From: Eubacteriales bacterium
GTDB lineage: Bacteria; Bacillota; Clostridia; Oscillospirales; CAG-272
Assembly (NCBI GenBank): GCA_045580835.1
Contig: JAZNOM010000030.1
Span: forward strand, 17,162 to 81,161
Direction of reading: 5' to 3'
DNA: 64,000 bases
Position 1 is the first letter of the stretch; the number at the start of each line of letters is the position of its first letter. The notes beneath the pieces are model-generated. The model made no database searches. It saw nothing but the letters and a program-made list of their open reading frames with translations, and was not told the DNA's origin. Made by a program: the position numbers and the translations under genes. Below, one piece after another: positions 1-64,000 of the stretch.

Positions 1-759
1 GCCCGCGGTCTTGAGATTGGAACTGTTGCGGTAGCCAATAAAATGGTAAAGCAAAATGAAATCGTTGCTCCCCTTCGTTCGGTTATACGTATCGCTAATG
101 ATGCGGATTTAAAACACGCGCAAGAAAACAAACAAAAAGAAGCAGAAGCTTTTGAAATCTGTAAAACAAAAATCGCTGAACATAAACTCGACATGAATCT
201 GGTTGAGGCTGAATATACTTTTGATAACTCAAAGCTTTTGTTCTACTTCACATCGGACGGACGAGTTGATTTCAGAGAACTTGTTAAAGACCTTGCATCT
301 GTTTTCAGAACAAGAATTGAACTTCGACAGATTGGTATAAGAGACGAAGCAAAGCTTCTTGGTGGTCTCGGGGTGTGCGGCAGACCTTTTTGTTGCTCGT
401 CATTTCTTTCTGATTTCGTCCAGGTTTCAATTAAAATGGCAAAGGAGCAAAACTTTTCTCTCAACTCTGCAAAAATTTCTGGTGCTTGCGGTAGGCTAAT
501 GTGTTGCCTGCGCTATGAGCATGAAACTTACGAAGAAGCAATCAAAAAAACGCCTCCGCTTGGTTCTACCGTAAAAACCGCTAACGGAAACGGCGTTGTT
601 ATTGAAACAAATCCGCTTGCCGGACAGATTAAAGTAAGACTCGAAGATAAGCCTGAAAGCCCTAAAAGCTATTCTGTTTCTGATGTTACACTTTTGCATT
701 TAAAAAACCAAAAGAGTAATGATGAAGAGGAAACAACTGACGAGACTACTAAAAAATAA
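1..759 (+). CDS. ricT: PSP1/YaaT (RicT) family protein, 5' end cut by window edge
   Basis: The frame is open from base 1 (ARGLEIGTVAVANKMVKQNE...). The DGRVDFRELVKDLASVFRTRIELRQIG and CGRLMCCLRYE motifs match B. subtilis YaaT as I recall it. The ATG at 43 is internal. Confidence 0.85.
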   Translation, partial: ARGLEIGTVAVANKMVKQNEIVAPLRSVIRIANDADLKHAQENKQKEAEAFEICKTKIAEHKLDMNLVEAEYTFDNSKLLFYFTSDGRVDFRELVKDLASVFRTRIELRQIGIRDEAKLLGGLGVCGRPFCCSSFLSDFVQVSIKMAKEQNFSLNSAKISGACGRLMCCLRYEHETYEEAIKKTPPLGSTVKTANGNGVVIETNPLAGQIKVRLEDKPESPKSYSVSDVTLLHLKNQKSNDEEETTDETTKK

Positions 760-782
760 TTTTAATTTTTTCAGTTTAGCTA

Positions 783-810
783 TTGATTTTTTATAAAATT
801 GTGCTACAAT
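783..810 (+). promoter_or_regulatory. sigma-A type promoter for ferredoxin gene
   Basis: TTGATT (783-788), 16 nt spacer, TGc-TACAAT (805-810). Confidence 0.5.
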
Positions 811-842
811 TAAATCATCACTTTAATGGAGGTGTTACACAA

Positions 843-1013
843 ATGGCATACAAGATTTCTGATGAATGCATTGCTTGTGGTGCTTGCGAGGCAGAATGCC
901 CCATCGGCGCTATCAGCGAGCAGGATGGCAAGATGACTATCAATGCTGACGAGTGCATTGAGTGCGGCGCTTGTGCAGGTGCTTGCCCTGTAGGTGCGAT
1001 TGCTGCAGAGTAA
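843..1013 (+). CDS. 2x[4Fe-4S] clostridial-type ferredoxin (56 aa)
   Basis: Two CxxCxxCxxxCP motifs (CIACGACEAECP, CIECGACAGACP). ATG at 843 follows GGAGG. Confidence 0.9.
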   Translation: MAYKISDECIACGACEAECPIGAISEQDGKMTINADECIECGACAGACPVGAIAAE

Positions 1014-1036
1014 TTTAAACCAACAGAATACATAAC

Positions 1037-1076
1037 AAGAAGCGGATCCGATTTTATCGCATCCGCTTCTTGATTT
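1037..1076 (+). terminator. hairpin terminator after ferredoxin
   Basis: aagaagcggat...atccgcttctt stem. The T-tract is weak. Confidence 0.45.
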
Positions 1077-1089
1077 AAAAGGACAATAT

Positions 1090-1842
1090 ATGCTACATTC
1101 CGACGAACGCGTTGACCGCGTTAATGAAAATATATTACTTATTCAAAAGAAAGACGGGCTTACCTTTGGTACGGATGCTCTTCTCCTTGCGGCATTTGCC
1201 AAAACTTCGCCAAAATCGGTTGCAATTGATTTTGGGGCCGGCACCGGCATAATCTCTTTTCTGTGTGCTGCAAGAAACAAGTTTAAAAAAATTTTTGCAA
1301 TCGAAGCTCAACAGAGCTTTTATGATATTATAATTCGTAACATTGAAGTTAACAACTTGGGCGAAAAAGTTTTCGCTTTGTGCAAAGATGTACGCGAGCT
1401 TTCGTTTAAAGACCTCGGCTTTGAAGCTGACGTGATTTTTTCCAATCCGCCGTATATGCGTTGCGGTAGCGGAAAAGTTAACGATAATAATTTCAAAAGT
1501 ATTGCGCGGCATGAAATTCTAGGCGACATTGGTGATTTTTGCAGTGCTGCTGCAAAAAATCTCAAGCATGGCGGTATTTTCTACGCAGTATACCGCCCGG
1601 AGCGCATGACAGAGTTATTTTACGCTATGAGAGCGGCAAAAATTGAGCCTAAACGACTTTGCACCGTTCATCCTGACATTGATGCTCCACCTTCTTTAAT
1701 CCTCGTCGAGGGCAAAAAAGGCGCTTCACCCGAGATTAAAATTTCAAAACCGTTAATCATGTATACCGACGAGTCGCATCAGGTATATACCGAAGATTTT
1801 GCATATATTTATGATAACGGTTGCTTTAAGGATAATATTTAA
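1090..1842 (+). CDS. SAM-dependent N6-adenine methyltransferase, YabB / tRNA1(Val) m6A37 methyltransferase-like
   Basis: GxGxG SAM motif (DFGAGTGI) and NPPY catalytic motif. Its position between yaaT and rsmI matches Bacillus yabB. Confidence 0.75.
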   Translation: MLHSDERVDRVNENILLIQKKDGLTFGTDALLLAAFAKTSPKSVAIDFGAGTGIISFLCAARNKFKKIFAIEAQQSFYDIIIRNIEVNNLGEKVFALCKDVRELSFKDLGFEADVIFSNPPYMRCGSGKVNDNNFKSIARHEILGDIGDFCSAAAKNLKHGGIFYAVYRPERMTELFYAMRAAKIEPKRLCTVHPDIDAPPSLILVEGKKGASPEIKISKPLIMYTDESHQVYTEDFAYIYDNGCFKDNI

Positions 1843-1843
1843 A

Positions 1844-2716
1844 ATGGAAAACGAAGTTTTTTTTGATGAAAATAAAAATAAAACCAACGACGGAACTCTG
1901 TACCTCGTAACAACTCCTATTGGGAATTTAAGCGATATTACATATCGTGCGGTAAAGGTACTTCGCGAAGTCAGCTTCATTGCTGCCGAGGATACTCGAA
2001 ATACAAAGAAATTGTTAAGATATTTCGACATTTCTAAAGAGGTTGTCAGCTATTATGAGCATAACAAAGTCAGCAGTGGCAATGAGATTGTCTCAAGGCT
2101 TCTGTCGGGCGAATCCTGCGCTCTTGTGACCGATGCCGGCACACCTGCCATTAGCGACCCCGGAGAAGATTTAGTGCGTCTATGCGCTGAAAATAATGTT
2201 CCTGTAACGGCAGCACCCGGCGTCAGTGCCGCAATCACTGCGCTAACTCTGTCTGCGCTTGATACGCGTAAGTTTGTTTTTGAAGGCTTTTTGCCCGTTC
2301 AAAAAAGCGAGCGTAAGGAGCGTCTGGATTATATCAAGAGTGAAACCAGAACTTTGATTCTGTATGAGGCACCGCACAAACTTTGCAAAACACTTAATGA
2401 TTTGTATGCCACCTTGGGAGAACGCAAGATTTCTCTTTGCCGCGAACTTACAAAGCTCAATGAAGAAGTAATGCGCACTTCCCTTTCTGCCGCTATCAAG
2501 CACTATGAAACTAATGAGCCGAGAGGCGAATATGTTTTAATAATTGAAGGTTGTTTCGATAGTGTTATTCGAAATAATTTTTGGAATAACATGACTATAT
2601 CTGAACATGTAGATTATTACATTTCGAGCGGCATGGTAAAAAATGATGCAATAAAAGCCGCAGCAAAAGACCGTGGCGTACCCAAAAATGTTGTTTACAA
2701 TGAATATGTAAAATAA
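1844..2716 (+). CDS. rsmI: 16S rRNA (cytidine1402-2'-O)-methyltransferase
   Basis: GTLYLVTTPIGNL...AEDTR...DAGTPAISDPG motifs typical of RsmI/YabC. Start taken at ATG 1844 (MENEVFF). Confidence 0.9.
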   Translation: MENEVFFDENKNKTNDGTLYLVTTPIGNLSDITYRAVKVLREVSFIAAEDTRNTKKLLRYFDISKEVVSYYEHNKVSSGNEIVSRLLSGESCALVTDAGTPAISDPGEDLVRLCAENNVPVTAAPGVSAAITALTLSALDTRKFVFEGFLPVQKSERKERLDYIKSETRTLILYEAPHKLCKTLNDLYATLGERKISLCRELTKLNEEVMRTSLSAAIKHYETNEPRGEYVLIIEGCFDSVIRNNFWNNMTISEHVDYYISSGMVKNDAIKAAAKDRGVPKNVVYNEYVK

Positions 2717-2745
2717 AAAGGACTCGAAAGAGTCCTTTTTATTTT
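2715..2745. terminator. bidirectional intrinsic terminator
   Basis: aaaaaggactc-gaaa-gagtccttttt between convergent genes. Confidence 0.8.
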
Positions 2746-4138
2746 ACTTTTCAAGGAGTTTTCTGCCCATGAGAACACCCATCACGCTACTCATCATAAG
2801 TCCGCGTGTCCAACCGGAACTGTCACCAAGGCAATGCAATCCCTTGATATTGGTATCAAGATTTTCGTCCATTTTTACCTTGTTAGAATAAAACTTCAGC
2901 TCCGGACTGTAAAGCAAGGTTTCAGTACTTGCAAACCCGGGAACAACTATATCAAGCATTTTAATAAATTCAATTATGTTAGTCATTGCACGGTAAGGCA
3001 TTGCTGCTGTTATGTCACCTGGTACTGCATCTTTCAGCGTAGGCTTAACGTTGCTAAATGAAAGTTCTTTTGCCCAAGTACGCTTACCGTCAAGAATATC
3101 ACCATAGCGCTGAACAAGAATATGTCCGGAAGCAAGCATATTGGTTAGTTCGCCAACCTTTTGAGCATAAGCGATGGGCTGATTAAAAGGCTCGGTAAAA
3201 TTGTGGCTGACTAGAATTGCAAGATTTGTGTTATTACTCTTCTTATCCTTGTAACTATGGCCGTTTACAACAGCAAGATCATTGTCATAGTTCTCTTGTG
3301 CTACAAATCCGCCGGGGTTTTGACAGAAGGTTCTGACCTTATTCTTCCAAGGTTTTGGATGACCGATAAGCTTGCTTTCATAAAGTACGCGGTTGACCTT
3401 TTCCATAACCTCGTTGCGGCATTCAACTCTTACGCCTATGTCAACAGTTCCGGGAGCATGCGCAATGCCGTGAGTTTCGCAAATGCTTTCAAGCCAATCC
3501 GCTCCGCGTCTGCCGGTGGCAATTACAATCTCATCAGCGTAATATTCTACGGATTTTCCGCCTTCTGAAAGAATAACACCTTTACAAGTATTATCTTCTA
3601 TAATAATGTTCTCACATTCGGTCATGAACTTCATTTCAACACCGTGTGCCAGAAGCCAATTCTGGATATCAAGGTATAGCTGTTGTGCTTTTTCAGTACC
3701 TAAATGACGTATCGGGCAGTCAACAAGCTTGAGATTTGCCTTGATTGCGTTCTTGCGAATCTCTTTAATCTCTTCGTTGTCACTTATACCCTCAACATGG
3801 GGGTCAGCGCCGAATTCCAGATAAATCTTATCGGTATAATTAATCAATTCCTGCGCAAGGTCAACACCGATAAGGTCCGGCAAGTCACCGCCTACTTCAT
3901 AAGAAAGACTTAATTTACCATCCGAAAAAGCGCCTGCTCCGGAAAAACCGGTAGTAATCGCGCAGCTTGGCTTGCAGTTTACGCATTTTCCAAGTTCTGC
4001 TTTGGGACAATGGCGTTTTTCAACAGGTTTGCCTTTTTCGATAAGCAATATCTTATCTTTACTGCCGTTGCGCAAAAGTTCCAGCGCGGTAAAAATACCG
4101 GCAGGACCTGCGCCAACGATAATTACATCATAGCTCAT
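2744..4138 (-). CDS. FAD-dependent oxidoreductase (COG2509-like)
   Basis: N-terminal DVIIVGAGPAGIF Rossmann motif and the length are consistent with the uncharacterised FAD-dependent dehydrogenase family. Confidence 0.7.
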   Translation of the reverse strand: MSYDVIIVGAGPAGIFTALELLRNGSKDKILLIEKGKPVEKRHCPKAELGKCVNCKPSCAITTGFSGAGAFSDGKLSLSYEVGGDLPDLIGVDLAQELINYTDKIYLEFGADPHVEGISDNEEIKEIRKNAIKANLKLVDCPIRHLGTEKAQQLYLDIQNWLLAHGVEMKFMTECENIIIEDNTCKGVILSEGGKSVEYYADEIVIATGRRGADWLESICETHGIAHAPGTVDIGVRVECRNEVMEKVNRVLYESKLIGHPKPWKNKVRTFCQNPGGFVAQENYDNDLAVVNGHSYKDKKSNNTNLAILVSHNFTEPFNQPIAYAQKVGELTNMLASGHILVQRYGDILDGKRTWAKELSFSNVKPTLKDAVPGDITAAMPYRAMTNIIEFIKMLDIVVPGFASTETLLYSPELKFYSNKVKMDENLDTNIKGLHCLGDSSGWTRGLMMSSVMGVLMGRKLLEK

Positions 4139-4156
4139 AATCCAACCTCCTTGATT

Positions 4157-5293
4157 TTAATTATCAGTGCGTTTGTCGAGAACAACTCTGTATTTTTCAT
4201 AAAAGCTTTCAAAATATCCGCCGTCAAGTGCATCGCGAATCTTTTGCATAAGCTCGTTATAGAAATAGAGATTGTGAAGTACGCAAAGACGCATACCAAG
4301 AAGTTCACGAGCCTTAAATAGATGGCGAATATATGCACGACTGTAATCGCGGCATGCAGGACAGTTGCATCCCTCGTCAATCGGGCGAGCATCTTCAAGA
4401 AAACGCTCGTTATTAATGTTCATTTTACCGTGCCATGTGAACAGATTACCGTGTCTCGCATTACGGCTTGGCATTACACAGTCAAAGAAATCTACACCGC
4501 GATGAACCGCCTCAAGGATGTTAACAGGAGTACCAACGCCCATAAGATAGCGTGGCTTGTTAACCGGCATATAAGGCTCAACAGCATCAATGATTCGGTA
4601 CATTTCAGAAGCTTCTTCGCCTACTGCAAGGCCACCGATTGCATATCCGTCAAGGTCAAGCTTTGCTATTTCCTTCATGTTTTCTATACGCAAGTCGGCA
4701 TAAGTGCTGCCCTGATTAATTCCAAAAAGCATCTGCTTTTTATTGATAGTATCAGGAAGCGAGTTAAGTCTGTCCATCTCTGCTTTACATCTGTAAAGCC
4801 AACGGATAGTGCGCTCACTGGACATTTTTGCGTATTTATATGTCGCAGGATTTTCTACACATTCATCAAATGCCATTGCAATTGTAGAAGCGAGATGAGA
4901 TTGAATTTGCATGCTTTCTTCAGGACCCATGAAAATCTTTTTTCCGTCCATGTGCGATGCAAAATATACGCCTTCTTCTTTGATTCTTCTTAACTTTGCA
5001 AGCGAGAAAACCTGAAATCCACCACTATCGGTAAGAACCGGCTTGTCCCAATTGAAAAACTTGTGGATACCGCCAAGCTTGTAAATTAATTCATCACCCG
5101 GACGAATATGCAAGTGATATGTGTTGGATAGTTCAACTTGACAGTTGATTCCTTTAAGGTCGGTAGTTGAAATGCCACCTTTTACAGCTGCACTTGTACC
5201 AACGTTCATAAATACCGGGGTTTGAATTGTGCCGTGAACGGTATCAAATTCTCCACGTCTTGCTCTTCCTTCAGTTTTAATTAACTTAAACAT
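4157..5293 (-). CDS. tgt: queuine tRNA-ribosyltransferase
   Basis: RRGEFDTVHGTIQTPVFMNVGT, TDSGGFQV and the CxCxxC zinc site (CNCPACRDY). Confidence 0.95.
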   Translation of the reverse strand: MFKLIKTEGRARRGEFDTVHGTIQTPVFMNVGTSAAVKGGISTTDLKGINCQVELSNTYHLHIRPGDELIYKLGGIHKFFNWDKPVLTDSGGFQVFSLAKLRRIKEEGVYFASHMDGKKIFMGPEESMQIQSHLASTIAMAFDECVENPATYKYAKMSSERTIRWLYRCKAEMDRLNSLPDTINKKQMLFGINQGSTYADLRIENMKEIAKLDLDGYAIGGLAVGEEASEMYRIIDAVEPYMPVNKPRYLMGVGTPVNILEAVHRGVDFFDCVMPSRNARHGNLFTWHGKMNINNERFLEDARPIDEGCNCPACRDYSRAYIRHLFKARELLGMRLCVLHNLYFYNELMQKIRDALDGGYFESFYEKYRVVLDKRTDN

Positions 5294-5310
5294 ATTTATT
5301 CCTTTAATAA

Positions 5311-7194
5311 TTATTCTCTTCCAAATTGTCTGTCAAGCTCATGCTTTGTAAGGTTGATTACTACCGGTCTGCCATGCGGACAAACTGTAATATCAGGTAT
5401 GGTTAAAATTTTCTCAACTACAAACCTGACATCGCTTTCACTATCATGTCTGCCGCCTTTCATTGCAGCCTTACATGAAGCTTGATATAAAGCCTTTTCA
5501 TAAGCATCCTGCTTGGTGATGTCAATATTTCCTGTGCCGTCTGCAAGCCTGTCCGCGATAGTTGCAAAAACATCCTCAACATCAGTAATTTTAAGTGCAG
5601 ACGGGATTTGAGTGATTTTAATTTGTCTTTGAGATTGCTCAGTTTCAAAGTCGAAACCAATCTCTTTAAAACTGTCAACATATTCCAGCACCGCATTAAA
5701 ATCACTTTGTGAAAGCCCAACAGTGATAGGCACAAGCAGAATCTGCGGCATTACATTCGCTTCTTTAAGTTTTCCGCGCAAAGACTCAAATAAAATGCGC
5801 TCATGTGCAGCATGTTTATCGATTATAACAACTTTACCTTCTGTTTCAACAAAAACATAAGTATTAAACGCAACGCCGATAATCCTATATTCAGGAACTG
5901 TTGCCTCCGTATTGTGCGGAGCAATCGGTATGTTTACCTCAATTGCTTCAACATTGGGTGCAAATTTAGGAGGTTTGACGTCAGGGATGGCATCCCTTTC
6001 CGGAATGTTAAGTTCTTTACGTGTCTGCTCACGGAATTTATGCGAAACGTCTGAATAAAACGGAAGAACGCCAATAGAATCCATTTTAAGCTGTTCGGGA
6101 GTAATAGCGGCACGCTCGGATCTGTCTACCACCGGAGTAAACGCATTTAGTACAGAGCGTGAAGTTGAAACCGACGGGCTGCTTAAAACCAAATCCGGCC
6201 GGTCGGTATTTTTTTCAATTGTATTACGCACCGCGTAATATACGGTGTCAAAAATCAGTTTTTCGTTTGAAAACTTAACTTCAAGCTTTGCAGGATGAAC
6301 ATTTACATCCACTGCGCTTGGGTCTATGTCAATAAAAAGCACACAGGATGGGAATTTTTCAGGCGCGATATATGATGAATATGCCTGCTCAAGCGCAGCC
6401 ATTGCAGTACGGCTTTTTACATATCTGTGGTTGATAAAGAAATTTTGAAAATTTCTGGTGGGCTTTACATTTTCAGAAGTACCGATAAAACCGTAAACAT
6501 CAACGCCTTCGCCGTGACATTTTACCGGCAACAATCTTTTTGCAAAATCTTTGCCGAGGATTGAAAAAATAGCATGCTCAAGCTTTCCGTCCCCTGCACT
6601 TTCTAGCTTTATGTTTCCATCAGAAATAAGTTTAAAAGCAATTTCAGGGTGTGAAAGGGCAACCTTTTCGACCGAAGCGCATACAGCAGCAGCCTCTGTC
6701 GAATCCTTTTTTAAAAACTTGCGTCTTGCGGGTACGTTGGCGAAAATCTCTTCAACCGTAATTGTGGTGCCTTTAGGACAACCGGCATCGCTAACCTCTA
6801 AAATTTCGCCGCCATCTGCGTACAACATAGTGCCGTTGGGTGCGGACTCGGTTTTGGAAATAATACGCACTTTGGAAACGGAAGAAATCGCCGCAAGTGC
6901 TTCCCCTCTGAAACCAAGTGTGAAAATAGCGTTAAGGTCTGCCGCCTTTGAAATCTTACTTGTAGCATGGCGCTTTAAGGCAAGCGGCATATCCTCGGGA
7001 GCGATGCCGCTGCCATTATCCGAAACTCGGATATATGAAACACCGCCGTTTTTGATTTCGACAGTGATTTGAGTAGCGTGTGCGTCGATAGAGTTTTCAA
7101 TTAATTCTTTTACAACAGATGCAGGACGGTCAACAACCTCACCGGCTGCTATCAGATTTGCAACATGAGAATCAAGCACATTAATCTTTCCCAT
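5311..7194 (-). CDS. mutL: DNA mismatch repair protein MutL
   Basis: IAAGEVVDRPASVVKELIENSIDA GHKL ATPase motif and C-terminal CPHGRP. Confidence 0.95.
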   Translation of the reverse strand: MGKINVLDSHVANLIAAGEVVDRPASVVKELIENSIDAHATQITVEIKNGGVSYIRVSDNGSGIAPEDMPLALKRHATSKISKAADLNAIFTLGFRGEALAAISSVSKVRIISKTESAPNGTMLYADGGEILEVSDAGCPKGTTITVEEIFANVPARRKFLKKDSTEAAAVCASVEKVALSHPEIAFKLISDGNIKLESAGDGKLEHAIFSILGKDFAKRLLPVKCHGEGVDVYGFIGTSENVKPTRNFQNFFINHRYVKSRTAMAALEQAYSSYIAPEKFPSCVLFIDIDPSAVDVNVHPAKLEVKFSNEKLIFDTVYYAVRNTIEKNTDRPDLVLSSPSVSTSRSVLNAFTPVVDRSERAAITPEQLKMDSIGVLPFYSDVSHKFREQTRKELNIPERDAIPDVKPPKFAPNVEAIEVNIPIAPHNTEATVPEYRIIGVAFNTYVFVETEGKVVIIDKHAAHERILFESLRGKLKEANVMPQILLVPITVGLSQSDFNAVLEYVDSFKEIGFDFETEQSQRQIKITQIPSALKITDVEDVFATIADRLADGTGNIDITKQDAYEKALYQASCKAAMKGGRHDSESDVRFVVEKILTIPDITVCPHGRPVVINLTKHELDRQFGRE

Positions 7195-7210
7195 CAGCGC
7201 ACACCACCTT

Positions 7211-9805
7211 TCATTTTAGTGTCTTTTTTAGTTCGTAAACTAAGTTCATAGCCTCAATAGGCGTAAGCGTGTTTATGTCAATGGCACGGAGTTTATCCGC
7301 CACTTCTTTTTCTTCGCTTGCCGAAAGCATGGAAATCATGTCAAAACTTTCGTCAGCCACAGTAGTAGCAATAGGCTTTGAAACAACTGTTTCGCCGCTT
7401 TCAATCCCCTTGAGAATCTCTTTTGCACGGCGGATAACTTCGCCGGGTACACCCGCTAGCTTTGCAACCTCAATACCATAGCTGTCATCTGCCGCACCGC
7501 GAACAATTTTGCGCAAGAAAGTAATATCATCACCGCGCTTTTTTGCAGCAATGTTGTAGTTCACTACACCTTCAAACTCGTTTTCAAGTACTGTCAGTTC
7601 ATGATAATGCGTTGCAAACAGCGTTTTTGCACCGATTTTTTTGCCAAGCGTGTATTCGGCAACGGCGCGAGCAATACTCATACCGTCATATGTGCTTGTA
7701 CCGCGACCGATTTCATCATAAACAATCAAGCTGTGCTTTGTGGCATTGCGAAGAATGTATGCAACTTCGTTCATTTCAAGCATAAACGTAGACTGTCCGG
7801 AAGCAAGGTCATCAGATGCACCAACGCGCGTAAAAAGCTTATCGACGATTGAAATTACAGCACTGTCGGCAGGTACAAACGAACCAACCTGCGCCATAAG
7901 TGTTATCAAAGCCACTTGACGCATATAGGTAGATTTACCAGCCATATTGGGACCTGTAATAAGCAAAAGTCTGTTTCTGTCGGTGTCAAGCAAAGTATCG
8001 TTAGGGATGAAATATGAGTCAGATATAAACTTTTCTACAACCGGGTGACGGCCGTTTTTAATGTCAATTCTGCCGTCAATAGCAAGTTCGGGACAAACAT
8101 AGCGATTCTTTGCCGCAACAGTTGCAAGACTGATATAAACATCAAGTTTTGCGAGCATAGAAGCACTTTGCTGGATACGCGCCGAATTCTCTGCAAGATA
8201 TTCGCGTATCTGTTGAAAAATACTGTATTCCATTGCAGCAAGCTTGTCATTCGCACCGAGAATCGTCGCTTCAAATTCCTTTAACTCTTGGGTAATATAC
8301 CTTTCACAGTTGGTAAGTGTCTGCTTTCTGATATAGTGTTCGGGCACGAATTCAAGCTGCGACTTTGTTACTTCGATATAATAACCAAAAACTCGGTTAT
8401 AGCTCACTTTTAAATTCTTTATTCCGGTCGCTTCACGCTCTTTTGATTCAAAGTTTTCGACATATTCTTTGCCGCCGTCACGGATAGAACGCAATTTGTC
8501 AATTTCTTCGTTATATCCGCTTTTGATAATGCCGCCTTCGCGTATTGTAAGCGGCGCTTCAGGGTTAATTGCCTCGAAAAGCAGCGCACGGATATCATTT
8601 AAATCATCCATACCGCGATAAATCTCGACAAACTCTTCTCCATCAAGCGATGACATAAGCTTTTTAACTTCCGGAATAACAGATATACTTCCTAAAATTG
8701 CAAGCATGTCACGCGCATTTGCAGAGCCGTACGCGATTTTTGCCATTAGGCGCTCAAGGTCAAGCACTCCGCTTAAAATATCGTGCAATTCCTCGCGCGT
8801 CATATACTCACTATGTAAAGCACCAACTGCGCTTTGACGGCGCATAATCTCGGGAATTGAACGGAGAGGGTGCAACAGCCATGAGCGCAGCATTCTTGCG
8901 CCCATTGCGGTTTTTGTCTTGTCAAGTACCCATAAAAGTGAGCCTTTTTTCTCTTTGGTACGCATTGACTCTGTTATTTCAAGATTACGGTGCGTACTTA
9001 CATCAAATTCAAGATATTGCGAATCGCTGTAAACATTAAGCTCATTTACAAAAGAAATATCCGTTTTTTGTGTTTCTTTTATGTAACCGATAAGTGCAGC
9101 AATTGCCTTATTTGACGTGATACCGAGTTTTTCTGTATCGTAATCGGGAAACTGACGTTTTACAACCTCTGCTGCATCCATGATTTCAAATCTAAAGCTT
9201 TGGTCATAGCTTGCAAGCGATTGCATGCGTTCGGAAATAAAGGAGTCAAGCGACTTATCATAACCTGAAGATGTATTAATCAAAATCTCACTCGGAGAAT
9301 AGGAAGAAAGTTCATTTATAAGACGCTTTGTTTTTCCGTCACCCAAGCACTCGGTAGAATATACACATCCGGTCGAAATATCCGCAAAGCCAATTGCATA
9401 AATATCTCCTGAAAGATAGACAGAGCAAAGAAAGTTATTCTTCTGGTCGGAAAGCAAGGAACTCTCTGTTACAGTACCCGGGGTAACTATCTTCACTACT
9501 TCCCTTTTTACTAGCCCCTTGGCGAGCGCAGGGTCTTCTGTTTGCTCACAAACGGCAACCTTGTAGCCTTTTTCAACGAGTCTGCCTATGTAAACATCGG
9601 ACTTATGGAACGGTACGCCGCACATTGGCGCACGTTCCTCCATACCGCAATCTCTTCCTGTAAGAGTAAGCTCAAGTTCTTGTGACGCGGTTAATGCATC
9701 ATCAAAGAACATCTCGTAAAAGTCTCCGAGACGGTACATGAGAATATAGTCTTTGTAATTGTTTTTTACTTCAAAATATTGAAGCATCATAGGAGTATAT
9801 CCCAT
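7211..9805 (-). CDS. mutS: DNA mismatch repair protein MutS
   Basis: TPMMLQYFEVK N-terminus, Walker A GPNMAGKST and STFMLEM motif. Confidence 0.95.
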   Translation of the reverse strand: MGYTPMMLQYFEVKNNYKDYILMYRLGDFYEMFFDDALTASQELELTLTGRDCGMEERAPMCGVPFHKSDVYIGRLVEKGYKVAVCEQTEDPALAKGLVKREVVKIVTPGTVTESSLLSDQKNNFLCSVYLSGDIYAIGFADISTGCVYSTECLGDGKTKRLINELSSYSPSEILINTSSGYDKSLDSFISERMQSLASYDQSFRFEIMDAAEVVKRQFPDYDTEKLGITSNKAIAALIGYIKETQKTDISFVNELNVYSDSQYLEFDVSTHRNLEITESMRTKEKKGSLLWVLDKTKTAMGARMLRSWLLHPLRSIPEIMRRQSAVGALHSEYMTREELHDILSGVLDLERLMAKIAYGSANARDMLAILGSISVIPEVKKLMSSLDGEEFVEIYRGMDDLNDIRALLFEAINPEAPLTIREGGIIKSGYNEEIDKLRSIRDGGKEYVENFESKEREATGIKNLKVSYNRVFGYYIEVTKSQLEFVPEHYIRKQTLTNCERYITQELKEFEATILGANDKLAAMEYSIFQQIREYLAENSARIQQSASMLAKLDVYISLATVAAKNRYVCPELAIDGRIDIKNGRHPVVEKFISDSYFIPNDTLLDTDRNRLLLITGPNMAGKSTYMRQVALITLMAQVGSFVPADSAVISIVDKLFTRVGASDDLASGQSTFMLEMNEVAYILRNATKHSLIVYDEIGRGTSTYDGMSIARAVAEYTLGKKIGAKTLFATHYHELTVLENEFEGVVNYNIAAKKRGDDITFLRKIVRGAADDSYGIEVAKLAGVPGEVIRRAKEILKGIESGETVVSKPIATTVADESFDMISMLSASEEKEVADKLRAIDINTLTPIEAMNLVYELKKTLK

Positions 9806-9834
9806 AATATCACCTCGGTTAAACTTAATTTAAA

Positions 9835-10233
9835 TTAGTGGCAACCAGCGCAGGAAGAACAGTTACCGGAGCATGCACTGGCGCTGGGACGCTCACCGGT
9901 AACCTCAAAGTTAATCTCATCGTTTACAAGATTCATAAGTTCACCAACGCCCTCCTGTGCAGCCATATACTGCTGATATACGGGATTGCCGATAATTTCG
10001 TTGTAAAGCTCGCCAATGCGCTTTTTAATAGAAGTCATAAGTGCTTCGTCATGTTCTGTCTTTTTATACTCTTCGGCGAAAGCTTTGTTATGAGCGTTGT
10101 ACTCGGTAATGCAAGCCTGAACGGTCTTGTCGGTTTCGTATGCTTCTTTTGCCGCATTTGCAGCCTTAACCTCATCGCTCGCAGCGATAAGTTTACCAAG
10201 TTCTTTAGCAAGTTTCAAAATTTCAGTTGTCAT
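9835..10233 (-). CDS. YlbF/YmcA (RicA/RicF) family regulator with Cys-rich C-terminal tail
   Basis: Helical 132 aa protein between miaB and mutS, the position of ymcA in B. subtilis. It ends in CSGNCSSCAGCH. Confidence 0.65.
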   Translation of the reverse strand: MTTEILKLAKELGKLIAASDEVKAANAAKEAYETDKTVQACITEYNAHNKAFAEEYKKTEHDEALMTSIKKRIGELYNEIIGNPVYQQYMAAQEGVGELMNLVNDEINFEVTGERPSASACSGNCSSCAGCH

Positions 10234-10259
10234 TTTTTTATACCTCTTTTAATAATTAA

Positions 10260-11624
10260 TCAAACAATTTCACCACGCAGATTAAATGGCTCTGCGCGAG
10301 TGATTTTAATGTTTACAAATTTACCGATAACACTTTCATCAGCGGCAAAATGAACAAGCTTGTTAGACTCGGTTCTGCCGGTGAAAGTAGAAATATCGTT
10401 TTTGCTTAAGCCTTCTGCCAGCACGCGAACGGTTTTACCAACCATTTCTTCATTTTTCTCAAGCGAGATTTGATTTTGAAGTTCAAGAAGTTTTTGCATA
10501 CGAGCTGATTTCACTTCGGCAGAAACTTGATCTTCCATTTCCGCTGCAGGCGTTCCCTTTCGCGGCGAATAAATAAATGAATAAATCATGTCATAGCGCA
10601 CTTCTCTCAAAATATCGAGAGTTGCCTCAAAATCCTCTTCAGTTTCTCCAGGAAACCCGACAATAATATCGGTTGTAAGCGCGATTTCCGGCATGGCTTC
10701 ACGCATTTTTCTTACATTATCAAGATAATGTGCGCGGTCATAGTGGCGATTCATTATTTTCAAAATACGGTCACTACCGGACTGAAGCGGTAGGTGAAAA
10801 TGCTTTGCAACGCGCTTGCTTTTCGCCATAGCCGCAATAAGTGCATCGGAAACATCTTTCGGATGGCTAGTCATAAATCTTATTAAAAAGTCGCCGTCTA
10901 TTGCAGAAAGTTTTTCAATTAGTTCTGCAAAAGTACACCCGCCTTTATAAGAGTTTACGTTTTGACCAAGCAAAGTAATTTCTTTTGCACCGCTTTCGAC
11001 AAGCTCGCGTACCTCATCAACTACATAGTGATAATCGCGGCTTCTCTCGCGGTCTCTAACGTACGGCACTATACAGTATGAGCAAAAATTGTTGCAACCG
11101 TACATAATGCTGACCCAGGCTTTAGACTCGCTTTCGCGCAAAACGGGGATTTCTTCGCCGATTTCGCGCGCATTATCGCCAAAACTGAAAAGTCTGCCCT
11201 TTTTGCCGAGTACCGAGAACAAAATCTCAGGAAAACGGTCAAGTGATGACGGTTCAAATGAAAAATCGACATACGGATAACTGTTTTTAAGCTCGTCAAC
11301 GCGGTGCTTTTGCGCAACCATGCATCCGCATACGCCAATTAAAAGATTAGGGTTCTTTGCTTTAAGATGCTTATATTGCCCGATTGTTGATAGCGCTTTT
11401 AACTCTGCGTGTTCACGTACGGCACAAGTATTAACAACAATCAAATCTGCATCTTTAACATCACTGACGATGTCATATCCCATTGCGTTTGCCATACCGC
11501 GAAGCTTTTCGGAGTCTGCCTCGTTTTGCTGGCATCCAAAAGTTACGACCGCAGCACGCCTACGTCTTTTTTCGGTAGCAAAAGCGTCATTATTCTGCTT
11601 TATAAGCTTTATATATTCTTTCAT
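10260..11624 (-). CDS. miaB: tRNA-i6A37 methylthiotransferase
   Basis: UPF0004 N-domain (TFGCQQNEADSE), radical-SAM CNNFCSYC and a C-terminal TRAM domain. Confidence 0.9.
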   Translation of the reverse strand: MKEYIKLIKQNNDAFATEKRRRRAAVVTFGCQQNEADSEKLRGMANAMGYDIVSDVKDADLIVVNTCAVREHAELKALSTIGQYKHLKAKNPNLLIGVCGCMVAQKHRVDELKNSYPYVDFSFEPSSLDRFPEILFSVLGKKGRLFSFGDNAREIGEEIPVLRESESKAWVSIMYGCNNFCSYCIVPYVRDRERSRDYHYVVDEVRELVESGAKEITLLGQNVNSYKGGCTFAELIEKLSAIDGDFLIRFMTSHPKDVSDALIAAMAKSKRVAKHFHLPLQSGSDRILKIMNRHYDRAHYLDNVRKMREAMPEIALTTDIIVGFPGETEEDFEATLDILREVRYDMIYSFIYSPRKGTPAAEMEDQVSAEVKSARMQKLLELQNQISLEKNEEMVGKTVRVLAEGLSKNDISTFTGRTESNKLVHFAADESVIGKFVNIKITRAEPFNLRGEIV

Positions 11625-11708
11625 TAATTTATACCTTATATATAAAAGTCCATAAAATCACAAAATATATTATAACAAAAATATCTCCTCATTGCAACAA
11701 TTTTTGCG

Positions 11709-11738
11709 CAAAAAAAGCGGCTGGCATACTGCCAACCA
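11709..11738 (-). terminator. intrinsic terminator
   Basis: Minus strand ggttggca-gta-tgccagcc followed by a T7 tract. Confidence 0.7.
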
Positions 11739-11744
11739 CTTTTG

Positions 11745-14135
11745 TTATGAAAGTTTTGTAACACGGAGATTATCAAAAGACGTAACTCCAAGACTTGTTG
11801 GACCTTGCTGATACTGGTTAAGCATTCTGAGACCGAAAGTACCATGACTCCAGCAGGAGCCGCCGCTGCACGAAAGGTCGAGAATGACTTCACCGCTTTC
11901 AAGGTCACTATACACGCATCTTAAATCGTTGCCTATAACCGTTAACTTTAAATGCAAATCATCACCAATGGAAAAATATTCATCACTAACTATAAAATTC
12001 ATTCCCCAATTTCCGTAAGAGTTGGCATAGCCATGCGCACCCATCTTACCGTTTTTTGAAATGAAACTAAAATAGCCGTAAAAAGCATTTGAAGAGGAAG
12101 GATTTGCCTTATTTAAATCACATCTTGAAAGTATTCCGGTTTGTGTCTGAATATCATAAATGTCAACGTCAACTTGATAGTCTGTCAACATATCCCAGCC
12201 GCTACCCTTGTATAGGATAAAACCGCAACTATTCAAAAAGAAATCATCATAGTCGTTTGTAGGTACGGCATCAAGCCAAAGTCTGCCATCTCTTACAGAC
12301 CATGCCCCACGAAGAATCTTAAAATCATCTAAAGCACTCTCGCCAGAAAAATCGTTAAAATAGAAAAGAGTTGAATAGTAATTATCATCTCGACTTTCCA
12401 ATACAAACATACCGTTGGAAAAAGTGTAGTATTCAGTAGCGGATTTTGAGGCATTCTCACGGTATGTGCCTTTTATCAAATGACTATCATTGTCAATCAC
12501 AGGGTTAGGAATGGAAGAAAAACTGGGACAAAGCTCATATCCGTTTTGGGTGTACAAATAGCAGTGATAAGAAACCGCGCCCTGTACGCCGTAACCGCCT
12601 TTACAGATTAAAAGATCCTTATTACCGTCAAAATTTGTATCGACTAAAGTTGCAAGTTCTTTTGCAGATGGGCAGTAAGAAACATCATCGTCCAAAACGT
12701 ATGTGATGATCTGACCGTTATGCATTTTGATGTCCCAATATATAAGAGAATCATCTGCCGTGCGATACTCGGTTACCTTAAACATGCCGGAATCAAAGGT
12801 ATCGACAATTGAAGGCGTGGTTGGAACCGGTTTTACATAAGGCGCTTTAGTAGTTGCGGGGGCAGAAGTAATGTTGGGAATTTCGGTTTCTGCCGTTGTT
12901 TCCAAAGCAGTGGTAACAACTTCCTCCGTAATTTCAGTTGTATCAACGGTTTGCGTTTCTGCCGTTGTAACGATTTCCGCAGTAGTGGAAGCCGTGGTCT
13001 CGGCAGTTGTTGTTTCTTCATCTTTAGAAAAATCGTTAACATTAATCGTTAGACTGCAGCTTATAAGCACGCCCGAAATTAAACAAAGTATCACCGAAAA
13101 AAGAATTATGCCGATTCCGCGTTTCTTTTTTTCGGTATCCATAATGCTGATAAAACGCGCTTTTACGGATTTTTTGTTGGGCGAAAAATGAGTAGTCAAC
13201 GCTGCTCCCTGACGGCGGCAGTTGCGGATAACATTAAGCATGGCAGTACCGTATTCCCTGCGCTCTTCAATATCGCAATTCTCAAGCACTTCAGCATCGC
13301 ACGAAAGCTCCATTTCCTGCACGCAGCGCGCACAGACATAATGCACAAGCGGATTAAACCAATGCAGTGATTTTGCCACTAGGCAAGCAAATTTTACCCA
13401 AAGGTCGCGCCTTGTAAAATGCTTTAGCTCATGGGCAAGCATGCCGGCAAGCGCATTTTCATCAAGTCCGGAAGGCAAAACAACACGAGGAATAAGTAAG
13501 CCTATAATCATTGGACTGTCAGTTGCGGTACTTTCCCAAATCAACGGCGGGTCAGATATGCCGTTTTGTCTGCATACGTCCGCGTATATTGAATACACAT
13601 GCTCTTCGCCAAGTGTTCTTCCCTTTTTAATTCTAAAAATGAAAAGTGAGTGCGTGAGCAGTGAAAAAAACAGATAGATGCCGGCACCGATAAAATAAAC
13701 CTTTGAAAACAAATTAAACCAATCCTCGCCGGACATGAGCTTGTAAAAAGGCACCTTATCAGACGTGCTGATCGGCTCCTCTGTTGCAGGAGCACTGGGC
13801 ACGGTGACAGGATTTTGCGGCGAAGGTTTAAGCGGAATTTGATTTTTGTTTTCAATTTCTAATGAAGAGTCGTTAAAACTGTTATTATATGAAACCTCAT
13901 TAATCGGCATTTTGGCTTCTTCACTTGGAGTTGCAAGCAATTCCACCTCTAATAGCGAAGGCACGCTAGGGATTCCGATAGGTATTGCTAAACGAAGCAA
14001 CACGATGCAAAGAATTATGTAGCGGCTTTTTGCTTTGATTTTTTTGCCAAAAAGTTTAAAAAGCAAAAATATAAGCAAAATGACCGCTGTCATTGTTACC
14101 GTTGTTTCGGCAACTGACATTAAAAAATCAGTCAT
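11745..14135 (-). CDS. BlaR1/MecR1-like M56 peptidase membrane sensor with Thr-rich linker and LamG/DUF1080-like extracellular C-terminus
   Basis: N-terminal TM helices and an HELKHxxxxD zinc motif (MLAHELKHFTRRD). It sits immediately downstream of a BlaI-family repressor. No SxxK penicillin-binding motifs were noticed in the C-terminal part. Confidence 0.75.
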   Translation of the reverse strand: MTDFLMSVAETTVTMTAVILLIFLLFKLFGKKIKAKSRYIILCIVLLRLAIPIGIPSVPSLLEVELLATPSEEAKMPINEVSYNNSFNDSSLEIENKNQIPLKPSPQNPVTVPSAPATEEPISTSDKVPFYKLMSGEDWFNLFSKVYFIGAGIYLFFSLLTHSLFIFRIKKGRTLGEEHVYSIYADVCRQNGISDPPLIWESTATDSPMIIGLLIPRVVLPSGLDENALAGMLAHELKHFTRRDLWVKFACLVAKSLHWFNPLVHYVCARCVQEMELSCDAEVLENCDIEERREYGTAMLNVIRNCRRQGAALTTHFSPNKKSVKARFISIMDTEKKKRGIGIILFSVILCLISGVLISCSLTINVNDFSKDEETTTAETTASTTAEIVTTAETQTVDTTEITEEVVTTALETTAETEIPNITSAPATTKAPYVKPVPTTPSIVDTFDSGMFKVTEYRTADDSLIYWDIKMHNGQIITYVLDDDVSYCPSAKELATLVDTNFDGNKDLLICKGGYGVQGAVSYHCYLYTQNGYELCPSFSSIPNPVIDNDSHLIKGTYRENASKSATEYYTFSNGMFVLESRDDNYYSTLFYFNDFSGESALDDFKILRGAWSVRDGRLWLDAVPTNDYDDFFLNSCGFILYKGSGWDMLTDYQVDVDIYDIQTQTGILSRCDLNKANPSSSNAFYGYFSFISKNGKMGAHGYANSYGNWGMNFIVSDEYFSIGDDLHLKLTVIGNDLRCVYSDLESGEVILDLSCSGGSCWSHGTFGLRMLNQYQQGPTSLGVTSFDNLRVTKLS

Positions 14136-14140
14136 TGTAA

Positions 14141-14527
14141 TTATTTTTTGCTATTAAGAATAGCGGTTATCTCGTCAATATCATCCTCTGTGAGTTTTCC
14201 GCTTTCGCAAAGAGATGCAATAAGCGGTTGCCATTTACCGGAACAAAGCTTATCAATAAGCGTTTCGCTTTCTGCATCGCGGTAATCCTTTTCCGCTACC
14301 AAAGGAGAAATCATCTTATACGGCAAAGACGCTTCAATGTGCTCAATTTTTACAAAACCTCTTTTGGCAAGCCTATCAATAAGAGTGTGAACCGCGGCTT
14401 TGGTGCATTTGCGCGAAGATTGAAGCTCGGAGCAAATGTCGGCAACCTTCATTGCGACTCCGCTTCTCCAAAGAATAATCATAATGTCAAGTTCCGCTTC
14501 GGGAATTTTAGCAAGTTTTCTAGCCAT
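14141..14527 (-). CDS. BlaI/MecI/CopY family transcriptional repressor
   Basis: Winged-helix N-terminus (EAELDIMIILW...). Start set at MARKLAK because GAGGTG lies 6 nt upstream. Confidence 0.8.
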   Translation of the reverse strand: MARKLAKIPEAELDIMIILWRSGVAMKVADICSELQSSRKCTKAAVHTLIDRLAKRGFVKIEHIEASLPYKMISPLVAEKDYRDAESETLIDKLCSGKWQPLIASLCESGKLTEDDIDEITAILNSKK

Positions 14528-14603
14528 TGTAAACACCTCAAAAAATATATTTATGATTTTATATTATACCACACCTATATACATTCGTCAACCTGATTTT
14601 AAT

Positions 14604-14631
14604 AAAAAAAGCGCAAAATTGCGCTTTTTTT
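14604..14631. terminator. bidirectional terminator-like hairpin
   Basis: aaaaaaagcgc-aaaatt-gcgcttttttt. Confidence 0.55.
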
Positions 14632-15253
14632 ATTCGCCGTACACAATTAAACGTACTGTTCCATCACTGTTTAAATAGACAGTTTGGCAACCGCCTGCGG
14701 TGTTATCGGTATAAAAAACAATTTTCCAAATATTCTCTTCATCATCAAAGAACACATCCGTTGCATTATACCCAACAGTACATTTTTCTTTAGCAATTTC
14801 AATTGCTTTTTCTCGGCTAAGTAAATCGCCGCCGCTGACTGCGGAGCCTTTTTTACATTTAAACTCTTCGATATCGTCTTCAAAAGAAAACGAAGATGTG
14901 CCGCGAGCGTAATCGTATATTGCGCCATTCTCAAGGACAACCGTGCTCTGCGAAGAATCGGTTAATGCGCTGTAACATTTTATGGTTTCTGCTTCCGCGC
15001 AGTCTTCAACGGCTTCGTTTTTACTGAAAAAATAGAACTCATTGGCATTATTTACGCCATATGTTTGCGTTTCTGCATTTCTAGCTTTGCTTCTGTTTGT
15101 AAAATTTCCGTAAATAAGTACACCGCTTATTATAAATAAAAGCGAGAAAGCGGCAATACCGCGAGTCCACGTTAAATAACTGCGCTTATTTGCACTTCGT
15201 TTTTCGGCAGCTTTAGCATATACATACTCTTTAAATTGTTCTTTAGTTCGCAT
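14630..15253 (-). CDS. single-pass membrane protein, putative anti-sigma factor with PepSY-like C-terminus
   Basis: Overlaps the sigma-factor stop by 11 nt. One TM helix (GIAAFSLLFIISGVLIYG). The C-terminal REKAIEIAKEK...WKIVFY pattern is PepSY-like. Confidence 0.5.
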   Translation of the reverse strand: MRTKEQFKEYVYAKAAEKRSANKRSYLTWTRGIAAFSLLFIISGVLIYGNFTNRSKARNAETQTYGVNNANEFYFFSKNEAVEDCAEAETIKCYSALTDSSQSTVVLENGAIYDYARGTSSFSFEDDIEEFKCKKGSAVSGGDLLSREKAIEIAKEKCTVGYNATDVFFDDEENIWKIVFYTDNTAGGCQTVYLNSDGTVRLIVYGE

Positions 15254-15851
15254 TGTCGCTCTCTCCTTCCGTAAGTATTTTTTTAAGCATACCTTTTGCC
15301 CTATATACTATGTTATCAATTTGTTTTTTGCTTTTGCCGAGAACCTTTGCCGCATTTTCATACGATAGTTCTTCAAAGAAAATCAAATACACAACCGCAC
15401 GATAGTCTTCAGACAGTTTCAAAATAGCATTATGCAAAGCACGCTTGGCTTCATCCTCAATAAAGGTATCTTCAATTTGCTCGGCGGCTGCTGTTTCAGG
15501 AACTTCCTCCGGTGCTACAGTTTTCTTTTTTGAGTCTTTTCTGACAAAATCAATAGCTTTGTGCCTACCTATAGAATATAGATATGTTCGAAAATCACTG
15601 TTGCCCAAAAAACGTTTTTTATGTAAAATCAGTTCTACAAAAGTGTCAGCAGCAAGCTCTTCAGCTACAGAGTAGTTGCCGACAATTTTATTTATAAATA
15701 AGATTAAACCGTCATGGTAAGCGTCCATCAGCTCATCAAAAGCCTGCTCTTCGCCGTTTACATACCGACGGTAGCATTCAGTGCCGTTAAACATTTTTTC
15801 TCCCATCGCTGCTCTCACAGATTTGTCGCTAAAATAAACAGAAATCCTCAC
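15243..15851 (-). CDS. ECF-type sigma-70 family RNA polymerase sigma factor
   Basis: Region 2 (AEELAADTFVEL...) and a region 4 HTH (LSYENAAKVLGKSKKQIDNIVYRAK). The true start may be an internal Met (MGEKMF). Confidence 0.8.
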   Translation of the reverse strand: MRISVYFSDKSVRAAMGEKMFNGTECYRRYVNGEEQAFDELMDAYHDGLILFINKIVGNYSVAEELAADTFVELILHKKRFLGNSDFRTYLYSIGRHKAIDFVRKDSKKKTVAPEEVPETAAAEQIEDTFIEDEAKRALHNAILKLSEDYRAVVYLIFFEELSYENAAKVLGKSKKQIDNIVYRAKGMLKKILTEGESDNAN

Positions 15852-15975
15852 AAGACAGCAAAATTATTTTTTATAAATTATATCACATTATATTCCGCAA
15901 ATCTATAGTAAAATAATATCTTGTCAAAATACATCGAAAATGATATAATAAGCTATAAACTTTTTGGAGGAGAAT

Positions 15976-16620
15976 ATGTTTAGACATAAATTCAGAAGAT
16001 TTTTATCTGCACTCGCAGGTTATCTCGAACTTTTGGTTGCTTTAATTATCGTTATTTCTGTAGTTTTGGCATCGCTTGCTCTGATTTTTGACCTTCGTCA
16101 ATATAGCAATGACCTTTTTGCGAAAACCGATTTTTCCGCCACGTTCAGTGCTATGTTTTCTTCCGCAATCGTTATTGTTATCGGAATTGAAATGATAAAA
16201 ATGATTGTGAAACATACACCAGCAAGCGTACTTGAAGTTCTGCTTTTTGTAATTGCCAAGAGAGTTGTCGCCGAAAAGGAGTTCGGCAGCCTTGATATGT
16301 TGCTTTGTGTTATTGCAATTGCCATCATCTTTGCAATCAAAAAGTTTTTGCACTTTGACAGTTATAAAACTAAAGACGGAACAACGTTTTATGCTGACAC
16401 GAACGTTCATGATGTTGAAAAACTATTGCATATTAATCTCCCGTCAAATTTAGGCGATACTATCGGCGAAGTTTTAAAAGGCGAGTTTGCACGTCTTGAA
16501 AGAAAGATAGCAGAGGACGAAGAAATTGTTTTTAATGATGCAATTTTCCGCGTATATAGTATGGAAGACGGAGAAATTAAAAAAATAGAAGTAGTAACCA
16601 AACGAAAACTTTTTAAATAA
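15976..16620 (+). CDS. membrane protein, PsiE-like N-terminal TM region plus soluble C-terminal domain
   Basis: About four TM helices. ATG 15976 follows GGAGGAG; the ORF-track start at 15964 is a TTG inside the RBS. Confidence 0.45.
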   Translation: MFRHKFRRFLSALAGYLELLVALIIVISVVLASLALIFDLRQYSNDLFAKTDFSATFSAMFSSAIVIVIGIEMIKMIVKHTPASVLEVLLFVIAKRVVAEKEFGSLDMLLCVIAIAIIFAIKKFLHFDSYKTKDGTTFYADTNVHDVEKLLHINLPSNLGDTIGEVLKGEFARLERKIAEDEEIVFNDAIFRVYSMEDGEIKKIEVVTKRKLFK

Positions 16621-16650
16621 AAATAGCAGGCAAATGCCTGCTATTTTTAT
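16621..16650. terminator. bidirectional intrinsic terminator
   Basis: atagcaggca-aa-tgcctgctat flanked by A and T tracts. Confidence 0.75.
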
Positions 16651-17498
16651 TTGTTCTGCTCTTTTGCAGCAGTTAAAGTATTTTTTAAAAGCATGGTAAT
16701 AGTCATCGGACCAACGCCGCCGGGAACAGGTGTAATATGAGATGCTTTAGGTTCAACCTCTGCAAAGTTGACATCACCGCAAAGCTTGCCGTTTTCTAAA
16801 CGGTTAATACCGACATCAATTACAACTGCACCGTCCTTAACCATATCAGAAGTTACAAAATTGGCTTTACCAACTGCGGCAACCAAAATATCAGCTTGCC
16901 TTGTGATTTCCGAGAGGTTTTGCGTGCGTGAATGGCAAATTGTGACTGTAGCGTTCTCTTTAAGCATTAACATTGCCTGCGGTTTGCCTACAATATTACT
17001 TCTACCGATAATAACGCAGTGCTTTCCGGCGGGACTAATGCCATAATGCTTTAAAAGTTCCATAACGCCTGCGGGAGTACATGGCAAAAAACTGAAATTA
17101 CCAATCATTATCTTGCCAACGTTTACAGGATGGAACGCGTCAACGTCTTTTTCGGGGTTAATGCGAAGCAATACCTTTTCTTCATCCAGATGTTTTGGCA
17201 AAGGCAATTGCACAAGTATGCCGTTGATGTTTTTATCGGCATTTAATTTGTCAATAAGATTGAGCAACTCGGACTCTGTTGTATCCGCCGGAAGCTCATG
17301 CACCTGCGAATATATACCAACTTCACTGCATGCCTTGTGTTTATTTCTGACGTAAACCTGAGAAGCAGGATTTTCACCCACAATTACTACCGCAAGTCCC
17401 GGGGTTTTCTTATTATTATTTACAAATTCGGCAACATCTCTATTTATTTCTTCGCGAACAGCCGCGGAAGTCGCCTTACCGTCAATTATTATTGCCAT
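16647..17498 (-). CDS. folD: bifunctional methylene-THF dehydrogenase/methenyl-THF cyclohydrolase
   Basis: Canonical FolD sequence (IIDGK..., [19 protein letters not shown]). Confidence 0.95.
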
Positions 17499-18369
17499 TT
17501 GAAGTCACCTCGTTTTTGCGTTTTTTAATTCCAAAGTAAATCAACAAAACAGTGCATACAACAAAGCAAATCGCGCCAACTAACTGCGAAACGCGAATGA
17601 CATTAGGAACAAGCCACAAACTGTCAGTGCGGAGCCCCTCTATAAGCATTCTGCCGAAGCCGTACCAAGCGAGATATGTCAAGAAAATCTGACCGTTGTA
17701 TTTTTTGTGATTGTACAAGTACCAGATAACGAAGAAGCCTATAATATTCCAAAGCGATTCGTATAGGAAGGTAGGGTGAACAAAAATAGCATTTTCGCCC
17801 GCACCGATACCCATTCGCCAAGGTAAATCAGTTTCGTAACCGTAGGCTTCAGCATTCATAAAATTACCCCAACGGCCAATTGCTTGACCGAGAATAATAG
17901 AAGAAGCACCGATATCAAGCAGAACAAGCGGACTTCTCTTTTTTATCTTTGCCATAATAACAAGCGAAATAATACCGCCAATAACCGCGCCGTAAATAGC
18001 AAGACCGCCATTCCAAACTGCTATAATTTCATAAAGAGAGTCAAATCCGCCGTAGAATATTACATAGTAAACTCTCGCACCCAGTACGCTGACAATTACA
18101 GCAGTCAGAATTACATCAAGCATGTCGTCAGTGGTCAGCCCCTCGCCGTGGCCGCGCCAAATTGCGTAAGCCGCGGAAAGCAAGATACCAACCATAATTA
18201 TAATGCCATACCAAGCAATTCCCTGCCAATCTTCGCCGAATATCTTTTTCAAGAATCCAAGACTTTCGGCAGAAACGGCAATATTGCTGATTTCAAACTC
18301 GCCGATTCCAAGTCCTGGAAAAGAAATAGTTGAAATTTTTGAAAGTAAACTAATCATAAACAGCCTCAC
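17482..18369 (-). CDS. lgt: prolipoprotein diacylglyceryl transferase
   Basis: Polytopic membrane protein with [14 protein letters not shown] and [11 protein letters not shown] motifs. Confidence 0.9.
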
Positions 18370-19649
18370 TTAATAGGAGAAACAATTGAAATCGCAAAAT
18401 ACTCCTCTTTAAAAGTATCTTGTAAGAGTTTTTCAACATAGTCAATATCAATACTGTCAAGAATCTCTACACTGTCAAACAAATCCATGTCTAAAAGCGC
18501 ATATGCTACAAGCTCATTTGCAATTTCGTCAGTACTGTCGAATAATCTTACAAAATCCGCATAAACCGTGCGTTTTGCACGCAAAAATGCATCGCGGTCA
18601 ATGGGCTTACTCTGCATTTCCTTAATGTAGTTCTTTAATATTTCTAAAAACGAATCCGGATCGTCGGTTTCACCGGAATAGTAATTGTAAGCAAAGGAAG
18701 AAGCAGAATCGTACTCACACGAAAACTGCGAGTTCAGGATTCCCTTTTCGTACATTTCATTGTAGAAATCGGTAGAAGAACTAAATAAAATCTCATTGAG
18801 AATTCGCATACCGAAATCTTTTTTAGAGAACTCGCCGAGATTACTCGGAATATCCACGTCTTTTACACCGATCGCGAACTGCGGTTTTGCCACCTGCATT
18901 TTAATCTCATTGCGCGTCTTAAAAACAGAAGCATCCTCGACGTGATAGTTTCTGACAATGTCCAATTTAGGAGCAGCTTTAAGTGATTTGTCAAGCACCA
19001 TGGTAACTTTTTCGACATCAACATCTCCGCAAACGCAGAGAACCATGTTGTTAAGATTGTAAAAGGTGTTATAGCATTTATAAAGCATATCGGCAGTAAT
19101 ATCAGCAATCGACTCTACCGAGCCTGCAATTTCGGTACGAACATCGTGATTTTTATATAGCGCACGCATTAGTTCGTAGTACACGCGTGTGTTTGGGTTA
19201 TCCTCGTACATCTGGATTTCCTGCGCGATAATTCCCTGCTCCTTTGCAACGGTTTCAGGAGTAAAGTAAGGATGAGTTACAAAATCAAGCAAAATCTCAA
19301 GAGATTCATAGAAATTATCGGTCGAAGAAAACAGATAAGCGGTTTTATCAAACGAAGTGTAAGCATTTGCACTTGCACCGGTTCTGCCAAACAATTCAAA
19401 AGTATCTTTTCCGTCTTCGTTTTCAAACATTTTGTGCTCAAGAAAATGTGCGATACCGGCAGGAACGGTTGTAAATTCTGTTTCATTTGCCAATTTGAAG
19501 CAGTTTTCAAGCGAGCCGTACTTTGTTGCGAACAATGCATACGAAGTGCGAAGTTCTTTCGGAAAAACAAAAACGCGAAGTCCGCTTGAATGTGTGAAGC
19601 CGTAATACTTTTCTTCAAGCTTTTTGCTTTCATAAATCTTGATATCCAT
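18366..19649 (-). CDS. M16 (pitrilysin/insulinase) family zinc peptidase, catalytic subunit
   Basis: HxxEH motif (GIAHFLEHKMF). Confidence 0.85.
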   Translation of the reverse strand: MDIKIYESKKLEEKYYGFTHSSGLRVFVFPKELRTSYALFATKYGSLENCFKLANETEFTTVPAGIAHFLEHKMFENEDGKDTFELFGRTGASANAYTSFDKTAYLFSSTDNFYESLEILLDFVTHPYFTPETVAKEQGIIAQEIQMYEDNPNTRVYYELMRALYKNHDVRTEIAGSVESIADITADMLYKCYNTFYNLNNMVLCVCGDVDVEKVTMVLDKSLKAAPKLDIVRNYHVEDASVFKTRNEIKMQVAKPQFAIGVKDVDIPSNLGEFSKKDFGMRILNEILFSSSTDFYNEMYEKGILNSQFSCEYDSASSFAYNYYSGETDDPDSFLEILKNYIKEMQSKPIDRDAFLRAKRTVYADFVRLFDSTDEIANELVAYALLDMDLFDSVEILDSIDIDYVEKLLQDTFKEEYFAISIVSPIK

Positions 19650-20926
19650 TATGCTTCACCTCCGTTTTGCACGCCTTCAAGAAAGTAAACAGTGTCAAGA
19701 ACAAGCTTTTTTGCAGTAGCCATAATCTCTTCTTTTGTAATTCTTTCAACAACCTCGATAGCCTCTTCAGGAGATTGAGAAATTCCGGAAAGAATTCGTC
19801 CGGTGTACCAATTCTTAATGGCCTGCGGATTGTCAGAGATCTCTCTGTAAGCATTGATAAGAGAAAGCTTAGCTGCTAACAATTCGTCTTCGGAGAACTC
19901 GCCATTTTTGATTAAATCAAGCTGTTTTAGAATTTCATCACGAGCAACTGAAAAGTTCTTGTTTTCAATTCCAGCTCTCACAAGCATGATGCCCTTTATC
20001 GCCTCAGGAACAGACGCGCAGTAGTAGCACAGACTCATTTTTTCGCGCACGTTCATAAAAAGCATTGAATTTGCGCTGCCACCGTAAAGTTCGGATAAAA
20101 GAGCCATCTTGGGATAGTCACCGTCAGCGAGCACAGTGCCTGTGCGGAACCCCATCACAAGATTTCCCTGCTTACCAATGCAAGTTTCATGCACTTCTTT
20201 AACTTTTTCAACGCAACGTATAACATTTGTGCTTGTTACTACTGTTTTTGTCGGATTGTATTTTTCAAGCATTGTTAAAAGCGATTTTTTAAGCGCAACC
20301 GCATCGGTATGTCCCACAAATGTAATTTCAATATTAGCACTGTCTAAAATCTCTTTGTATTGCGCAAAAACTTCTTCATTAGTAAGCGCGCTTACCACGT
20401 CAGCATCTCCGTGAGAAGACAAACGATAGCTCTCACTTTCGAACATATGCTCGCTTAAACGGCTGATAGCATATTTTGCCTTATTGTTGATTTCGGCAGC
20501 GATGTCGTCAAGCTGATTTCGTTTTTCGCTCTCAAAAAAGCTTTGGCAAAATACACCGTTTTCGGTAAGCGGTGAAAAAATAATCTCACCAAGCACTTCC
20601 ATAGCTCCGCCTAAAATATCGGTATTGTCAAGTGCAAAGCGGTTATCAAGTGCATCAATCGAAAAACTGAGTAGCTGTGTCTCGCCAAAGCAAGTAGCCT
20701 TTGTATATATATCTGCCGAATACAGATATTCAAGCTTTTTGGAAAGCTCAATCATATTGGGATAAGAAACCGTGCCGCGCTTAAGTGTTTTCAAAATAAG
20801 TTCATTAACGGCACTTGCTTTTTTATCAAAAGGAACAACAAACGAAACTGAAAGATAATTGGACTTGAATTTGTCTACATCAATATAATTGATAGCAACT
20901 CTGTCGGTTAGAAATTCTCTTTTCAT
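19649..20926 (-). CDS. M16 family peptidase-like protein lacking HxxEH (non-catalytic partner)
   Basis: Same size and fold pattern as the neighbouring M16 gene, 1 nt start/stop overlap, and no HxxEH noticed. Confidence 0.7.
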   Translation of the reverse strand: MKREFLTDRVAINYIDVDKFKSNYLSVSFVVPFDKKASAVNELILKTLKRGTVSYPNMIELSKKLEYLYSADIYTKATCFGETQLLSFSIDALDNRFALDNTDILGGAMEVLGEIIFSPLTENGVFCQSFFESEKRNQLDDIAAEINNKAKYAISRLSEHMFESESYRLSSHGDADVVSALTNEEVFAQYKEILDSANIEITFVGHTDAVALKKSLLTMLEKYNPTKTVVTSTNVIRCVEKVKEVHETCIGKQGNLVMGFRTGTVLADGDYPKMALLSELYGGSANSMLFMNVREKMSLCYYCASVPEAIKGIMLVRAGIENKNFSVARDEILKQLDLIKNGEFSEDELLAAKLSLINAYREISDNPQAIKNWYTGRILSGISQSPEEAIEVVERITKEEIMATAKKLVLDTVYFLEGVQNGGEA

Positions 20927-21007
20927 AAAACAATTAACCTCAAAATTTATAATACAATATATTATACACCCAATAAATCAATCTTTCAATAAAAAAATCA
21001 AATCGCC

Positions 21008-21036
21008 TTGAAATATTCTTTTAGCTGTGTTATACT
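21008..21036 (+). promoter_or_regulatory. sigma-A promoter for thioesterase gene
   Basis: TTGAAA, 17 nt spacer, TGt-TATACT. Confidence 0.55.
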
Positions 21037-21066
21037 ATTTAGGCAATTCACTTTTGGAGGCAGCAT

Positions 21067-21450
21067 ATGGAAATCGGAATCAAACATACAATAACAGAAG
21101 TTGTTACACCTGATAAAACAGCGGCAAATGTCGGCAGCGGACTTTTACCCGTATATGCGACACCTGCCATGATAGCACTTATGGAAAAATGCGCGTCCGA
21201 ATGTGTTGCACCTTACATTGAAGACGGCAAATCGTCGGTGGGAACAATGCTTAATGTAAAGCACCTCGCCGCTTCTCCTATCGGCATTAAAGTTACTTGC
21301 ACCGCTACTCTCACTGAGGTTGACGGCCGCCGTCTTGTGTTCTCGCTTGAAGCATCCGACGAAAAAGGTCCTATCGGAGAGGGTACGCACGAGCGTTTCA
21401 TAATTGATGTCGAACGCTTTATGTCAAAATGCAACTCAAAACTTAACTAA
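21067..21450 (+). CDS. hotdog-fold thioesterase (FlK/YbgC-like)
   Basis: 127 aa. The pattern VGSGLLPVYATPAMIALME...HLAASPIGIKV...EGTHERFII is typical of small hotdog thioesterases. Confidence 0.7.
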   Translation: MEIGIKHTITEVVTPDKTAANVGSGLLPVYATPAMIALMEKCASECVAPYIEDGKSSVGTMLNVKHLAASPIGIKVTCTATLTEVDGRRLVFSLEASDEKGPIGEGTHERFIIDVERFMSKCNSKLN

Positions 21451-21473
21451 ATATGCGGCAAAAGCCGCAATTT

Positions 21474-21548
21474 GCCTGCATAGTTAAATGGATATAATAA
21501 CCCCCTCCTAAGGGGTAGTTACAGGTTCGATTCCTGTTGCGGGTGCCA
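21474..21548 (+). tRNA. tRNA-Arg (anticodon CCU)
   Basis: Manual cloverleaf. Acceptor GCCTGCA/TGCGGGT (two G-U pairs). D arm GTTA-AATGGATA-TAAT with GG. Anticodon arm ACCCC-CTCCTAA-GGGGT (U33, CCT, A37). 4 nt variable loop. T arm ACAGG-TTCGATT-CCTGT. Discriminator G followed by encoded CCA. Confidence 0.7.
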
Positions 21549-21588
21549 AAAAGACTACTGCCGCTTTTTTGCGGCAATAGTCTTTTTC
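21549..21588 (+). terminator. intrinsic terminator after tRNA
   Basis: agactactgccgc-tttttt-gcggcaatagtct followed by ttttt. Confidence 0.7.
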
Positions 21589-21687
21589 TCTTTTGCTTGA
21601 TAATCGAACCTGCTAATATCGCTTGCGATATTATTAATTTGCGACTACACCAAAGTACGTTTCATTGCTATGCTTGTCGCAAATTTT

Positions 21688-21717
21688 GGTTCCGATTCCT
21701 GTTGCGGGTGCCAAAAA
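21688..21717 (+). repeat. duplicated copy of tRNA-Arg 3' end (T-loop to CCA plus 5 nt)
   Basis: ggttccgattcctgttgcgggtgccaaaaa versus 21524-21552 ggttcgattcctgttgcgggtgccaaaaa, with a single 1 nt indel. No cloverleaf can be built upstream of it. Confidence 0.85.
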
Positions 21718-21750
21718 TACCGTAGTCACAAATGTGACTACGGTATTTTT
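21713..21750. terminator. bidirectional terminator (serves minus-strand 931 aa gene)
   Basis: ataccgtagtcac...gtgactacggtat flanked by A5 and T5. Confidence 0.75.
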
Positions 21751-21754
21751 ACAA

Positions 21755-24550
21755 TTATATAATTTTTTTGAGTAAGCGAATGACATTGGCAAGCGAGATA
21801 TCATTTAATCCGTAGAAATTAACCGTGTTTTCGTTTGCACCGTTAACAAAATACTTAATTATAAGCAAAGCATCTTTTACCGTAAGCATTTCGTCACCGT
21901 CAAAGTCGCCCATTATTTCAAGAGCGTTTGTGATACCTTCGCCGCGAGTAATTGTTACAGTTCCGGTGTTTTTATTAGGCTCGATTACCACTGCGCCACC
22001 GTTGGAACCCGGTAAAGCGTAGTCACGAATCGCCCATCCGTCATGCCATGCGCCAACATTCATTGTAATACTGCCGGTGAGGTAGTTATTACCGCACGCC
22101 GCACTGTATCTGCCGGTGGTATTGTTTGAGATATTGGTAAACTTGACACCACTACCAATATTCAAAGTCATGTTACCGCTATATGTACCGTATACAGCTG
22201 TTACACGGTAAAGATAGTTTCCACCGTGAATGTATGAATATGTACCACCGTTCACATTTACCACGCAGTCCTTATCCGAGCTTGCGCTTTCTTCGGTGCT
22301 ATAGTATGTATCCGTCTTGTTGCATGGATACGTCACATATCCGACAGAAAGCATAGGATAGTGAGTGCTTTCTGTTTCAAAAGTCTCGGTCAAAGTCGTA
22401 TTATTATAACCAAGCTCAATCATGATAGAGTTTTTGGAAGAGGTGGTGAGCATAAAGTTATCCATAACAATATCACTTTGCGCAAGGAAATACTTGGAGT
22501 TAGATACAAGTTTTGCGCCTTCGCCCTCGCCTACAATTGTAAAATGCTCAACAGGCGGAGTGCTTAAAACTCGATTTTGGTCATAGGTTTCAGCAGTATA
22601 AGTTCCGATAATATGGAGCGTGGAGGTAGGGGCCGCCTTTGCAAAAGCAATCATAAGACTGTTTGTAGGATTGTCCTTTGTAGCCTCTATATTTAAAGTA
22701 CCGTATACTGTACCTTCAACAAATTCTTCCTCTTTTTCAGGAACAGCAGGAGCGATGTATATATGCTCGCTCTCGAATCCTTCAAGCCTGCACACACCGT
22801 TGTAAATAGCGTTACAAAGTACATCTACGTATATAGCGTATCCGTCTGCATGAGGATGGAGGTTGTCGCTTGAAAGGAATTTGCCGTCAATAGCATCTTG
22901 AAGTGTAAGCGCATAAAGGTCAATCAAGGTATATTTATCGCTTGATTTCGCAAGAGTATCAACTGCCTTCATCTGGTATGCGCGCACGCTTATCGCACCG
23001 TATCCCAATGTAGAGGGACGGTGAGTTGCGGTTGTAGCATATACTTTCTTGGTTGTATCAAGATCGCCAAAATCTTTGAGGAGCTGCATATACTCTTCGT
23101 AGAAGCGGTCAAGCTGTCCTCTGCCACCTTGAATTACACCTGCGTCATTTGTACCAAGACCTACAATAAACCAATCAGCATCGGATTCAAGTGCAAGATT
23201 ATATGCAAGCATATCGTTATAATACTGACCGTTGTAATCCTCTACTCTGGTGCCACTGCAGCCGTAGTTACCAAGAATTACATCCCCTCTCTCGCTATGT
23301 AGCTTTTTAAGCAATTGAGCCGGATATGACAAACGCTGACGGTCACCCGAAGAATTACCTTCAGTAATAGAGTCACCGATACAAGCTATGCGGAGCGGCT
23401 CTTGATACTCCTGCTCTGCATCATTCACTAAATCAAAACGCTTAAATTTAACATCAAACTTTTCGGGAAATGTAAGTGTCGCTTTGTTGTTACTGTCAGG
23501 ATAAGCCTTGACTTGTGTTGCATCCAACGTCATGCTGCTTGCAAGTGTTGCTTTGTCGGAAATTGAAAGGTTATAGTTACCTCTCAAAAGAAGAGTGTAC
23601 ACTGAAGCGTTTTGAAAAGCGTTGATTTCGCAACCGTAAAAAGTGCCGCCGTCTATATTAATAGAAATATCGCCGTCACAAACATAGTACTTTTTGTCGG
23701 ATCGAGTAGCTTGAGAAGCCGCGCTTGCATTAGTGCACATTTCGCCTAAATGCCCTTGCGCATAAATCGGAGAATTAAATGTACCGCCATTGATAGTAAG
23801 AGTAGCTTTATCAGCAAGAATCGAATATCCGGAAATGCTGAATTTGCAATCAAGCTTAAGCGCATCATCTGCACTATAGTCGACATGTGTGCCGAAAGTA
23901 CCGTTGTTAATCGTTATATTTATAGGCGCTGCGATGGAACCAACGATAGCAGTAGCAGAACTTCTTCTATTACCTCCGAAGAATTTTGCAAATGTTCCTC
24001 CGTTTACCGTTATAGAATACTCACGTTCGGTGATACATGCTAAATTATTTGCATAATTAACAGCTAAATCTCCAGTAGTATTTTCGGGATTTGTCGCACA
24101 ATCCACACCGCCGTAAAACGAAAGTTCACCGTCAATTGTAACGTTTTCGGTAAATAAAACGTTATTGAATCCACCAAACATCGCTTGTCCGCTTGTGAGA
24201 TATATCGGACAATCAATAGTTATAAGATTATCATTTGTGTTTTTCTCAAAGGCAAGCGTGCTGCTTAAAATCAACTTTGCGCCGTTTTCGGCAGAGATAG
24301 TTAAATCACCGCTTTGCTCTTGAATTATAGTTTTAGCTGACACGGTATAACTATCTATTATTACAATTTTTCCGGTCTTGCCGTCAAGCGCTTCTACGGC
24401 TTCTGTCAGTTTACCGAAAGGAAAACTGTGGGTACCTATTCCGTTAGCACCGTCCTTAAGATATACAATGTTTTCGCTTGCAAAAGAGTTAATAACCATA
24501 ACAAAAGAAAGAATAGCAACAAGCAATACTAACTTATAAATTTTACGCAT
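21755..24550 (-). CDS. secreted multidomain protein: beta-helix-like module, SGNH/GDSL esterase, second beta-helix-like module, dockerin-like C-terminus
   Basis: Signal peptide. All four SGNH blocks are present (ACIGDSITEGN; YGCSGT; GLGTNDAG; SDNLHPH). Repeated (I/V)NGGTF motifs. C-terminal GDFDGDEMLTVKDALLIIKY...LNDISLANVIRLLKK resembles a dockerin. Confidence 0.75.
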   Translation of the reverse strand: MRKIYKLVLLVAILSFVMVINSFASENIVYLKDGANGIGTHSFPFGKLTEAVEALDGKTGKIVIIDSYTVSAKTIIQEQSGDLTISAENGAKLILSSTLAFEKNTNDNLITIDCPIYLTSGQAMFGGFNNVLFTENVTIDGELSFYGGVDCATNPENTTGDLAVNYANNLACITEREYSITVNGGTFAKFFGGNRRSSATAIVGSIAAPINITINNGTFGTHVDYSADDALKLDCKFSISGYSILADKATLTINGGTFNSPIYAQGHLGEMCTNASAASQATRSDKKYYVCDGDISINIDGGTFYGCEINAFQNASVYTLLLRGNYNLSISDKATLASSMTLDATQVKAYPDSNNKATLTFPEKFDVKFKRFDLVNDAEQEYQEPLRIACIGDSITEGNSSGDRQRLSYPAQLLKKLHSERGDVILGNYGCSGTRVEDYNGQYYNDMLAYNLALESDADWFIVGLGTNDAGVIQGGRGQLDRFYEEYMQLLKDFGDLDTTKKVYATTATHRPSTLGYGAISVRAYQMKAVDTLAKSSDKYTLIDLYALTLQDAIDGKFLSSDNLHPHADGYAIYVDVLCNAIYNGVCRLEGFESEHIYIAPAVPEKEEEFVEGTVYGTLNIEATKDNPTNSLMIAFAKAAPTSTLHIIGTYTAETYDQNRVLSTPPVEHFTIVGEGEGAKLVSNSKYFLAQSDIVMDNFMLTTSSKNSIMIELGYNNTTLTETFETESTHYPMLSVGYVTYPCNKTDTYYSTEESASSDKDCVVNVNGGTYSYIHGGNYLYRVTAVYGTYSGNMTLNIGSGVKFTNISNNTTGRYSAACGNNYLTGSITMNVGAWHDGWAIRDYALPGSNGGAVVIEPNKNTGTVTITRGEGITNALEIMGDFDGDEMLTVKDALLIIKYFVNGANENTVNFYGLNDISLANVIRLLKKII

Positions 24551-24660
24551 AATTTCCTCCTTAACAATAATGCTGTATTATAATTCTAATAAACATCGTT
24601 CGTAAGCACAATCTTTTACTCTGAAAATCATATTTTTTGATATAATTTTTGTTATTTTTG

Positions 24661-27600
24661 TTATGCCTGTGCTTTGTAAACAACCTCCACGTCATCTATG
24701 CATAATGGAATATCGCCTAGGTCAAGAGAAATGGTATTATTCACTTGGTTAAGAATAACGGGAACATATACACAGTTGGCATTGGTACCGTTTACATTTG
24801 CAGTTGTCTTATAAAATGGAACTACACCGTAATCGGTATCACCGTTAAGTGATACTTTGACATCACATATAGAACTGTTTACATTGGAAAAAGTGATTTT
24901 TAAAAATACTTCCTTATCAAACTTACCACTTACACCAATATTAACAATGCCGGTATAATTACTGTCGGTTGAAATAGTTTCTATTTTTGCTTTTTCAGCA
25001 GTAATTTCTTCTACGCGCTCAATAATTATATCGTCAATTACAGCATATTTGAACGGATTCGTGCCTTTGGGGATATATATACCAAACTCCATGCTCTCGT
25101 TTGTAGCGGTAAATATAAATTCACGTTTTACAAACGGGTCTGTGTCATATACAGTAACATATTCGATATTTGCATTGTCGCCAACATATACAAAAGCTGC
25201 GGTTTTATCGGTTGTGCGAACGTATGCGGTCACGCGGTACTGTTTTCCTACCGTGAGATTGTCAATGGTCTTGGAGAGGCGGCTTTCGATTTCTGAATTG
25301 CTAGATAGCTTTACAGCGTATTTGCCGGTAAAGAAATTTGAATCAATTGCGACTGTGCCTTGAGTTTTAAATTCATCAAGTTTTCCGCTTTCAAAGTCTT
25401 CTAAAAGTTTAACTTCCGGTTCGGCAACATCGGTTACGGGGATATAATAACAACCGTTTTCAACCTTGCCGCCGTTTTCTGTAAGCACTCGCTCAAAATT
25501 GCGCTGTACTAAATCCAACAAATCCCTAATCTTAAAGTATTCTTCAAGATTTGCAGCGTGCATCCAATAGCCCTGCGCAATATCAGTATTAGATCTGTTA
25601 TATATTACTCCGTTTCCGTTTTGCCAAAGCTTTTCATTCATTTTTGCTTTATCTGACGGAGAAATTCCAAGGTTTTCCCATCCGTGCATAATACCGACAA
25701 CGCCAAGGCCTACCGCACATGCACTCTCACCGCCGTTGCCCTGCAGAGCGATGATTTTGCAAGTTTCCATGTAGTCGCCGTCTCCGTATAGAAGCCCCAT
25801 AACAATAATTGATGAGAAAATTGAGGCTTCACTCATACTATCTGCTTTATCATATTTAGGCAGATAAAAACGGTCCTCGCATTCGAGAAGCGCAGCACGC
25901 CAATCATCGGGAGTTGAGGCATGAATCTTTATACATTCATCAACTACATAGCGCTCCCAACTACCCATAGGAAGTGTTTTGGCGGCTTTTTCAATTATAG
26001 TACCGATATCGCTTTCAACATACGCAAGTGAATATACTGCAGAAAAGAATTCCGCCCAAGTAACAGGATCTCTGTTGCTTGTTACATAGCCAAATGTATT
26101 TGCAAGGTTAACGGATACATTTGGCATACCGGCAGCAATCATACCTAAAGTTTCGTTTTCAATGATTGGCTCACCGCAATATGAATACATATTTCCATAT
26201 TCTACATTTCCGAGGAATGCAGGAAAATAACCTTTCTTTGCAAGTTTATACGCTCCATAAGTGTGGTGACCGCCGCCCATATCATAAATACAATAATCTG
26301 CCCATGATTTTCCAATAGTTTTTGAAGCAAACATACCGTATTTTTCATACATATCGTCAATCATGAAAAGGCTGAAATAGTCGATGCTGTAATCATCGTC
26401 AATCCAAACTTGCCAAAGACCAAGTTCTTCGTTGTATGTAAGCTTATTTTCATGCTTATTATGAGCATTGTTACCTGCGTACGGGCCATTCAAAAAATCA
26501 AACCATTCGTCCGGTAAATTGAATCGCGGTACACCGTTAAGATATACCATTTCATAACCGGTGAGTACACCTGTAATTTGTGAAAGCATTCCGCAAAGAG
26601 TTTTATCACGATATGTTTCTATCGGAAGAACATAATACCCGTTTTCTATTTTTGCATTTTCCAAAACGACAGGTGTCTTTTCTTCAGGGGCTTTAGCCAA
26701 CAAGGCTGCCGAAGCAGCCTTGTCTAAATCTTCATAAGCAAAAACGCCTGCATTAATTAAATTAATTGATACGTACTCTCCATTTTTCGCAGTAGAATAA
26801 AGTGTTGCAAAACAGATACTAAAAGCATCGCCGCGAGAAAAAGAGGAAAGCGCTGTTGTGCTGTCTTTCATTCCAACTTTGTTTGCAAGAATGAAAGGAT
26901 TGTTCCATACGAACTCGCCGTCGGCATCACTGTAACCAATCGCACGCAAAAGGAGTGTTAGGAATTGTGCCTCGTCCACTGTGCCATTGGGATCAAACTT
27001 CGTTGCGCTACGACCGCTTGTGATTTTATTAGTATAAGCATAACCAATATACTTATCAGCCCAAGAAGGTACATCTGTAAAGGGATGTGAATAATTGCCG
27101 TTTTTAACCTCGTTTTCTTTTCCAAGGAAACGAATAACCTGAACAATAGACTCTGCTCTGGTAAGGCTTCCGGCTTCATCAAAATTAATTTCTCCGCTTG
27201 CGGTTGTTCCCTTGCCTGCAAGAAGATTCAATTTATTAAGAAATACTGCACACATATGAGGGTTTACAAGAGCAGGTTTCTTTAAAGATTCTGTTTCCGT
27301 TACTTTTGTAAACTGTGCTGAAATTTCAGCAAAATTTGAGTTATTCTTTACTTCATCAGAAGCTGCAAGTGTTGTACCGTTTGTGAAAGTAACCTTGCCA
27401 ACGGGCTTCATCGAAGGGCAATCCCAATAAAACTTGCCAATGGTGCCGCTGTTCCAATTAAGCGTAAAAGATGCCGCAGTCATCGTTTGCGTTGAACCGT
27501 AAAACGTTGAAATCTTTGCATTATCAGCAAGAGTCAAAGTGATATCGCCAAGAGTGGCACCATCTATATTAGCACCGGTAGCATTAAAGGTAGATACCTC

Positions 27601-29202
27601 TGCATTACCGCCGATATATACATTGGCGTTACCATATGTTCCGGCAATCGCACGGTTAGCAGTAACAATATATATCTTTGAGCCGGACATAACTCTAATA
27701 TTGATCTCTCGATTATCGTTAAGCTTTGTCTGGCCCACCTTGCTATAATAGCCGCCAACAATCGTAAATGAGCGAGCAATTGTGCTGCCTGTTAAAGTTT
27801 CGGTGCCGGTAATGGTGACACCTTCACCAACAGTAAACGGATAATGGCGCGCAACAAAAACTACACCACCGTTACTTCCGCTTGCTGCACTCACAAGGTT
27901 AATATTTTCAAACTTTGTTTCACATACGCTTCCGTAGCAATATGGCATAAAAACATACTTTGCACCGGTTTCACGATAGTCAACACCGTCATAAACAGAC
28001 GTGAATGTAACACTGCCGTCATATTCACCGTCATAAATATAATTTGCTTTTGGGGTTGTAAATGTTCCGCAAATTACTATAGTACAATCTTTTGACAAGT
28101 CGAGTGCCTCATATGCATCGAGAAAAGAGCCGACGGCATCAGCAGCACTAGAACCGGCACCGATTCCTCCGTCTTTAAGATAAACAGCAGTTCCCTTTTG
28201 CACAGTTACGCTATCATTTACGGTTTTAACTTCATCAAACTGCGAAGCTATTTCTGCAAAATTTGCGCGCTTTTGGGCTTTTTCGGTTACACTTAAAATA
28301 GTATTATCAAAACTTACAACACCTACCGGTGACATATAAGGACAATCCCAAAAGAACTTTTCGATAGTGCCGGAAAGCCAATTAAACGTCATGGTTCCGG
28401 CGTTCATTGTCTGTGTGGAACCGTAAAAATTTACTATAGATGCATTGTCTTTAAGAGTCACGTTTACATTTGCGAGCTTTGAACCGTTAACGCCCGCGCT
28501 TGTTGCATTTAGCGTTGAAACAGAAGCATTACCGCCTATTGTAATATTGACATCGCCATATGTTCCGACAATGTTTCGGTTAGCTCCAACAATATAAATT
28601 TTAGAACCGGAAAGAACGGTAATATCAATTATGTTTGTATCGCTTGAAAGGGGGGCACCGACTGATTTATAGTAACCGCCTATAATTGTAAATGACTGCG
28701 CAATTTTGCCGCCGGTAAGGTTCTTGCCGCCGGTAATTGTCACACCTTCGCCAAGTGTGAATGGATGATGCTGTGCAACAAACACAACGCCGCCGTTACT
28801 ACCGTCAGGGTTGCCGCTTTCAAGGTCAATATTCTCGAACTTTGTTTCGCTTGGGCAAGCAAAACAATATGGAGAAAATACATACTTTGCTCCGGTTGTG
28901 CGGTAATCCATTCCGTCATAAACCGAAGTAAATGTAACGCTTCCGTCAAATGTACCCTCAAAACTGAAATTCTTAAAAGGCACATTGAACTCGCCACAAA
29001 CCACTATTGTACAATTTTTGGACAGATTAAGCGCTTTATAAGCTGCATCCAAAGAACCTACAGGAGTATTGGCGCTCAAGCCGTTACCGATGCCATTATC
29101 GCTTAAATAAACAACCGTTGCGTCCCCCGCAGCAGATGTAATAACCGAAAAACAAGTTATCAAAATAACAAGCAATGCAAAACAGATTATTCTTTTTTTC
29201 AT
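24661..29202 (-). CDS. 1513 aa secreted surface protein: two tandem ~310 aa beta-helix-like modules, SLH-like segment, ADP-ribosylglycohydrolase-like domain, CBM-like jelly-roll C-terminus
   Basis: Signal peptide. Internal duplication of aa 26-335 and 336-639. FTDVPSWADKYIGYAY...FDPNGTVDEAQF is SLH-like. DDDYSIDY...ALQGNGGESACAVGLGVVGIMHG is ARH-like with degenerate Asp ligands. The C-terminal LEDFESGKLDEF...YRVTAYVR is CBM-like. Confidence 0.6.
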   Translation of the reverse strand: MKKRIICFALLVILITCFSVITSAAGDATVVYLSDNGIGNGLSANTPVGSLDAAYKALNLSKNCTIVVCGEFNVPFKNFSFEGTFDGSVTFTSVYDGMDYRTTGAKYVFSPYCFACPSETKFENIDLESGNPDGSNGGVVFVAQHHPFTLGEGVTITGGKNLTGGKIAQSFTIIGGYYKSVGAPLSSDTNIIDITVLSGSKIYIVGANRNIVGTYGDVNITIGGNASVSTLNATSAGVNGSKLANVNVTLKDNASIVNFYGSTQTMNAGTMTFNWLSGTIEKFFWDCPYMSPVGVVSFDNTILSVTEKAQKRANFAEIASQFDEVKTVNDSVTVQKGTAVYLKDGGIGAGSSAADAVGSFLDAYEALDLSKDCTIVICGTFTTPKANYIYDGEYDGSVTFTSVYDGVDYRETGAKYVFMPYCYGSVCETKFENINLVSAASGSNGGVVFVARHYPFTVGEGVTITGTETLTGSTIARSFTIVGGYYSKVGQTKLNDNREINIRVMSGSKIYIVTANRAIAGTYGNANVYIGGNAEVSTFNATGANIDGATLGDITLTLADNAKISTFYGSTQTMTAASFTLNWNSGTIGKFYWDCPSMKPVGKVTFTNGTTLAASDEVKNNSNFAEISAQFTKVTETESLKKPALVNPHMCAVFLNKLNLLAGKGTTASGEINFDEAGSLTRAESIVQVIRFLGKENEVKNGNYSHPFTDVPSWADKYIGYAYTNKITSGRSATKFDPNGTVDEAQFLTLLLRAIGYSDADGEFVWNNPFILANKVGMKDSTTALSSFSRGDAFSICFATLYSTAKNGEYVSINLINAGVFAYEDLDKAASAALLAKAPEEKTPVVLENAKIENGYYVLPIETYRDKTLCGMLSQITGVLTGYEMVYLNGVPRFNLPDEWFDFLNGPYAGNNAHNKHENKLTYNEELGLWQVWIDDDYSIDYFSLFMIDDMYEKYGMFASKTIGKSWADYCIYDMGGGHHTYGAYKLAKKGYFPAFLGNVEYGNMYSYCGEPIIENETLGMIAAGMPNVSVNLANTFGYVTSNRDPVTWAEFFSAVYSLAYVESDIGTIIEKAAKTLPMGSWERYVVDECIKIHASTPDDWRAALLECEDRFYLPKYDKADSMSEASIFSSIIVMGLLYGDGDYMETCKIIALQGNGGESACAVGLGVVGIMHGWENLGISPSDKAKMNEKLWQNGNGVIYNRSNTDIAQGYWMHAANLEEYFKIRDLLDLVQRNFERVLTENGGKVENGCYYIPVTDVAEPEVKLLEDFESGKLDEFKTQGTVAIDSNFFTGKYAVKLSSNSEIESRLSKTIDNLTVGKQYRVTAYVRTTDKTAAFVYVGDNANIEYVTVYDTDPFVKREFIFTATNESMEFGIYIPKGTNPFKYAVIDDIIIERVEEITAEKAKIETISTDSNYTGIVNIGVSGKFDKEVFLKITFSNVNSSICDVKVSLNGDTDYGVVPFYKTTANVNGTNANCVYVPVILNQVNNTISLDLGDIPLCIDDVEVVYKAQA
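27286..29127 (-). repeat. in-frame tandem duplication (2 x ~920 bp) inside the 1513 aa gene
   Basis: The protein repeats align along their full length, e.g. DGSVTFTSVYDG(M/V)DYR(T/E)TGAKYVF, SNGGVVFVA, SGSKIYIV, FYGSTQTM and NFAEI(A/S)(S/A)QF. Confidence 0.85.
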
Positions 29203-29215
29203 AAACTCTCCTTAA

Positions 29216-30667
29216 TTAATTTCCGAGATTACGTGAAAAAATCTCGTTAATCTCTTCAATTTTTGTTTGAGCAATCAAACTGTTGCTTTCATATATTGTG
29301 GTAAGCGTTTTTCCAGAGGTATAAATCTTTCCAATTTCATCTTTTAAGCCTGCGATGTTGTAATATGCGCCGACGTCGAAAAGAAGGCTGTCAAAGATTA
29401 TATCAAGCATTTCCGCACTCTCCGCGTCGCGTGCATATTTACCTTGAAGAGTTTTGTCATAATACGCAGGCGTCAAAAGCTTATCGCCCATAATGGCAAG
29501 TTCTTCTAAAACGATACCAATACGCTCCAGCCCTTCATTAAGTATCGGAACACATACAAACTGTGAATGCCACGGACTAACGAGATTGTAATATTCGCTT
29601 TGATTTTCGTCATATTTAGGATAAGGAAGAATACCAAAATTGTTTTCCATTTGTCGAAGTTCGTCGGTATAAAACATTGTATGCGAATAGAATAACGCCT
29701 GACCGTTGTTAAACATGCCAATACGTTCATCGCTTGAGGCAGAACCCGAAATATCCTGATAGTTATATGTAGAAGAGTGGTTAAGAATATCTAAATATTT
29801 ATCATAAAGATTCGAGGTGCGCTCATTATATAGAGTCAGTTCAAGCTGACCATCATCGTTTATCGAACAGATTTTTTCTCCCGCTGCTGAAAGGATGGCA
29901 AGATGAGTATCACGCGGTGTCAAAAAACCAAAAATGTCTGTCTTATCAAAAACAGAATCCGAATTAGTATCTCTGCCTACAGATTTGCACATTTCAGCAA
30001 ATTTTTCAATCGACCATTTTCCGCTTTTAACCAAATCATAGGGATTTTCCAGACCATACTCTTCAACCATGTTTTTGCTAAAAAAGAGCGTATATACACT
30101 ACGGTTGTCCGAAAGTGAAATCTCACCCGTGGTATAATACATTTTTCCTTTCATAGAAAGGTCAGCATTAGCTTTCTGATCCCAATAATCCTTTGTAAGG
30201 TCTACATAAGGAATGCGGTTTAAATCGGTTAAAAGTCCGTTATAAGCAAGCGTTGCAACATCATAAGTTCCAATCATAGCCGCATCATAATTTGTATATC
30301 CTGCCATGGTTTCGTTATATATTTTCTGAAAGCCTTTTCCGGAACCCATTGTCGATTGAGAAGCAACTATATCTTCAGTTGTAAGCTCAATACCGTACTT
30401 CTCTTTTATACTTTCGCTACGCTCATAAATTGCAACATCGACAACCTCAGAAGAGCTTTCATCGGCCTCATAGTCATTCCACTTCCAGTTCGCTGCAATA
30501 AGAATATTAAAATTTCCGGCGATATTAACGGTACTTGGGTTGGGTAATGTATTACCTTCAGACCCGGATGATGTTGTGACATTAGTCGTAATTTCAGAAT
30601 CGGAATTACATCCGCAAAGTCCAAAAACAATCGAAAGCGCCAGAAGTATAATTAAAGCTCTTTTCAT
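29216..30667 (-). CDS. extracellular solute-binding lipoprotein (ABC family-1 SBP-like), no cognate permease/ATPase adjacent
   Basis: Lipobox LCGC at residues 17-20 followed by an S/T-rich linker. Size and pattern match sugar-type SBPs. Confidence 0.65.
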   Translation of the reverse strand: MKRALIILLALSIVFGLCGCNSDSEITTNVTTSSGSEGNTLPNPSTVNIAGNFNILIAANWKWNDYEADESSSEVVDVAIYERSESIKEKYGIELTTEDIVASQSTMGSGKGFQKIYNETMAGYTNYDAAMIGTYDVATLAYNGLLTDLNRIPYVDLTKDYWDQKANADLSMKGKMYYTTGEISLSDNRSVYTLFFSKNMVEEYGLENPYDLVKSGKWSIEKFAEMCKSVGRDTNSDSVFDKTDIFGFLTPRDTHLAILSAAGEKICSINDDGQLELTLYNERTSNLYDKYLDILNHSSTYNYQDISGSASSDERIGMFNNGQALFYSHTMFYTDELRQMENNFGILPYPKYDENQSEYYNLVSPWHSQFVCVPILNEGLERIGIVLEELAIMGDKLLTPAYYDKTLQGKYARDAESAEMLDIIFDSLLFDVGAYYNIAGLKDEIGKIYTSGKTLTTIYESNSLIAQTKIEEINEIFSRNLGN

Positions 30668-30695
30668 ATTAATCTCCTTTGTTTAATTAAAGCGA

Positions 30696-31481
30696 TTAAT
30701 CGAGAGGTCTGATAGTTGGCATAAAATCTAGTTTTCTAATCACGTCAGCAGTTGCGCTAAGCAGAGGTTGCTCGCGAGAAGAGAAAGTGGCATATTCGTC
30801 AACACAAAGCCACATACATGACCCAAAATACGGCGCCATAATTCTGTGCATGCGGCAATAAGGTCCTGACGAAAGGAACAAAAACGGCACTTTGAGTTCT
30901 TTTTTTAATTTTCGAGTTATCTCAAGATTGGAAAACATCTCGTCTTCCGTATGCGAGCCGGTAACAAATTTAACAATATCTGCTCCTCTGCTCTGTTGCT
31001 CTAATGCAAGTTCAAGTACCTGCTCTTCGTTCATATATTTCAAAACATGGGAAGACATAAGTACTTCTCCACCCATTTCATGAATTTCATATATAAACTT
31101 TTTCTGCTTGTCTATCGCTTTGGGATTTCTCGTAAGTTCACCCGGAGTTTTATCAAATGCGTCACCCATTATATCGACAAGAGTTGCGCCGCATTTCAAA
31201 TAGAACTTATGCCACTCCATGCACTCCTCATCGCTGAGCCCTTTATTATGACCGCCGCGATAACTGGTTACATATATAGGCTTATCGCCCATATATGAAA
31301 ACATCTTTTTAATAGTATCTTCTTTGCGGAATTCAGGTTTAATCGCCTCCATTTGCACGCCAAACGCATCCGGATTGTCATACATCGCATTTCTGGTATG
31401 AATAACACAATCGGTAGGTGTTTCAAAAATCAGCATATCAACTAATAACGGTTTCTTATGTCCTAAAAAGGTTGGTTTCAT
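30696..31481 (-). CDS. type I 3-dehydroquinase (AroD)-fold protein, divergent
   Basis: AroD-like blocks: YVTSYRGGHNKG, LVDIMGD, VLMSSHV, GADIVKFV (Schiff-base Lys position) and FLFLSSGPYCRMHRIMAPYFGS. Confidence 0.45.
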   Translation of the reverse strand: MKPTFLGHKKPLLVDMLIFETPTDCVIHTRNAMYDNPDAFGVQMEAIKPEFRKEDTIKKMFSYMGDKPIYVTSYRGGHNKGLSDEECMEWHKFYLKCGATLVDIMGDAFDKTPGELTRNPKAIDKQKKFIYEIHEMGGEVLMSSHVLKYMNEEQVLELALEQQSRGADIVKFVTGSHTEDEMFSNLEITRKLKKELKVPFLFLSSGPYCRMHRIMAPYFGSCMWLCVDEYATFSSREQPLLSATADVIRKLDFMPTIRPLD

Positions 31482-31666
31482 TTTACTACTACCTCATTTT
31501 TCTTTTATAAATTTATTGTACATTAATAACCACTAATACAACAATATGAAAAATGATAATGTTTTTACGAAAAACGATATAAAACATGATGATTATACGA
31601 AATCTACTTGATTAATTTTATTAAAAGTGATAACATAAAATCAAAGCGTTATCAGGGAGTAATCAA

Positions 31667-32455
31667 ATGGATGGTATTGAAAAAATAGTAGTGACAAAGT
31701 TGCATAGCGTAATGGACCTAAAAAACCCTCGTTTTGAAAACAAAAAAAAGAATAATCGCAGTGTACATGGTCTCTGCTTTCCTATTTCCGGAACAATGAT
31801 ATATCATCACAATGGAAAAGAAATTGTATCAGACAAACATCATGCAGTTTTAATTCCTAAAGGAGCAACATATACATACAGTTGCATTGAAGAGGGAGAG
31901 TTTCCGCTAATAAATTTCTACACGACCGAAGATTTTTGTCCCAAAGAGATAATAGTATATGAAATTGATGATATAACCGACTACATAAACTATTTTAAAG
32001 AACTTGAAAAGATATCACTTTTAACTCCGCTTAACGGTCATTTAAAAGCTATAAAGATTATATATGAAATTTTGATACGCTTACACAAAGTGAATTTGAG
32101 AAAAGTTTCTTCTTCGTTTGAAGTTATTCGTCCTGCGGTAAACTATCTTCAGAATAATTTTTCCAATGCAGGGCTTACAAACCAAGTGCTTGCACAAAAG
32201 GCAATGATAAGCGAAGTATATTTCAGAAAACTGTTTAAAGCCAACTTCGGCACTTCACCCAAGCAATATATTCAAGATTTACGGATTTTAAAAGCAAAGA
32301 ACTTACTTAAAGGAAACCTATGTTCATCTATTTCTTTAGTAGCCGAAGAAGTTGGCTTTACAAATGTTTATCAATTCTCTACTGCTTTTAAAAAAGCAAC
32401 CGGGCTTACCCCCACCGAATACATTAAACGATTTAACTCATCTGACGAGTTTTAA
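31667..32455 (+). CDS. AraC/XylS family transcriptional regulator
   Basis: N-terminal cupin-like domain and a C-terminal double HTH (ISEVYFRKLFKANFGTSPKQY...FTNVYQFSTAFKKATGLTPTEY). Confidence 0.9.
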   Translation: MDGIEKIVVTKLHSVMDLKNPRFENKKKNNRSVHGLCFPISGTMIYHHNGKEIVSDKHHAVLIPKGATYTYSCIEEGEFPLINFYTTEDFCPKEIIVYEIDDITDYINYFKELEKISLLTPLNGHLKAIKIIYEILIRLHKVNLRKVSSSFEVIRPAVNYLQNNFSNAGLTNQVLAQKAMISEVYFRKLFKANFGTSPKQYIQDLRILKAKNLLKGNLCSSISLVAEEVGFTNVYQFSTAFKKATGLTPTEYIKRFNSSDEF

Positions 32456-32493
32456 AACAAGGCACCGAATGTAAAAATTCGGTGCCTTGTTTC
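32455..32493. terminator. bidirectional intrinsic terminator
   Basis: acaaggcaccgaat-gtaaaa-attcggtgccttgt. Confidence 0.8.
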
Positions 32494-33199
32494 ATATTGT
32501 GATTCTGGATTGTAGTTTTTTTATACATTCGACGGTCGGTTCGTTAAAAGATTCAAAACGAAAAGGTATTCCCAAGTTCTGATATTTTACACTGCACATT
32601 TTTTTAAATGGCAAAAGTTCAACCTTATCAATACAAGGATACATAGCAATAAGCTTATTAATAAAGTCAATGCTTTCGAAATTATCATTAAGTGTCGGAA
32701 TGATTACCTGACGAATAGTAACGGCAATTCCCTTTTTATTAAGAATACTCAAAAATTCAAGCGGCACGTTTATCGAGCAACCAACGTATTTATGATACAT
32801 TTCATCAGTTGGGTATTTTATATCAAGCAATGCTCTGTCGGTAAATTCAAGCAGATTTAAAACCTTGTCATTTATAATACTACCTGATGTATCAAGACAT
32901 GTATTAATTCCGTTTTTTCGACACAACTCAAATACTTCGCGGACGAAATTTGCTTGTAAAAGCGGCTCACCGCCTGAAATCGTTATTCCGCCTTCGTCGC
33001 CGAAATACTCACGATACCGCATAGCTTTAGCAACAATTTCGTCGGGTGAATATTCTGTTCCACCTATATCTGCCCATGTGTCGGGATTATGACAGCAACC
33101 ACATCTCAAATTACAACCTTGAGTAAAGACCACAAAGCGCACTCCCGGACCGTCCAAAGTACCCAGACTCTGAATTGAATTAACTAATCCTTTTGTCAT
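32492..33199 (-). CDS. pflA: pyruvate formate-lyase activating enzyme
   Basis: [26 protein letters not shown] radical-SAM cluster motif. Overlaps the pflB stop. Confidence 0.9.
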
Positions 33200-35427
33200 A
33201 CAGATTCATGGAATGTACGGCTGATTACCTCACGCTGCTGCTCTCTGGAAAGCTTATTAAAGTTTACGGCATAGCCTGAAACGCGAATCGTAAGATTAGG
33301 ATATGCCTCCGGATTCTCATACGCCTTCATGAGAGTTTCGCGATTAAGCACATTTACATTAATGTGATGTGCTTTCTTTGCAAAGTATCCGTCAAGAATA
33401 GTTACTAGATTTACTATTCGTTCATCTTCGCCCCTGCCAAGTGCTTCAGGAGTAATGGAGAAAGTATTTGAGATTCCATCGCGACAGTCGTCATAACTGA
33501 TTTTTGCCACAGAGTTAAGCGAAGCGAGCGCACCGTTTTCTTCGCGATTATGCATAGGATTTGCACCGGGAGCAAAAGGAGCTGCCGCCTTACGTCCGTC
33601 AGGGGTTGCCGCTGTATTCTTACCGTACATTACATTAGAAGTAATGGTAAGCACGGAGAGGGTATGCTCTGCATTTCTGTACGTGGGAGTCTTGCGAAGC
33701 TCTGTAATTACCTTGTGTGCCATATCCTTTGCTATAAGGTCTACGCGATCATCATCATTTCCGTATTTAGGGAAATCTCCGATAGTATCAAAGTCTTCTA
33801 TAAAGCCATTCTCGTTTTTGATTGGCTTAACATTTGCAAATTTAATTGCGCTGAGCGAGTCGGCAACAACCGAAAGACCTGCAATACCAAACGCCATAAA
33901 ACGACCGACACTCGTATCATGCAATGCCATTTGTGTTTTTTCGTAAGCGTATTTGTCATGCATATAATGAATTACATTCATGGTGTTTACATAGAGTTTT
34001 GAAAGCCATGCGATGTAAATATCAAAACGCTCCATTACTGTATCATAATCGAGTTTGTCGCCCTCCAAAACAGGCATTTGAGGGCCAATATGCATGCCGC
34101 TGCTGACATCATAACCGCCGTTGATAGCAATAAGTAAAAGCTTTGCGAGATTGCAACGCGCACCAAAGAACTGCATCTGCTTGCCAACTTTCATCGCTGA
34201 AACGCAGCATGCAATAGCATAATCGTCGCCGTAAATAGGACGCATTATATCATCATTTTCATACTGAATAGAGTCAGTATCCGCAGAAACCTTTGCGCAG
34301 AAGCGTTTGAAGTTCTCGGGAAGCGATTTAGACCAAAGGACGGTAAGATTGGGTTCGGGAGAAGAGCCGAGCGTATAAAGTGTATTAAGCATGCGGAAGC
34401 TATTCTTTGTTACAAGAGTTCTTCCGTCTTCACCCATACCGCCGACAGCCTCAGTTATCCACATGGGGTCTCCGCCAAACAATTCATTATATTCAGGAGT
34501 GCGTAAATGACGCGCAATACGGAGCTTCATAACAAAATCATCCATAAGTTCTTGCGCGCCTTCTTCGGTAAGAGCACCGTTTGCAATATCACGCTCAATA
34601 TAGATATCAAAGAAAGTGCTTACTCTGCCAAGTGACATTGCCGCACCGTTCTGCTCCTTAATAGCACCAAGATATCCGAAATATGTCCACTGAATAGCCT
34701 CACGCGCGTTTGATGCAGGCTCGCTTATATCAAAGCCATACATAGCAGCCATCTCTTTGAGATAACCAAGGAAAGCTATTTGCTGATAAAGTTCCTCATC
34801 CAGTCTTATCGTTTCAGCATCAAATGTACCTTTAGCAAGCGCAGCCTTATCCTTTTTCTTTTCTTCTATGAGTCTGTCTACACCATACAAGGCAACACGG
34901 CGATAGTCTCCTATAATACGACCTCTTCCGTATGCATCAGGCAAACCGGTAATAACGTGGCACTTGCGTGCAGCGCGCATTTCGTCTGTATATGCACGAA
35001 AAACGCCGTCGTTATGCGTAGTACGATAGCGGAACTCTTCCTCAACCTTGCTGCTAAGCTTATAGCCATACGCTTCGCAAGCCTGGCGAACCATTCTGAT
35101 GCCGCCAAACGGATTAGCGCCGCGCTTAAGAGGGCGATTGGTCTGCATACCTACAATTATTTCATTATCTTTATCAATATATCCCGGAGAATAGCTTGTC
35201 AGTGAAGAAACAGTTGCTGTATCAATATCAAGAACGCCACCGAATTGACGTTCAAGTGCGAACAGAGCCTCTAATTTTTTCATCATATTCTGAGTACGTA
35301 CGGTAGCACTCGCAAGAAAGCTATTATCACCTTTATATTCTTTATAGTTTTGTTGAATGAAATCACGCACATTGATTTCATCCTGCCAAACTCCATTTGC
35401 AAAACCATTCCAATTCTTGTGTTCCAT
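33196..35427 (-). CDS. pflB: formate C-acetyltransferase (pyruvate formate-lyase)
   Basis: Glycyl radical motif RVSGYAVNF and active-site CCVS. Start set at ATG 35427 (MEHKNW) after GGAGGA. Confidence 0.95.
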
Positions 35428-35460
35428 AAGTTCCTCCAAATGTTTTTGCTGTTTGCCAAT

Positions 35461-35564
35461 AAAAAAGGCAAATCAGCTTTTAATAACTGATTTGCCCAGA
35501 CGGTCGGCGTATAACCTTTACATTCCCCCGCGGTAATCCGCGAAATCCGTCAGTCATGTAAAAG
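35461..35564 (-). promoter_or_regulatory. ZTP (pfl-motif) riboswitch with terminator expression platform
   Basis: Minus strand: P1 tttacat/atgtaaa; conserved GACTGACGGA; P2 cgcgg-atta-ccgcg; 3' subdomain CCGACCGTCTGGGCA (ACGG/CCGT pseudoknot). The terminator ggcaaatcag-N10-ctgatttgcc-TTTTTT shares GGCA with the aptamer. Confidence 0.85.
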
Positions 35565-35575
35565 CTTGTACTTAA

Positions 35576-35604
35576 AGTATACACAAAAAAACGATTTTTG
35601 TCAA
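35576..35604 (-). promoter_or_regulatory. sigma-A promoter for ZTP leader/pflBA
   Basis: Minus strand TTGACA, 17 nt spacer, TATACT. Confidence 0.7.
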
Positions 35605-35667
35605 CTAAAATATGAGTACAAAATGATGGACGATATTTGTGGAATTTTGTGAAATAATAATCAATAT

Positions 35668-36372
35668 CTACTCTTTAATCTCATAACCTGCATTTAATAT
35701 TGCAGAACGCGCCAACACATATGTCGGGTCAACAAAATTTCCGACAAGACCGTATTTTTGAACCGCAAGCGGAAGCTCGGTACAACCAAGAATCACAGCC
35801 TCAGCCCCTTCGCCCGTAAGTCTTAAAAGTTCTGCGTTGACAGAGCTCACATCAAAATTATCAGCACCTGCTTTAACGCCCTTATAAATAACATCCATAA
35901 CATCCTTCTGAACATTGTCAGAAGGATAAAGCAGTTCAATTTTGTGTTTTTCGAAAACGCTGTCAAAAACCCCGGTAAATCTTGTTCCGTCAGTGGCAAG
36001 TAACACTGCTTTTTGCACAGACGAGGATTTGAGGAATTTTGCAGTTTCCTCTACAATATTTAAAACAGGGATTTGTACCATGCTAACAAGCTGATTGTAA
36101 AATCCATGTGAAGTAATACATGGTATAATCAAAAAATCAGCACCGGCTTTTTCAAGGCGGTTAGCAGACTCTACTAGATAAGGAAGCGGAGACTCGGTCC
36201 CGCGCAAAATAGCTGACGTTCTGTCAGGTATCTGCGGATTATTATCAATGATAATATGGATATGTTCAGCATCCTTATTGGCTTTGGTTAAATTTATTAT
36301 TCGCGTAAATAAATCCGCCGTAGCAAGCGGCCCCATACCGCCAATAATACCAATTGTTTTTTTATCTTTCAT
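35668..36372 (-). CDS. aspartate/glutamate racemase family protein (aspartate racemase-like)
   Basis: IGIIGGMGPLATADLF plus two catalytic Cys contexts (IIPCITSH, ILGCTELP). Confidence 0.8.
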   Translation of the reverse strand: MKDKKTIGIIGGMGPLATADLFTRIINLTKANKDAEHIHIIIDNNPQIPDRTSAILRGTESPLPYLVESANRLEKAGADFLIIPCITSHGFYNQLVSMVQIPVLNIVEETAKFLKSSSVQKAVLLATDGTRFTGVFDSVFEKHKIELLYPSDNVQKDVMDVIYKGVKAGADNFDVSSVNAELLRLTGEGAEAVILGCTELPLAVQKYGLVGNFVDPTYVLARSAILNAGYEIKE

Positions 36373-36464
36373 TAGATTTCCTACTTTTTCAACAATATAT
36401 TAGAATATTATCATAGAACTTAAAGAAAATCAATAGCAACTGATTTTTTTAAAATACACAAATA

Positions 36465-36493
36465 TTGACACTATTCTACAATTATGATACAAT
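36465..36493 (+). promoter_or_regulatory. near-consensus sigma-A promoter for DUF4062 gene
   Basis: TTGACA, 17 nt spacer, TGa-TACAAT. Confidence 0.65.
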
Positions 36494-36521
36494 TTATGTA
36501 TTAAAGTTAAGGAGAAGTGTT

Positions 36522-37538
36522 ATGGAAAAGATTTATTCTGCATTTGTTTCTTCCACCTATACCTCTCTTCGCGAAGAGCGAAACGAAGTTATCGAAACGC
36601 TGCTTGACAACAAAACTTTGCCAATTTGTATGGAACACTTTGTTGTCTCTTCAAGCGGAGCTTTTGAAGACTTAAAGAGATATATAGATGAATCTGATTA
36701 TTTCATAATGCTTTTAGGCGACGTATATGGGTCATGCGATGAGAATGGTATTTCCTGGACGGAAAGAGAATACAATTACGCGGTTGAAACCAAAAAACCT
36801 ATATTCGTTATTGAATGTAGAAAGTTTGCAGAACTTCTGAAAATGAAAGAAGCGGAACTTACAAATGACCAAATAAAACAACTTGAGTTTCATAAAAAAA
36901 TCAGTTTTATTGCACCCGTAAATGAAGAGCATTCTATTAAAGATTTACTTCACAAGTTTTTGCGAGAAAACCTTCCGCAATGCATTGGTTGGACACGTAA
37001 AAAAACTATAAATCTGCAAGAATGGCGCGAAAAGAATTTGGCATATGACCTTTCAGGTCTTTGGCATCATGTTCATTTGAGCGACGACGACTATAATTAT
37101 GTTCGTGTCGGCACAATGAAAATAGAACAAGACTTTTCTCCCGATAATTATAAATCTTTCCACATAGAGGGAGATAATTACAGTATAGTTTTCTATAACT
37201 CTGCAGAAAACAGAATCGTTGAAGACAAGATGAAAAAGTCGCATTTCTTTGGTGAGTATACTTTAGAAGATAATGGCATAATATTTGGCATATTCAATGT
37301 AAAGCGCGAGTTTAGAAGCGATTTTAATTCTTTTCAAGTAGAAAAAGGTACTCGCCGCGGAATTCATGACTTTTCTATTGAAATTTCTTCTTTAAATCAG
37401 GCTACTACAACTTTCAACGGAGAATTCCACGACGAAGCGCCTTCACCCAAGCAAGGAAGAATTTTTGTTTTCCGTGATATAAACGAAAGAAATGAGTTTT
37501 TATTAACCTACCGTGATGGTGCTTTTAATGTGAGGTAA
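36522..37538 (+). CDS. DUF4062 (TIR-like/Rossmannoid) domain protein with unassigned beta-rich C-terminal domain
   Basis: N-terminal ~100 aa match my recollection of DUF4062: AFVSSTYTSLREER...PICMEHF...DYFIMLLGDVYGS...GISWTEREYNYA...KPIFVI. The C-terminal ~170 aa are unrecognised. ATG 36522 follows AAGGAG. Confidence 0.7.
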   Translation: MEKIYSAFVSSTYTSLREERNEVIETLLDNKTLPICMEHFVVSSSGAFEDLKRYIDESDYFIMLLGDVYGSCDENGISWTEREYNYAVETKKPIFVIECRKFAELLKMKEAELTNDQIKQLEFHKKISFIAPVNEEHSIKDLLHKFLRENLPQCIGWTRKKTINLQEWREKNLAYDLSGLWHHVHLSDDDYNYVRVGTMKIEQDFSPDNYKSFHIEGDNYSIVFYNSAENRIVEDKMKKSHFFGEYTLEDNGIIFGIFNVKREFRSDFNSFQVEKGTRRGIHDFSIEISSLNQATTTFNGEFHDEAPSPKQGRIFVFRDINERNEFLLTYRDGAFNVR

Positions 37539-37543
37539 TACTA

Positions 37544-38314
37544 ATGGATTATAATAAAATCATTGATTTAGTAAAAAACGCCGGCAAATTTGTCTTTGAC
37601 AAAGACCTGAAAAGTGATGTAAGCATGAAAGGTGCTGCCGATTTTGTTACCGCTGTTGATTTAAGAATCAGCAACTATATTAAAGAGGAACTCCGAGTTT
37701 TAACACCCGAAATCGGCTTTATGAGCGAAGAAGAAGAGACCGAACTTTCTGCTAAACGCTGGATTCTTGACCCTATTGACGGAACTACTAATCTTGTATA
37801 CAACTATAATATGAGTTCTGTTTCTTTAGCGTATTTCAACGGCGAGTTCGTTGAATTTGGTGTTATATATAACCCATTTAACGGCGATCTCTTTACTGCA
37901 AAGGCTGGCGAAGGCGCTTATTTAAATGGAGAAAGACTCAATACCGCACCGGACAGAGAACTTAAAAACTGTATAATAGAATTCGGGGCTGGCTCTACTA
38001 AAAAGCAGTTTACGGACGAAAGTTTTACCATTGCACGCGAAGTTTTTAGAAACTGCTTGGACATCAGACGAATCTGCTCCTCTGCCCTTGCTATAGCGTA
38101 TGTTGCCGCAGGAAAACTTAATGGTTATTTCGAGAGAAGTATAAAACCATGGGACTATGCTGCTGCTACTCTTTTGTTAAAAGAATGTGGATGCATATGT
38201 TCTGATTGGAATGGCGCTCCTATTCAGTACGATAAGCCTTCAAGTTTTGTTTGCGGTACGCCAAAAGCGTATAATCTTATTGTAGATATAATCAATCAAT
38301 ACTCAACTAAATAA
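37544..38314 (+). CDS. inositol monophosphatase (IMPase/SuhB/CysQ) family phosphatase
   Basis: Metal and catalytic motifs are intact: SEEE, WILDPIDGTTN and WDYAAATLLLKECG. Confidence 0.85.
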   Translation: MDYNKIIDLVKNAGKFVFDKDLKSDVSMKGAADFVTAVDLRISNYIKEELRVLTPEIGFMSEEEETELSAKRWILDPIDGTTNLVYNYNMSSVSLAYFNGEFVEFGVIYNPFNGDLFTAKAGEGAYLNGERLNTAPDRELKNCIIEFGAGSTKKQFTDESFTIAREVFRNCLDIRRICSSALAIAYVAAGKLNGYFERSIKPWDYAAATLLLKECGCICSDWNGAPIQYDKPSSFVCGTPKAYNLIVDIINQYSTK

Positions 38315-38318
38315 AACT

Positions 38319-38356
38319 GAAACCGGAGCAGATTAATCTGCTCCGGTTTTTGTTTT
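38319..38356 (+). terminator. intrinsic terminator
   Basis: aaccggagcagat...atctgctccggtt followed by tttgtttt. Confidence 0.8.
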
Positions 38357-38437
38357 AATACCATTTTTTGTTTACATAAAAATTCCTTCCCTGCAGATAA
38401 TATCATTGTAAAATCAACCTTAAGGAGCGATTTATAT

Positions 38438-38989
38438 ATGAAAGCAACAGGAATTGTAAGAAGGATAGACGATCTCGGTCGTGTGGTAATACCTAAAGAA
38501 ATAAGACGCACAATGCGTATCCGTGAAGGTGACCCTCTTGAAATCTATACCGACAGAGAAGGAGAAGTAATTTTTAAGAAGTACTCTCCAATTGGTGAGC
38601 TTGTATCATTTGCAGCCCAATATGCAGATACTCTTAACAAAACTTGCGGAATGTCAGTAATTATTACCGACCGCGATGCCGTTGTAGCATGTGCAGGCGT
38701 TTCAAAAAAAGAATACACCGAAAAGAAGATTTCTGACGAAATCGAAGACATAATTGAAAGCCGAACACTCTATGTAAATAACAATAGTGAAAACAAATTC
38801 CCGGTTATTGAAGATGGTGGAAGTCATTATGTAAGCTGCGCAATGCCAATTATAAGTGAAGGAGATATTGTCGGATGCGTAGTTTCGCTAAACGCAAACG
38901 ACTCATCAAGCAACAATCTCGCAAAAGATGTGGAAACCAAGCTTATTCAAACAGCAGCATCATTTCTCGGAAAGCAACTGGAAGCATAA
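38438..38989 (+). CDS. spoVT: stage V sporulation protein T (AbrB-family regulator with GAF-like domain)
   Basis: MKATGIVRRIDDLGRVVIPKEIRRTMRIREGDPLEIY SpoVT-AbrB N-domain, ~180 aa length. Confidence 0.9.
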   Translation: MKATGIVRRIDDLGRVVIPKEIRRTMRIREGDPLEIYTDREGEVIFKKYSPIGELVSFAAQYADTLNKTCGMSVIITDRDAVVACAGVSKKEYTEKKISDEIEDIIESRTLYVNNNSENKFPVIEDGGSHYVSCAMPIISEGDIVGCVVSLNANDSSSNNLAKDVETKLIQTAASFLGKQLEA

Positions 38990-38994
38990 ATAAT

Positions 38995-39028
38995 AAAAGC
39001 AGCAGAAAACAATTCTGCTGCTTTTAAA
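38995..39028. terminator. bidirectional terminator
   Basis: aaagcagcaga-aaacaat-tctgctgcttt. Confidence 0.75.
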
Positions 39029-39029
39029 T

Positions 39030-39905
39030 CTAATCAATATCCTGAATAACTTTTTCGGGTGGAGACATAAGTGCCTCGGGGGAAGCAATAAGTTTTTTGA
39101 TAATTTTAAACGCAGAAGCATAATAAAATCCATCACAAATTCGCTCATCAGTAACAACTTTCAAATCCATCATTGTCTGTTTTTCAACAGTTCCATCATC
39201 CTTGACGGTATTGGTGTGGTATTTTTTGCCGTAAGAAACAAACAAAGGAAGATTACCAAAGTTATACAAATGATGATATATGGGAGGTATACCTAGGGAC
39301 CCCATACTTGTTATAATCATTGAACCATGGAAAGGACTTATATCAAGCAACGCCTTTGGCAGCCAACCGAAGTAATCCAAAAAATTCAAAAAACCTATAG
39401 CGACGCGGAAAATCAACCCGGGCAATTTTACGAGAGTGGAAACGACATTTTCAAAGTCGGGATTTCCCTCCTCTGCCAGCGCCTCTTTAGCCACCTTGTC
39501 AAACTTCTCATATACGTCCAGCAAAGTATCGGTGGGTTCAAAACGCACCTTTATAACAGTATCGGGCGCTTCAAGCGACATCTCTTTTTTTATAGTCATG
39601 TTAACTTCAATAGTATCGCGGTGAAAAATCTTCTGTCCCGAACAAAAACGATTGAGTCCAGGGCGTGAAGCAATCGTGCGGATATACGCTGCAAGAATAA
39701 TATGCAAAATGCTCATACTTTTATAGCCTTGTTTGCGAAGTTCCCGCATAAGTCTGTCTGCTTCTGTAATATTAACAGAATCCGCAAACATATTTTGAGC
39801 ATCATTCCTTGTGGGCATTATGTAAGGCACAACATATGACATTGGCGGTAACGTACGCACACGTCTACCTTCTTTTCTATCGCCCCATCTACGTTTATTC
39901 TTCAT
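39030..39905 (-). CDS. stand-alone 2-oxoacid dehydrogenase E2 / CAT-fold acyltransferase-like protein
   Basis: The C-terminal DERICDGFYYA corresponds to the DHRxxDG catalytic motif with His replaced by Glu. No lipoyl or E1/E3-binding domains. Confidence 0.55.
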   Translation of the reverse strand: MKNKRRWGDRKEGRRVRTLPPMSYVVPYIMPTRNDAQNMFADSVNITEADRLMRELRKQGYKSMSILHIILAAYIRTIASRPGLNRFCSGQKIFHRDTIEVNMTIKKEMSLEAPDTVIKVRFEPTDTLLDVYEKFDKVAKEALAEEGNPDFENVVSTLVKLPGLIFRVAIGFLNFLDYFGWLPKALLDISPFHGSMIITSMGSLGIPPIYHHLYNFGNLPLFVSYGKKYHTNTVKDDGTVEKQTMMDLKVVTDERICDGFYYASAFKIIKKLIASPEALMSPPEKVIQDID

Positions 39906-39929
39906 ATTGTACTCCGAGTTATAATTTAT

Positions 39930-40910
39930 TTAAAGTTCAGCAACACCGGCTGCATTAGGAAAAGCAAACTTGTGAGATGCGCCTTCTATAGGCAGGCCAT
40001 CCTCGCCAAGTGGCATAACGCAGATTTCACCGGAAACCTGGTAACACACGATAAGATTCTTACCGTCTTTAGTAAGAGTCATGTGCCTAGGCTTTTCGCC
40101 ATCTGTAGGCAAACGGAGCTTTTCGTAAAGCTTACCGCTATCATCAACACCAAAGAACACAAGCGATTCGCTGTAACGGTTAGCACCGTAAACTGTTTTT
40201 TCATCAGGAGAAAGACAAATAGCAGAACAGTGGCTCTTGCCCTCAAATCCTTCCGGAAGAGTAGATATCCGCTGGAGCAACTTTTTTTCGGGCATGGCAT
40301 ATACAAGCACTTCGTTTGAAAGCTCGGTAATTACATATAACACGCTTTCATCTTTATTATAAACAGAGTGTCTGGGGTGCTGTCCCTTTTCTGTATAGAT
40401 TCTGTCTTTTTCAAAAATTTCGCCGTCTCTGATATCGTAAAAATATATAACATCTGTGCCTACGTTGTTTACCATAAGTGTATCTTCGGCTTTGTTAACA
40501 CTTACATAATGAACGCGCGAAATTAAAGAATCGTCTCCACTTTCATTCACCTGAAATATTGAACCGGTTTTTACAAACTTACCGTTATCATCAATAGTAG
40601 CATATAAAAGATGACCGGAGCCCCAACATGCACCAAATACCATACGGTTTTTTTCAGAATAGCAAATGTGACAAAGGAATCCGCCGTCAAAATGAGCACT
40701 GTCAACAAGACGGTATCCGTCGCCGTCTGCCACATATGAGTGTATGTATGCCTCATTCTCGACTTCGGTAGCAGCAAACATGCGTTCACCAACAACTTCC
40801 ACAAAACTTGGTGACTCAATAGTATCATACCAAATTACATTACCAAACTCATCACATTTAATTATGTTTTTGTTGCCTTTATCGCCATAACCGGAAATTA
40901 TAAGTTTCAT
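39930..40910 (-). CDS. beta-propeller lactonase family protein (6-phosphogluconolactonase-like)
   Basis: Repetitive blade pattern. PRHSVYNKDESVLYV and PRHMTLTKDGKNLIV are typical of the Lactonase family. Confidence 0.6.
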   Translation of the reverse strand: MKLIISGYGDKGNKNIIKCDEFGNVIWYDTIESPSFVEVVGERMFAATEVENEAYIHSYVADGDGYRLVDSAHFDGGFLCHICYSEKNRMVFGACWGSGHLLYATIDDNGKFVKTGSIFQVNESGDDSLISRVHYVSVNKAEDTLMVNNVGTDVIYFYDIRDGEIFEKDRIYTEKGQHPRHSVYNKDESVLYVITELSNEVLVYAMPEKKLLQRISTLPEGFEGKSHCSAICLSPDEKTVYGANRYSESLVFFGVDDSGKLYEKLRLPTDGEKPRHMTLTKDGKNLIVCYQVSGEICVMPLGEDGLPIEGASHKFAFPNAAGVAEL

Positions 40911-41039
40911 AACACACCTCCGATGGAAATATATTATTAATTATATCATATAATTCCAATTTTTTCAACACAATTCGACTTAAGATATTGATTTAAAACA
41001 TTATTTTTATTAGAATAGAAAAAAATACCGAGGTCGAAA

Positions 41040-44857
<3,818 letters not shown>

Positions 44858-44859
44858 TT

Positions 44860-44893
44860 CTAAAGCCCGCTTTAAAGCGGGCTTTCATTTTTC
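44860..44893 (+). terminator. intrinsic terminator
   Basis: aaagcccgc-tttaaa-gcgggcttt followed by catttttc. Confidence 0.75.
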
Positions 44894-44961
44894 TCTTGTA
44901 TTTTCAAAAAAAAGTGTTATAATTATTTATTAGTAAATAAAATTTAGAAAGAAGATGCAAA

Positions 44962-46050
44962 ATGACAAAAATTGATATTATATCCGGATTTCTCGGTGCC
45001 GGAAAAACTACACTAATCAAAAAACTTCTTCGGGAAGCTCTTGTCGGCGAAAAGGTTGTTCTTATTGAAAACGAGTTTGGTGAAATCGGTATCGACGGCG
45101 GCTTCCTTAAAGACAGTGGCATTGAGATCACCGAAATGAACTCCGGTTGTATCTGCTGCAGCCTTGTAGGTGACTTTGAAAAATCTCTCTCTGAGGTGCT
45201 TGATAAATTCACTCCAGACCGTGTTATTATTGAACCTTCAGGCGTTGGCAAACTCAGTGATATTATCAGTGCTGTTGAGAAGCTTGATAGAAAAGACATT
45301 TCTCTCAACAGCTTTTCTACCGTTGTTGATGCAAAGAAATGCAAGATGTATCTCAAGAACTTCGGTGAATTCTTCTGCAATCAGGTAGAAAATGCGCGTG
45401 CTATAATACTCAGCCGTTCACAAGACGCAAACGAGGGAAAACTTGCAGAAACCATTGAACTTATCCGCGGACTTAATAGCGAAGCAAACATTATCACGAC
45501 ACCTTGGGACTCACTTAACGGAAAACAGATTCTCCATGCTATGGAAACTGCAAAGATACTTTCAAAAGAACTTGAAGAAGAACACCGCAAAGCACATCAC
45601 CTCCACGGTGAAGAGTGCCATTGTCACGAGCAGGAGCATCACCATCACGACCATGATGAAGAATGTCACTGTCATGAACATCACCAGCATGGCGAAGAAT
45701 GTCACTGTCATGAACATCATCAGCATGGCGAAGAATGTCACTGCCATGAGCACGGACATCATCACCATCACGACGCCGACGAAGTGTTTACTTCTGTTGG
45801 ATTTGAAACCATCAAAAAATATACTGTTGATGAAATTAAAGATATTCTTAAAGCACTCGAAGATGAGCACACCTATGGTATTATTCTGCGTTCCAAGGGT
45901 ATTGTAGCGGCGACTGATGGTTGGATTCACTTTGACTATGTCCCTGAAGAATCCGATGTTCGCACGGGCGGTGCTGACACTATCGGCAAAATCTGCGTAA
46001 TCGGCTCAAATATCAACGAAGAAAAAATCAAGGAATTGTTTAGAGTATAA
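44962..46050 (+). CDS. COG0523 (CobW/YjiA/ZigA-type) metallochaperone GTPase with His/Cys-rich repeat insert
   Basis: Walker A GFLGAGKTT, ENEFGE, metal motif GCICC, a long (GEECHCHEHHQH)n stretch, and a CobW_C-like end. Confidence 0.85.
   Translation: MTKIDIISGFLGAGKTTLIKKLLREALVGEKVVLIENEFGEIGIDGGFLKDSGIEITEMNSGCICCSLVGDFEKSLSEVLDKFTPDRVIIEPSGVGKLSDIISAVEKLDRKDISLNSFSTVVDAKKCKMYLKNFGEFFCNQVENARAIILSRSQDANEGKLAETIELIRGLNSEANIITTPWDSLNGKQILHAMETAKILSKELEEEHRKAHHLHGEECHCHEQEHHHHDHDEECHCHEHHQHGEECHCHEHHQHGEECHCHEHGHHHHHDADEVFTSVGFETIKKYTVDEIKDILKALEDEHTYGIILRSKGIVAATDGWIHFDYVPEESDVRTGGADTIGKICVIGSNINEEKIKELFRV
45607..45773 (+). repeat. in-frame 36 bp tandem repeat encoding GEECHCHEHHQH units
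   Basis: Units 45658-45693 and 45694-45729 differ at 1 nt. Diverged copies flank them on both sides. Confidence 0.9.
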
Positions 46051-47003
46051 TGAGAACAGAACAAGAAGTAAGAGTATATTTGTTTACCGGCTTTTTGGAG
46101 TCCGGCAAGACAAAATTCATCAGAGAAACTTTAGAGGATAAGCGCTTTAATGACGGTGAGCCGACCCTGCTGCTTCTTTGCGAAGAAGGCGAAGAGGAAT
46201 ATGATACAAAGGCCCCGTATATGGAGTGCGTAACGGTTGCAACGCTTGAAGATGAATCCGAGTTTACCGAGGCCAATCTCATGCGTCTTGCAACAAAGGC
46301 AAAAGCCAAAAAGGTAATCGTTGAATACAACGGAATGTGGCTTCTCAATGATTTTTATGAAAGAATCCCAAGCGATTGGGTTATATATCAGGAGCTTATG
46401 TTTGCAGATGCAAACACTTTTGAAAACTATAACTCAAACATGCGTAGCCTTGTATATGATAAAATCAGCAGTGCCGAGCTTGTAATTTTCAACCGTTGCA
46501 AAAAAGATTTTGACAAGATGGCACTTCACAAAATTGTACGCGCAATCAGTCGCCGTGTTGACATTGCCTATGAATATACCGACGGCTCCGCTGAATATGA
46601 TGACATCGTAGATCCGCTGCCTTTCGATATCAATGCTGATATTATTAAAATTGAAGACCGTGACTATGCACTTTGGTATCGTGACACTTCTGAAGAAATG
46701 GAAAAATACGACGGCAAAAGCGTTTCTTTCAAAGCACTTGTCGCTATTGGTAAGGATTTTCCAACTGATACCTTTGTTGGTGGCAGAAGACTTATGAGCT
46801 GTTGTGCAGATGACCTTATCTTTGCAGGTTTTGCTTGCAAAACTGATAAGCGCGGCGACCTTAAAAACGGCGACTGGGTAAATATTGTTGGAAAAATCGA
46901 AATTAGATTCAACAATCTCTATGGCAGAAAAGGTCCTGTTATCCATGTTACTGAATTAAAAAAGACTACCGCACCGGATGAACCCGTTGCTACATTCTAT
47001 TGA
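46050..47003 (+). CDS. COG0523-like degenerate GTPase domain fused to DUF1980-like C-terminal domain
   Basis: N-terminal TGFLESGKTKF P-loop, but no CxCC and CEEGEEE in place of ENEFGE. The C-terminal RRLMSCCADDLIFAGF...PVIHV...P resembles the DUF1980/TIGR03943 CCxxD domain. Its ATG overlaps the upstream stop (ATAATG). Confidence 0.55.
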   Translation: MRTEQEVRVYLFTGFLESGKTKFIRETLEDKRFNDGEPTLLLLCEEGEEEYDTKAPYMECVTVATLEDESEFTEANLMRLATKAKAKKVIVEYNGMWLLNDFYERIPSDWVIYQELMFADANTFENYNSNMRSLVYDKISSAELVIFNRCKKDFDKMALHKIVRAISRRVDIAYEYTDGSAEYDDIVDPLPFDINADIIKIEDRDYALWYRDTSEEMEKYDGKSVSFKALVAIGKDFPTDTFVGGRRLMSCCADDLIFAGFACKTDKRGDLKNGDWVNIVGKIEIRFNNLYGRKGPVIHVTELKKTTAPDEPVATFY

Positions 47004-47006
47004 TGA

Positions 47007-47040
47007 AAAAGCCACTCAAAAGAGTGGCTTTTAAATTTTT
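47007..47040. terminator. bidirectional terminator
   Basis: aaagccactc-aaaa-gagtggcttt. Confidence 0.75.
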
Positions 47041-47681
47041 TTAAGAAGTTTAGCAAGAGTAGAAACGCTGTCAACTATGTAATTAGCATTCGCGCGCGCA
47101 AGTTCTTCACGTGTACCGTAACCAAAAAGCACACCAACACACTCCAAACCACAGTTGCGCGCACCTATAACATCATGCTCTCTATCGCCTACCATAATAC
47201 AAGTTGAAGGCTCATTTATTCCAAGCGTATCCATAACATATTTAATCACAGCTGCTTTTGTAGAAAGTTTTTCTCCCAAGTCACAGCCGCCAATATATTC
47301 AAAATACTTTGCAAGATTAAAATGCTCTAGTATTCTCCTTGCATACACTTCCGGTTTAGATGTTGCAAGCACAAGTTTGTATCCACTGCTCCGCAAATCT
47401 GCAAGCATTTCAGGAATGCCGTCGTAAACAAGGTTTTCAAAAAGACCTTTATCACTAAAATACTCCCGGTAGTACATTAAACATTTTGTTGCCTTTTCTT
47501 TCGAAAAGCCGTATACCTCCATCATTTTTTCAATAAGCGGAGGACCGATAAACTGATATAGTTCTTCCCTGCTTGCCACCTCAATCCCAAATTTTTCGAG
47601 TGCATATATAAGCGAATTGGTAATACCTAAAGCAGGGTCGGTTAATGTACCGTCAAGATCAAAAAATATGTACTCCTTCAT
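47031..47681 (-). CDS. HAD-IA family phosphatase (phosphoglycolate phosphatase-like)
   Basis: FFDLDGTLTD motif I, TSK motif and GDREHD motif. Start at MKEY, whose ATG overlaps the upstream TGA (TGATG). Confidence 0.8.
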   Translation of the reverse strand: MKEYIFFDLDGTLTDPALGITNSLIYALEKFGIEVASREELYQFIGPPLIEKMMEVYGFSKEKATKCLMYYREYFSDKGLFENLVYDGIPEMLADLRSSGYKLVLATSKPEVYARRILEHFNLAKYFEYIGGCDLGEKLSTKAAVIKYVMDTLGINEPSTCIMVGDREHDVIGARNCGLECVGVLFGYGTREELARANANYIVDSVSTLAKLLKKI

Positions 47682-48172
47682 CAATACTTCCACAGCTTCT
47701 TTCGATCAACAAATTCTTTTAAAATAATTGCGCACACTATGCCTGCTATTCCTTGCAGAAAATTAGGTACAATACCGAGTGCTGCTGTACCGGGGGTATA
47801 TAAAACGCATTCATATGCGAAATAGCCAAATACCATCAAAAACTCGGCAAGCACACCGCTGATTATAACTGCTATTCTTCCTTTACCGGCTGCGACAAAA
47901 TATGCAACCACCGCCATCAATGCCTTTATAATAAAAGTTACCGGGGCGTAAATTACATAAGTTGCAAAAACGTCCGCCAACATCGAGCCTACGCCGGCAG
48001 CAATTGCACCGTATATGGGGCCGAGAAGCCAGCCGCATAAAAGCACAATACAATCGCCGAGATTAAAATAACCACCAATTCCATTAGGAATTTGGATAAT
48101 CATTGTAGCAACACAGGCAAATGAGGCGAGCAGTGCCGCTATAACAAGTTTTCTTACATCAATTCTTTTCAT
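47681..48172 (-). CDS. ECF transporter S (substrate-binding) component, substrate unknown
   Basis: 163 aa with ~5-6 TM helices. The pattern GDCIVLLCGWLLGPIYGAIAAGVGSMLAD is typical of S components. Confidence 0.6.
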   Translation of the reverse strand: MKRIDVRKLVIAALLASFACVATMIIQIPNGIGGYFNLGDCIVLLCGWLLGPIYGAIAAGVGSMLADVFATYVIYAPVTFIIKALMAVVAYFVAAGKGRIAVIISGVLAEFLMVFGYFAYECVLYTPGTAALGIVPNFLQGIAGIVCAIILKEFVDRKKLWKY

Positions 48173-49817
48173 AATACTCTCCCAAAAGCTCTATAAATTC
48201 CAGCGGGTATTCCCCACGATTGTTCTTTTTTTCATAATCTGCGTAGACAGCGCAATTACTGTGATATAGAATCGCGATATTTCGTCTGACCCCTGTTTTT
48301 TCAGCAGTCGCAACATCATTATTCAATCGTTTCTTAATCTCCGGAATGCGAGCATCAGTTCTATATAGTGCTTTAGGCAATCCTTTTGATGAGTTAGTTG
48401 CAAGTCTATCACAAACAAGCGCGTCGCGTATCTCATCGGTCAAATTTGCAAATCTTGCAGTTAGAAACAGAAATAACGCATTTGTCATTTCATCTAAAGC
48501 ACTTATATCTTTTATAACAGCTCCGCATTCAAAAAAGAAATCATACGCACTGTCAAAATACGGCAAGCAAAACTTGATAGTTCTTCTAAAACGACCACTG
48601 TTATGAAGACGGTCAACTGCGCTTTCTGCCGTTTTTAATTTCAAAAAATCCTCTCTTGTAAGCCAAGACGTTTCGCAAACCTCATATGGAGGTTCGTGAG
48701 AATACTTAAAGCCATATTCTACTGCTTTATCTTCAAGCTCAGTTCCGTGCAAAATCTTAAGAAAACCAAGTTGAAGCATGTTTGCTCCAAGCTCATACGC
48801 TTCATTAAAGCTATTTATAAAACTATTGTAATCCTCATAGGGCAAACCGGCTATCAAATCAGTGTGTATATGAGCATTACCCATAGCAACTAGCTGCTTT
48901 ATACGAAGTTTTAAAGTTTCGTTATCGGTTTTACGATGAATGGCGGCAATAGTATGCGGATAGAAGCTCTGTATTCCTATTTCAAATTGAAAAAGCCCGT
49001 TTGGAGCGGAACTTAATAGCAAAATCGTATCATCATCAAGCAAATCGCCCGACAGTTCAAAATGAAAGCAAACATCACTCGGGAAAGCTCTCCCTGAATA
49101 CTCTATTAAAAAATTAAATAGTTCATATGCACGATGTCTGTCCGCGTTAAATGTTCTGTCTACAAATTTAATTGTTTTTGTGCCGCTATTTGCAAGCTTT
49201 ATGAGGTTTTCTTTAACATATTCCATATCAAAGAACCTAACACCGTCACACCTGCCTGACAAACAATAAGCGCAGGAATAAGGACATCCGCGACTGCTCT
49301 CAAAATACGCAATTCTATTGTTTAGCATTGCAAAATACTCATTGGTATAAGGAGATTTTGGTGTGCCGATGCCTATGTATGGCTTTGATATATTACCACG
49401 CCAAGATATACCTGAAAGCTCAGCGTTGACACCTGAAAGTAAGAACTGACAAATATTAGAAAATGGGACCTCTCCTTCTCCGCAAATAACATAGTCAACA
49501 AAACTATTTTCAAGTACCTTCTCGGAATTATATGATACTTCAGGACCGCCAAGTATAACTTTAATTTCCTGATTAAATAACTTTACCTGTTTTACTAATT
49601 CATATACATGCTTAACATTCCAAATATAAACGCTTATTGCTAAAACTTTAGGATTAAAGCTTATAATGTCGCTACAGATGTAATCTAAACTTTCATTGAT
49701 CGTGTGTTCCAAAACAACAGAAGAAAAATCTAAATCTTCTATTGAACTCTTCAAATACCAAGTAGCAAGAGAAGAATGAATATATTTACTGTTAAGTGCC
49801 AATATTACTACATCCAT
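48159..49817 (-). CDS. B12-binding-domain radical SAM protein (DUF4080-type)
   Basis: N-terminal Rossmann-like B12-binding region, CxxxCxxC (GCPYSCAYC) and a long C-terminal extension. Confidence 0.75.
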   Translation of the reverse strand: MDVVILALNSKYIHSSLATWYLKSSIEDLDFSSVVLEHTINESLDYICSDIISFNPKVLAISVYIWNVKHVYELVKQVKLFNQEIKVILGGPEVSYNSEKVLENSFVDYVICGEGEVPFSNICQFLLSGVNAELSGISWRGNISKPYIGIGTPKSPYTNEYFAMLNNRIAYFESSRGCPYSCAYCLSGRCDGVRFFDMEYVKENLIKLANSGTKTIKFVDRTFNADRHRAYELFNFLIEYSGRAFPSDVCFHFELSGDLLDDDTILLLSSAPNGLFQFEIGIQSFYPHTIAAIHRKTDNETLKLRIKQLVAMGNAHIHTDLIAGLPYEDYNSFINSFNEAYELGANMLQLGFLKILHGTELEDKAVEYGFKYSHEPPYEVCETSWLTREDFLKLKTAESAVDRLHNSGRFRRTIKFCLPYFDSAYDFFFECGAVIKDISALDEMTNALFLFLTARFANLTDEIRDALVCDRLATNSSKGLPKALYRTDARIPEIKKRLNNDVATAEKTGVRRNIAILYHSNCAVYADYEKKNNRGEYPLEFIELLGEYYEKN

Positions 49818-49868
49818 TTTCTCACCGCCTTTTTAATAAATATAACACAGACAATTTACAAAATCAAT

Positions 49869-49922
49869 ACAAAAAAGAAATGACCTCTGATTGCTTTTTC
49901 TACCGCAATCAGAGGTCATTTC
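49869..49922 (-). terminator. strong intrinsic terminator on minus strand, 52 nt upstream of radical SAM start codon
   Basis: Perfect 18 bp stem gaaatgacctctgattgc / gcaatcagaggtcatttc, 10 nt loop, then TTTTTTG on the minus strand. Confidence 0.85.
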
Positions 49923-50245
49923 GCTTCACTCTTGATATCTAACATCTTTTCTTATCCTCGCTTTCTTAAGATGCCTTTTGCTACATTTAAAAATTCAAAT
50001 GTTTTTTTCTTTCGCTTTTGCGAAACTACTACAGATTTGTACACCGTTCAATGTGCAAAAGGTTAAGATTTTGCTTTAATTAAAACTCAATCCGGATTTA
50101 AACTTTTTTCAAACTCCTGCTACTTTAACTCCCTCGGCATATACAACACTCACACCACTACACCTTTTTAAAGTTCAAATCCAATTTTGTTTTAATTGAA
50201 AGTTATAGGACTTACTTGTACATCGGACTGTACCTTCCTTTCTTC
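49869..50245 (-). ncRNA. candidate ~375 nt structured non-coding RNA (family not recognised)
   Basis: Promoter at 50252-50280. Hairpin 1 spans 50074-50202 (13 bp + 13 bp nested helices, including one G-U that would be C-A on the other strand). Hairpin 2 spans 49964-50068 (5+8+6 bp). The terminator follows. No ORF above ~30 codons and no RBS-preceded start on either strand. Confidence 0.45.
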
Positions 50246-50251
50246 ACTTAT

Positions 50252-50280
50252 AGTGTAGCATACCTAAAATCCAAATGCAA
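50252..50280 (-). promoter_or_regulatory. putative sigma-A promoter for the minus-strand RNA
   Basis: Minus strand TTGCAT, 17 nt spacer, TGc-TACACT. Confidence 0.45.
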
Positions 50281-50365
50281 TTGACATTTTAGAAAAAATT
50301 TCTATACCGTTTTTGTTAAAATGGGAGAAATAATTAAAAAGGTATTTTCAAGCTACATGTTTTTA

Positions 50366-50374
50366 TGATATAAT
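50366..50374 (+). promoter_or_regulatory. extended -10 element for thiamine pyrophosphokinase gene
   Basis: TGaTATAAT, 33 nt upstream of the ATG. Confidence 0.5.
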
Positions 50375-50406
50375 AAATATGTTGTGATGATTTAAAGAGG
50401 TAATTT

Positions 50407-51015
50407 ATGAAAAATGCTTTGATAATTACCGGAGGATATATTAATTTTAACGCAATTGATTTATCCGCCAAAAATTTTAGCACAATAATCGCTGCCGACA
50501 GCGGTTATTTATCAGCTGAAAAACTAGGAATTGCTCCGTCTATTATCGTTGGCGACTTTGATTCTGCTTCTGTTCCAAGTTCAAATGCAGAAATAATTAC
50601 GGCTCCAAAAGAAAAAGATGAAACTGACACCATGCTTGCTTGCAACATCGCAATCGAACGTGGCGCAACGGAGTTGCTTATTTTGGGCGGTACAGGCGGA
50701 CGTGCGGACCATTTTCTTGCAAACGTTTTTTTGCTTGAAGCCCTAAAAGATAAAGGAATATCCGTTACTCTTACTGATGGTGACAATGCCATCAGGATTC
50801 TGAATAACGAAGAAACGCAAATTCCTAACAATTCCAGTTATTTTTCAGTTTTTGCTCTTGATTTTTGTTCGATTTCTCTTAAAGGTTGCAAATATCCGCT
50901 TGAAAACTACAAACTAACGCGAAAAAATCCTTTTGCGGTCAGCAATGAAGTGATTGGTAGTCACGCAACAATTTCTGTAATCGGAAAAGTAATTCTTTGC
51001 GAAAGTAAAAAATAA
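50407..51015 (+). CDS. thiN: thiamine diphosphokinase
   Basis: IIAADSG...IVGDFDS...KDETD...GGTGGRADH motifs of the TPK family. Confidence 0.85.
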   Translation: MKNALIITGGYINFNAIDLSAKNFSTIIAADSGYLSAEKLGIAPSIIVGDFDSASVPSSNAEIITAPKEKDETDTMLACNIAIERGATELLILGGTGGRADHFLANVFLLEALKDKGISVTLTDGDNAIRILNNEETQIPNNSSYFSVFALDFCSISLKGCKYPLENYKLTRKNPFAVSNEVIGSHATISVIGKVILCESKK

Positions 51016-51043
51016 GCCGACAATTCTGTCGGCTTATTTTTAT
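51008..51043. terminator. bidirectional terminator
   Basis: ataagccgaca-attc-tgtcggcttat. Confidence 0.8.
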
Positions 51044-51516
51044 TGTATGACCCCACACGCAATTTTTTCGCCCGGATTGCCTGCCGGTTGCGTTTTGAAA
51101 TCATCAATACCGCTATGAATAATAACGGTCTTGCCGATAATTTCTCGCACTCTAAATCGGTTTGTTAAAACCGAACACATTGCAATTCCGTCTACCGAAA
51201 ATAGCGGTGGTAAATCTCCTGCGTGGTACGGATGCTCGCATCCGGCAGGATTGTAATGTGAACCGGAATTTGGGAAAGGATTTTCATTGCTTCTCCCATC
51301 ACATGAACCGCCATCATGAATATGCATTGCTAAAATTGGACTTTCGCACGTATTGTTCCCTCTCGGTAGTCCTGTAATTGATGCAACAACATATACACCG
51401 CTATCAGTTTGATAAAACCTTACAAGACCGCGAATTGCGGGATACGCTGCAGAGCCTTTAATTATAGCTACTGCATCTACATTTTCAAATTCTTCATCAT
51501 CATATCGAATATACAT
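51040..51516 (-). CDS. Cu/Zn superoxide dismutase family protein without signal peptide
   Basis: His ligand pattern retained (MHIHDGG; GSHYNPAGCEHPYHAGDLP; VIIHSG). Start probably at MYIRYDD (51516); the upstream ATG lies inside a terminator stem. Confidence 0.75.
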   Translation of the reverse strand: MYIRYDDEEFENVDAVAIIKGSAAYPAIRGLVRFYQTDSGVYVVASITGLPRGNNTCESPILAMHIHDGGSCDGRSNENPFPNSGSHYNPAGCEHPYHAGDLPPLFSVDGIAMCSVLTNRFRVREIIGKTVIIHSGIDDFKTQPAGNPGEKIACGVIQ

Positions 51517-51561
51517 AAAAACACCCTGTATCAGCATACGAGATACAAGGTGTTTTTGTTA

Positions 51562-52812
51562 CTATTTTTTCTCTAAAACATTATATAACATCTGAACGGA
51601 TTGCGCGCGACTTAATATTGCAGAAGGCTCAATCTTTCCTTCTGCATCTCCATTGAATACGCCGGCACTTGTCAAAGCATATACTGCGCTTTTTGCCCAT
51701 GTTGGAATAGCACCGTCATCCGCAAAAGTGGCAACGTAACTTCCTTCTTCCAGACCTAATATATTATTTATCACAACCGCTGCTTCGGATTTTGTAATGT
51801 TTCCTTTAGGAACAAAGCACATTAAACCGTCTACGTCTTTTCCGTTGATATATCCTAATCGCTGTGCAGTCGCTACATATGGGCGATATTTAACATCAAT
51901 AGAACTGTTGTCCGAAAAAGAAGTATTTGAATCAGTAAGTGTGTCAATTCCAAGTGCTTTCATTGCCATTGTAATAAATTCTTCGCGTGTTACGTTATCT
52001 TCAGGACAAAATACCACGCCGTTTTGATAGCTTACTGCTTCAGCCGCACCAGCTTCATAAAGAGTTATTGCAGCGTTTTCACACCAATGACCTGCAGTAT
52101 CTGCAAAGGTAACAACGGCTTTTTCTACATTTACATTTACTTTTTGTGCCGGAGAATAATTACCGTATCCGTCACGAGCAACTACTACAAATTCATCTTT
52201 TCCAATAAAGTTTACGCTTGGAGTATACTTGTAGCTACCGCGTGCAGGATTGGTAATGGTCAATGTGCCGTGTTCGGGGTATGACACAATCTGCAAATCT
52301 GTAATATCACCATCGGGATCTATAGAACTTAAATTACCGTAGCAAGAAACATTGCGGTAGGTGTTAAGCTCATCGCTGTCGTCTGCAAACGTTGGAGCAT
52401 AGTTTACTTCATCAAGGAACTTGAGCATGCATGGTATCTCGGTACCTGCAACACTAAAAACGAGTTCGGTTCCGGCTATATTTTCATTAGTAGGAACAAA
52501 TCGCAAAACGGATAAATACTTGCTGCTGATAGTTTGCCCCTCGGCGACATTAAGAGTACCTAGCTTTAAAGTTCCATCAGCGGCAGCAGGTAGCGATTCA
52601 ACAGTTATATTGTCAATAGATGTGATACCAAGACACTTCATAAAATCCTGTTCAGAAAAATAAATATCACTGTAAACAAGACCGCTTTTAATCATTTTAT
52701 TATTCTTTGCAAGTACGTTTAAAGCTGGTGAAACAATCGCGGCTGCAAACACCGAAGCCGTAAAAGTTAATCCGATAATTAAAAATATTATCGGTTTTAA
52801 ATATTTCTTCAT
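51562..52812 (-). CDS. S-layer homology (3x SLH) cell-surface protein with Ig/cadherin-like domain
   Basis: Signal peptide from MKKYLKPIIFLIIG. Three C-terminal SLH repeats (FADTAGHW..., FSDNSSID...YV, FADDGAIPTWAKSAVYAL). Confidence 0.8.
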   Translation of the reverse strand: MKKYLKPIIFLIIGLTFTASVFAAAIVSPALNVLAKNNKMIKSGLVYSDIYFSEQDFMKCLGITSIDNITVESLPAAADGTLKLGTLNVAEGQTISSKYLSVLRFVPTNENIAGTELVFSVAGTEIPCMLKFLDEVNYAPTFADDSDELNTYRNVSCYGNLSSIDPDGDITDLQIVSYPEHGTLTITNPARGSYKYTPSVNFIGKDEFVVVARDGYGNYSPAQKVNVNVEKAVVTFADTAGHWCENAAITLYEAGAAEAVSYQNGVVFCPEDNVTREEFITMAMKALGIDTLTDSNTSFSDNSSIDVKYRPYVATAQRLGYINGKDVDGLMCFVPKGNITKSEAAVVINNILGLEEGSYVATFADDGAIPTWAKSAVYALTSAGVFNGDAEGKIEPSAILSRAQSVQMLYNVLEKK

Positions 52813-52955
52813 TGATTTTCTCCTTTCAAAATCAATATGTTCGAGTTCAGTTTTTCCCAATAAGTATTTTTTATACAGAATTGTCCGAAATAAGAATATC
52901 GCATAAAATAAAAGTGAGCGCATGCTCACATATTAAGAAAGGTCAATTTCGATTT

Positions 52956-53321
52956 ATGTATAGAATGAATTATAACAACTGCTCTTCTCCTCGTGACAGA
53001 CTCGACGAAAGTCTGCTCACACGAGTTGCTGAGCAAAGGCGTTCTTCCTGCAGAGGAAACAATCAAGCTCGCAACATTGAACGCGGCTGTGGATGTAATC
53101 AAGCTTCAGAGGCTTATGAGCGCGAAAACAGCTGTAGTTGCGAGCATGATAACTACAACAATGACGAGTTCGACTACTCGCTAGCAATGGTTTATTCCCC
53201 ACACCAAGAGTGGCAGAATATCTATTGTGAAGAAGAAGGATTTGCCGCAGGCACAATATTTAAAGAACTCGACAAACCCTTCTATGGTCCTAAATGTCAT
53301 GGAGGTAACTGCTATGAATAA
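52956..53321 (+). CDS. cotJA: spore coat-associated protein CotJA
   Basis: C-terminal LAMVYSPHQEWQNIY...GTIFKELDKPF motif. First gene of the cotJABC arrangement. The start is uncertain (ATG 52956 or 52965). Confidence 0.75.
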   Translation: MYRMNYNNCSSPRDRLDESLLTRVAEQRRSSCRGNNQARNIERGCGCNQASEAYERENSCSCEHDNYNNDEFDYSLAMVYSPHQEWQNIYCEEEGFAAGTIFKELDKPFYGPKCHGGNCYE

Positions 53322-53580
53322 TAATTGTAACAGTCGCTCTGTGCTTATGCGTAAAATACAGCAACACGGCTTTGCACTTGTTGAAGCAAATCTTTATCTC
53401 AACGGGCATCCGCACTGCACAAAAGCACTTGAGTATTTCAAACGCCAAAAAGCAGCATATGACAAATATGTCGCCGAGTATGAAGATATGTACGGACCTC
53501 TTACTGCATACGCAAGTGCAGGTTGCGACAGTTGGAAATGGATACAGGGACCTTGGCCCTGGGAAAGTGAGGCTAACTAA
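53314..53580 (+). CDS. cotJB: spore coat protein CotJB
   Basis: LMRKIQQHGFALVEANLYLNGHP...A...YDKYVAEYEDMYGPLT is a typical CotJB. GGAGG lies 8 nt upstream of ATG 53314. Confidence 0.85.
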   Translation: MNNNCNSRSVLMRKIQQHGFALVEANLYLNGHPHCTKALEYFKRQKAAYDKYVAEYEDMYGPLTAYASAGCDSWKWIQGPWPWESEAN

Positions 53581-54222
53581 ATGTGGACTTATGAAAAGAA
53601 ATTGCAGTTCCCCGTGAAAATCAAAAATCCCGATCCCAAAGCCGCAAAAATAATAATTTCGCAACTTGGTGGACCGGATGGAGAACTTGCTGCTTCTATG
53701 CGCTATTTACACCAAAGATATGCAATGCCATACGGTGAAGTAGTGGGGCTGCTCACTGATATAGGAACAGAAGAACTTGCGCACTTAGAAATCATTTCGG
53801 CAATTCTTTATCAGCTCACACGTAACCTTACTCCCGAAGAAATCAAGGCTTCAGGCTTTGATACCTACTTTGTAGACCACACCGCAGGTATTTATCCAGT
53901 AAGTGCTGCCGGCGTTCCGTTTAGTGCAGCATACTTCCAGTCAAAGGGCGACATAATAACTGATCTTGTCGAAGACCTTGCTGCCGAACAAAAGGCAAGA
54001 ACTACCTACGATAATATCCTTCGTCTTGTTGACGATCCTGATATCAAGGAACCAATCAAATTTCTTCGCGCGCGTGAAGTTGTACACTTCCAACGATTCG
54101 GCGATGCACTTCGCATTACTCAAGATAATCTTGACTCCAAAAACTTCTACGCATACAATCCTTCATTTGACAAATGCGGTCGTCCAATGCCACGAAACAA
54201 CAGATACCATAAAAACGCATAG
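53581..54222 (+). CDS. cotJC: manganese catalase family spore coat protein CotJC
   Basis: GGPDGELAASMRYLHQRY...EELAHLE di-metal ligand motifs. Confidence 0.9.
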   Translation: MWTYEKKLQFPVKIKNPDPKAAKIIISQLGGPDGELAASMRYLHQRYAMPYGEVVGLLTDIGTEELAHLEIISAILYQLTRNLTPEEIKASGFDTYFVDHTAGIYPVSAAGVPFSAAYFQSKGDIITDLVEDLAAEQKARTTYDNILRLVDDPDIKEPIKFLRAREVVHFQRFGDALRITQDNLDSKNFYAYNPSFDKCGRPMPRNNRYHKNA

Positions 54223-54229
54223 TTATAAA

Positions 54230-54262
54230 AACAAGCATCGGAGAAATCCGATGCTTATTTTT
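54230..54262 (+). terminator. intrinsic terminator
   Basis: aagcatcgga-gaaa-tccgatgctt followed by atttttg. Confidence 0.8.
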
Positions 54263-54265
54263 GTT

Positions 54266-54718
54266 TTAATACAAATGTTTATAGAATTTATACGCTTTCC
54301 ATGGGGAAAGTATCATAACCAAAAAACCCAAGCTATGGAAACAAAAAAAAGACTGAACTGGAGTTATATCTTTAAAAAAGAATTGAAAAAACTCCGGAAT
54401 TCTGAAAAAAATGCTATATAGCGAATTATTATATAAAAGAAAAAACGCAGAAGCCGAAAAGAAAAGTAAATAGCTTAAAAAGTTTAATAAATAATACAAA
54501 AATGGATTGTCCAGCGCCCTATAGCAACAACGCAACCATAAAGAATTAACACTGTAAAATATTAAGCAACAAACTGCATACATAATAAATCTTTCGCTCT
54601 TTATAGTTATAAACCTATTCGTTAACATAAAATCTATAAATACAGAGAGCAACAACTCGATCCCTGCCCATTCGCAAAAACGCTGAAGAACAATCTTCGT
54701 TCTACCTTTTAAATTCAA
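54266..54718 (-). CDS. hypothetical small polytopic membrane protein (weak call)
   Basis: About four hydrophobic segments rich in F/Y/L. TTG start and a very AT-rich sequence, so it could be non-coding. Confidence 0.3.
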   Translation of the reverse strand: MNLKGRTKIVLQRFCEWAGIELLLSVFIDFMLTNRFITIKSERFIMYAVCCLIFYSVNSLWLRCCYRALDNPFLYYLLNFLSYLLFFSASAFFLLYNNSLYSIFFRIPEFFQFFFKDITPVQSFFCFHSLGFLVMILSPWKAYKFYKHLY

Positions 54719-54884
54719 ATTGATAATTCACCTTTCATATTCGAAAAATGACATAATTCCTACCATTACATATAAATTGCAAGGCGAGTTAGTCATCTTT
54801 GGTATAATATTAGCATAAAATTAATGTTACTGTCAATATGGTTTTACTCATTTTTGGAATAAAAATATTATCAGGAGGCAGAAT

Positions 54885-55130
54885 TTGAAAATTTACAAAC
54901 CGGATGGCAGATGTAATATTTCAGGCGACAGAATTCGTGAAGCACGAGATAAACTAAAGATTTCACAAGAACAACTCGCGGCTAAAATTCAATTAGAGGG
55001 ACTAAGTATAACACAAAAAGCTATAAGTCGAATTGAGACAGGTGAAAGAGTTGTAGCAGACTATGAACTTCCCTATTTTGCCGATGCACTTAATGTTTCG
55101 GTTTTATTTCTTTTGGATATTATTTCATAG
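54885..55130 (+). CDS. XRE-family helix-turn-helix transcriptional regulator (81 aa)
   Basis: IREARDKLKISQEQLAAKIQLEGLSITQKAISRIETGER HTH_3 pattern. TTG start 7 nt after GGAGG. Confidence 0.75.
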   Translation: MKIYKPDGRCNISGDRIREARDKLKISQEQLAAKIQLEGLSITQKAISRIETGERVVADYELPYFADALNVSVLFLLDIIS

Positions 55131-55133
55131 TAT

Positions 55134-55170
55134 AAAACAAGCCGCCATAAAAGGCGGCTTGTTTTTTTAA
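55134..55170. terminator. bidirectional terminator
   Basis: acaagccgcc-ataaaa-ggcggcttgt followed by T7. Confidence 0.8.
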
Positions 55171-58100
55171 TTAGTTATTCTTGAAATACTTAACTGCGGA
55201 TTTGAACATCTTGATATCATATTCGCCGGGGACATTTTTATAAAGACCCGCACCGATACGCTCGCTGTGTCCCATCTTACCAAATACTCTACCATCAGGC
55301 GACGTAATGCCCTCAATTGCGTACATAGAGCCATTGGGGTTGAAATGAACATCATTAGTGGCATTGTCATTAAGGTCAACATACTGGGTTGAGATCTGAC
55401 CGTTTTCAGCAAGTTTTTTGATAAGTGCTTCGTCAGCGACAAATCTACCTTCACCATGTGAAATCGGGACACTGTAAACCTCGCCAACTTCTGTAAGTGC
55501 GAGCCAAGGCGACTTATTGGAAGCTATACGTGTGCGAACAATGCGCGACTGGTGACGTGCAATAGTATTAAAGGTCAAAGTAGGACAATTCTCGTCAGTG
55601 TCGATAATCTTGCCGTACGGAACAAGACCAAGCTTGATGAGAGCCTGGAAACCATTACAGATACCGCAAATCAAACCGTCGCGTTTGTCCAGCAGTTCGG
55701 TTACGCCTTCCTTAATTTCAGCATTGCGGAAAAATGCAGTAATAAACTTACCGCTTCCGTCAGGCTCATCACCGCCGGAGAATCCACCGGGAATGAATAT
55801 CATCTGCGACTCTTTAAGTTTATTTGCAAATGTCTCCACGCTCTTGCGGATACCATCAGCAGAAAGGTTATTGACTACAAAAATCTCTGCTTCTGCACCT
55901 GCGGCGCGAACGGCCTTTGCGCTATCAAATTCACAGTTTGTGCCGGGGAATGCAGGGATAAGCACCCGTGGCTTTGCAACCTTAATAGCGGGCGCAACAC
56001 GCTCGGTAGTTTTGAAATTAAAGTTGCAAACAGGCGCATCAGAAGTAGGAATATTACAACTGAATACACTTTCAAGCTTATTCTCGTAAATGTCAAGAAT
56101 TTCAGCAAGGTCAAGTGCTTCATCGCCCAGGGTTATCTTACCGTCATTGGTAACAGTACCTATCCAAAGAGCATCTTCGATATCTTCGGTTGCCTCAACA
56201 ACAAAGCTAGCATAAGAGTAATCAAAAATTTCTTTCACACAAATGTTTTCATATTTAAAACCAAGTGCGTTACCGAAGCACATTTTCATTACCGCCTCAG
56301 CGATGCCGCCCATACCGGGAGTATAAGCAGAAACTGCCTTGCCATTGCGAAGAAGGTCAGTTACCTTGTTAAACACCTTTACAAGAGACTCGGTCTTGGG
56401 TAATCTGTTCTCATCATATTCAGGCGCAATAACGTAAACCTTATTACCTGCCTTTTTAAACTCGGGAGAAACAACATTTTTAACTTTGTCGGTAGTAACA
56501 GCGAAAGAAACAAGCGTAGGAGGTACATCAAGATCCTCAAACGAACCACTCATAGAGTCCTTGCCGCCGATAGAACCAATACCAAGCTCCTTTTGGGCTT
56601 CAAATGAACCGAGAAGTGCCGCAAGCGGCTTGCCCCAACGCTTTGAATCCTTACCGAGCTTTTCAAAATACTCCTGGAAGGTAAGATATACATCCTCAAA
56701 TGACGCACCTGTGGCTATAAGCTTTGAAACAGACTCAACAACTGCAAGATATGCACCGTGATAGGGGCTCTTTTCTGTAATAAAAGGATTGTAACCCCAG
56801 GACATAAATGAGCAATCATCTGTTTCCTGCTTTTCGACAGAAACCTTCTGAACCATTGCCTGAATAGGTGTAAGCTGATACTTACCGCCGAAAGGCATAA
56901 GCACAGTGCCCGCACCGATTGTAGAGTCAAAACGCTCGGAAAGACCACGCTTTGAGCAAATGTTAAGGTCGTCTGCAAGTGCTTTATAGTTTTCTACAAA
57001 ACCACCGCTTACTTCCTTGGCATAAGATTTGGGAGCTACAGGAGTGACGCTAATATGCTTCTCCGCACCATTAGAGTTCAAAAATTCACGGCTTATGTCG
57101 ACAATCTTCTTACCGTTCCAGTGCATAACAAGACGTTCTTCAGCCTGAACTTCAGCAACTTTGCATGCCTGAAGGTTCTCACTCTTTGCAAGTTCAAGGA
57201 ATCTGTCAAGATTTTCAGGCTCGATAACCACTGCCATTCGCTCTTGAGATTCACTGATTGCAAGTTCTGTGCCGTCAAGACCTTCGTACTTTTTGGGAAC
57301 CGCATTAAGGTCAATAACAAGACCGTCTGCAAGCTCACCGATTGCAACCGAAACACCGCCTGCACCAAAGTCATTACAACGCTTGATCATGCGGCATGCT
57401 TCTGCATTGCGGAAAAGGCGCTGGAGCTTTCTTTCTTCAGGAGCATTACCTTTTTGTACCCCGGCACCGCAGGACTCAACAGAGTGAGCATTGTGTGCCT
57501 TGGAAGAACCGGTTGCGCCGCCGATGCCGTCGCGACCGGTGCTGCCGCCGAGAAGAATTACGATGTCACCGGGAGCTGGACGCTCTCTACGTACATTTGC
57601 AGCAGGAGCCGCCGCAACAACCGCACCAATTTCCATTCGTTTTGCAGCATAACCGTCATGATAAATTTCATCAACGATACCGGTAGCAAGACCAATCTGG
57701 TTGCCGTATGAAGAATAACCTGCCGCTGCGGTAGTAACAATCTTTCTCTGCGGAAGCTTACCTTTGATTGTTTCGCTAACCGGCTTCAAGGGATTTGCAG
57801 CACCGGTAACACGCATTGCGCCGTAAACATACGAACGACCTGAAAGAGGGTCGCGGATAGCGCCACCAATACAAGTAGCGGCACCGCCGAAAGGCTCGAT
57901 TTCGGTAGGATGATTATGTGTTTCGTTCTTAAAAAGAAGAAGCCAGGGCTCACTATTTCCGTCTACATCAATATTAATTTTAACAGTGCAAGCGTTGATT
58001 TCTTCGGACTCATCAAGTTTATCAAGCTTTCCGTGCTTTTTAAGATACTTTACAGCGACAGTAGCGAGATCCATAAGGCAGATAGGCTTGGTTCTGCCGA

Positions 58101-58863
58101 GTTCCTTACGAACCGCAATATAATCCTCGTATGATTTTTGAAGAAGTTCGTCTTCAAATTTAACATCGTCAATAATAGTCTGGAATGTTGTGTGACGACA
58201 ATGGTCAGACCAATAAGTATCAATCATACGGATTTCTGTAATTGTAGGATCGCGCTTTTCGCTAATAAAATAATTCTGACAAAAAGCGATGTCCGCCTCG
58301 TCCATTGCAAGACCATAGTCGCTGACGAACTTTGAAAGACCATCTTTGTCAAGCAAAGTAAAGCCGTCAAGAGTTTTAACCTCAGTGGGAACAGTATACT
58401 GCATCTCAAGAGTATCAGGCTTGTCCAGCACTGCTTCACGAGCTTCTACCGGGTTAATTACATACTTTTTAATTTCCGCTACCTGACCGTCAGTAAGCGC
58501 ACCGTAAAGTGCATACACTTTCGCAGTGCGGACTCTCGGACGATCGCCTTGAGAAATAATCTGAATACACTGTGCTGCAGAATCCGCACGCTGATCAAAC
58601 TGTCCGGGGAGATACTCAACAGCAAATACTGTTGCATCTTCAAGAGAAAGCTCATCGTAAATATTATCTACCTGCGGTTCGGAGAATACAGTACCTTTCG
58701 CATAGTCAAAAAGCTCTGCAGTTATATTATCTGCATCATAACGATTTATAACTCTAACTTCGTTAAGCGCAGTAATACCAAGGAGTGAACGGGCGTCGGA
58801 AAGAAGCGATTTTGCCTCATTGGCGTGTTCTTTTTTCTTTTCTACATAAACTCTAAATACCAT
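55171..58863 (-). CDS. purL: phosphoribosylformylglycinamidine synthase, single-chain large form
   Basis: 1230 aa with a fused PurS-like N-terminus, FGAM synthetase core and C-terminal glutaminase (GICNGFQ). Confidence 0.95.
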   Translation of the reverse strand: MVFRVYVEKKKEHANEAKSLLSDARSLLGITALNEVRVINRYDADNITAELFDYAKGTVFSEPQVDNIYDELSLEDATVFAVEYLPGQFDQRADSAAQCIQIISQGDRPRVRTAKVYALYGALTDGQVAEIKKYVINPVEAREAVLDKPDTLEMQYTVPTEVKTLDGFTLLDKDGLSKFVSDYGLAMDEADIAFCQNYFISEKRDPTITEIRMIDTYWSDHCRHTTFQTIIDDVKFEDELLQKSYEDYIAVRKELGRTKPICLMDLATVAVKYLKKHGKLDKLDESEEINACTVKINIDVDGNSEPWLLLFKNETHNHPTEIEPFGGAATCIGGAIRDPLSGRSYVYGAMRVTGAANPLKPVSETIKGKLPQRKIVTTAAAGYSSYGNQIGLATGIVDEIYHDGYAAKRMEIGAVVAAAPAANVRRERPAPGDIVILLGGSTGRDGIGGATGSSKAHNAHSVESCGAGVQKGNAPEERKLQRLFRNAEACRMIKRCNDFGAGGVSVAIGELADGLVIDLNAVPKKYEGLDGTELAISESQERMAVVIEPENLDRFLELAKSENLQACKVAEVQAEERLVMHWNGKKIVDISREFLNSNGAEKHISVTPVAPKSYAKEVSGGFVENYKALADDLNICSKRGLSERFDSTIGAGTVLMPFGGKYQLTPIQAMVQKVSVEKQETDDCSFMSWGYNPFITEKSPYHGAYLAVVESVSKLIATGASFEDVYLTFQEYFEKLGKDSKRWGKPLAALLGSFEAQKELGIGSIGGKDSMSGSFEDLDVPPTLVSFAVTTDKVKNVVSPEFKKAGNKVYVIAPEYDENRLPKTESLVKVFNKVTDLLRNGKAVSAYTPGMGGIAEAVMKMCFGNALGFKYENICVKEIFDYSYASFVVEATEDIEDALWIGTVTNDGKITLGDEALDLAEILDIYENKLESVFSCNIPTSDAPVCNFNFKTTERVAPAIKVAKPRVLIPAFPGTNCEFDSAKAVRAAGAEAEIFVVNNLSADGIRKSVETFANKLKESQMIFIPGGFSGGDEPDGSGKFITAFFRNAEIKEGVTELLDKRDGLICGICNGFQALIKLGLVPYGKIIDTDENCPTLTFNTIARHQSRIVRTRIASNKSPWLALTEVGEVYSVPISHGEGRFVADEALIKKLAENGQISTQYVDLNDNATNDVHFNPNGSMYAIEGITSPDGRVFGKMGHSERIGAGLYKNVPGEYDIKMFKSAVKYFKNN

Positions 58864-58864
58864 T

Positions 58865-60133
58865 TCAGCACTCCTTTGCTTTCATTGCTCGTGCGCCAAT
58901 GTCATGGCGATAAAAAGCGTTATCAAAATGAATCTTATCAACAAGGCTATAAGCCGCCTTGATTGCATCTTCAAGTGTACTCTCAACCGCGGTTGCGCCA
59001 AGAACTCTGCCGCCACTGGTAACAAGTTTGCCGTCTTTAATAGCAGCACCAGCTACATATACATTGTTGCTGATTTCAGCAGGGATTGAAAGTTCAAAGC
59101 CCTTGTCATAGTTTGTTGGATATCCTTTGGATGCCATAACTACACAGCACGCATTCTTATCGGAGAATTTAACTTCTGTTTCTGCAAGTTTTCCGTCAGT
59201 AACAGCACGCATTACAGTAAGAAGGTCACTCTCAAGGAGCGGTAGCACAACCTGTGTTTCAGGATCACCAAAACGACAGTTATACTCGATAACCTTCGGA
59301 CCTTTAGGAGTTAGAATAAGTCCAAAGTAAAGGCAACCTTTAAAAGTACGTCCTTCAGCATTCATCGCGTCGATGGTAGGCTTGAAGATCGTCTTCATGC
59401 AAATGTCTGCAATCTCATCTGTATAGTAAGGGTTGGGCGCAACAGTACCCATGCCGCCGGTATTGAGACCGGTGTCATTATCTCCTGCACGCTTGTGATC
59501 CATTGAAGAAATCATCGGAACAACAACCTTGCCGTCGGTGAACGAAAGCACGGACACTTCTGGACCGGTGAGGAATTCTTCAATAACGACTCTATCGCCG
59601 CTCTTGCCAAAAACCTTATCCTGCATCATGGACTTAACTGCATCCTTTGCATCCTCACGTGTTTCAGCAATAACTACACCTTTGCCAAGCGCAAGACCGT
59701 CTGCTTTGATAACAGTTGGAATTGGAGCTGTGTCAAGATAATTGAGTGCAGAGTCCATATCGGTAAACACTTCGTATGTAGCAGTAGGAATACCGTATTT
59801 CTTCATAAGATCCTTTGAAAAGACCTTGCTTCCCTCAATAATTGCTGCGTTTGCGCGCGGTCCAAAGCAAGGTATTCCCTTTTCTTCAAGCGCGTCAACC
59901 GCACCTAAAACGAGCGGATCGTCAGGAGCAACGATTGCGTAGTCAATCCTATTTTCAACAGCAAATTTTACAATACCGTCGATATCTTTTGCACCGATGT
60001 CTACACAAGTAGCGTCAGCGGCGATGCCGCCATTCCCGGGAAGTGCATAGATTTCGGTAACATCTTTATTCTCTTTGATTTTCTTGATGATGGCATGCTC
60101 TCTGCCGCCACCGCCAACGACTAAAACTCTCAT
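58865..60133 (-). CDS. purD: phosphoribosylamine-glycine ligase
   Basis: MRVLVVGGGGREHA N-terminus and ATP-grasp core. Confidence 0.95.
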   Translation of the reverse strand: MRVLVVGGGGREHAIIKKIKENKDVTEIYALPGNGGIAADATCVDIGAKDIDGIVKFAVENRIDYAIVAPDDPLVLGAVDALEEKGIPCFGPRANAAIIEGSKVFSKDLMKKYGIPTATYEVFTDMDSALNYLDTAPIPTVIKADGLALGKGVVIAETREDAKDAVKSMMQDKVFGKSGDRVVIEEFLTGPEVSVLSFTDGKVVVPMISSMDHKRAGDNDTGLNTGGMGTVAPNPYYTDEIADICMKTIFKPTIDAMNAEGRTFKGCLYFGLILTPKGPKVIEYNCRFGDPETQVVLPLLESDLLTVMRAVTDGKLAETEVKFSDKNACCVVMASKGYPTNYDKGFELSIPAEISNNVYVAGAAIKDGKLVTSGGRVLGATAVESTLEDAIKAAYSLVDKIHFDNAFYRHDIGARAMKAKEC

Positions 60134-60148
60134 TTTGCCTCCAAAGAA

Positions 60149-61333
60149 TTAATGATGGAACAATCGCATTTTTGTAAATGCCATTACCATACCGTACTTG
60201 TCAGCACATTCAATAACAAGGTCGTCACGAATAGAACCGCCGGGCTCTGCAATGTACTTTACACCGCTACGCTTTGCACGCTCAATATTATCGCTGAACG
60301 GGAAGAACGCATCAGAGCCGAGGGCTACGCCGTCAATACCGTCAAGGTATGCGCGGATTTCGTCATCGGTGAGAGGCTCGGGCTGCTCGGTAAAATAACG
60401 CTGCCATATACCATCTGCACATACATCCTCTTCGTTACGGTTGATATAACCGTCAATAACATTATCTCTGTCAGGTCTGCCAAGCTCACTCTTAAAAGGA
60501 AGGGCAAGCACTTTCTCGTGCTGACGGAGGAACCAAGTGTCTGCTTTTGTACCTGCAAGGCGTGTGCAGTGAATTCTAGACTGCTGACCTGCACCAACAC
60601 CGATAGCCTGACCATCCACAGCATAGCAAACAGAGTTTGACTGTGTATATTTAAGAGTAATAAGTGCGATTATAAGGTCACGAACAGCACTCTCGGGCAT
60701 ATCCTTGTTTGCAGTAACGATTTCAGTAAGAAGCGCGGGATTGATTTCAAAATTGTTTCTTCCCTGCTCAAATGTAATTCCATAAACCTGCTTGTGCTCA
60801 ATTTCAGCGGGCACATAATTCGGATCAATTTTAACAATATTATAGTTGCCGTTTCTCTTTGATTTCAGAATTTCAAGAGCTTCAGGCTCGTATCCCGGAG
60901 CGATAATACCGTCAGAAACTTCGCGCTTGATAAGCTTTGCGGTTGTAACATCGCAAACGTCCGAAAGTGCTACCCAGTCACCAAAAGAACACATTCTGTC
61001 GGTACCTCTAGCTCTCGCATATGCACAAGCAAGCGGAGAAGCATCAAGATCTGCAATATCATCAACAAAGCAAGCCTTCTTGAGTTTATCAGAAAGCGGA
61101 ATACCAACTGCCGCCGAAGTAGGGCTTACATGCTTAAAAGAAGTAACCGCAGGAAGTCCGAGAGCCTCTTTGAGTTCCTTTACAAGCTGCCAACTGTTGA
61201 AAGCATCAAGGAAATTAATAAATCCGGGACGTCCGCAAAGGATTTCGATAGGAAGCTCGCTTCCGTCATGCATAAAAATTTTTGCAGGCTTTTGGTTGGG
61301 GTTACAACCGTATTTAAGTTCAAATTCTTTCAT
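60149..61333 (-). CDS. purH: AICAR formyltransferase domain protein (PurH lacking the MGS-like IMP cyclohydrolase domain)
   Basis: Starts directly in the AICARFT region (KYGCNPNQ...) and ends in the PurH-type FTKMRLFHH. Start at ATG 61333 after GAGGTG. Confidence 0.8.
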   Translation of the reverse strand: MKEFELKYGCNPNQKPAKIFMHDGSELPIEILCGRPGFINFLDAFNSWQLVKELKEALGLPAVTSFKHVSPTSAAVGIPLSDKLKKACFVDDIADLDASPLACAYARARGTDRMCSFGDWVALSDVCDVTTAKLIKREVSDGIIAPGYEPEALEILKSKRNGNYNIVKIDPNYVPAEIEHKQVYGITFEQGRNNFEINPALLTEIVTANKDMPESAVRDLIIALITLKYTQSNSVCYAVDGQAIGVGAGQQSRIHCTRLAGTKADTWFLRQHEKVLALPFKSELGRPDRDNVIDGYINRNEEDVCADGIWQRYFTEQPEPLTDDEIRAYLDGIDGVALGSDAFFPFSDNIERAKRSGVKYIAEPGGSIRDDLVIECADKYGMVMAFTKMRLFHH

Positions 61334-61341
61334 TTTGCACC

Positions 61342-62058
61342 TCACACGTTCTTGTTCACAATTCTTGTTTCGCTCTCACCGCTTGCGATGTCGATATATC
61401 TTACAAAGAGCGACACTTTGTTGTCCTCATTAAGGTTTGTCCAGATAAGGTTTGTAAGAGTATCAATGTCTACGTCAGGAAGCTCCAAAGTTTTCGGTTC
61501 GCCCTCAAACGAAGGAAGCGGATTGCCGTCACCGTTGTAGGTATGAATGAATTTTGCCTTACCTGCTATAGGAGAAGAGTATGCGTATGTAAATCTTTCG
61601 CATGAGCTATCGTCACCCTCTGCGCTCTTCAAAATCGACATTGCAAAGTTCATATCGCCGTTTTCGCAATGAATGATACCGGAAATTCTTGGAGTAAAAT
61701 TAGGTTTATCGTCCTCAAATTCGCGAGTGCGAAGTGCCTGCTCAAAGGTCATCTGCTTGTCCATCAGGTCATAGATGGTGTCAGTCTGGTCTCCGTTGGT
61801 AACAATGGTCTTGTTACCAAGAACTCTAACCGGATAATAAATAATAAGATGCGGGTCGGTCATCTTGGACTCATCGTATGCCTTTGTGCGCATAGCATCG
61901 CCTTCCGCTACAAATACACGGTTGCGGCTATTCTCGCTTCTGCCCATAATAAAGTAAGCAGTGACAGCTTTTTTACCGTCTGCACTTTTACCGATGATAA
62001 TACCTCTGCCATGATATGCAAGAGAGTTAAGCTCATTTGCAATTGATGAAATCTTCAT
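61342..62058 (-). CDS. purO: PurO-type (archaeal-like) IMP cyclohydrolase
   Basis: ~238 aa. The pattern YHGRGIIIGKS...YFIMGRSENSRNR...IVTNGDQTD resembles the IMP_cyclohyd family. Start at ATG 62058 after GAAAGGGA. Confidence 0.65.
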   Translation of the reverse strand: MKISSIANELNSLAYHGRGIIIGKSADGKKAVTAYFIMGRSENSRNRVFVAEGDAMRTKAYDESKMTDPHLIIYYPVRVLGNKTIVTNGDQTDTIYDLMDKQMTFEQALRTREFEDDKPNFTPRISGIIHCENGDMNFAMSILKSAEGDDSSCERFTYAYSSPIAGKAKFIHTYNGDGNPLPSFEGEPKTLELPDVDIDTLTNLIWTNLNEDNKVSLFVRYIDIASGESETRIVNKNV

Positions 62059-62072
62059 TTTCAGTTCCCTTT

Positions 62073-62678
62073 CTACGCAAGTTCTTTGCAAACCTTTTCA
62101 ACAGAGAGAGGAAGTATCTTCCACTCTGCAAGGCGCATTACTCTTTTTTGTAAAGTTTCAGGTGTATCGTTTTCTCGGATCGCAACTGCCTTTTGCATAA
62201 TAATTTCGCCGCCGTCAGGCACCTCGTTTACAAAATGCACAGTTGCACCGGTAACTTTAACACCATAGTTAAGTGCCGCCTCATGTACGCGAAGGCCGTA
62301 AAAGCCCTCGCCGCAGAACGACGGAATAAGCGAAGGGTGCACGTTTATTATTCGTTTCGGATATGTACTCGTAAATCTCTCGCTGAGGATAACCATAAAC
62401 CCTGCAAGAACGATAACATCAATCTTGTTATCCTCTAAAAGAGTGATGAGGTTGTTTTCAAAAGCCCTCTGACTTCCGCCGAGCTCTTTTTTGGAAACCA
62501 CCGCGGTTTTTATGCCGGCATTTTTTGCTCTTTCAAGCGCATAAGCCCCCGCATTATTTGAGATTACAAGTTCAAGCTTGCCGCTTTTTATGATACCTTT
62601 TTCCTGCGCATCAATCAAAGCCTGCAAATTTGTACCGCCGCCAGAAACTAAAACGGCAATTCGTTTTACCGCACTCAT
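62073..62678 (-). CDS. purN: phosphoribosylglycinamide formyltransferase
   Basis: IAVLVSGGGTNLQALID and NVHPSLIP motifs. Confidence 0.95.
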   Translation of the reverse strand: MSAVKRIAVLVSGGGTNLQALIDAQEKGIIKSGKLELVISNNAGAYALERAKNAGIKTAVVSKKELGGSQRAFENNLITLLEDNKIDVIVLAGFMVILSERFTSTYPKRIINVHPSLIPSFCGEGFYGLRVHEAALNYGVKVTGATVHFVNEVPDGGEIIMQKAVAIRENDTPETLQKRVMRLAEWKILPLSVEKVCKELA

Positions 62679-63727
62679 CAGTAAAGCACCACGCCTTCGT
62701 CACCGCTGATAATCTCACCGATAACATATGCATCCTCACCGTTTTCGCGGAGAATTTCAAGTGCAGTTTCAACTTCAGCCGCAGGCACAACAATGCTCAT
62801 GCCAACACCCATATTATATGTATTATACATATCACGCTCCGGAATATTTCCGGTCTTTGCAATCAGGTCAAAAATAGGAAGAACCTTTACTGCAGACTTG
62901 TCAATTCTAGCGGTGAATCCCTTGGGAATAGAGCGCGGAATATTTTCATAAAATCCGCCGCCGGTAATATGGCTTATACCCTTAACGGTTACTTTCTCGA
63001 GAAGTGCAAGTACGGATTTAACATAAATCTTGGTGGGAGTAAGCAAAGTTTCTGCAATGCTCTTGCCGCAAAGTGCATCACAAGGAACATACAAAGACTC
63101 GGGATTGTTATCAATATCAAATACCTTGCGAACAAGCGAAAAACCGTTGGAATGAACGCCGCTTGAAGCAAGAGCAATAACTACATCGCCATCTGCCATT
63201 TTTGTATTGTCTAAAATCTTCTTTTTGTCAACGATACCAACGGCAAAGCCGGCAAGGTCGTAATCCTCTTGAGGCATCATACCGGGATGCTCGGCAGTTT
63301 CACCGCCAATGAGTGCAGCACCCGATTGTACACAGCCCTCCGCGACGCCTCCAACTATAGAAGCAATCTTTTCAGGAATATTCTTGCCACATGCAATATA
63401 GTCAAGGAAGAAGAGCGGCTTTGCACCGACACAGATAATATCATTAACACACATTGCAACAGCGTCAATACCGATAGTATCGTGCTTGTCCATTAAAATT
63501 GCGAGCTTTACCTTGGTTCCGCAACCGTCTGTACCTGAAACAAGTACGGGCTCCTCCATACCTGCCACTGGCAAACCGAAACAACCGCCAAAGCCGCCTA
63601 CATCGTCAAGGCAACCTGCGTTTTTAGTACGAGCGATGTGCTTTTTCATAAGCTCAACCGCTTTGTAGCCGGCAACGATATCAACACCGGCTGCTGCGTA
63701 ACTTTCAGATTTAGATTGTGTACTCAT
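62678..63727 (-). CDS. purM: phosphoribosylformylglycinamidine cyclo-ligase
   Basis: SYAAAGVDI...GGFGG...DGCGTK motifs. Start at ATG 63727. Confidence 0.95.
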   Translation of the reverse strand: MSTQSKSESYAAAGVDIVAGYKAVELMKKHIARTKNAGCLDDVGGFGGCFGLPVAGMEEPVLVSGTDGCGTKVKLAILMDKHDTIGIDAVAMCVNDIICVGAKPLFFLDYIACGKNIPEKIASIVGGVAEGCVQSGAALIGGETAEHPGMMPQEDYDLAGFAVGIVDKKKILDNTKMADGDVVIALASSGVHSNGFSLVRKVFDIDNNPESLYVPCDALCGKSIAETLLTPTKIYVKSVLALLEKVTVKGISHITGGGFYENIPRSIPKGFTARIDKSAVKVLPIFDLIAKTGNIPERDMYNTYNMGVGMSIVVPAAEVETALEILRENGEDAYVIGEIISGDEGVVLY

Positions 63728-63729
63728 TT

Positions 63730-64000
63730 TTATTCCTTTCCGCTCCAACAATATGTGCAAAGCTTACACGGCTCTATGCCGATTGATTTTATTATTCCAT
63801 CAAGGGACTGAAATTCAAGAGATGCAAAATTGAAAGACTCGCATATAGTCTTTCTGAGCTTTTTGCCGCGTTCGGTTGAAGAATCTGCGTATTCATCAAT
63901 ATATTTGAAGCCCTCTTCGCCTTCAAGATCCATGATTACTCTACGGGCAAGAAGCTCCATGGGGCTTCTTGAACTTGAAAAATTCAAATACTTGCATCCG
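63730..64000 (-). CDS. purF: amidophosphoribosyltransferase, C-terminal fragment (continues beyond window)
   Basis: The frame stays open to the window edge. The C-terminal CxxC-type tail (CKLCTYCWSG) and its position upstream of purM fit purF. Confidence 0.75.
   Translation of the reverse strand, partial: GCKYLNFSSSRSPMELLARRVIMDLEGEEGFKYIDEYADSSTERGKKLRKTICESFNFASLEFQSLDGIIKSIGIEPCKLCTYCWSGKE

Follow-up and report, generated by a model that had tools for sequence, protein, structure and literature searches.

The window, a stretch of 64,000 nucleotides of Eubacteriales DNA, contains a gene for a DUF4062 protein (gene A) directly upstream of a gene for an IMPase-family phosphatase (gene B), which raises the question of whether the two form a functional unit and what such a unit might do. 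An earlier note, made by reading the sequence without database searches, had offered two answers: a compact nucleotide-directed module in which a TIR-like domain works with a small-molecule phosphatase, or one inserted gene sitting in front of a housekeeping suhB. It had also left the C-terminal domain of the gene A product unassigned. We therefore examined the anatomy of the locus, the domains of both proteins, the linkage of the two genes across genomes and their likeness to known defence systems.

The features of the locus are listed in Table 1. In the open reading frame list, gene A appears as 36465..37538, a frame that opens at a TTG inside the -35 box of the promoter. Judged from the sequence, the true start is the ATG at 36522, which has AAGGAG upstream and gives a protein of 338 aa. 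The promoter of gene A was the top-scoring site across positions 35500-39200, and no convincing terminator was seen in the sequence between the two genes, which are separated by 5 nt. The sole strong terminator sits 3' of the IMPase gene, where the hairpin has a dG of -28.7 kcal/mol and a z-score of -10.3 against shuffles. Given the short gap, the lack of a convincing intergenic terminator and the strong hairpin behind the IMPase gene, co-transcription of genes A and B is likely. The ORF, promoter, spacing and terminator described in the earlier note were all confirmed.

Table 1. Features of the gene A-gene B locus (positions in the window).
Feature	Position	Strand	Basis
Sigma-70-type promoter, TTGACA-17-(TG)a-TACAAT	36465..36493	+	11/12 consensus match, extended -10 TG
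Ribosome-binding site, AAGGAG	36509..36514	+	7 nt 5' of ATG 36522, read from sequence
Gene A, 338-aa DUF4062(NIR)-barrel protein	36522..37538 (including stop codon)	+	ORF and homologues
DUF4062/NIR TIR-like NADase domain (predicted) and helical linker, aa 1-157	36522..36992	+	PF13271, Foldseek, Eva01-type similarity
Codon of E83 (SWTEREY), predicted catalytic glutamate	36768..36770	+	BLASTP alignment with E87 of Eva01-type protein
Eight-stranded beta-barrel (aa 172-338) with its closing helix; putative receptor for a nucleotide or other ligand	37035..37535	+	Domain model
Gene B, 256-aa IMPase-family phosphatase	37544..38314	+	Pfam Inositol_P PF00459, E 1.3e-51
Intrinsic terminator	38319..38350	+	14-bp stem, 7 GC pairs, T-run

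The N-terminus of the gene A product is DUF4062/TIR-like, as had been read from its motifs. The Pfam profile PF13271 matched aa 8-87 at E 5.7e-22 and scored 78.2 bits (cut-off 24.7). A Foldseek search with the AF2 model of the full-length protein (pLDDT 88.9) retrieved the TIR domains of SPARTA TIR-APAZ, L6, RPS4, AbTir and SARM1, and nucleoside 2-deoxyribosyltransferases too (probability about 1.0, TMt 0.5-0.67). Gene A has 134 full-length homologues at 41-98% identity, and across 29 homologues the motifs FVSS, CMEHF, YGS and SWTEREY are invariant or nearly so. The N-terminal core is 47% identical to an Eva01-type S. aureus plasmid protein, and in the BLASTP alignment of the two E83 pairs with E87 and F8 with F11; the numbering of the Eva01-type protein agrees with the published F11 and E87-Y88. 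Both E83 and F8 are invariant in the 29 homologues and are also conserved among distant DUF4062 proteins. The catalytic glutamate of NIR proteins is E87 in Eva01, E97 in KpSwz, E108 in PsAvs2 and E103 in VstA. The earlier description of DUF4062 as a conflict-associated module was correct but is now incomplete: according to three 2026 preprints, DUF4062 is an NADase effector in phage defence, and it is a proven NADase that depletes NAD+ in Swarozyc, Avs2, Vulcan, Vesta and Evangelion. By similarity to these proteins, the N-terminus of gene A would be a TIR-like NADase, and gene A itself would hydrolyse NAD+.

The C-terminal domain is indeed predicted to be beta-rich, but it is not unassignable: fold matches, profile alignment and the HMM matches of its relatives identify it as a lipocalin-like eight-stranded barrel of S-2TMbeta/Cap15-like type. 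Modelled alone, the domain yielded a confident structure (pLDDT 92.1, pTM 0.87) whose barrel opens with a conserved G179-x-W181, the 'GLW' motif picked out previously. No significant match to it was found in Pfam, NCBIfam or PADLOC, and PDB sequence-profile searches with alignments of the barrel and of the TM-barrel proteins returned no match even at E 10. The fold neighbours of the barrel in the PDB are ligand-binding lipocalin-type barrels; neither Cap15 nor OptE is among the top 50 PDB fold matches, and the top match in BFVD is a predicted viral protein annotated as S-2TMbeta (E 2.8e-5). The link to Cap15 is thus indirect, drawn from this viral fold match and from HMM matches of relatives that cover the TM region and first strands only. 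The homology of the window barrel to the barrel of 2TM-barrel proteins is clear (hhalign probability 100%, E 1.7e-43), and polar positions H183, Y193, R195, Q203, N219, H282 and D304 are common to both barrel classes. By analogy with barrels of this fold, the domain would bind a small ligand. We also noted a weak match of Pfam DUF5640 to the C-terminus (E 0.05), a hint of a lipocalin-like fold and not of homology.

The barrel is shared by proteins of several architectures. Among 150 barrel matches, 49 are DUF4062+barrel proteins and about 83 are TM+barrel proteins with 1-3 predicted TM helices; two TM+barrel proteins also bear a STAND NTPase, and one protein consists of two TM+barrel units with HicB-like segments. 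The HMM of the CBASS '2TM effector' matched 11 of 30 TM-barrel relatives at E values down to 1.2e-6, over the TM region and only the first barrel strands, while Pfam Cap15_CD_rec (PF18153) reached at best a non-significant E of 0.12, in one of the 30. The window gene A carries a soluble DUF4062 domain where S-2TMbeta effectors have two N-terminal TM helices. Across the family, NADase, 2TM and STAND-NTPase modules are swapped onto one putative sensor barrel. A phage origin was considered for this family and dropped: neither the barrel nor a TM-barrel protein had a tblastn match in a phage collection, and IMG/VR held no full-length relative, its sole match being to the DUF4062 domain only.

Gene B has all its metal and catalytic motifs intact, as the first reading had noted: EE62-63, DPIDGT76-81 and WD203-204 are present and, across 129 relatives, show a conservation of 97% or more. 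The protein is nearest to SuhB-type inositol monophosphatases, and it falls below every NCBIfam equivalog cut-off tested (SuhB, CysQ, HisN and FBPase/IMPase). It scored best, at 158.9 bits, with the SuhB-type model NF008027 (cut-off 332), followed by HisN at 103 (cut-off 275) and CysQ at 92.8 (cut-off 228.8). No alkaline-phosphatase match was found for it in Pfam or NCBIfam.

The linkage between the two genes is conserved, which answers the question of adjacency that the earlier note had raised. In all 36 genomes with a full-length homologue of gene A, an IMPase gene adjoins it, with differing flanks that amount to at least 15 contexts. Approached from the other side, all six close IMPase orthologues examined adjoin a barrel gene, either of the DUF4062-barrel or the 2TM-barrel type and in either gene order. 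Of six distinct TM-barrel genes that stand free and whose surroundings could be read, three also have an IMPase next to them, and in three cases TM-barrel and IMPase are fused in a single protein. IMPases 73-77% identical to that of the window are paired with 2TM-barrel genes. Metagenome contigs were scanned with a degenerate DNA pattern, of whose 45 matches seven were real and the rest mostly chance. Carriers of the pair are found among Bacillota and in Senegalimassilia (Actinomycetota), and two further carriers are MAGs with a Bacteroidaceae binning; the Senegalimassilia pair has an IMPase 60% identical and a partner 30% identical to those of the window. Senegalimassilia faecalis, where WP_337368935.1 is the partner of the IMPase, is a cultivable carrier of the pair. 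No cyclase family was found among the neighbours of the 36 loci, where the partner is an IMPase throughout. Because of the unbroken adjacency, the barrel-linked orthologues, the fusions and the recurrence in Actinomycetota, gene B is a dedicated partner of the barrel protein and not a housekeeping suhB. These results bear out the idea that the two genes are a functional unit. They also show that the phosphatase follows the barrel and not the TIR-like domain, which makes it unlikely that the phosphatase processes a nucleotide product of the glycosidase and makes control of the barrel's ligand more probable.

In the literature searched, we found no prior description of an IMPase with phage defence or of lipocalin-like sensor domains, nor any pairing of an NADase-barrel protein with a phosphatase. 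One close counterpart is Vesta (VstA, WP_274410426.1, and VstB), likewise a two-gene operon of a small NIR protein with an uncharacterised C-terminal domain and a tightly linked phosphatase. The VstA C-terminal domain was proposed to bind a ligand, and the alkaline phosphatase VstB is dispensable for defence and was likened to MisB (bioRxiv 10.64898/2026.09.04.749371). The VstA C-terminal domain is here likened to the window barrel by its description. Further, the Vesta partner is an alkaline phosphatase and that of the window an IMPase (PF00459); the Vesta host is Pseudomonas, whereas the window system is found in gut anaerobes; and, unlike Vesta, the window system has 2TM and STAND variants. 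A Vesta homologue was sought through plasmid DUF4062 matches, which gave Eva01-type and other architectures without an alkaline-phosphatase partner.

Metis I and II combine one conserved phosphatase, MisB, with either the NAD+-destroying MisA or the transmembrane MisC; these effectors have a pocket for the mononucleotide danger signal m6dAMP, and MisB clears basal ligand, averting self-toxicity (bioRxiv 10.1101/2025.11.05.686725). The window system shares with Metis only the logic of a phosphatase with alternative effectors. The phosphatase of Metis is of the HAD type and that of the window an IMPase; the Metis effector is a calcineurin-like diphosphatase, the window effector a predicted DUF4062 glycohydrolase; and where Metis senses with a PUA-like domain or with the pocket of MisC, the window system would use a lipocalin-like barrel. 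Searches with Pfam found no PF00149, PF13419 or PUA domain in either window protein.

For the barrel itself, the closest comparison is with the S-2TMbeta effectors Cap15 (CBASS), OptE (Panoptes) and PanE (PanDA), which have a beta-barrel receptor of the same general build. S-2TMbeta barrels have been shown experimentally to be nucleotide receptors governing oligomerisation (PMC12657218, PMC12657230), and their 2TM module has been called 'obligately fused' to the barrel (PMC12657218). Most homologues of the window barrel have this same two-TM and barrel layout, but in the window protein a DUF4062 domain, a predicted NADase, takes the place of the 2TM module. A precedent is beta-PNP, in which a barrel and an enzymatic effector are joined. 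Where S-2TMbeta systems pair with a CD-NTase, mCpol or DAC cyclase, the window system has an IMPase instead. Evangelion Eva01 and Swarozyc, finally, are single-gene DUF4062 + AUX proteins. Their NADase core is closely related to the N-terminus of the window protein, which is 47% identical to the Eva01-type core and keeps the equivalents of F11 and E87, and they have a similar layout of effector core and C-terminal auxiliary region needed for control. That region is a short AUX or a helical stalk in those proteins and a larger, roughly 170-aa barrel in the window. Evangelion is a single-gene system typically of plasmids and mobile elements, whereas the window gene comes with an obligate partner and its loci are chromosomal. 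The trigger of Swarozyc is the phage portal protein; the window system probably responds to a small molecule and not to a phage protein.

With moderate confidence, we propose that the two genes constitute a cyclase-free, ligand-gated abortive-infection (or conflict) module of the Metis and Vesta kind. Gene A would be an effector-sensor fusion in which the DUF4062/NIR domain hydrolyses NAD+ through E83, and the Cap15/S-2TMbeta-like barrel would bind a small phosphorylated, nucleotide-type ligand and govern the assembly of the NADase into its active oligomer. In healthy cells the gene B phosphomonoesterase would degrade the ligand and keep the effector off, the role that MisB has in Metis and that is suggested for VstB in Vesta. 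Upon infection, or upon breakdown of the genome or RNA, the ligand would exceed the capacity of the phosphatase, or the phosphatase would be blocked, and the barrel would become loaded. The NADase would then be turned on, NAD+ would collapse and the infected cell would no longer support the phage. Of the two readings in the earlier note, the compact module is the better one: the pairing stands, but control of the barrel's ligand is a better explanation than phosphatase action on a nucleotide product of the TIR-like domain, since the phosphatase tracks the barrel.

Known S-2TMbeta ligands are cyclic di- or oligonucleotides, which an IMPase cannot open, so the ligand class would have to differ. 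A more far-reaching version of the proposal, which we put forward only tentatively, is that the family represents a new cyclase-free form of nucleotide-sensing immunity, in which the barrels read the level of an endogenous phosphomonoester nucleotide set by the IMPase and pass it to an NIR NADase, a 2TM pore or a STAND NTPase. Candidate ligands would be a 3',5'-bisphosphate (pAp/pNp), a linear breakdown product of the pApA type or a modified (d)NMP. In the plant SAL1-PAP system, an IMPase-superfamily phosphatase holds 3'-phosphoadenosine 5'-phosphate low, and stress leads to its accumulation and to signalling. The system so proposed would be a bacterial counterpart of such 'phosphatase-gated' danger signalling, with interchangeable outputs that kill the cell. 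The comparison is an analogy for the ligand class only, as SAL1-PAP is eukaryotic, acts on another downstream target and has no homologous sensor. A HisJ-family PHP gene and a NUDIX gene were considered as clues to the ligand and set aside; they adjoin two TM-barrel/IMPase loci and are not recurrent.

The neighbourhood of the pair bears on whether its function is immune at all. Ordinary metabolic genes are the immediate neighbours in the window and at most loci, and spoVT is next or close to the pair both in the window and at loci L004, L007, L019, L048 and L049. PADLOC gave no match to the window proteins, and a foreign GC content of the gene pair was not seen. The IMPase partner is 53-81% conserved across loci, which, with the nearby spoVT, would agree equally with a physiological role and vertical inheritance. 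A non-immune pair of gut anaerobes could be envisaged, in which NAD+ or the membrane state is tuned jointly by a phosphatase and its partner, a metabolite-gated NADase or membrane protein, in answer to an endogenous phosphorylated metabolite, for instance in stress, stationary phase or sporulation; the lack of full-length relatives in IMG/VR and the phage collection would suit it as well. We consider it unlikely, as the swapping of NADase, 2TM and STAND NTPase on one sensor is a hallmark of conflict systems and all characterised bacterial DUF4062 proteins are anti-phage NADases. The pair has also moved across phyla as a unit, occurs as decayed alleles and sits in varied flanks. Some loci adjoin TIR-STAND, CARF, MADS or other conflict genes, though only occasionally. 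The defence-island context is weak overall.

If the function is immune, the direction of control could still be the reverse of the one we favour. By an inverted logic like that of Panoptes or PanDA, the IMPase would make or preserve a ligand that keeps the effector monomeric and inactive, and loss of the ligand or inhibition of the IMPase would free the NADase, which makes the IMPase a guarded 'antitoxin' enzyme and not a scavenger of an alarm molecule. OptE and PanE, the members of this barrel class that have been studied experimentally, are inhibited by their own nucleotide, apo barrels oligomerise, the partner enzyme of these systems is constitutively active, and the close coupling and fusion of IMPase and barrel would suit a toxin-antitoxin-like dependence equally. 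However, in Metis, the only studied phosphatase-effector pair with a known ligand, the ligand activates and the phosphatase removes it, and the Vesta phosphatase is dispensable for defence; we rate the inverted arrangement as quite unlikely.

Sequential nucleotide metabolism, the picture implied in the earlier note, is very improbable. In such a pathway the TIR-like domain would cleave an NAD(P)+-type nucleotide, the IMPase would take the phosphate off the resulting product or off a precursor (2'-phospho-ADP-ribose and NADP+ are examples) and the barrel would be an accessory. TIR-type enzymes can use NADP+, and the IMPase superfamily includes NADP phosphatases and 3'(2'),5'-bisphosphate nucleotidases, to which gene B has weak NCBIfam similarity. 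Against this, the IMPase adjoins or is fused to 2TM-barrel proteins, in which an NADase is lacking, and IMPases as close as 73-77% identity to that of the window have such partners. The insertion of a DUF4062 gene upstream of an unrelated housekeeping suhB-like gene, for which the SuhB-type similarity and the housekeeping local context might speak, is refuted by the 36 adjacent pairs in at least 15 flank contexts, the six barrel-linked orthologues, the fusions and the joint movement across phyla, and we give it practically no credence.

It was only in 2026 that DUF4062/NIR NADases came to be known as immune effectors, and the phosphatase-guarded, metabolite-sensing design of Metis and Vesta is equally recent. 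The window locus adds to this design a third, unrelated phosphatase family, the IMPases, and would tie it to the Cap15/OptE-type barrel previously seen only with nucleotide cyclases. If the proposed module is correct, S-2TMbeta-like barrels could be driven without a dedicated signal synthase, and a new signal molecule could be found through the substrate of a small, readily purified IMPase; in the more far-reaching version, this would be a new ligand class for S-2TMbeta barrels. Naturally occurring TM-barrel-IMPase fusions and a carrier that can be cultivated, Senegalimassilia faecalis, open a direct way to test the hypothesis, under which abundant uncultured Clostridia of the gut and rumen, and also Coriobacteriia, would hold a previously unannotated immune module.

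All of the features that the earlier note described at this position are present in the window: a 338-aa ORF (gene A) behind its own near-consensus promoter, an IMPase-family phosphatase gene (gene B) beginning 5 nt after the stop codon of gene A, and, 3' of gene B, the sole strong terminator of the two-gene cassette. A mechanical ORF call for gene A begins instead at a TTG at 36465, which falls within the -35 hexamer; automated annotation could make the gene 19 codons too long at this end.

Features of the cassette and of its surroundings in the window
Feature	Position	Strand	Details
Promoter, TTGACA-17-TACAAT with TG extension	36465-36493	+	11/12 match, best in a 3.7-kb scan
RBS, AAGGAG	7 nt before ATG 36522	+	read from sequence
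Gene A	36522..37538	+	338 aa; ATG 36522, RBS-supported
Gene B, Inositol_P (PF00459)	37544-38314	+	Pfam E 1.3e-51
Terminator hairpin and T-run	38319-38350	+	14-bp GC-rich stem, dG -28.7 kcal/mol, z = -10.3
spoVT	38438-38989		AbrB/MazE + SpoVT_C
ZMP/ZTP riboswitch (pfl motif, RF01750)	35487-35567	-	63.7 bits (gathering score 39); in the pyruvate formate-lyase leader
Pyruvate formate-lyase (PFL) gene	33196-35439	-	
PFL-activating radical-SAM gene	32492-33199	-	follows the PFL gene

The two halves of gene A were searched separately, as the earlier note had suggested. The N-terminus is indeed DUF4062 (PF13271, aa 8-87, Pfam E 5.7e-22), and in the AlphaFold2 model of gene A (pLDDT 88.9, built on 29 homologues) this half resembles TIR domains (SPARTA TIR-APAZ, L6, RPS4, AbTir and SARM1) as well as nucleoside 2-deoxyribosyltransferases. 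According to three 2026 preprints, DUF4062, now named NIR, is a TIR-like NADase effector in Swarozyc, Avs2, Vulcan, Vesta and Evangelion, with one glutamate essential in each. A tblastn search of plasmids with aa 1-130 retrieved some 200 pMW2-type plasmids of S. aureus; their annotated DUF4062 protein, WP_000072392.1, shares 47% identity with gene A over aa 5-101 (E 6e-28). The numbering of this protein agrees with the F11 and E87-Y88 of the Evangelion preprint, and these residues align with F8 and E83-Y84 of gene A. As F8 and E83 are invariant across the gene A family alignment and also kept in distant DUF4062 proteins of Sorangium, Prosthecobacter and Planctomycetota, the domain has the requirements of a working NADase and is predicted to act as one. 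Separately, a Salmonella plasmid record (L107, NZ_CP051374.1, 93768-95111) carries a 447-aa DUF4062 protein unrelated to the barrel family. It is inserted in a P2-like prophage region, with tail/virion-morphogenesis genes on one side and baseplate genes on the other; such a position is a typical hotspot of phage-carried defence.

The C-terminal half had been called beta-rich and unassignable. It is beta-rich and lacks a profile match (no significant Pfam match for aa 160-338, and no PADLOC or NCBIfam match to gene A), but it can now be given both a fold and relatives. Modeled separately, aa 160-338 form an up-and-down barrel of eight strands with a closing helix (pLDDT 92.1, pTM 0.87), whose structural matches in the PDB are generic ligand-binding barrels only (designed mFAP1, nitrophorin 7, a biogenic-amine-binding protein and an odorant-binding protein). 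A barrel profile run against 1.84 billion representative proteins retrieved 150 relatives, of which 49 are DUF4062+barrel proteins, about 83 place one to three TM helices N-terminal to the barrel, and 18 are fragments or have no recognisable N-terminal module. Among the TM-barrel proteins, P0304 and P0331 carry an added C-terminal IMPase domain (Pfam E 8e-55 and 7e-51), and P0316 and P0350 begin with a STAND NTPase (nSTAND3 + TM + barrel). P0293 (849 aa) has a duplicated TM-barrel with a HicB-like segment after each unit. DUF4062-linked and TM-linked barrels match each other with an hhalign probability of 100% (E 1.7e-43) and have the polar positions H183, Y193, R195, Q203, N219, H282 and D304 in common.

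The two-TM plus barrel layout is also that of the S-2TMbeta effectors, namely Cap15 of CBASS, OptE of Panoptes and PanE of PanDA, in which the barrel has been shown experimentally to be a nucleotide receptor that controls oligomerisation (PMC12657218, PMC12657230). In favour of kinship with this family, the PADLOC HMM for the CBASS "2TM effector" is matched by 11 of 30 TM-barrel relatives, with E down to 1.2e-6. Against it, the best E to Pfam Cap15_CD_rec is 0.12, for one TM-barrel relative, and no Cap15 or OptE entry is found in the top 50 PDB fold matches of the barrel. We treat the C-terminal domain of gene A as Cap15-like in kind and as a candidate member of the family. The joining of such a barrel to a soluble effector has one precedent, beta-PNP.

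The cassette is carried by uncultured Clostridia of gut and rumen (Acutalibacteraceae, Oscillospiraceae and Christensenellaceae), by two MAGs binned as Bacteroidaceae, and by Senegalimassilia (Actinomycetota). In the last, the IMPase is 60% identical to that of the window and its partner only 30%, and the pair is set among AAA-ATPase (936 aa), OmpA/MotB-like, Gln_amidase and DUF87 genes. Such IMPase identity across phyla indicates that the pair has probably been transferred as a unit. There, the gene for a 710-aa protein (L113:7809-9941) shares 4 nt with the end of the IMPase gene; the protein matches nothing in Pfam or PADLOC and is a possible third component at that locus. Other genomes hold three kinds of decayed allele: a DUF4062 remnant that is interrupted by an internal stop and has neither barrel nor IMPase (L035:1436-1963), a deletion fusing residue ~89 of DUF4062 to residue 89 of the IMPase (L036:9959-10751), and a barrel-only ORF without the NADase domain (L110:2369-2989). 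No full-length relative was found in viral collections.

Placement in defence islands, which the earlier note had proposed checking, is only partly borne out. A few of the 93 immediate neighbours in the genome loci match conflict models (CARF-PDDEXK/Csx1, MADS, DrmD/DpdE), and two loci have TIR-STAND genes beside the cassette, but most neighbours are ordinary metabolic genes. TIR_2 proteins adjoin the cassette at L049:1-136 and 6815-7579 and at L050:4761-7262, one of them 833 aa long (TIR + NB-ARC/AAA + TPR) and starting within the end of the IMPase gene; these may form a small defence cluster with it. In the window the flanks are all ordinary (by Pfam, seven genes: DHquinase, AraC-type regulator, PFL-activating enzyme, 2-oxoacid_dh-like, lactonase, ComEC and IMPDH; in addition PFL, aspartate racemase and SpoVT), and the GC content of the pair is unremarkable. 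spoVT also adjoins or lies near the cassette, on either strand, in L004, L007, L019, L048 and L049, and follows the decayed remnant in L035, a proximity that may go back to ancestral synteny within one lineage or point to a regulatory link. The picture is of an accessory, horizontally mobile, chromosomal cassette with modest defence-island association only.

The constancy of the pair itself was assessed in a scan of one genome per GTDB species, which gave 47 loci, 36 with a full-length gene A homologue. The adjacency that the earlier note had wanted compared across genomes is conserved in all 36, with the IMPase directly downstream on the same strand (53-81% identity to that of the window). 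Nothing but the pair is common to more than four loci, and the flanks represent at least 15 different contexts. The alternative of a housekeeping suhB was tested with six close orthologues of the IMPase (73-78% identity), on contigs outside the DUF4062 matches. All of them adjoin a barrel gene: two have a DUF4062-barrel gene upstream, another a DUF4062-barrel gene whose N-terminus is lost in one assembly, one a TM-barrel upstream and two a TM-barrel downstream. An IMPase adjoins three of six distinct free-standing TM-barrel genes with readable context and is absent in the other three. A metagenome scan added a third TM-barrel-IMPase fusion, L076:898-2595, to P0304 and P0331; in all three natural fusions a single polypeptide of 518-565 aa runs 2TM - barrel - IMPase. 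Across 129 barrel-linked sequences, fusions included, conservation of the IMPase catalytic motifs is at least 97%. From these adjacencies, fusions and motifs it follows that the conserved core is barrel plus IMPase, with an interchangeable N-terminal output module, which points to the barrel's ligand as the probable IMPase substrate. Further hydrolases of nucleotides or phosphoesters, a NUDIX hydrolase (L055:4838-5353) and a HisJ-family PHP phosphoesterase (L057:3217-3987), directly adjoin two TM-barrel/IMPase pairs and might bear on the ligand, each in one locus type only.

IMPase-type enzymes hydrolyse phosphomonoesters and not cyclic diesters, making a classical cyclic dinucleotide unlikely as the ligand. 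In function, Metis and Vesta come closest to the cassette. The single phosphatase of Metis, MisB, has as its partner either an enzyme that degrades NAD+ or a transmembrane effector; both effectors sense m6dAMP, and MisB clears basal ligand and so prevents self-toxicity (bioRxiv 10.1101/2025.11.05.686725). Vesta couples a small NIR protein, whose C-terminal domain is unassigned, to a phosphatase from the same operon that defence does not require (bioRxiv 10.64898/2026.09.04.749371). The cassette repeats this logic using three different protein families. We give roughly even credence to a model of gene A as a ligand-gated NADase, in which the barrel would bind a phosphorylated nucleotide-type ligand that the IMPase holds low in healthy cells; upon infection the ligand would exceed the clearing capacity of the IMPase, and barrel-driven assembly would switch on the NADase, with NAD+ depletion aborting the infection.

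A non-immune physiological role for the cassette is unlikely in our estimation, and an inverse, ligand-off arrangement as in Panoptes a little more so. The earlier note had envisaged a TIR-like enzyme working with a phosphatase; the pairing stands, but sequential metabolism, with the phosphatase processing the NADase product, is improbable, as the barrel and IMPase are the constant elements and the N-terminal output is exchanged. Coincidental adjacency to a housekeeping suhB, also raised there as a gene inserted upstream of it, deserves hardly any weight, given that the barrel gene adjoins every close IMPase orthologue tested and every full-length locus is paired.

The literature searched, including the three DUF4062 preprints, describes no link between an IMPase and phage defence and no NIR-barrel fusion. 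We regard the cassette as a putative NADase or 2TM effector system that senses a ligand and is guarded by a phosphatase, one that joins a new phosphatase family, the IMPases, to a receptor class hitherto known only with cyclases.

Follow-up and report, generated by a model that had tools for sequence, protein, structure and literature searches.

Between a thiamin pyrophosphokinase gene and a B12-radical-SAM/ECF-S/HAD operon, the 64-kb window analysed here (the whole stretch of DNA, 64,000 nucleotides long) includes a 589-bp gap, 49818–50406, and this raises the question of whether the gap is a gene in its own right or a regulatory appendage of the operon. An earlier note on this DNA had described it as an ORF-free region with a promoter, two long hairpins and a strong terminator on the minus strand, and had offered two readings, an independent structured sRNA of ~375 nt or a cis-regulatory leader of the operon. 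ORFs of 60 aa or more are indeed absent from the gap; the longest that touch it are 30–49 aa, all of them without support, and the minus-strand promoter, hairpins and terminator each lie within a few bases of where they had been placed. Our reading, which we hold with slightly better than even confidence, is that the gap is an independent single-copy gene for a purine-rich RNA of ~377 nt, transcribed from the minus strand from ~50247 to 49871. The promoter, the RNA ends and the translation of both short ORFs listed below are all predicted from sequence.

50345–50374, plus strand: divergent promoter TTTTCA-18-TG-TATAAT, belonging to the thiamin pyrophosphokinase gene; conserved in relatives; 5′ boundary of the RNA gene
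50275–50300, minus strand: upstream box TTTTTTCTAAAATGTCAATTGCAT, which abuts and includes the −35 TTGCAT (50280–50275); near-invariant in 8 syntenic loci
50252–50260, minus strand: extended −10, TGcTACACT; predicted transcription start ~50247–50244
49871–50247, minus strand: predicted RNA, ~377 nt; 61% purine, 11% C
50233–50241, minus strand: Shine-Dalgarno 1 (SD1), AAAGGAAGG; invariant in the clade; ~6–10 nt from the predicted 5′ end
50212–50223, minus strand: micro-ORF 1 (ORF1), ATG TAC AAG TAA (MYK*); a 2–4-codon ORF in 17/17 full-length homologues
50074–50202, minus strand: hairpin 1, long and co-varying; apex G/U-rich; 5′ strand of the inner helix, GAUUUGAAC, semi-conserved
49964–50068, minus strand: hairpin 2; closing helix CCUUUUG (50062–50056) / CAAAAGG (49980–49974) conserved
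49955–49967, minus strand: Shine-Dalgarno 2 (SD2), AAGAAAGCGAGGA; kept in 20/20 sequences; family consensus GAAAGAGAGGwwAAC
49916–49945, minus strand: micro-ORF 2 (ORF2), ATG TTA GAT ATC AAG AGT GAA GCG AAA TGA (MLDIKSEAK*); core invariant
49871–49922, minus strand: intrinsic terminator with an 18-bp stem (49922–49905 / 49894–49877), a 10-nt loop and U6 (49876–49871)
49839–49867, minus strand: promoter of the radical-SAM/ECF-S/HAD operon, TTGATT-17-TGtTATATT; outside the RNA gene, its 3′ boundary

The gap was compared with 19 related loci (designated by L numbers), which together with the window give 20 sequences. Ten of the 20 were retrieved by a pattern consisting of ORF2 codons 3–7 and AAATGACC, so that their invariance at the pattern positions holds by construction. 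The homologues belong to uncultured Clostridia (Eubacteriales/Oscillospiraceae-like) and to the cultured Vescimonas fastidiosa (MM35). They are 257–680 nt long and 57–65% purine, with one copy per locus, and self-BLAST and nhmmer revealed no other copy in the window. The MM35 copy lies at ~65.0–65.5 kb of pMM35_01 (NZ_AP023416.1), at 2808–3095 of locus L035, and its predicted transcript is ~290 nt long. Full-length copies share the order extended −10, SD1, mini-ORF, hairpin domain, SD2, MLDIKSE-x-K ORF and terminator.

A candidate transcription unit on the minus strand

The promoter reported in the earlier note (TTGCAT, 17 nt, TGcTACACT at 50260–52) was found in the sequence and is near-invariant in the 8 syntenic loci. 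A simple promoter scanner did not list it because TTGCAT agrees with TTGACA at only 3/6 positions. The same site in relatives reads TTGAAA-TG-TACACT and is listed by the scanner, for example in L001 (TTGAAA-18-TACACT with TG); the equivalent site in L029 is TTGAAA-17-TATAAT with TG, at 11/12 matches. The RNA gene promoter is probably of the sigma-A type with an extended −10. In diverse loci the upstream box has a related consensus, TTyTnACAAwwTGyCwATTGmAA. Regulation by CodY was considered and rejected, since the best matches to the CodY box AATTTTCWGAAAATT at the promoter are too weak (3–6 mismatches, mostly 4–5) and inconsistently positioned.

At the 3′ end, the terminator recognised earlier as a perfect 18-bp stem with a U-tract does form 18 perfect pairs (−31.1 kcal/mol). 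Compensatory changes occur at nine of these pairs among 18 sequences, and the stem base, GAAAUGACC/GGUCAUUUC, is invariant. The evidence for the strand comes from the U-tract, which is exclusive to the minus strand; the plus strand has no T-run after the hairpin. The predicted RNA folds with an energy of −101.6 kcal/mol (z = −5.4), and its base composition lies far outside that of the neighbouring sense strands (49–54% purine, 15–21% C). A purine-rich, C-poor RNA strand is consistent with Rho avoidance in Firmicutes (PMC13323073). The earlier note had not remarked on this marked purine bias of the minus strand.

Selection was estimated from nine loci that were retrieved via the neighbouring protein and not via the RNA. 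Identity among them is 95% in the 5′ module, 87.5% in the 3′ module and 37% in the middle, and the adjacent radical-SAM gene has 66% nucleotide identity, falling to 44% at third codon positions. The 5′ and 3′ ends of the RNA both appear to be ribosome-loading modules under strong purifying selection, and the middle seems to evolve almost neutrally in sequence, yet retains a long hairpin. The low GC content of the gap (30%) and the good folding of its plus strand (z = −7.5) would also fit a dispersed repeat or MITE, or AT-rich spacer DNA in which the palindromes arose by chance. The probability of this explanation is negligible: the modules are 87–95% conserved against a third-position background of 44%, co-evolution is seen between the hairpin arms and in the terminator, genomes that differ in GC content carry homologues, and there is a single copy in the window and at every locus. 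Single copy, module conservation and co-evolution together refute it. A search for terminal inverted repeats flanking the RNA unit found none.

The search against known RNA families that had been suggested in the earlier note returned no Rfam 15 family at gathering score in the gap, and the elements of 17 related loci had no match there either; the coverage of Rfam 15 includes riboswitches, T-box, 6S, tmRNA, RNase P, SRP, OLE, GOLLD, ROOL, raiA and known sRNAs. An E-value scan of Rfam gave only sub-threshold hairpin matches on the terminator, the highest-scoring of which, AniS, reached 30.7 bits where 50 are required. Viral and phage collections contained no matches to the element. The RNA family, which is found in gut and rumen Clostridia, is apparently undescribed.

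Neighbouring genes and the leader reading

In the window clade 52 nt separate the terminator from the start of the operon, which lies on the same strand, and the ORF2 stop codon (49918–49916) lies within the 5′ arm of the terminator. Under the leader reading this arrangement would make the RNA a cis-acting attenuator of the B12-radical-SAM/ECF-S/HAD operon, in which a ribosome on ORF2 masks the 5′ arm and thereby permits read-through. Both predicted ORFs are, in all homologues, SD-preceded short ORFs of the kind found in leader-peptide or uORF attenuators, and a same-strand downstream gene that depends on read-through was not found. A conserved promoter, with the consensus TTGATT-17-TGnTATATT, stands between the terminator and the operon ATG. 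In three syntenic loci (L017, L020 and L032) this promoter and the gene order are kept and the RNA element is wholly absent. The leader reading is unsupported because the operon has its own conserved promoter, which persists in loci without the element.

The contexts in other genomes point the same way. The gene downstream of the element is convergent in L021, L023, L029 and L030 (4 of 10 metagenomic loci), a new promoter follows the terminator in L027 and L028, and the neighbours in different genomes are unrelated, heterogeneous genes. Antiterminator pairing did not rise above chance, and ribosomes trail RNA polymerase in Firmicutes (PMC9226507; PMC13323073), which also speaks against such attenuation. 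The comparison of contexts already largely refutes the leader reading, which we regard as very unlikely; on this comparison, the RNA gene is not the leader of the neighbouring operon. The operon's separate promoter (49867–49839, downstream of the terminator) had been missed in the earlier note, and an exact-protein look-up of the window's radical-SAM protein returned no record.

The other reading of that note fares better. Judged from its sequence, the element is an intergenic, single-copy unit with its own promoter and Rho-independent terminator, as in trans-acting sRNAs, and with unrelated neighbours, which supports an independent structured RNA of about the proposed ~375 nt. The implied label "non-coding" is doubtful, given that conservation is highest in two ribosome-binding sites and their micro-ORFs.

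Two predicted ribosome-binding modules and the hairpin domain

Pairing of SD1 with the anti-SD is predicted at about −13.9 to −13.6 kcal/mol and that of SD2 at ~−12.7 kcal/mol, against a mean of −8.3 for the 44 long ORFs in the window. At ~−13 kcal/mol, both sites rank in the top 7–11% among these 44 ORFs. Their predicted accessibility is moderate only (unpaired probabilities 0.54 and 0.62); it is only moderately above that of the RNA middle and is not decisive. The conservation of SD2 in 20/20 sequences concerns positions outside the retrieval search pattern. The two SD-preceded micro-ORFs (50223–50212 and 49945–49916) had not been noticed in the earlier note.

The start codons of both ORFs, AUG1 and AUG2, are invariant in the homologues. 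ORF1 keeps a constant length of 2–4 codons and varies in sequence, the variants in the 17 full-length homologues being MYK, MYN, MNK, MI, MR, MQM, MRT, MYKV and MT. By our own estimate from base composition, the probability that this length is kept by chance is ~0.2 per lineage. Its stop codon is usually located 6–14 nt before the base of hairpin 1, so that a ribosome at this position would touch the helix.

ORF2 behaves differently. Its MLDIKSE core is invariant by nucleotide, apart from a few synonymous changes: all four changes in codons 2–7 are synonymous (TTA>CTA in L013, GAA>GAG in L014, L024 and L033). Codon 8 varies freely, encoding A, I, P, V, E, G, S or Q and never a stop, and the ORF has 8–10 codons in the homologues. 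In Vescimonas fastidiosa a 3-nt deletion makes it exactly one codon shorter with the frame kept; the stop is changed from UGA to UAG, and with a compensating change in the 3′ arm of the terminator (GGUCA to GGCUA) the stem still contains an in-frame stop. This frame-keeping deletion and the stop swap with stem compensation support translation. The substitution and indel pattern of ORF2 looks like coding constraint, on the basis of a small number of events, namely 4 substitutions, a single indel and a single change of stop codon. Its synonymous sites are also near-frozen across genomes of very different GC content; this freeze is not explained by peptide constraint alone and points to a role at the RNA level, such as a binding site or seed, in addition or instead. 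Against a role of the peptide itself, it is a hydrophilic product of 9 aa with no partner gene and no obvious function.

A literature search with the peptide string gave no matches. A 14-nt same-sense, in-frame identity with rsmI (2331–2344; LDYIKSE) is attributed to chance because the LDYIKSE segment is not conserved in RsmI relatives. Type I toxin-antitoxin systems were also considered and rejected, the peptides here being hydrophilic and 2–10 aa long as compared with the hydrophobic known toxins of ~18 aa or more. By inspection, the RNA shows no complementarity to the short transcript that diverges from it.

The hairpin domain between ORF1 and SD2 is fast-evolving and spans 137–560 nt in full-length copies. 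Hairpin 1 (50202–50074) folds as described earlier, and MAFFT with RNAalifold gave no consensus structure for it because the arms cannot be aligned by sequence. An arm-swap duplex test was used in its place. In an 8 × 8 comparison, no row or column had a better duplex than the one between a sequence's own 5′ and 3′ arms, with a mean of −25.4 kcal/mol for own and −14.4 kcal/mol for swapped arms (permutation p = 5e-5), which is more than chance would give. The hairpin is also much more stable on the minus strand than as its reverse complement, and this is true of all 8 relatives. A TTTGAA motif occurs ~30 nt downstream of ORF1, in the hairpin 1 region.

The second hairpin of the earlier note (50068–49964) is present, and conservation is confined to its closing helix, CCUUUUG/CAAAAGG; L001 and L013 have lost the interior by deletion, including the internal tttcgc-aaaa-gcgaaa hairpin. 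Sequestration of SD2 by the segment that follows ORF1 looked attractive in the window and in L001, and was rejected, as pairing in 16 sequences was no better than in shuffles. A weak alternative pairing, AUCAAGAG/CUCUGAU, was noticed by eye only.

Possible functions and comparison with known systems

We consider it just on the probable side that the RNA is a ribosome-engaged micro-mRNA or a dual-function small RNA, and not an operon leader. In such an RNA the very strong SD1, ~6–10 nt from the 5′ end, would bind a ribosome that translates the 2–4-codon mini-ORF and so remains parked on the first ~40 nt. The parked ribosome might shield the RNA against 5′-exonuclease, like the strong-SD 5′ stabilisers in Bacillus, and might tie its fate to initiation and termination capacity, like the 3-codon uORFs of leaders that sense antibiotics. 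Both RNA ends would be drawn together by the hairpin domain, and a second ribosome would translate the fixed ORF fMLDIKSE-x-K, whose stop codon it could reach only by opening the terminator stem over its lower half. Since this ribosome must melt the stem, ORF2 translation and an intact protective 3′ hairpin would be mutually exclusive; this coupling is speculation. Given these steps, the conserved output would be the nonapeptide as such or else a change that translation brings about in the RNA. An effect of ORF2 translation on termination is improbable because ribosomes in Firmicutes lag behind RNA polymerase.

A more specific version of this proposal can be put forward only tentatively, as a possibility of rather low probability. 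It envisages a class of "ribosome-bookended" RNA, widely conserved in Oscillospiraceae, whose function would depend on ribosomes at both ends, with a 5′ minigene and with a 3′ invariant fMLDIKSE core that drives the ribosome into the RNA's own terminator. The core would act as peptide and as mRNA, for example as an arrest sequence or sensor, and the RNA would report or buffer translation status instead of regulating a neighbouring gene.

The synonymous freeze of ORF2 also brings to mind an untranslated trans-acting sRNA that works by base-pairing or as a protein sponge, in which the SD and AUG modules are seeds or binding motifs (such as GGA-type sites bound by a CsrA-like protein, or sequences imitating a ribosome-binding site) and the ORFs are incidental. 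This is possible, though we think it unlikely. In its favour, the element is predicted to be an independent transcription unit; the ~40 nt just 5′ of the terminator, a seed-like place, are the most conserved, including their synonymous positions; the hairpin domain would juxtapose the two GGA-containing modules; and a GCGGUGU motif found at the apex of hairpin 1 recurs in the loops of some terminators. Incidental ORFs fit poorly with the conservation of both AUGs, of the SD–AUG spacing and of an in-frame stop, with an ORF1 constrained in length and free in sequence, or with the 3-nt indel and the UGA>UAG change in Vescimonas, which preserve the frame. Seeds of Gram-positive sRNAs are usually C/U-rich and not purine-rich, which also counts against this explanation. 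Nor was an above-chance complementary target found in the 64-kb window or in rRNA: antisense matches of the conserved, predicted single-stranded stretch in the window were at the level of shuffled controls, complementarity of the ORF2 core to E. coli 16S rRNA was worse than that of shuffles, and a match to 23S rRNA at the peptidyl-transferase region (z ~−2) was not significant after scanning.

The position of the ORF1 stop near hairpin 1 is relevant to a further alternative, an orphan sensor of translation stress. Here stalling on ORF1, caused by initiation-blocking antibiotics or factor shortage, would remodel hairpin 1 and switch ORF2 translation or read-through, with an output such as antisense transcription into convergent neighbours. 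The convergent downstream genes at 4/10 metagenomic loci would suit such an output. ORF1 also resembles, in length, strong SD and sequence tolerance, the 3-codon uORF in the vmlR leader from B. subtilis (MIN, with the natural variants MDN, MDK and MRK), which is a ribosome-stalling sensor (PMC9226507). We judge this explanation improbable: no conserved alternative pairing of the post-ORF1 segment with SD2 was detected (z between −1.9 and +0.9), the genes found downstream are of diverse kinds, and the element has no associated resistance gene.

Returning to the micro-mRNA or dual-function reading, we compared the RNA with known systems. Like the vmlR uORF and Listeria lmo0919 (PMC9226507), it has a strong SD and a 3-codon ORF whose length is kept while its sequence may vary, followed on the same RNA by hairpins and an intrinsic terminator. 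The two differ from it in being leaders of resistance genes, with the uORF inside an anti-antiterminator beside the terminator; the gene downstream of the present RNA is not fixed, its terminator lies 150–570 nt away, and a second, invariant ORF ends inside that terminator. An unusually strong, extended SD within a few nt of the 5′ end is shared with two other Firmicute examples, the cry3A STAB-SD and the strong SD of hbs (PMC4113751, PMC5737220), and in hbs mRNA ribosomes initiating at this SD block RNase J1 (PMC5737220). In these stabilisers a normal protein gene follows, and STAB-SD needs no start codon, whereas the SD described here is predicted to drive a conserved 2–4-codon mini-ORF on an RNA without a long ORF.

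ORF2 can be set beside cat and cmlA, whose drug-sensing leader peptides have nine codons (MVKTDKISS and MSTSKNADK) and whose hairpins sequester the RBS of the resistance gene immediately downstream. The likeness extends to nine codons rich in Lys, Ser and acidic residues, a preceding SD and overlap with a regulatory hairpin; the hairpin here is a terminator with no resistance gene after it, and the resemblance is a lead only. Minigenes comparable with ORF1 are the bar minigenes of phage lambda (AUG AUA UAA), which become toxic only when peptidyl-tRNA hydrolase runs short and are not known to have a conserved role in the cell. Both are 2–3-codon ORFs after an SD, and ORF1 differs in being conserved in bacterial chromosomes. 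RNAIII/hld and SgrS/SgrT are dual-function small RNAs that share with SR1/SR1P the traits relevant here.

The likeness to SR1/SR1P (PMC3526287) lies in an independent transcript of a few hundred nt with its own promoter and terminator, and in a small conserved ORF combined with conservation at the RNA level. A small ORF with apparent coding constraint on an independent, sRNA-sized transcript, the mark of a dual-function sRNA, is found here on the strength of the few events described above. The known dual-function sRNAs encode peptides of 26–50 aa and have demonstrated base-pairing; the present RNA has two ORFs, ORF2 being of 8–10 codons, and is known here from sequence.

We know of no precedent for the combination of a 5′ minigene of fixed length and free sequence with a sequence-frozen 8–10-codon ORF whose stop is buried in a terminator. 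If our reading is true, the element represents a family of RNA genes that is strongly conserved yet undescribed, in Clostridia of gut and rumen that are abundant and have received little study. It would bear on how the fate of an RNA is controlled by ribosome occupancy and by ORFs of only a few codons in Firmicutes, whose transcription is uncoupled from translation, and on whether peptides of fewer than 10 aa are genuine gene products. The copy in the cultured Vescimonas fastidiosa MM35 makes the question directly testable. For annotation, the radical-SAM/ECF/HAD operon should carry no riboswitch-like leader label, and the 590-bp "empty" gap would be entered as a gene.

A structured gap between two divergent genes

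The gap at 49818–50406 separates two divergent genes and is touched by no open reading frame (ORF) of 60 amino acids or more. The signals that the earlier note had read on its minus strand, namely a promoter, two hairpins and a terminator, are all present. Together they delimit a predicted RNA of ~377 nt with a micro-ORF near each end.

Features of the gap and Rfam 15 matches in the window
Start 50407, plus: thiamin pyrophosphokinase gene
50305–50335, minus: conserved DNA box (ATTTCTCC / AATTTCTsCG, then an A/T tract)
50280–50252, minus: promoter of the RNA, TTGCAT-17-TGcTACACT
50223–50212, minus: ORF1 (MYK*)
50202–50074, minus: hairpin 1
50068–49964, minus: hairpin 2
49945–49916, minus: ORF2 (MLDIKSEAK*)
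49922–49871, minus: terminator, perfect 18-bp stem and U6 tract, −31.1 kcal/mol
49867–49839, minus: second promoter, 3' of the terminator
Start 49817, minus: operon of B12-binding radical-SAM/DUF4080 protein, ECF S-component and HAD hydrolase
35487–35567, minus: ZMP/ZTP riboswitch aptamer (RF01750), 63.7 bits against a gathering score of 39
21474–21545, plus: tRNA gene (RF00005), 61.4 bits

The minus strand at 50260–49860 (401 nt) folds with an energy of −101.6 kcal/mol (z = −5.4). The plus strand of the gap likewise folds strongly (−88.7 kcal/mol, z = −7.5), so the strand of the RNA is not identifiable from folding alone. The Rfam comparison proposed in the earlier note yielded no curated family for the gap or for any of the related loci, and Rfam 15 matches elsewhere in the window were limited to the riboswitch and the tRNA. 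The gap sequence has no second copy within the window and related loci carry one copy each, which disposes of the suggestion of a MITE or dispersed repeat. Every locus has a counterpart of the ATTTCTCC box in the corresponding place, ~70 nt upstream of the RNA promoter's −35. The box is a candidate UP element or binding site for a regulator; its reading as a CodY box was tested and found unsupported.

Distribution and probable independence of the RNA gene

Relatives were collected through the neighbouring radical-SAM protein, so that the sampling was unbiased towards the RNA. This protein defines a clade of relatives with 59–73% identity, in which nine retrieved loci (L001, L010, L011/L012, L013–L016 and L033) share the gene order and have 566–643 bp of intergenic sequence alignable with the gap. 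Three further syntenic loci (L017, L020 and L032) have only ~139–218 bp between the genes and lack the element, and yet retain the operon promoter (TTGATT/TTGCTT-17-TGnTATnAT) and the operon Shine-Dalgarno sequence (SD). This indicates that the element is an additional unit, placed between two promoters; judged from these sequences, it is not obligatory to the radical-SAM operon.

Conservation was measured over nine element-bearing sequences, the window and eight syntenic loci, and is very uneven. Nucleotide identity is 95% in a 5' module of 36 nt and 87.5% in a 3' module of 66 nt, 37% in the ~200 nt between them, and 66% in the radical-SAM gene (44% at third codon positions).

The order of thiamin pyrophosphokinase gene, divergent from the genes for radical-SAM/DUF4080 protein, ECF S-component (riboflavin-type Pfam) and HAD hydrolase (window 47031–51015), is kept in at least 12 loci, and the arrangement suggests a vitamin-salvage module. 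An Rfam scan of the window detected no TPP, FMN or cobalamin riboswitch around it. Two CobW/G3E-type GTPase-related genes (cobW+CobW_C and cobW+DUF1980_C; 44962–47003, plus) are convergent with the HAD gene, and this pair adjoins the operon in relatives too.

Scanning metagenome contigs with an exact pattern from part of ORF2 (GATATCAAGAGTGANNNNAAATGACC) revealed ten additional loci in genomes of widely differing GC content; positions inside the pattern are invariant by construction in these loci and the remaining positions are informative. All eight of the full-length loci follow a common plan: a promoter (TTGmAA-17-TGnTAnnnT); an extended SD at most ~10 nt from the start; CC[A/G]AUG with an ORF1 of 2–4 codons (MYK, MNK, MI, MR, MQM, MRT or MYKV); a structured middle of 137–560 nt; GAAAGAGAGGwwAAC, AUG UUA and an MLDIKSE(Q/E)K ORF; and a terminator with a fixed base (GAAAUGACC/GGUCAUUUC) and a co-varying top. 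Nine terminator pairs show compensatory changes among 18 sequences.

The flanking genes are unrelated from locus to locus and include DUF6198, SfsA, a metallo-beta-lactamase-fold protein, a SPASM radical-SAM maturase, a glycyl-radical fragment, an ABC-2 permease, an XRE regulator, an ABM monooxygenase, TetR, SpoVAC and EF-G. The next gene is convergent in four loci (L021, L023, L029 and L030), and in L027 and L028 it is co-directional with a new promoter 3' of the terminator. The earlier note had left two alternatives, an independent structured RNA or a leader (attenuator) of the radical-SAM operon. Unrelated or convergent neighbours, together with the syntenic loci that lack the element, exclude the leader for practical purposes, while the RNA's own promoter and terminator and its varied neighbours favour the first alternative. 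The element is thus very probably an independent gene.

A BLAST search of PLSDB identified an independent, more divergent copy on a plasmid of the cultured Vescimonas fastidiosa MM35 (Oscillospiraceae; locus L035), bringing the family to 20 sequences, half of them found with the pattern inside ORF2. No copy was found in viral and phage collections, and the peptide string had no match in open-access literature text. The family, apparently undescribed, is best read as one of small RNAs or micro-mRNAs whose micro-ORFs would be regulatory. Its longest member (L030:557–1230, ~680 nt) has an expanded middle with repeated AGAUyCAAG-like units that resemble AGAUAUCAAG of ORF2.

Micro-ORFs and structure of the RNA

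The 5' module (GUGAAGAAAGGAAGGUACAGUCCGAUGUACAAGUAA) starts at most ~6 nt from the predicted transcription start and consists of a very strong SD, CC[A/G]AUG and, in the window, the three-codon ORF1. The 3' module (AAGAAAGAGAGGAUAA..AUG UUA GAU AUC AAG AGU GAA nnn AAA UGA) has a second strong SD followed by the nine-codon ORF2, whose stop codon occupies positions 5–7 of the terminator 5' arm. Pairing with the Firmicute anti-SD is ~−13 kcal/mol for both SDs, compared with a mean of −8.3 over 44 long ORFs of the window.

Several features make it fairly probable that both ORFs are translated: both AUGs are invariant, the SDs are strong and their spacing is conserved. ORF1 drifts in sequence within a length of 2–4 codons (chance ~0.2 per independent lineage, estimated from base composition), and its variant MYKV (L026) is a 3-nt insertion. 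In ORF2 all four changes in codons 2–7 are synonymous (7 of 18 possible transitions are; chance of 4/4 ~0.02), and codon 8 encodes eight different amino acids and never a stop. The Vescimonas copy has AUG ACC UAA as ORF1, and its ORF2, (AUG) AUG UUA GAU AUC AAG AGU GAA GGG UAG, is shorter by exactly one codon, a frame-preserving indel. Its stop is changed from UGA to UAG with compensation in the 3' arm (GGUCA to GGCUA), so the in-frame stop still lies within the stem.

A purely coding explanation is countered by the third positions of ORF2, which have hardly changed at a divergence that brings neighbouring genes close to saturation; this points to an RNA-level constraint on the same nucleotides. 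Its cause was sought in rRNA complementarity, among targets in the window and in pairing with the post-ORF1 segment, and none was found. An rsmI-like gene (1799–2716) repeats the 14-nt core of ORF2 (ATATCAAGAGTGAA) at 2331–2344 (plus), with sense and frame both matching, as part of LDYIKSET; RsmI relatives do not conserve this segment, so the match was dismissed as chance.

Hairpin 1 could not be aligned by MAFFT and RNAalifold; nonetheless, every relative folds this segment as one long hairpin (z −1.1 to −3.3). We therefore calculated the duplex energy of each 5' arm with each 3' arm (8 × 8). Cognate arms won in all rows and all columns (mean −25.4 vs −14.4 kcal/mol; permutation p = 5e-5), demonstrating that the arms co-evolve, and with the terminator pairs this bears out hairpin 1 and the terminator as proposed in the earlier note. 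For hairpin 2, present in the window, conservation is limited to the closing helix. The arm-swap result is weaker on the reverse complement, and the mean fold energy of hairpin 1 is ~−29 kcal/mol for the minus strand against ~−16 for the other, an advantage in keeping with G-U pairing in a minus-strand transcript. Purines make up 61% of the RNA strand and C 11% (homologues, 57–65% purine), compared with 49–54% and 15–21% for neighbouring sense strands. In bacteria whose transcription is of the runaway type, C-poor, purine-rich transcripts evade Rho (PMC13323073), and by analogy the bias would fit Rho escape.

Two motifs of the middle are semi-conserved: GrUUUGAA, ~30 nt 3' of ORF1, and GCGGUGU near the hairpin 1 apex, which is not universal (L001, L011, L013–L015, L025, L029, L035). 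The latter appears again in the terminator loops of L001, L013 and L029 and might serve in protein binding or tertiary contacts.

A possible mechanism and a divergent promoter

In the proposed mechanism, a ribosome would load at the 5' SD, cycle on the minigene and occupy the first ~40 nt, while the co-varying hairpin domain would bring the two RNA ends side by side. A second ribosome would translate fMLDIKSE-x-K and, to terminate, would have to open the lower terminator stem, which would make a link between the 3' hairpin's state and translation of ORF2. The nonapeptide may be the conserved output, or else this translation-dependent behaviour of the RNA. The ribosome at the 5' SD would resemble the strong-SD 5' stabilisers of Bacillus, which block RNase J1 (PMC5737220, PMC4113751), and the 5' minigene would resemble vmlR uORF(MIN), a three-codon sensor uORF whose natural variants MDN, MDK and MRK function too (PMC9226507). 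The specific stabiliser/sensor logic is tentative. The element has features in common with uORF attenuators, 5' stabilisers and dual-function sRNAs, but differs from the attenuators in lacking the regulated downstream gene that defines them.

About 150 nt upstream of the RNA start is a strong divergent promoter with a TTGACA-like −35 and TGnTATAAT. Behind it come a conserved start resembling GTGTTGTGA and a GC-rich hairpin that has a U-run.

Loci with the divergent promoter and hairpin
L001:3456–3526, minus
L035:2600–2700
Also L010–L016, L022–L026 and L029

The unit precedes whichever gene adjoins on the left; Vescimonas has it too, with no leftward gene after it. From its sequence it looks like a tiny (~45–60 nt) transcript or attenuator travelling with the RNA gene. 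In the window the divergent hairpin is lost (50375–50406), and the divergent promoter thus runs directly into the thiamin pyrophosphokinase gene.
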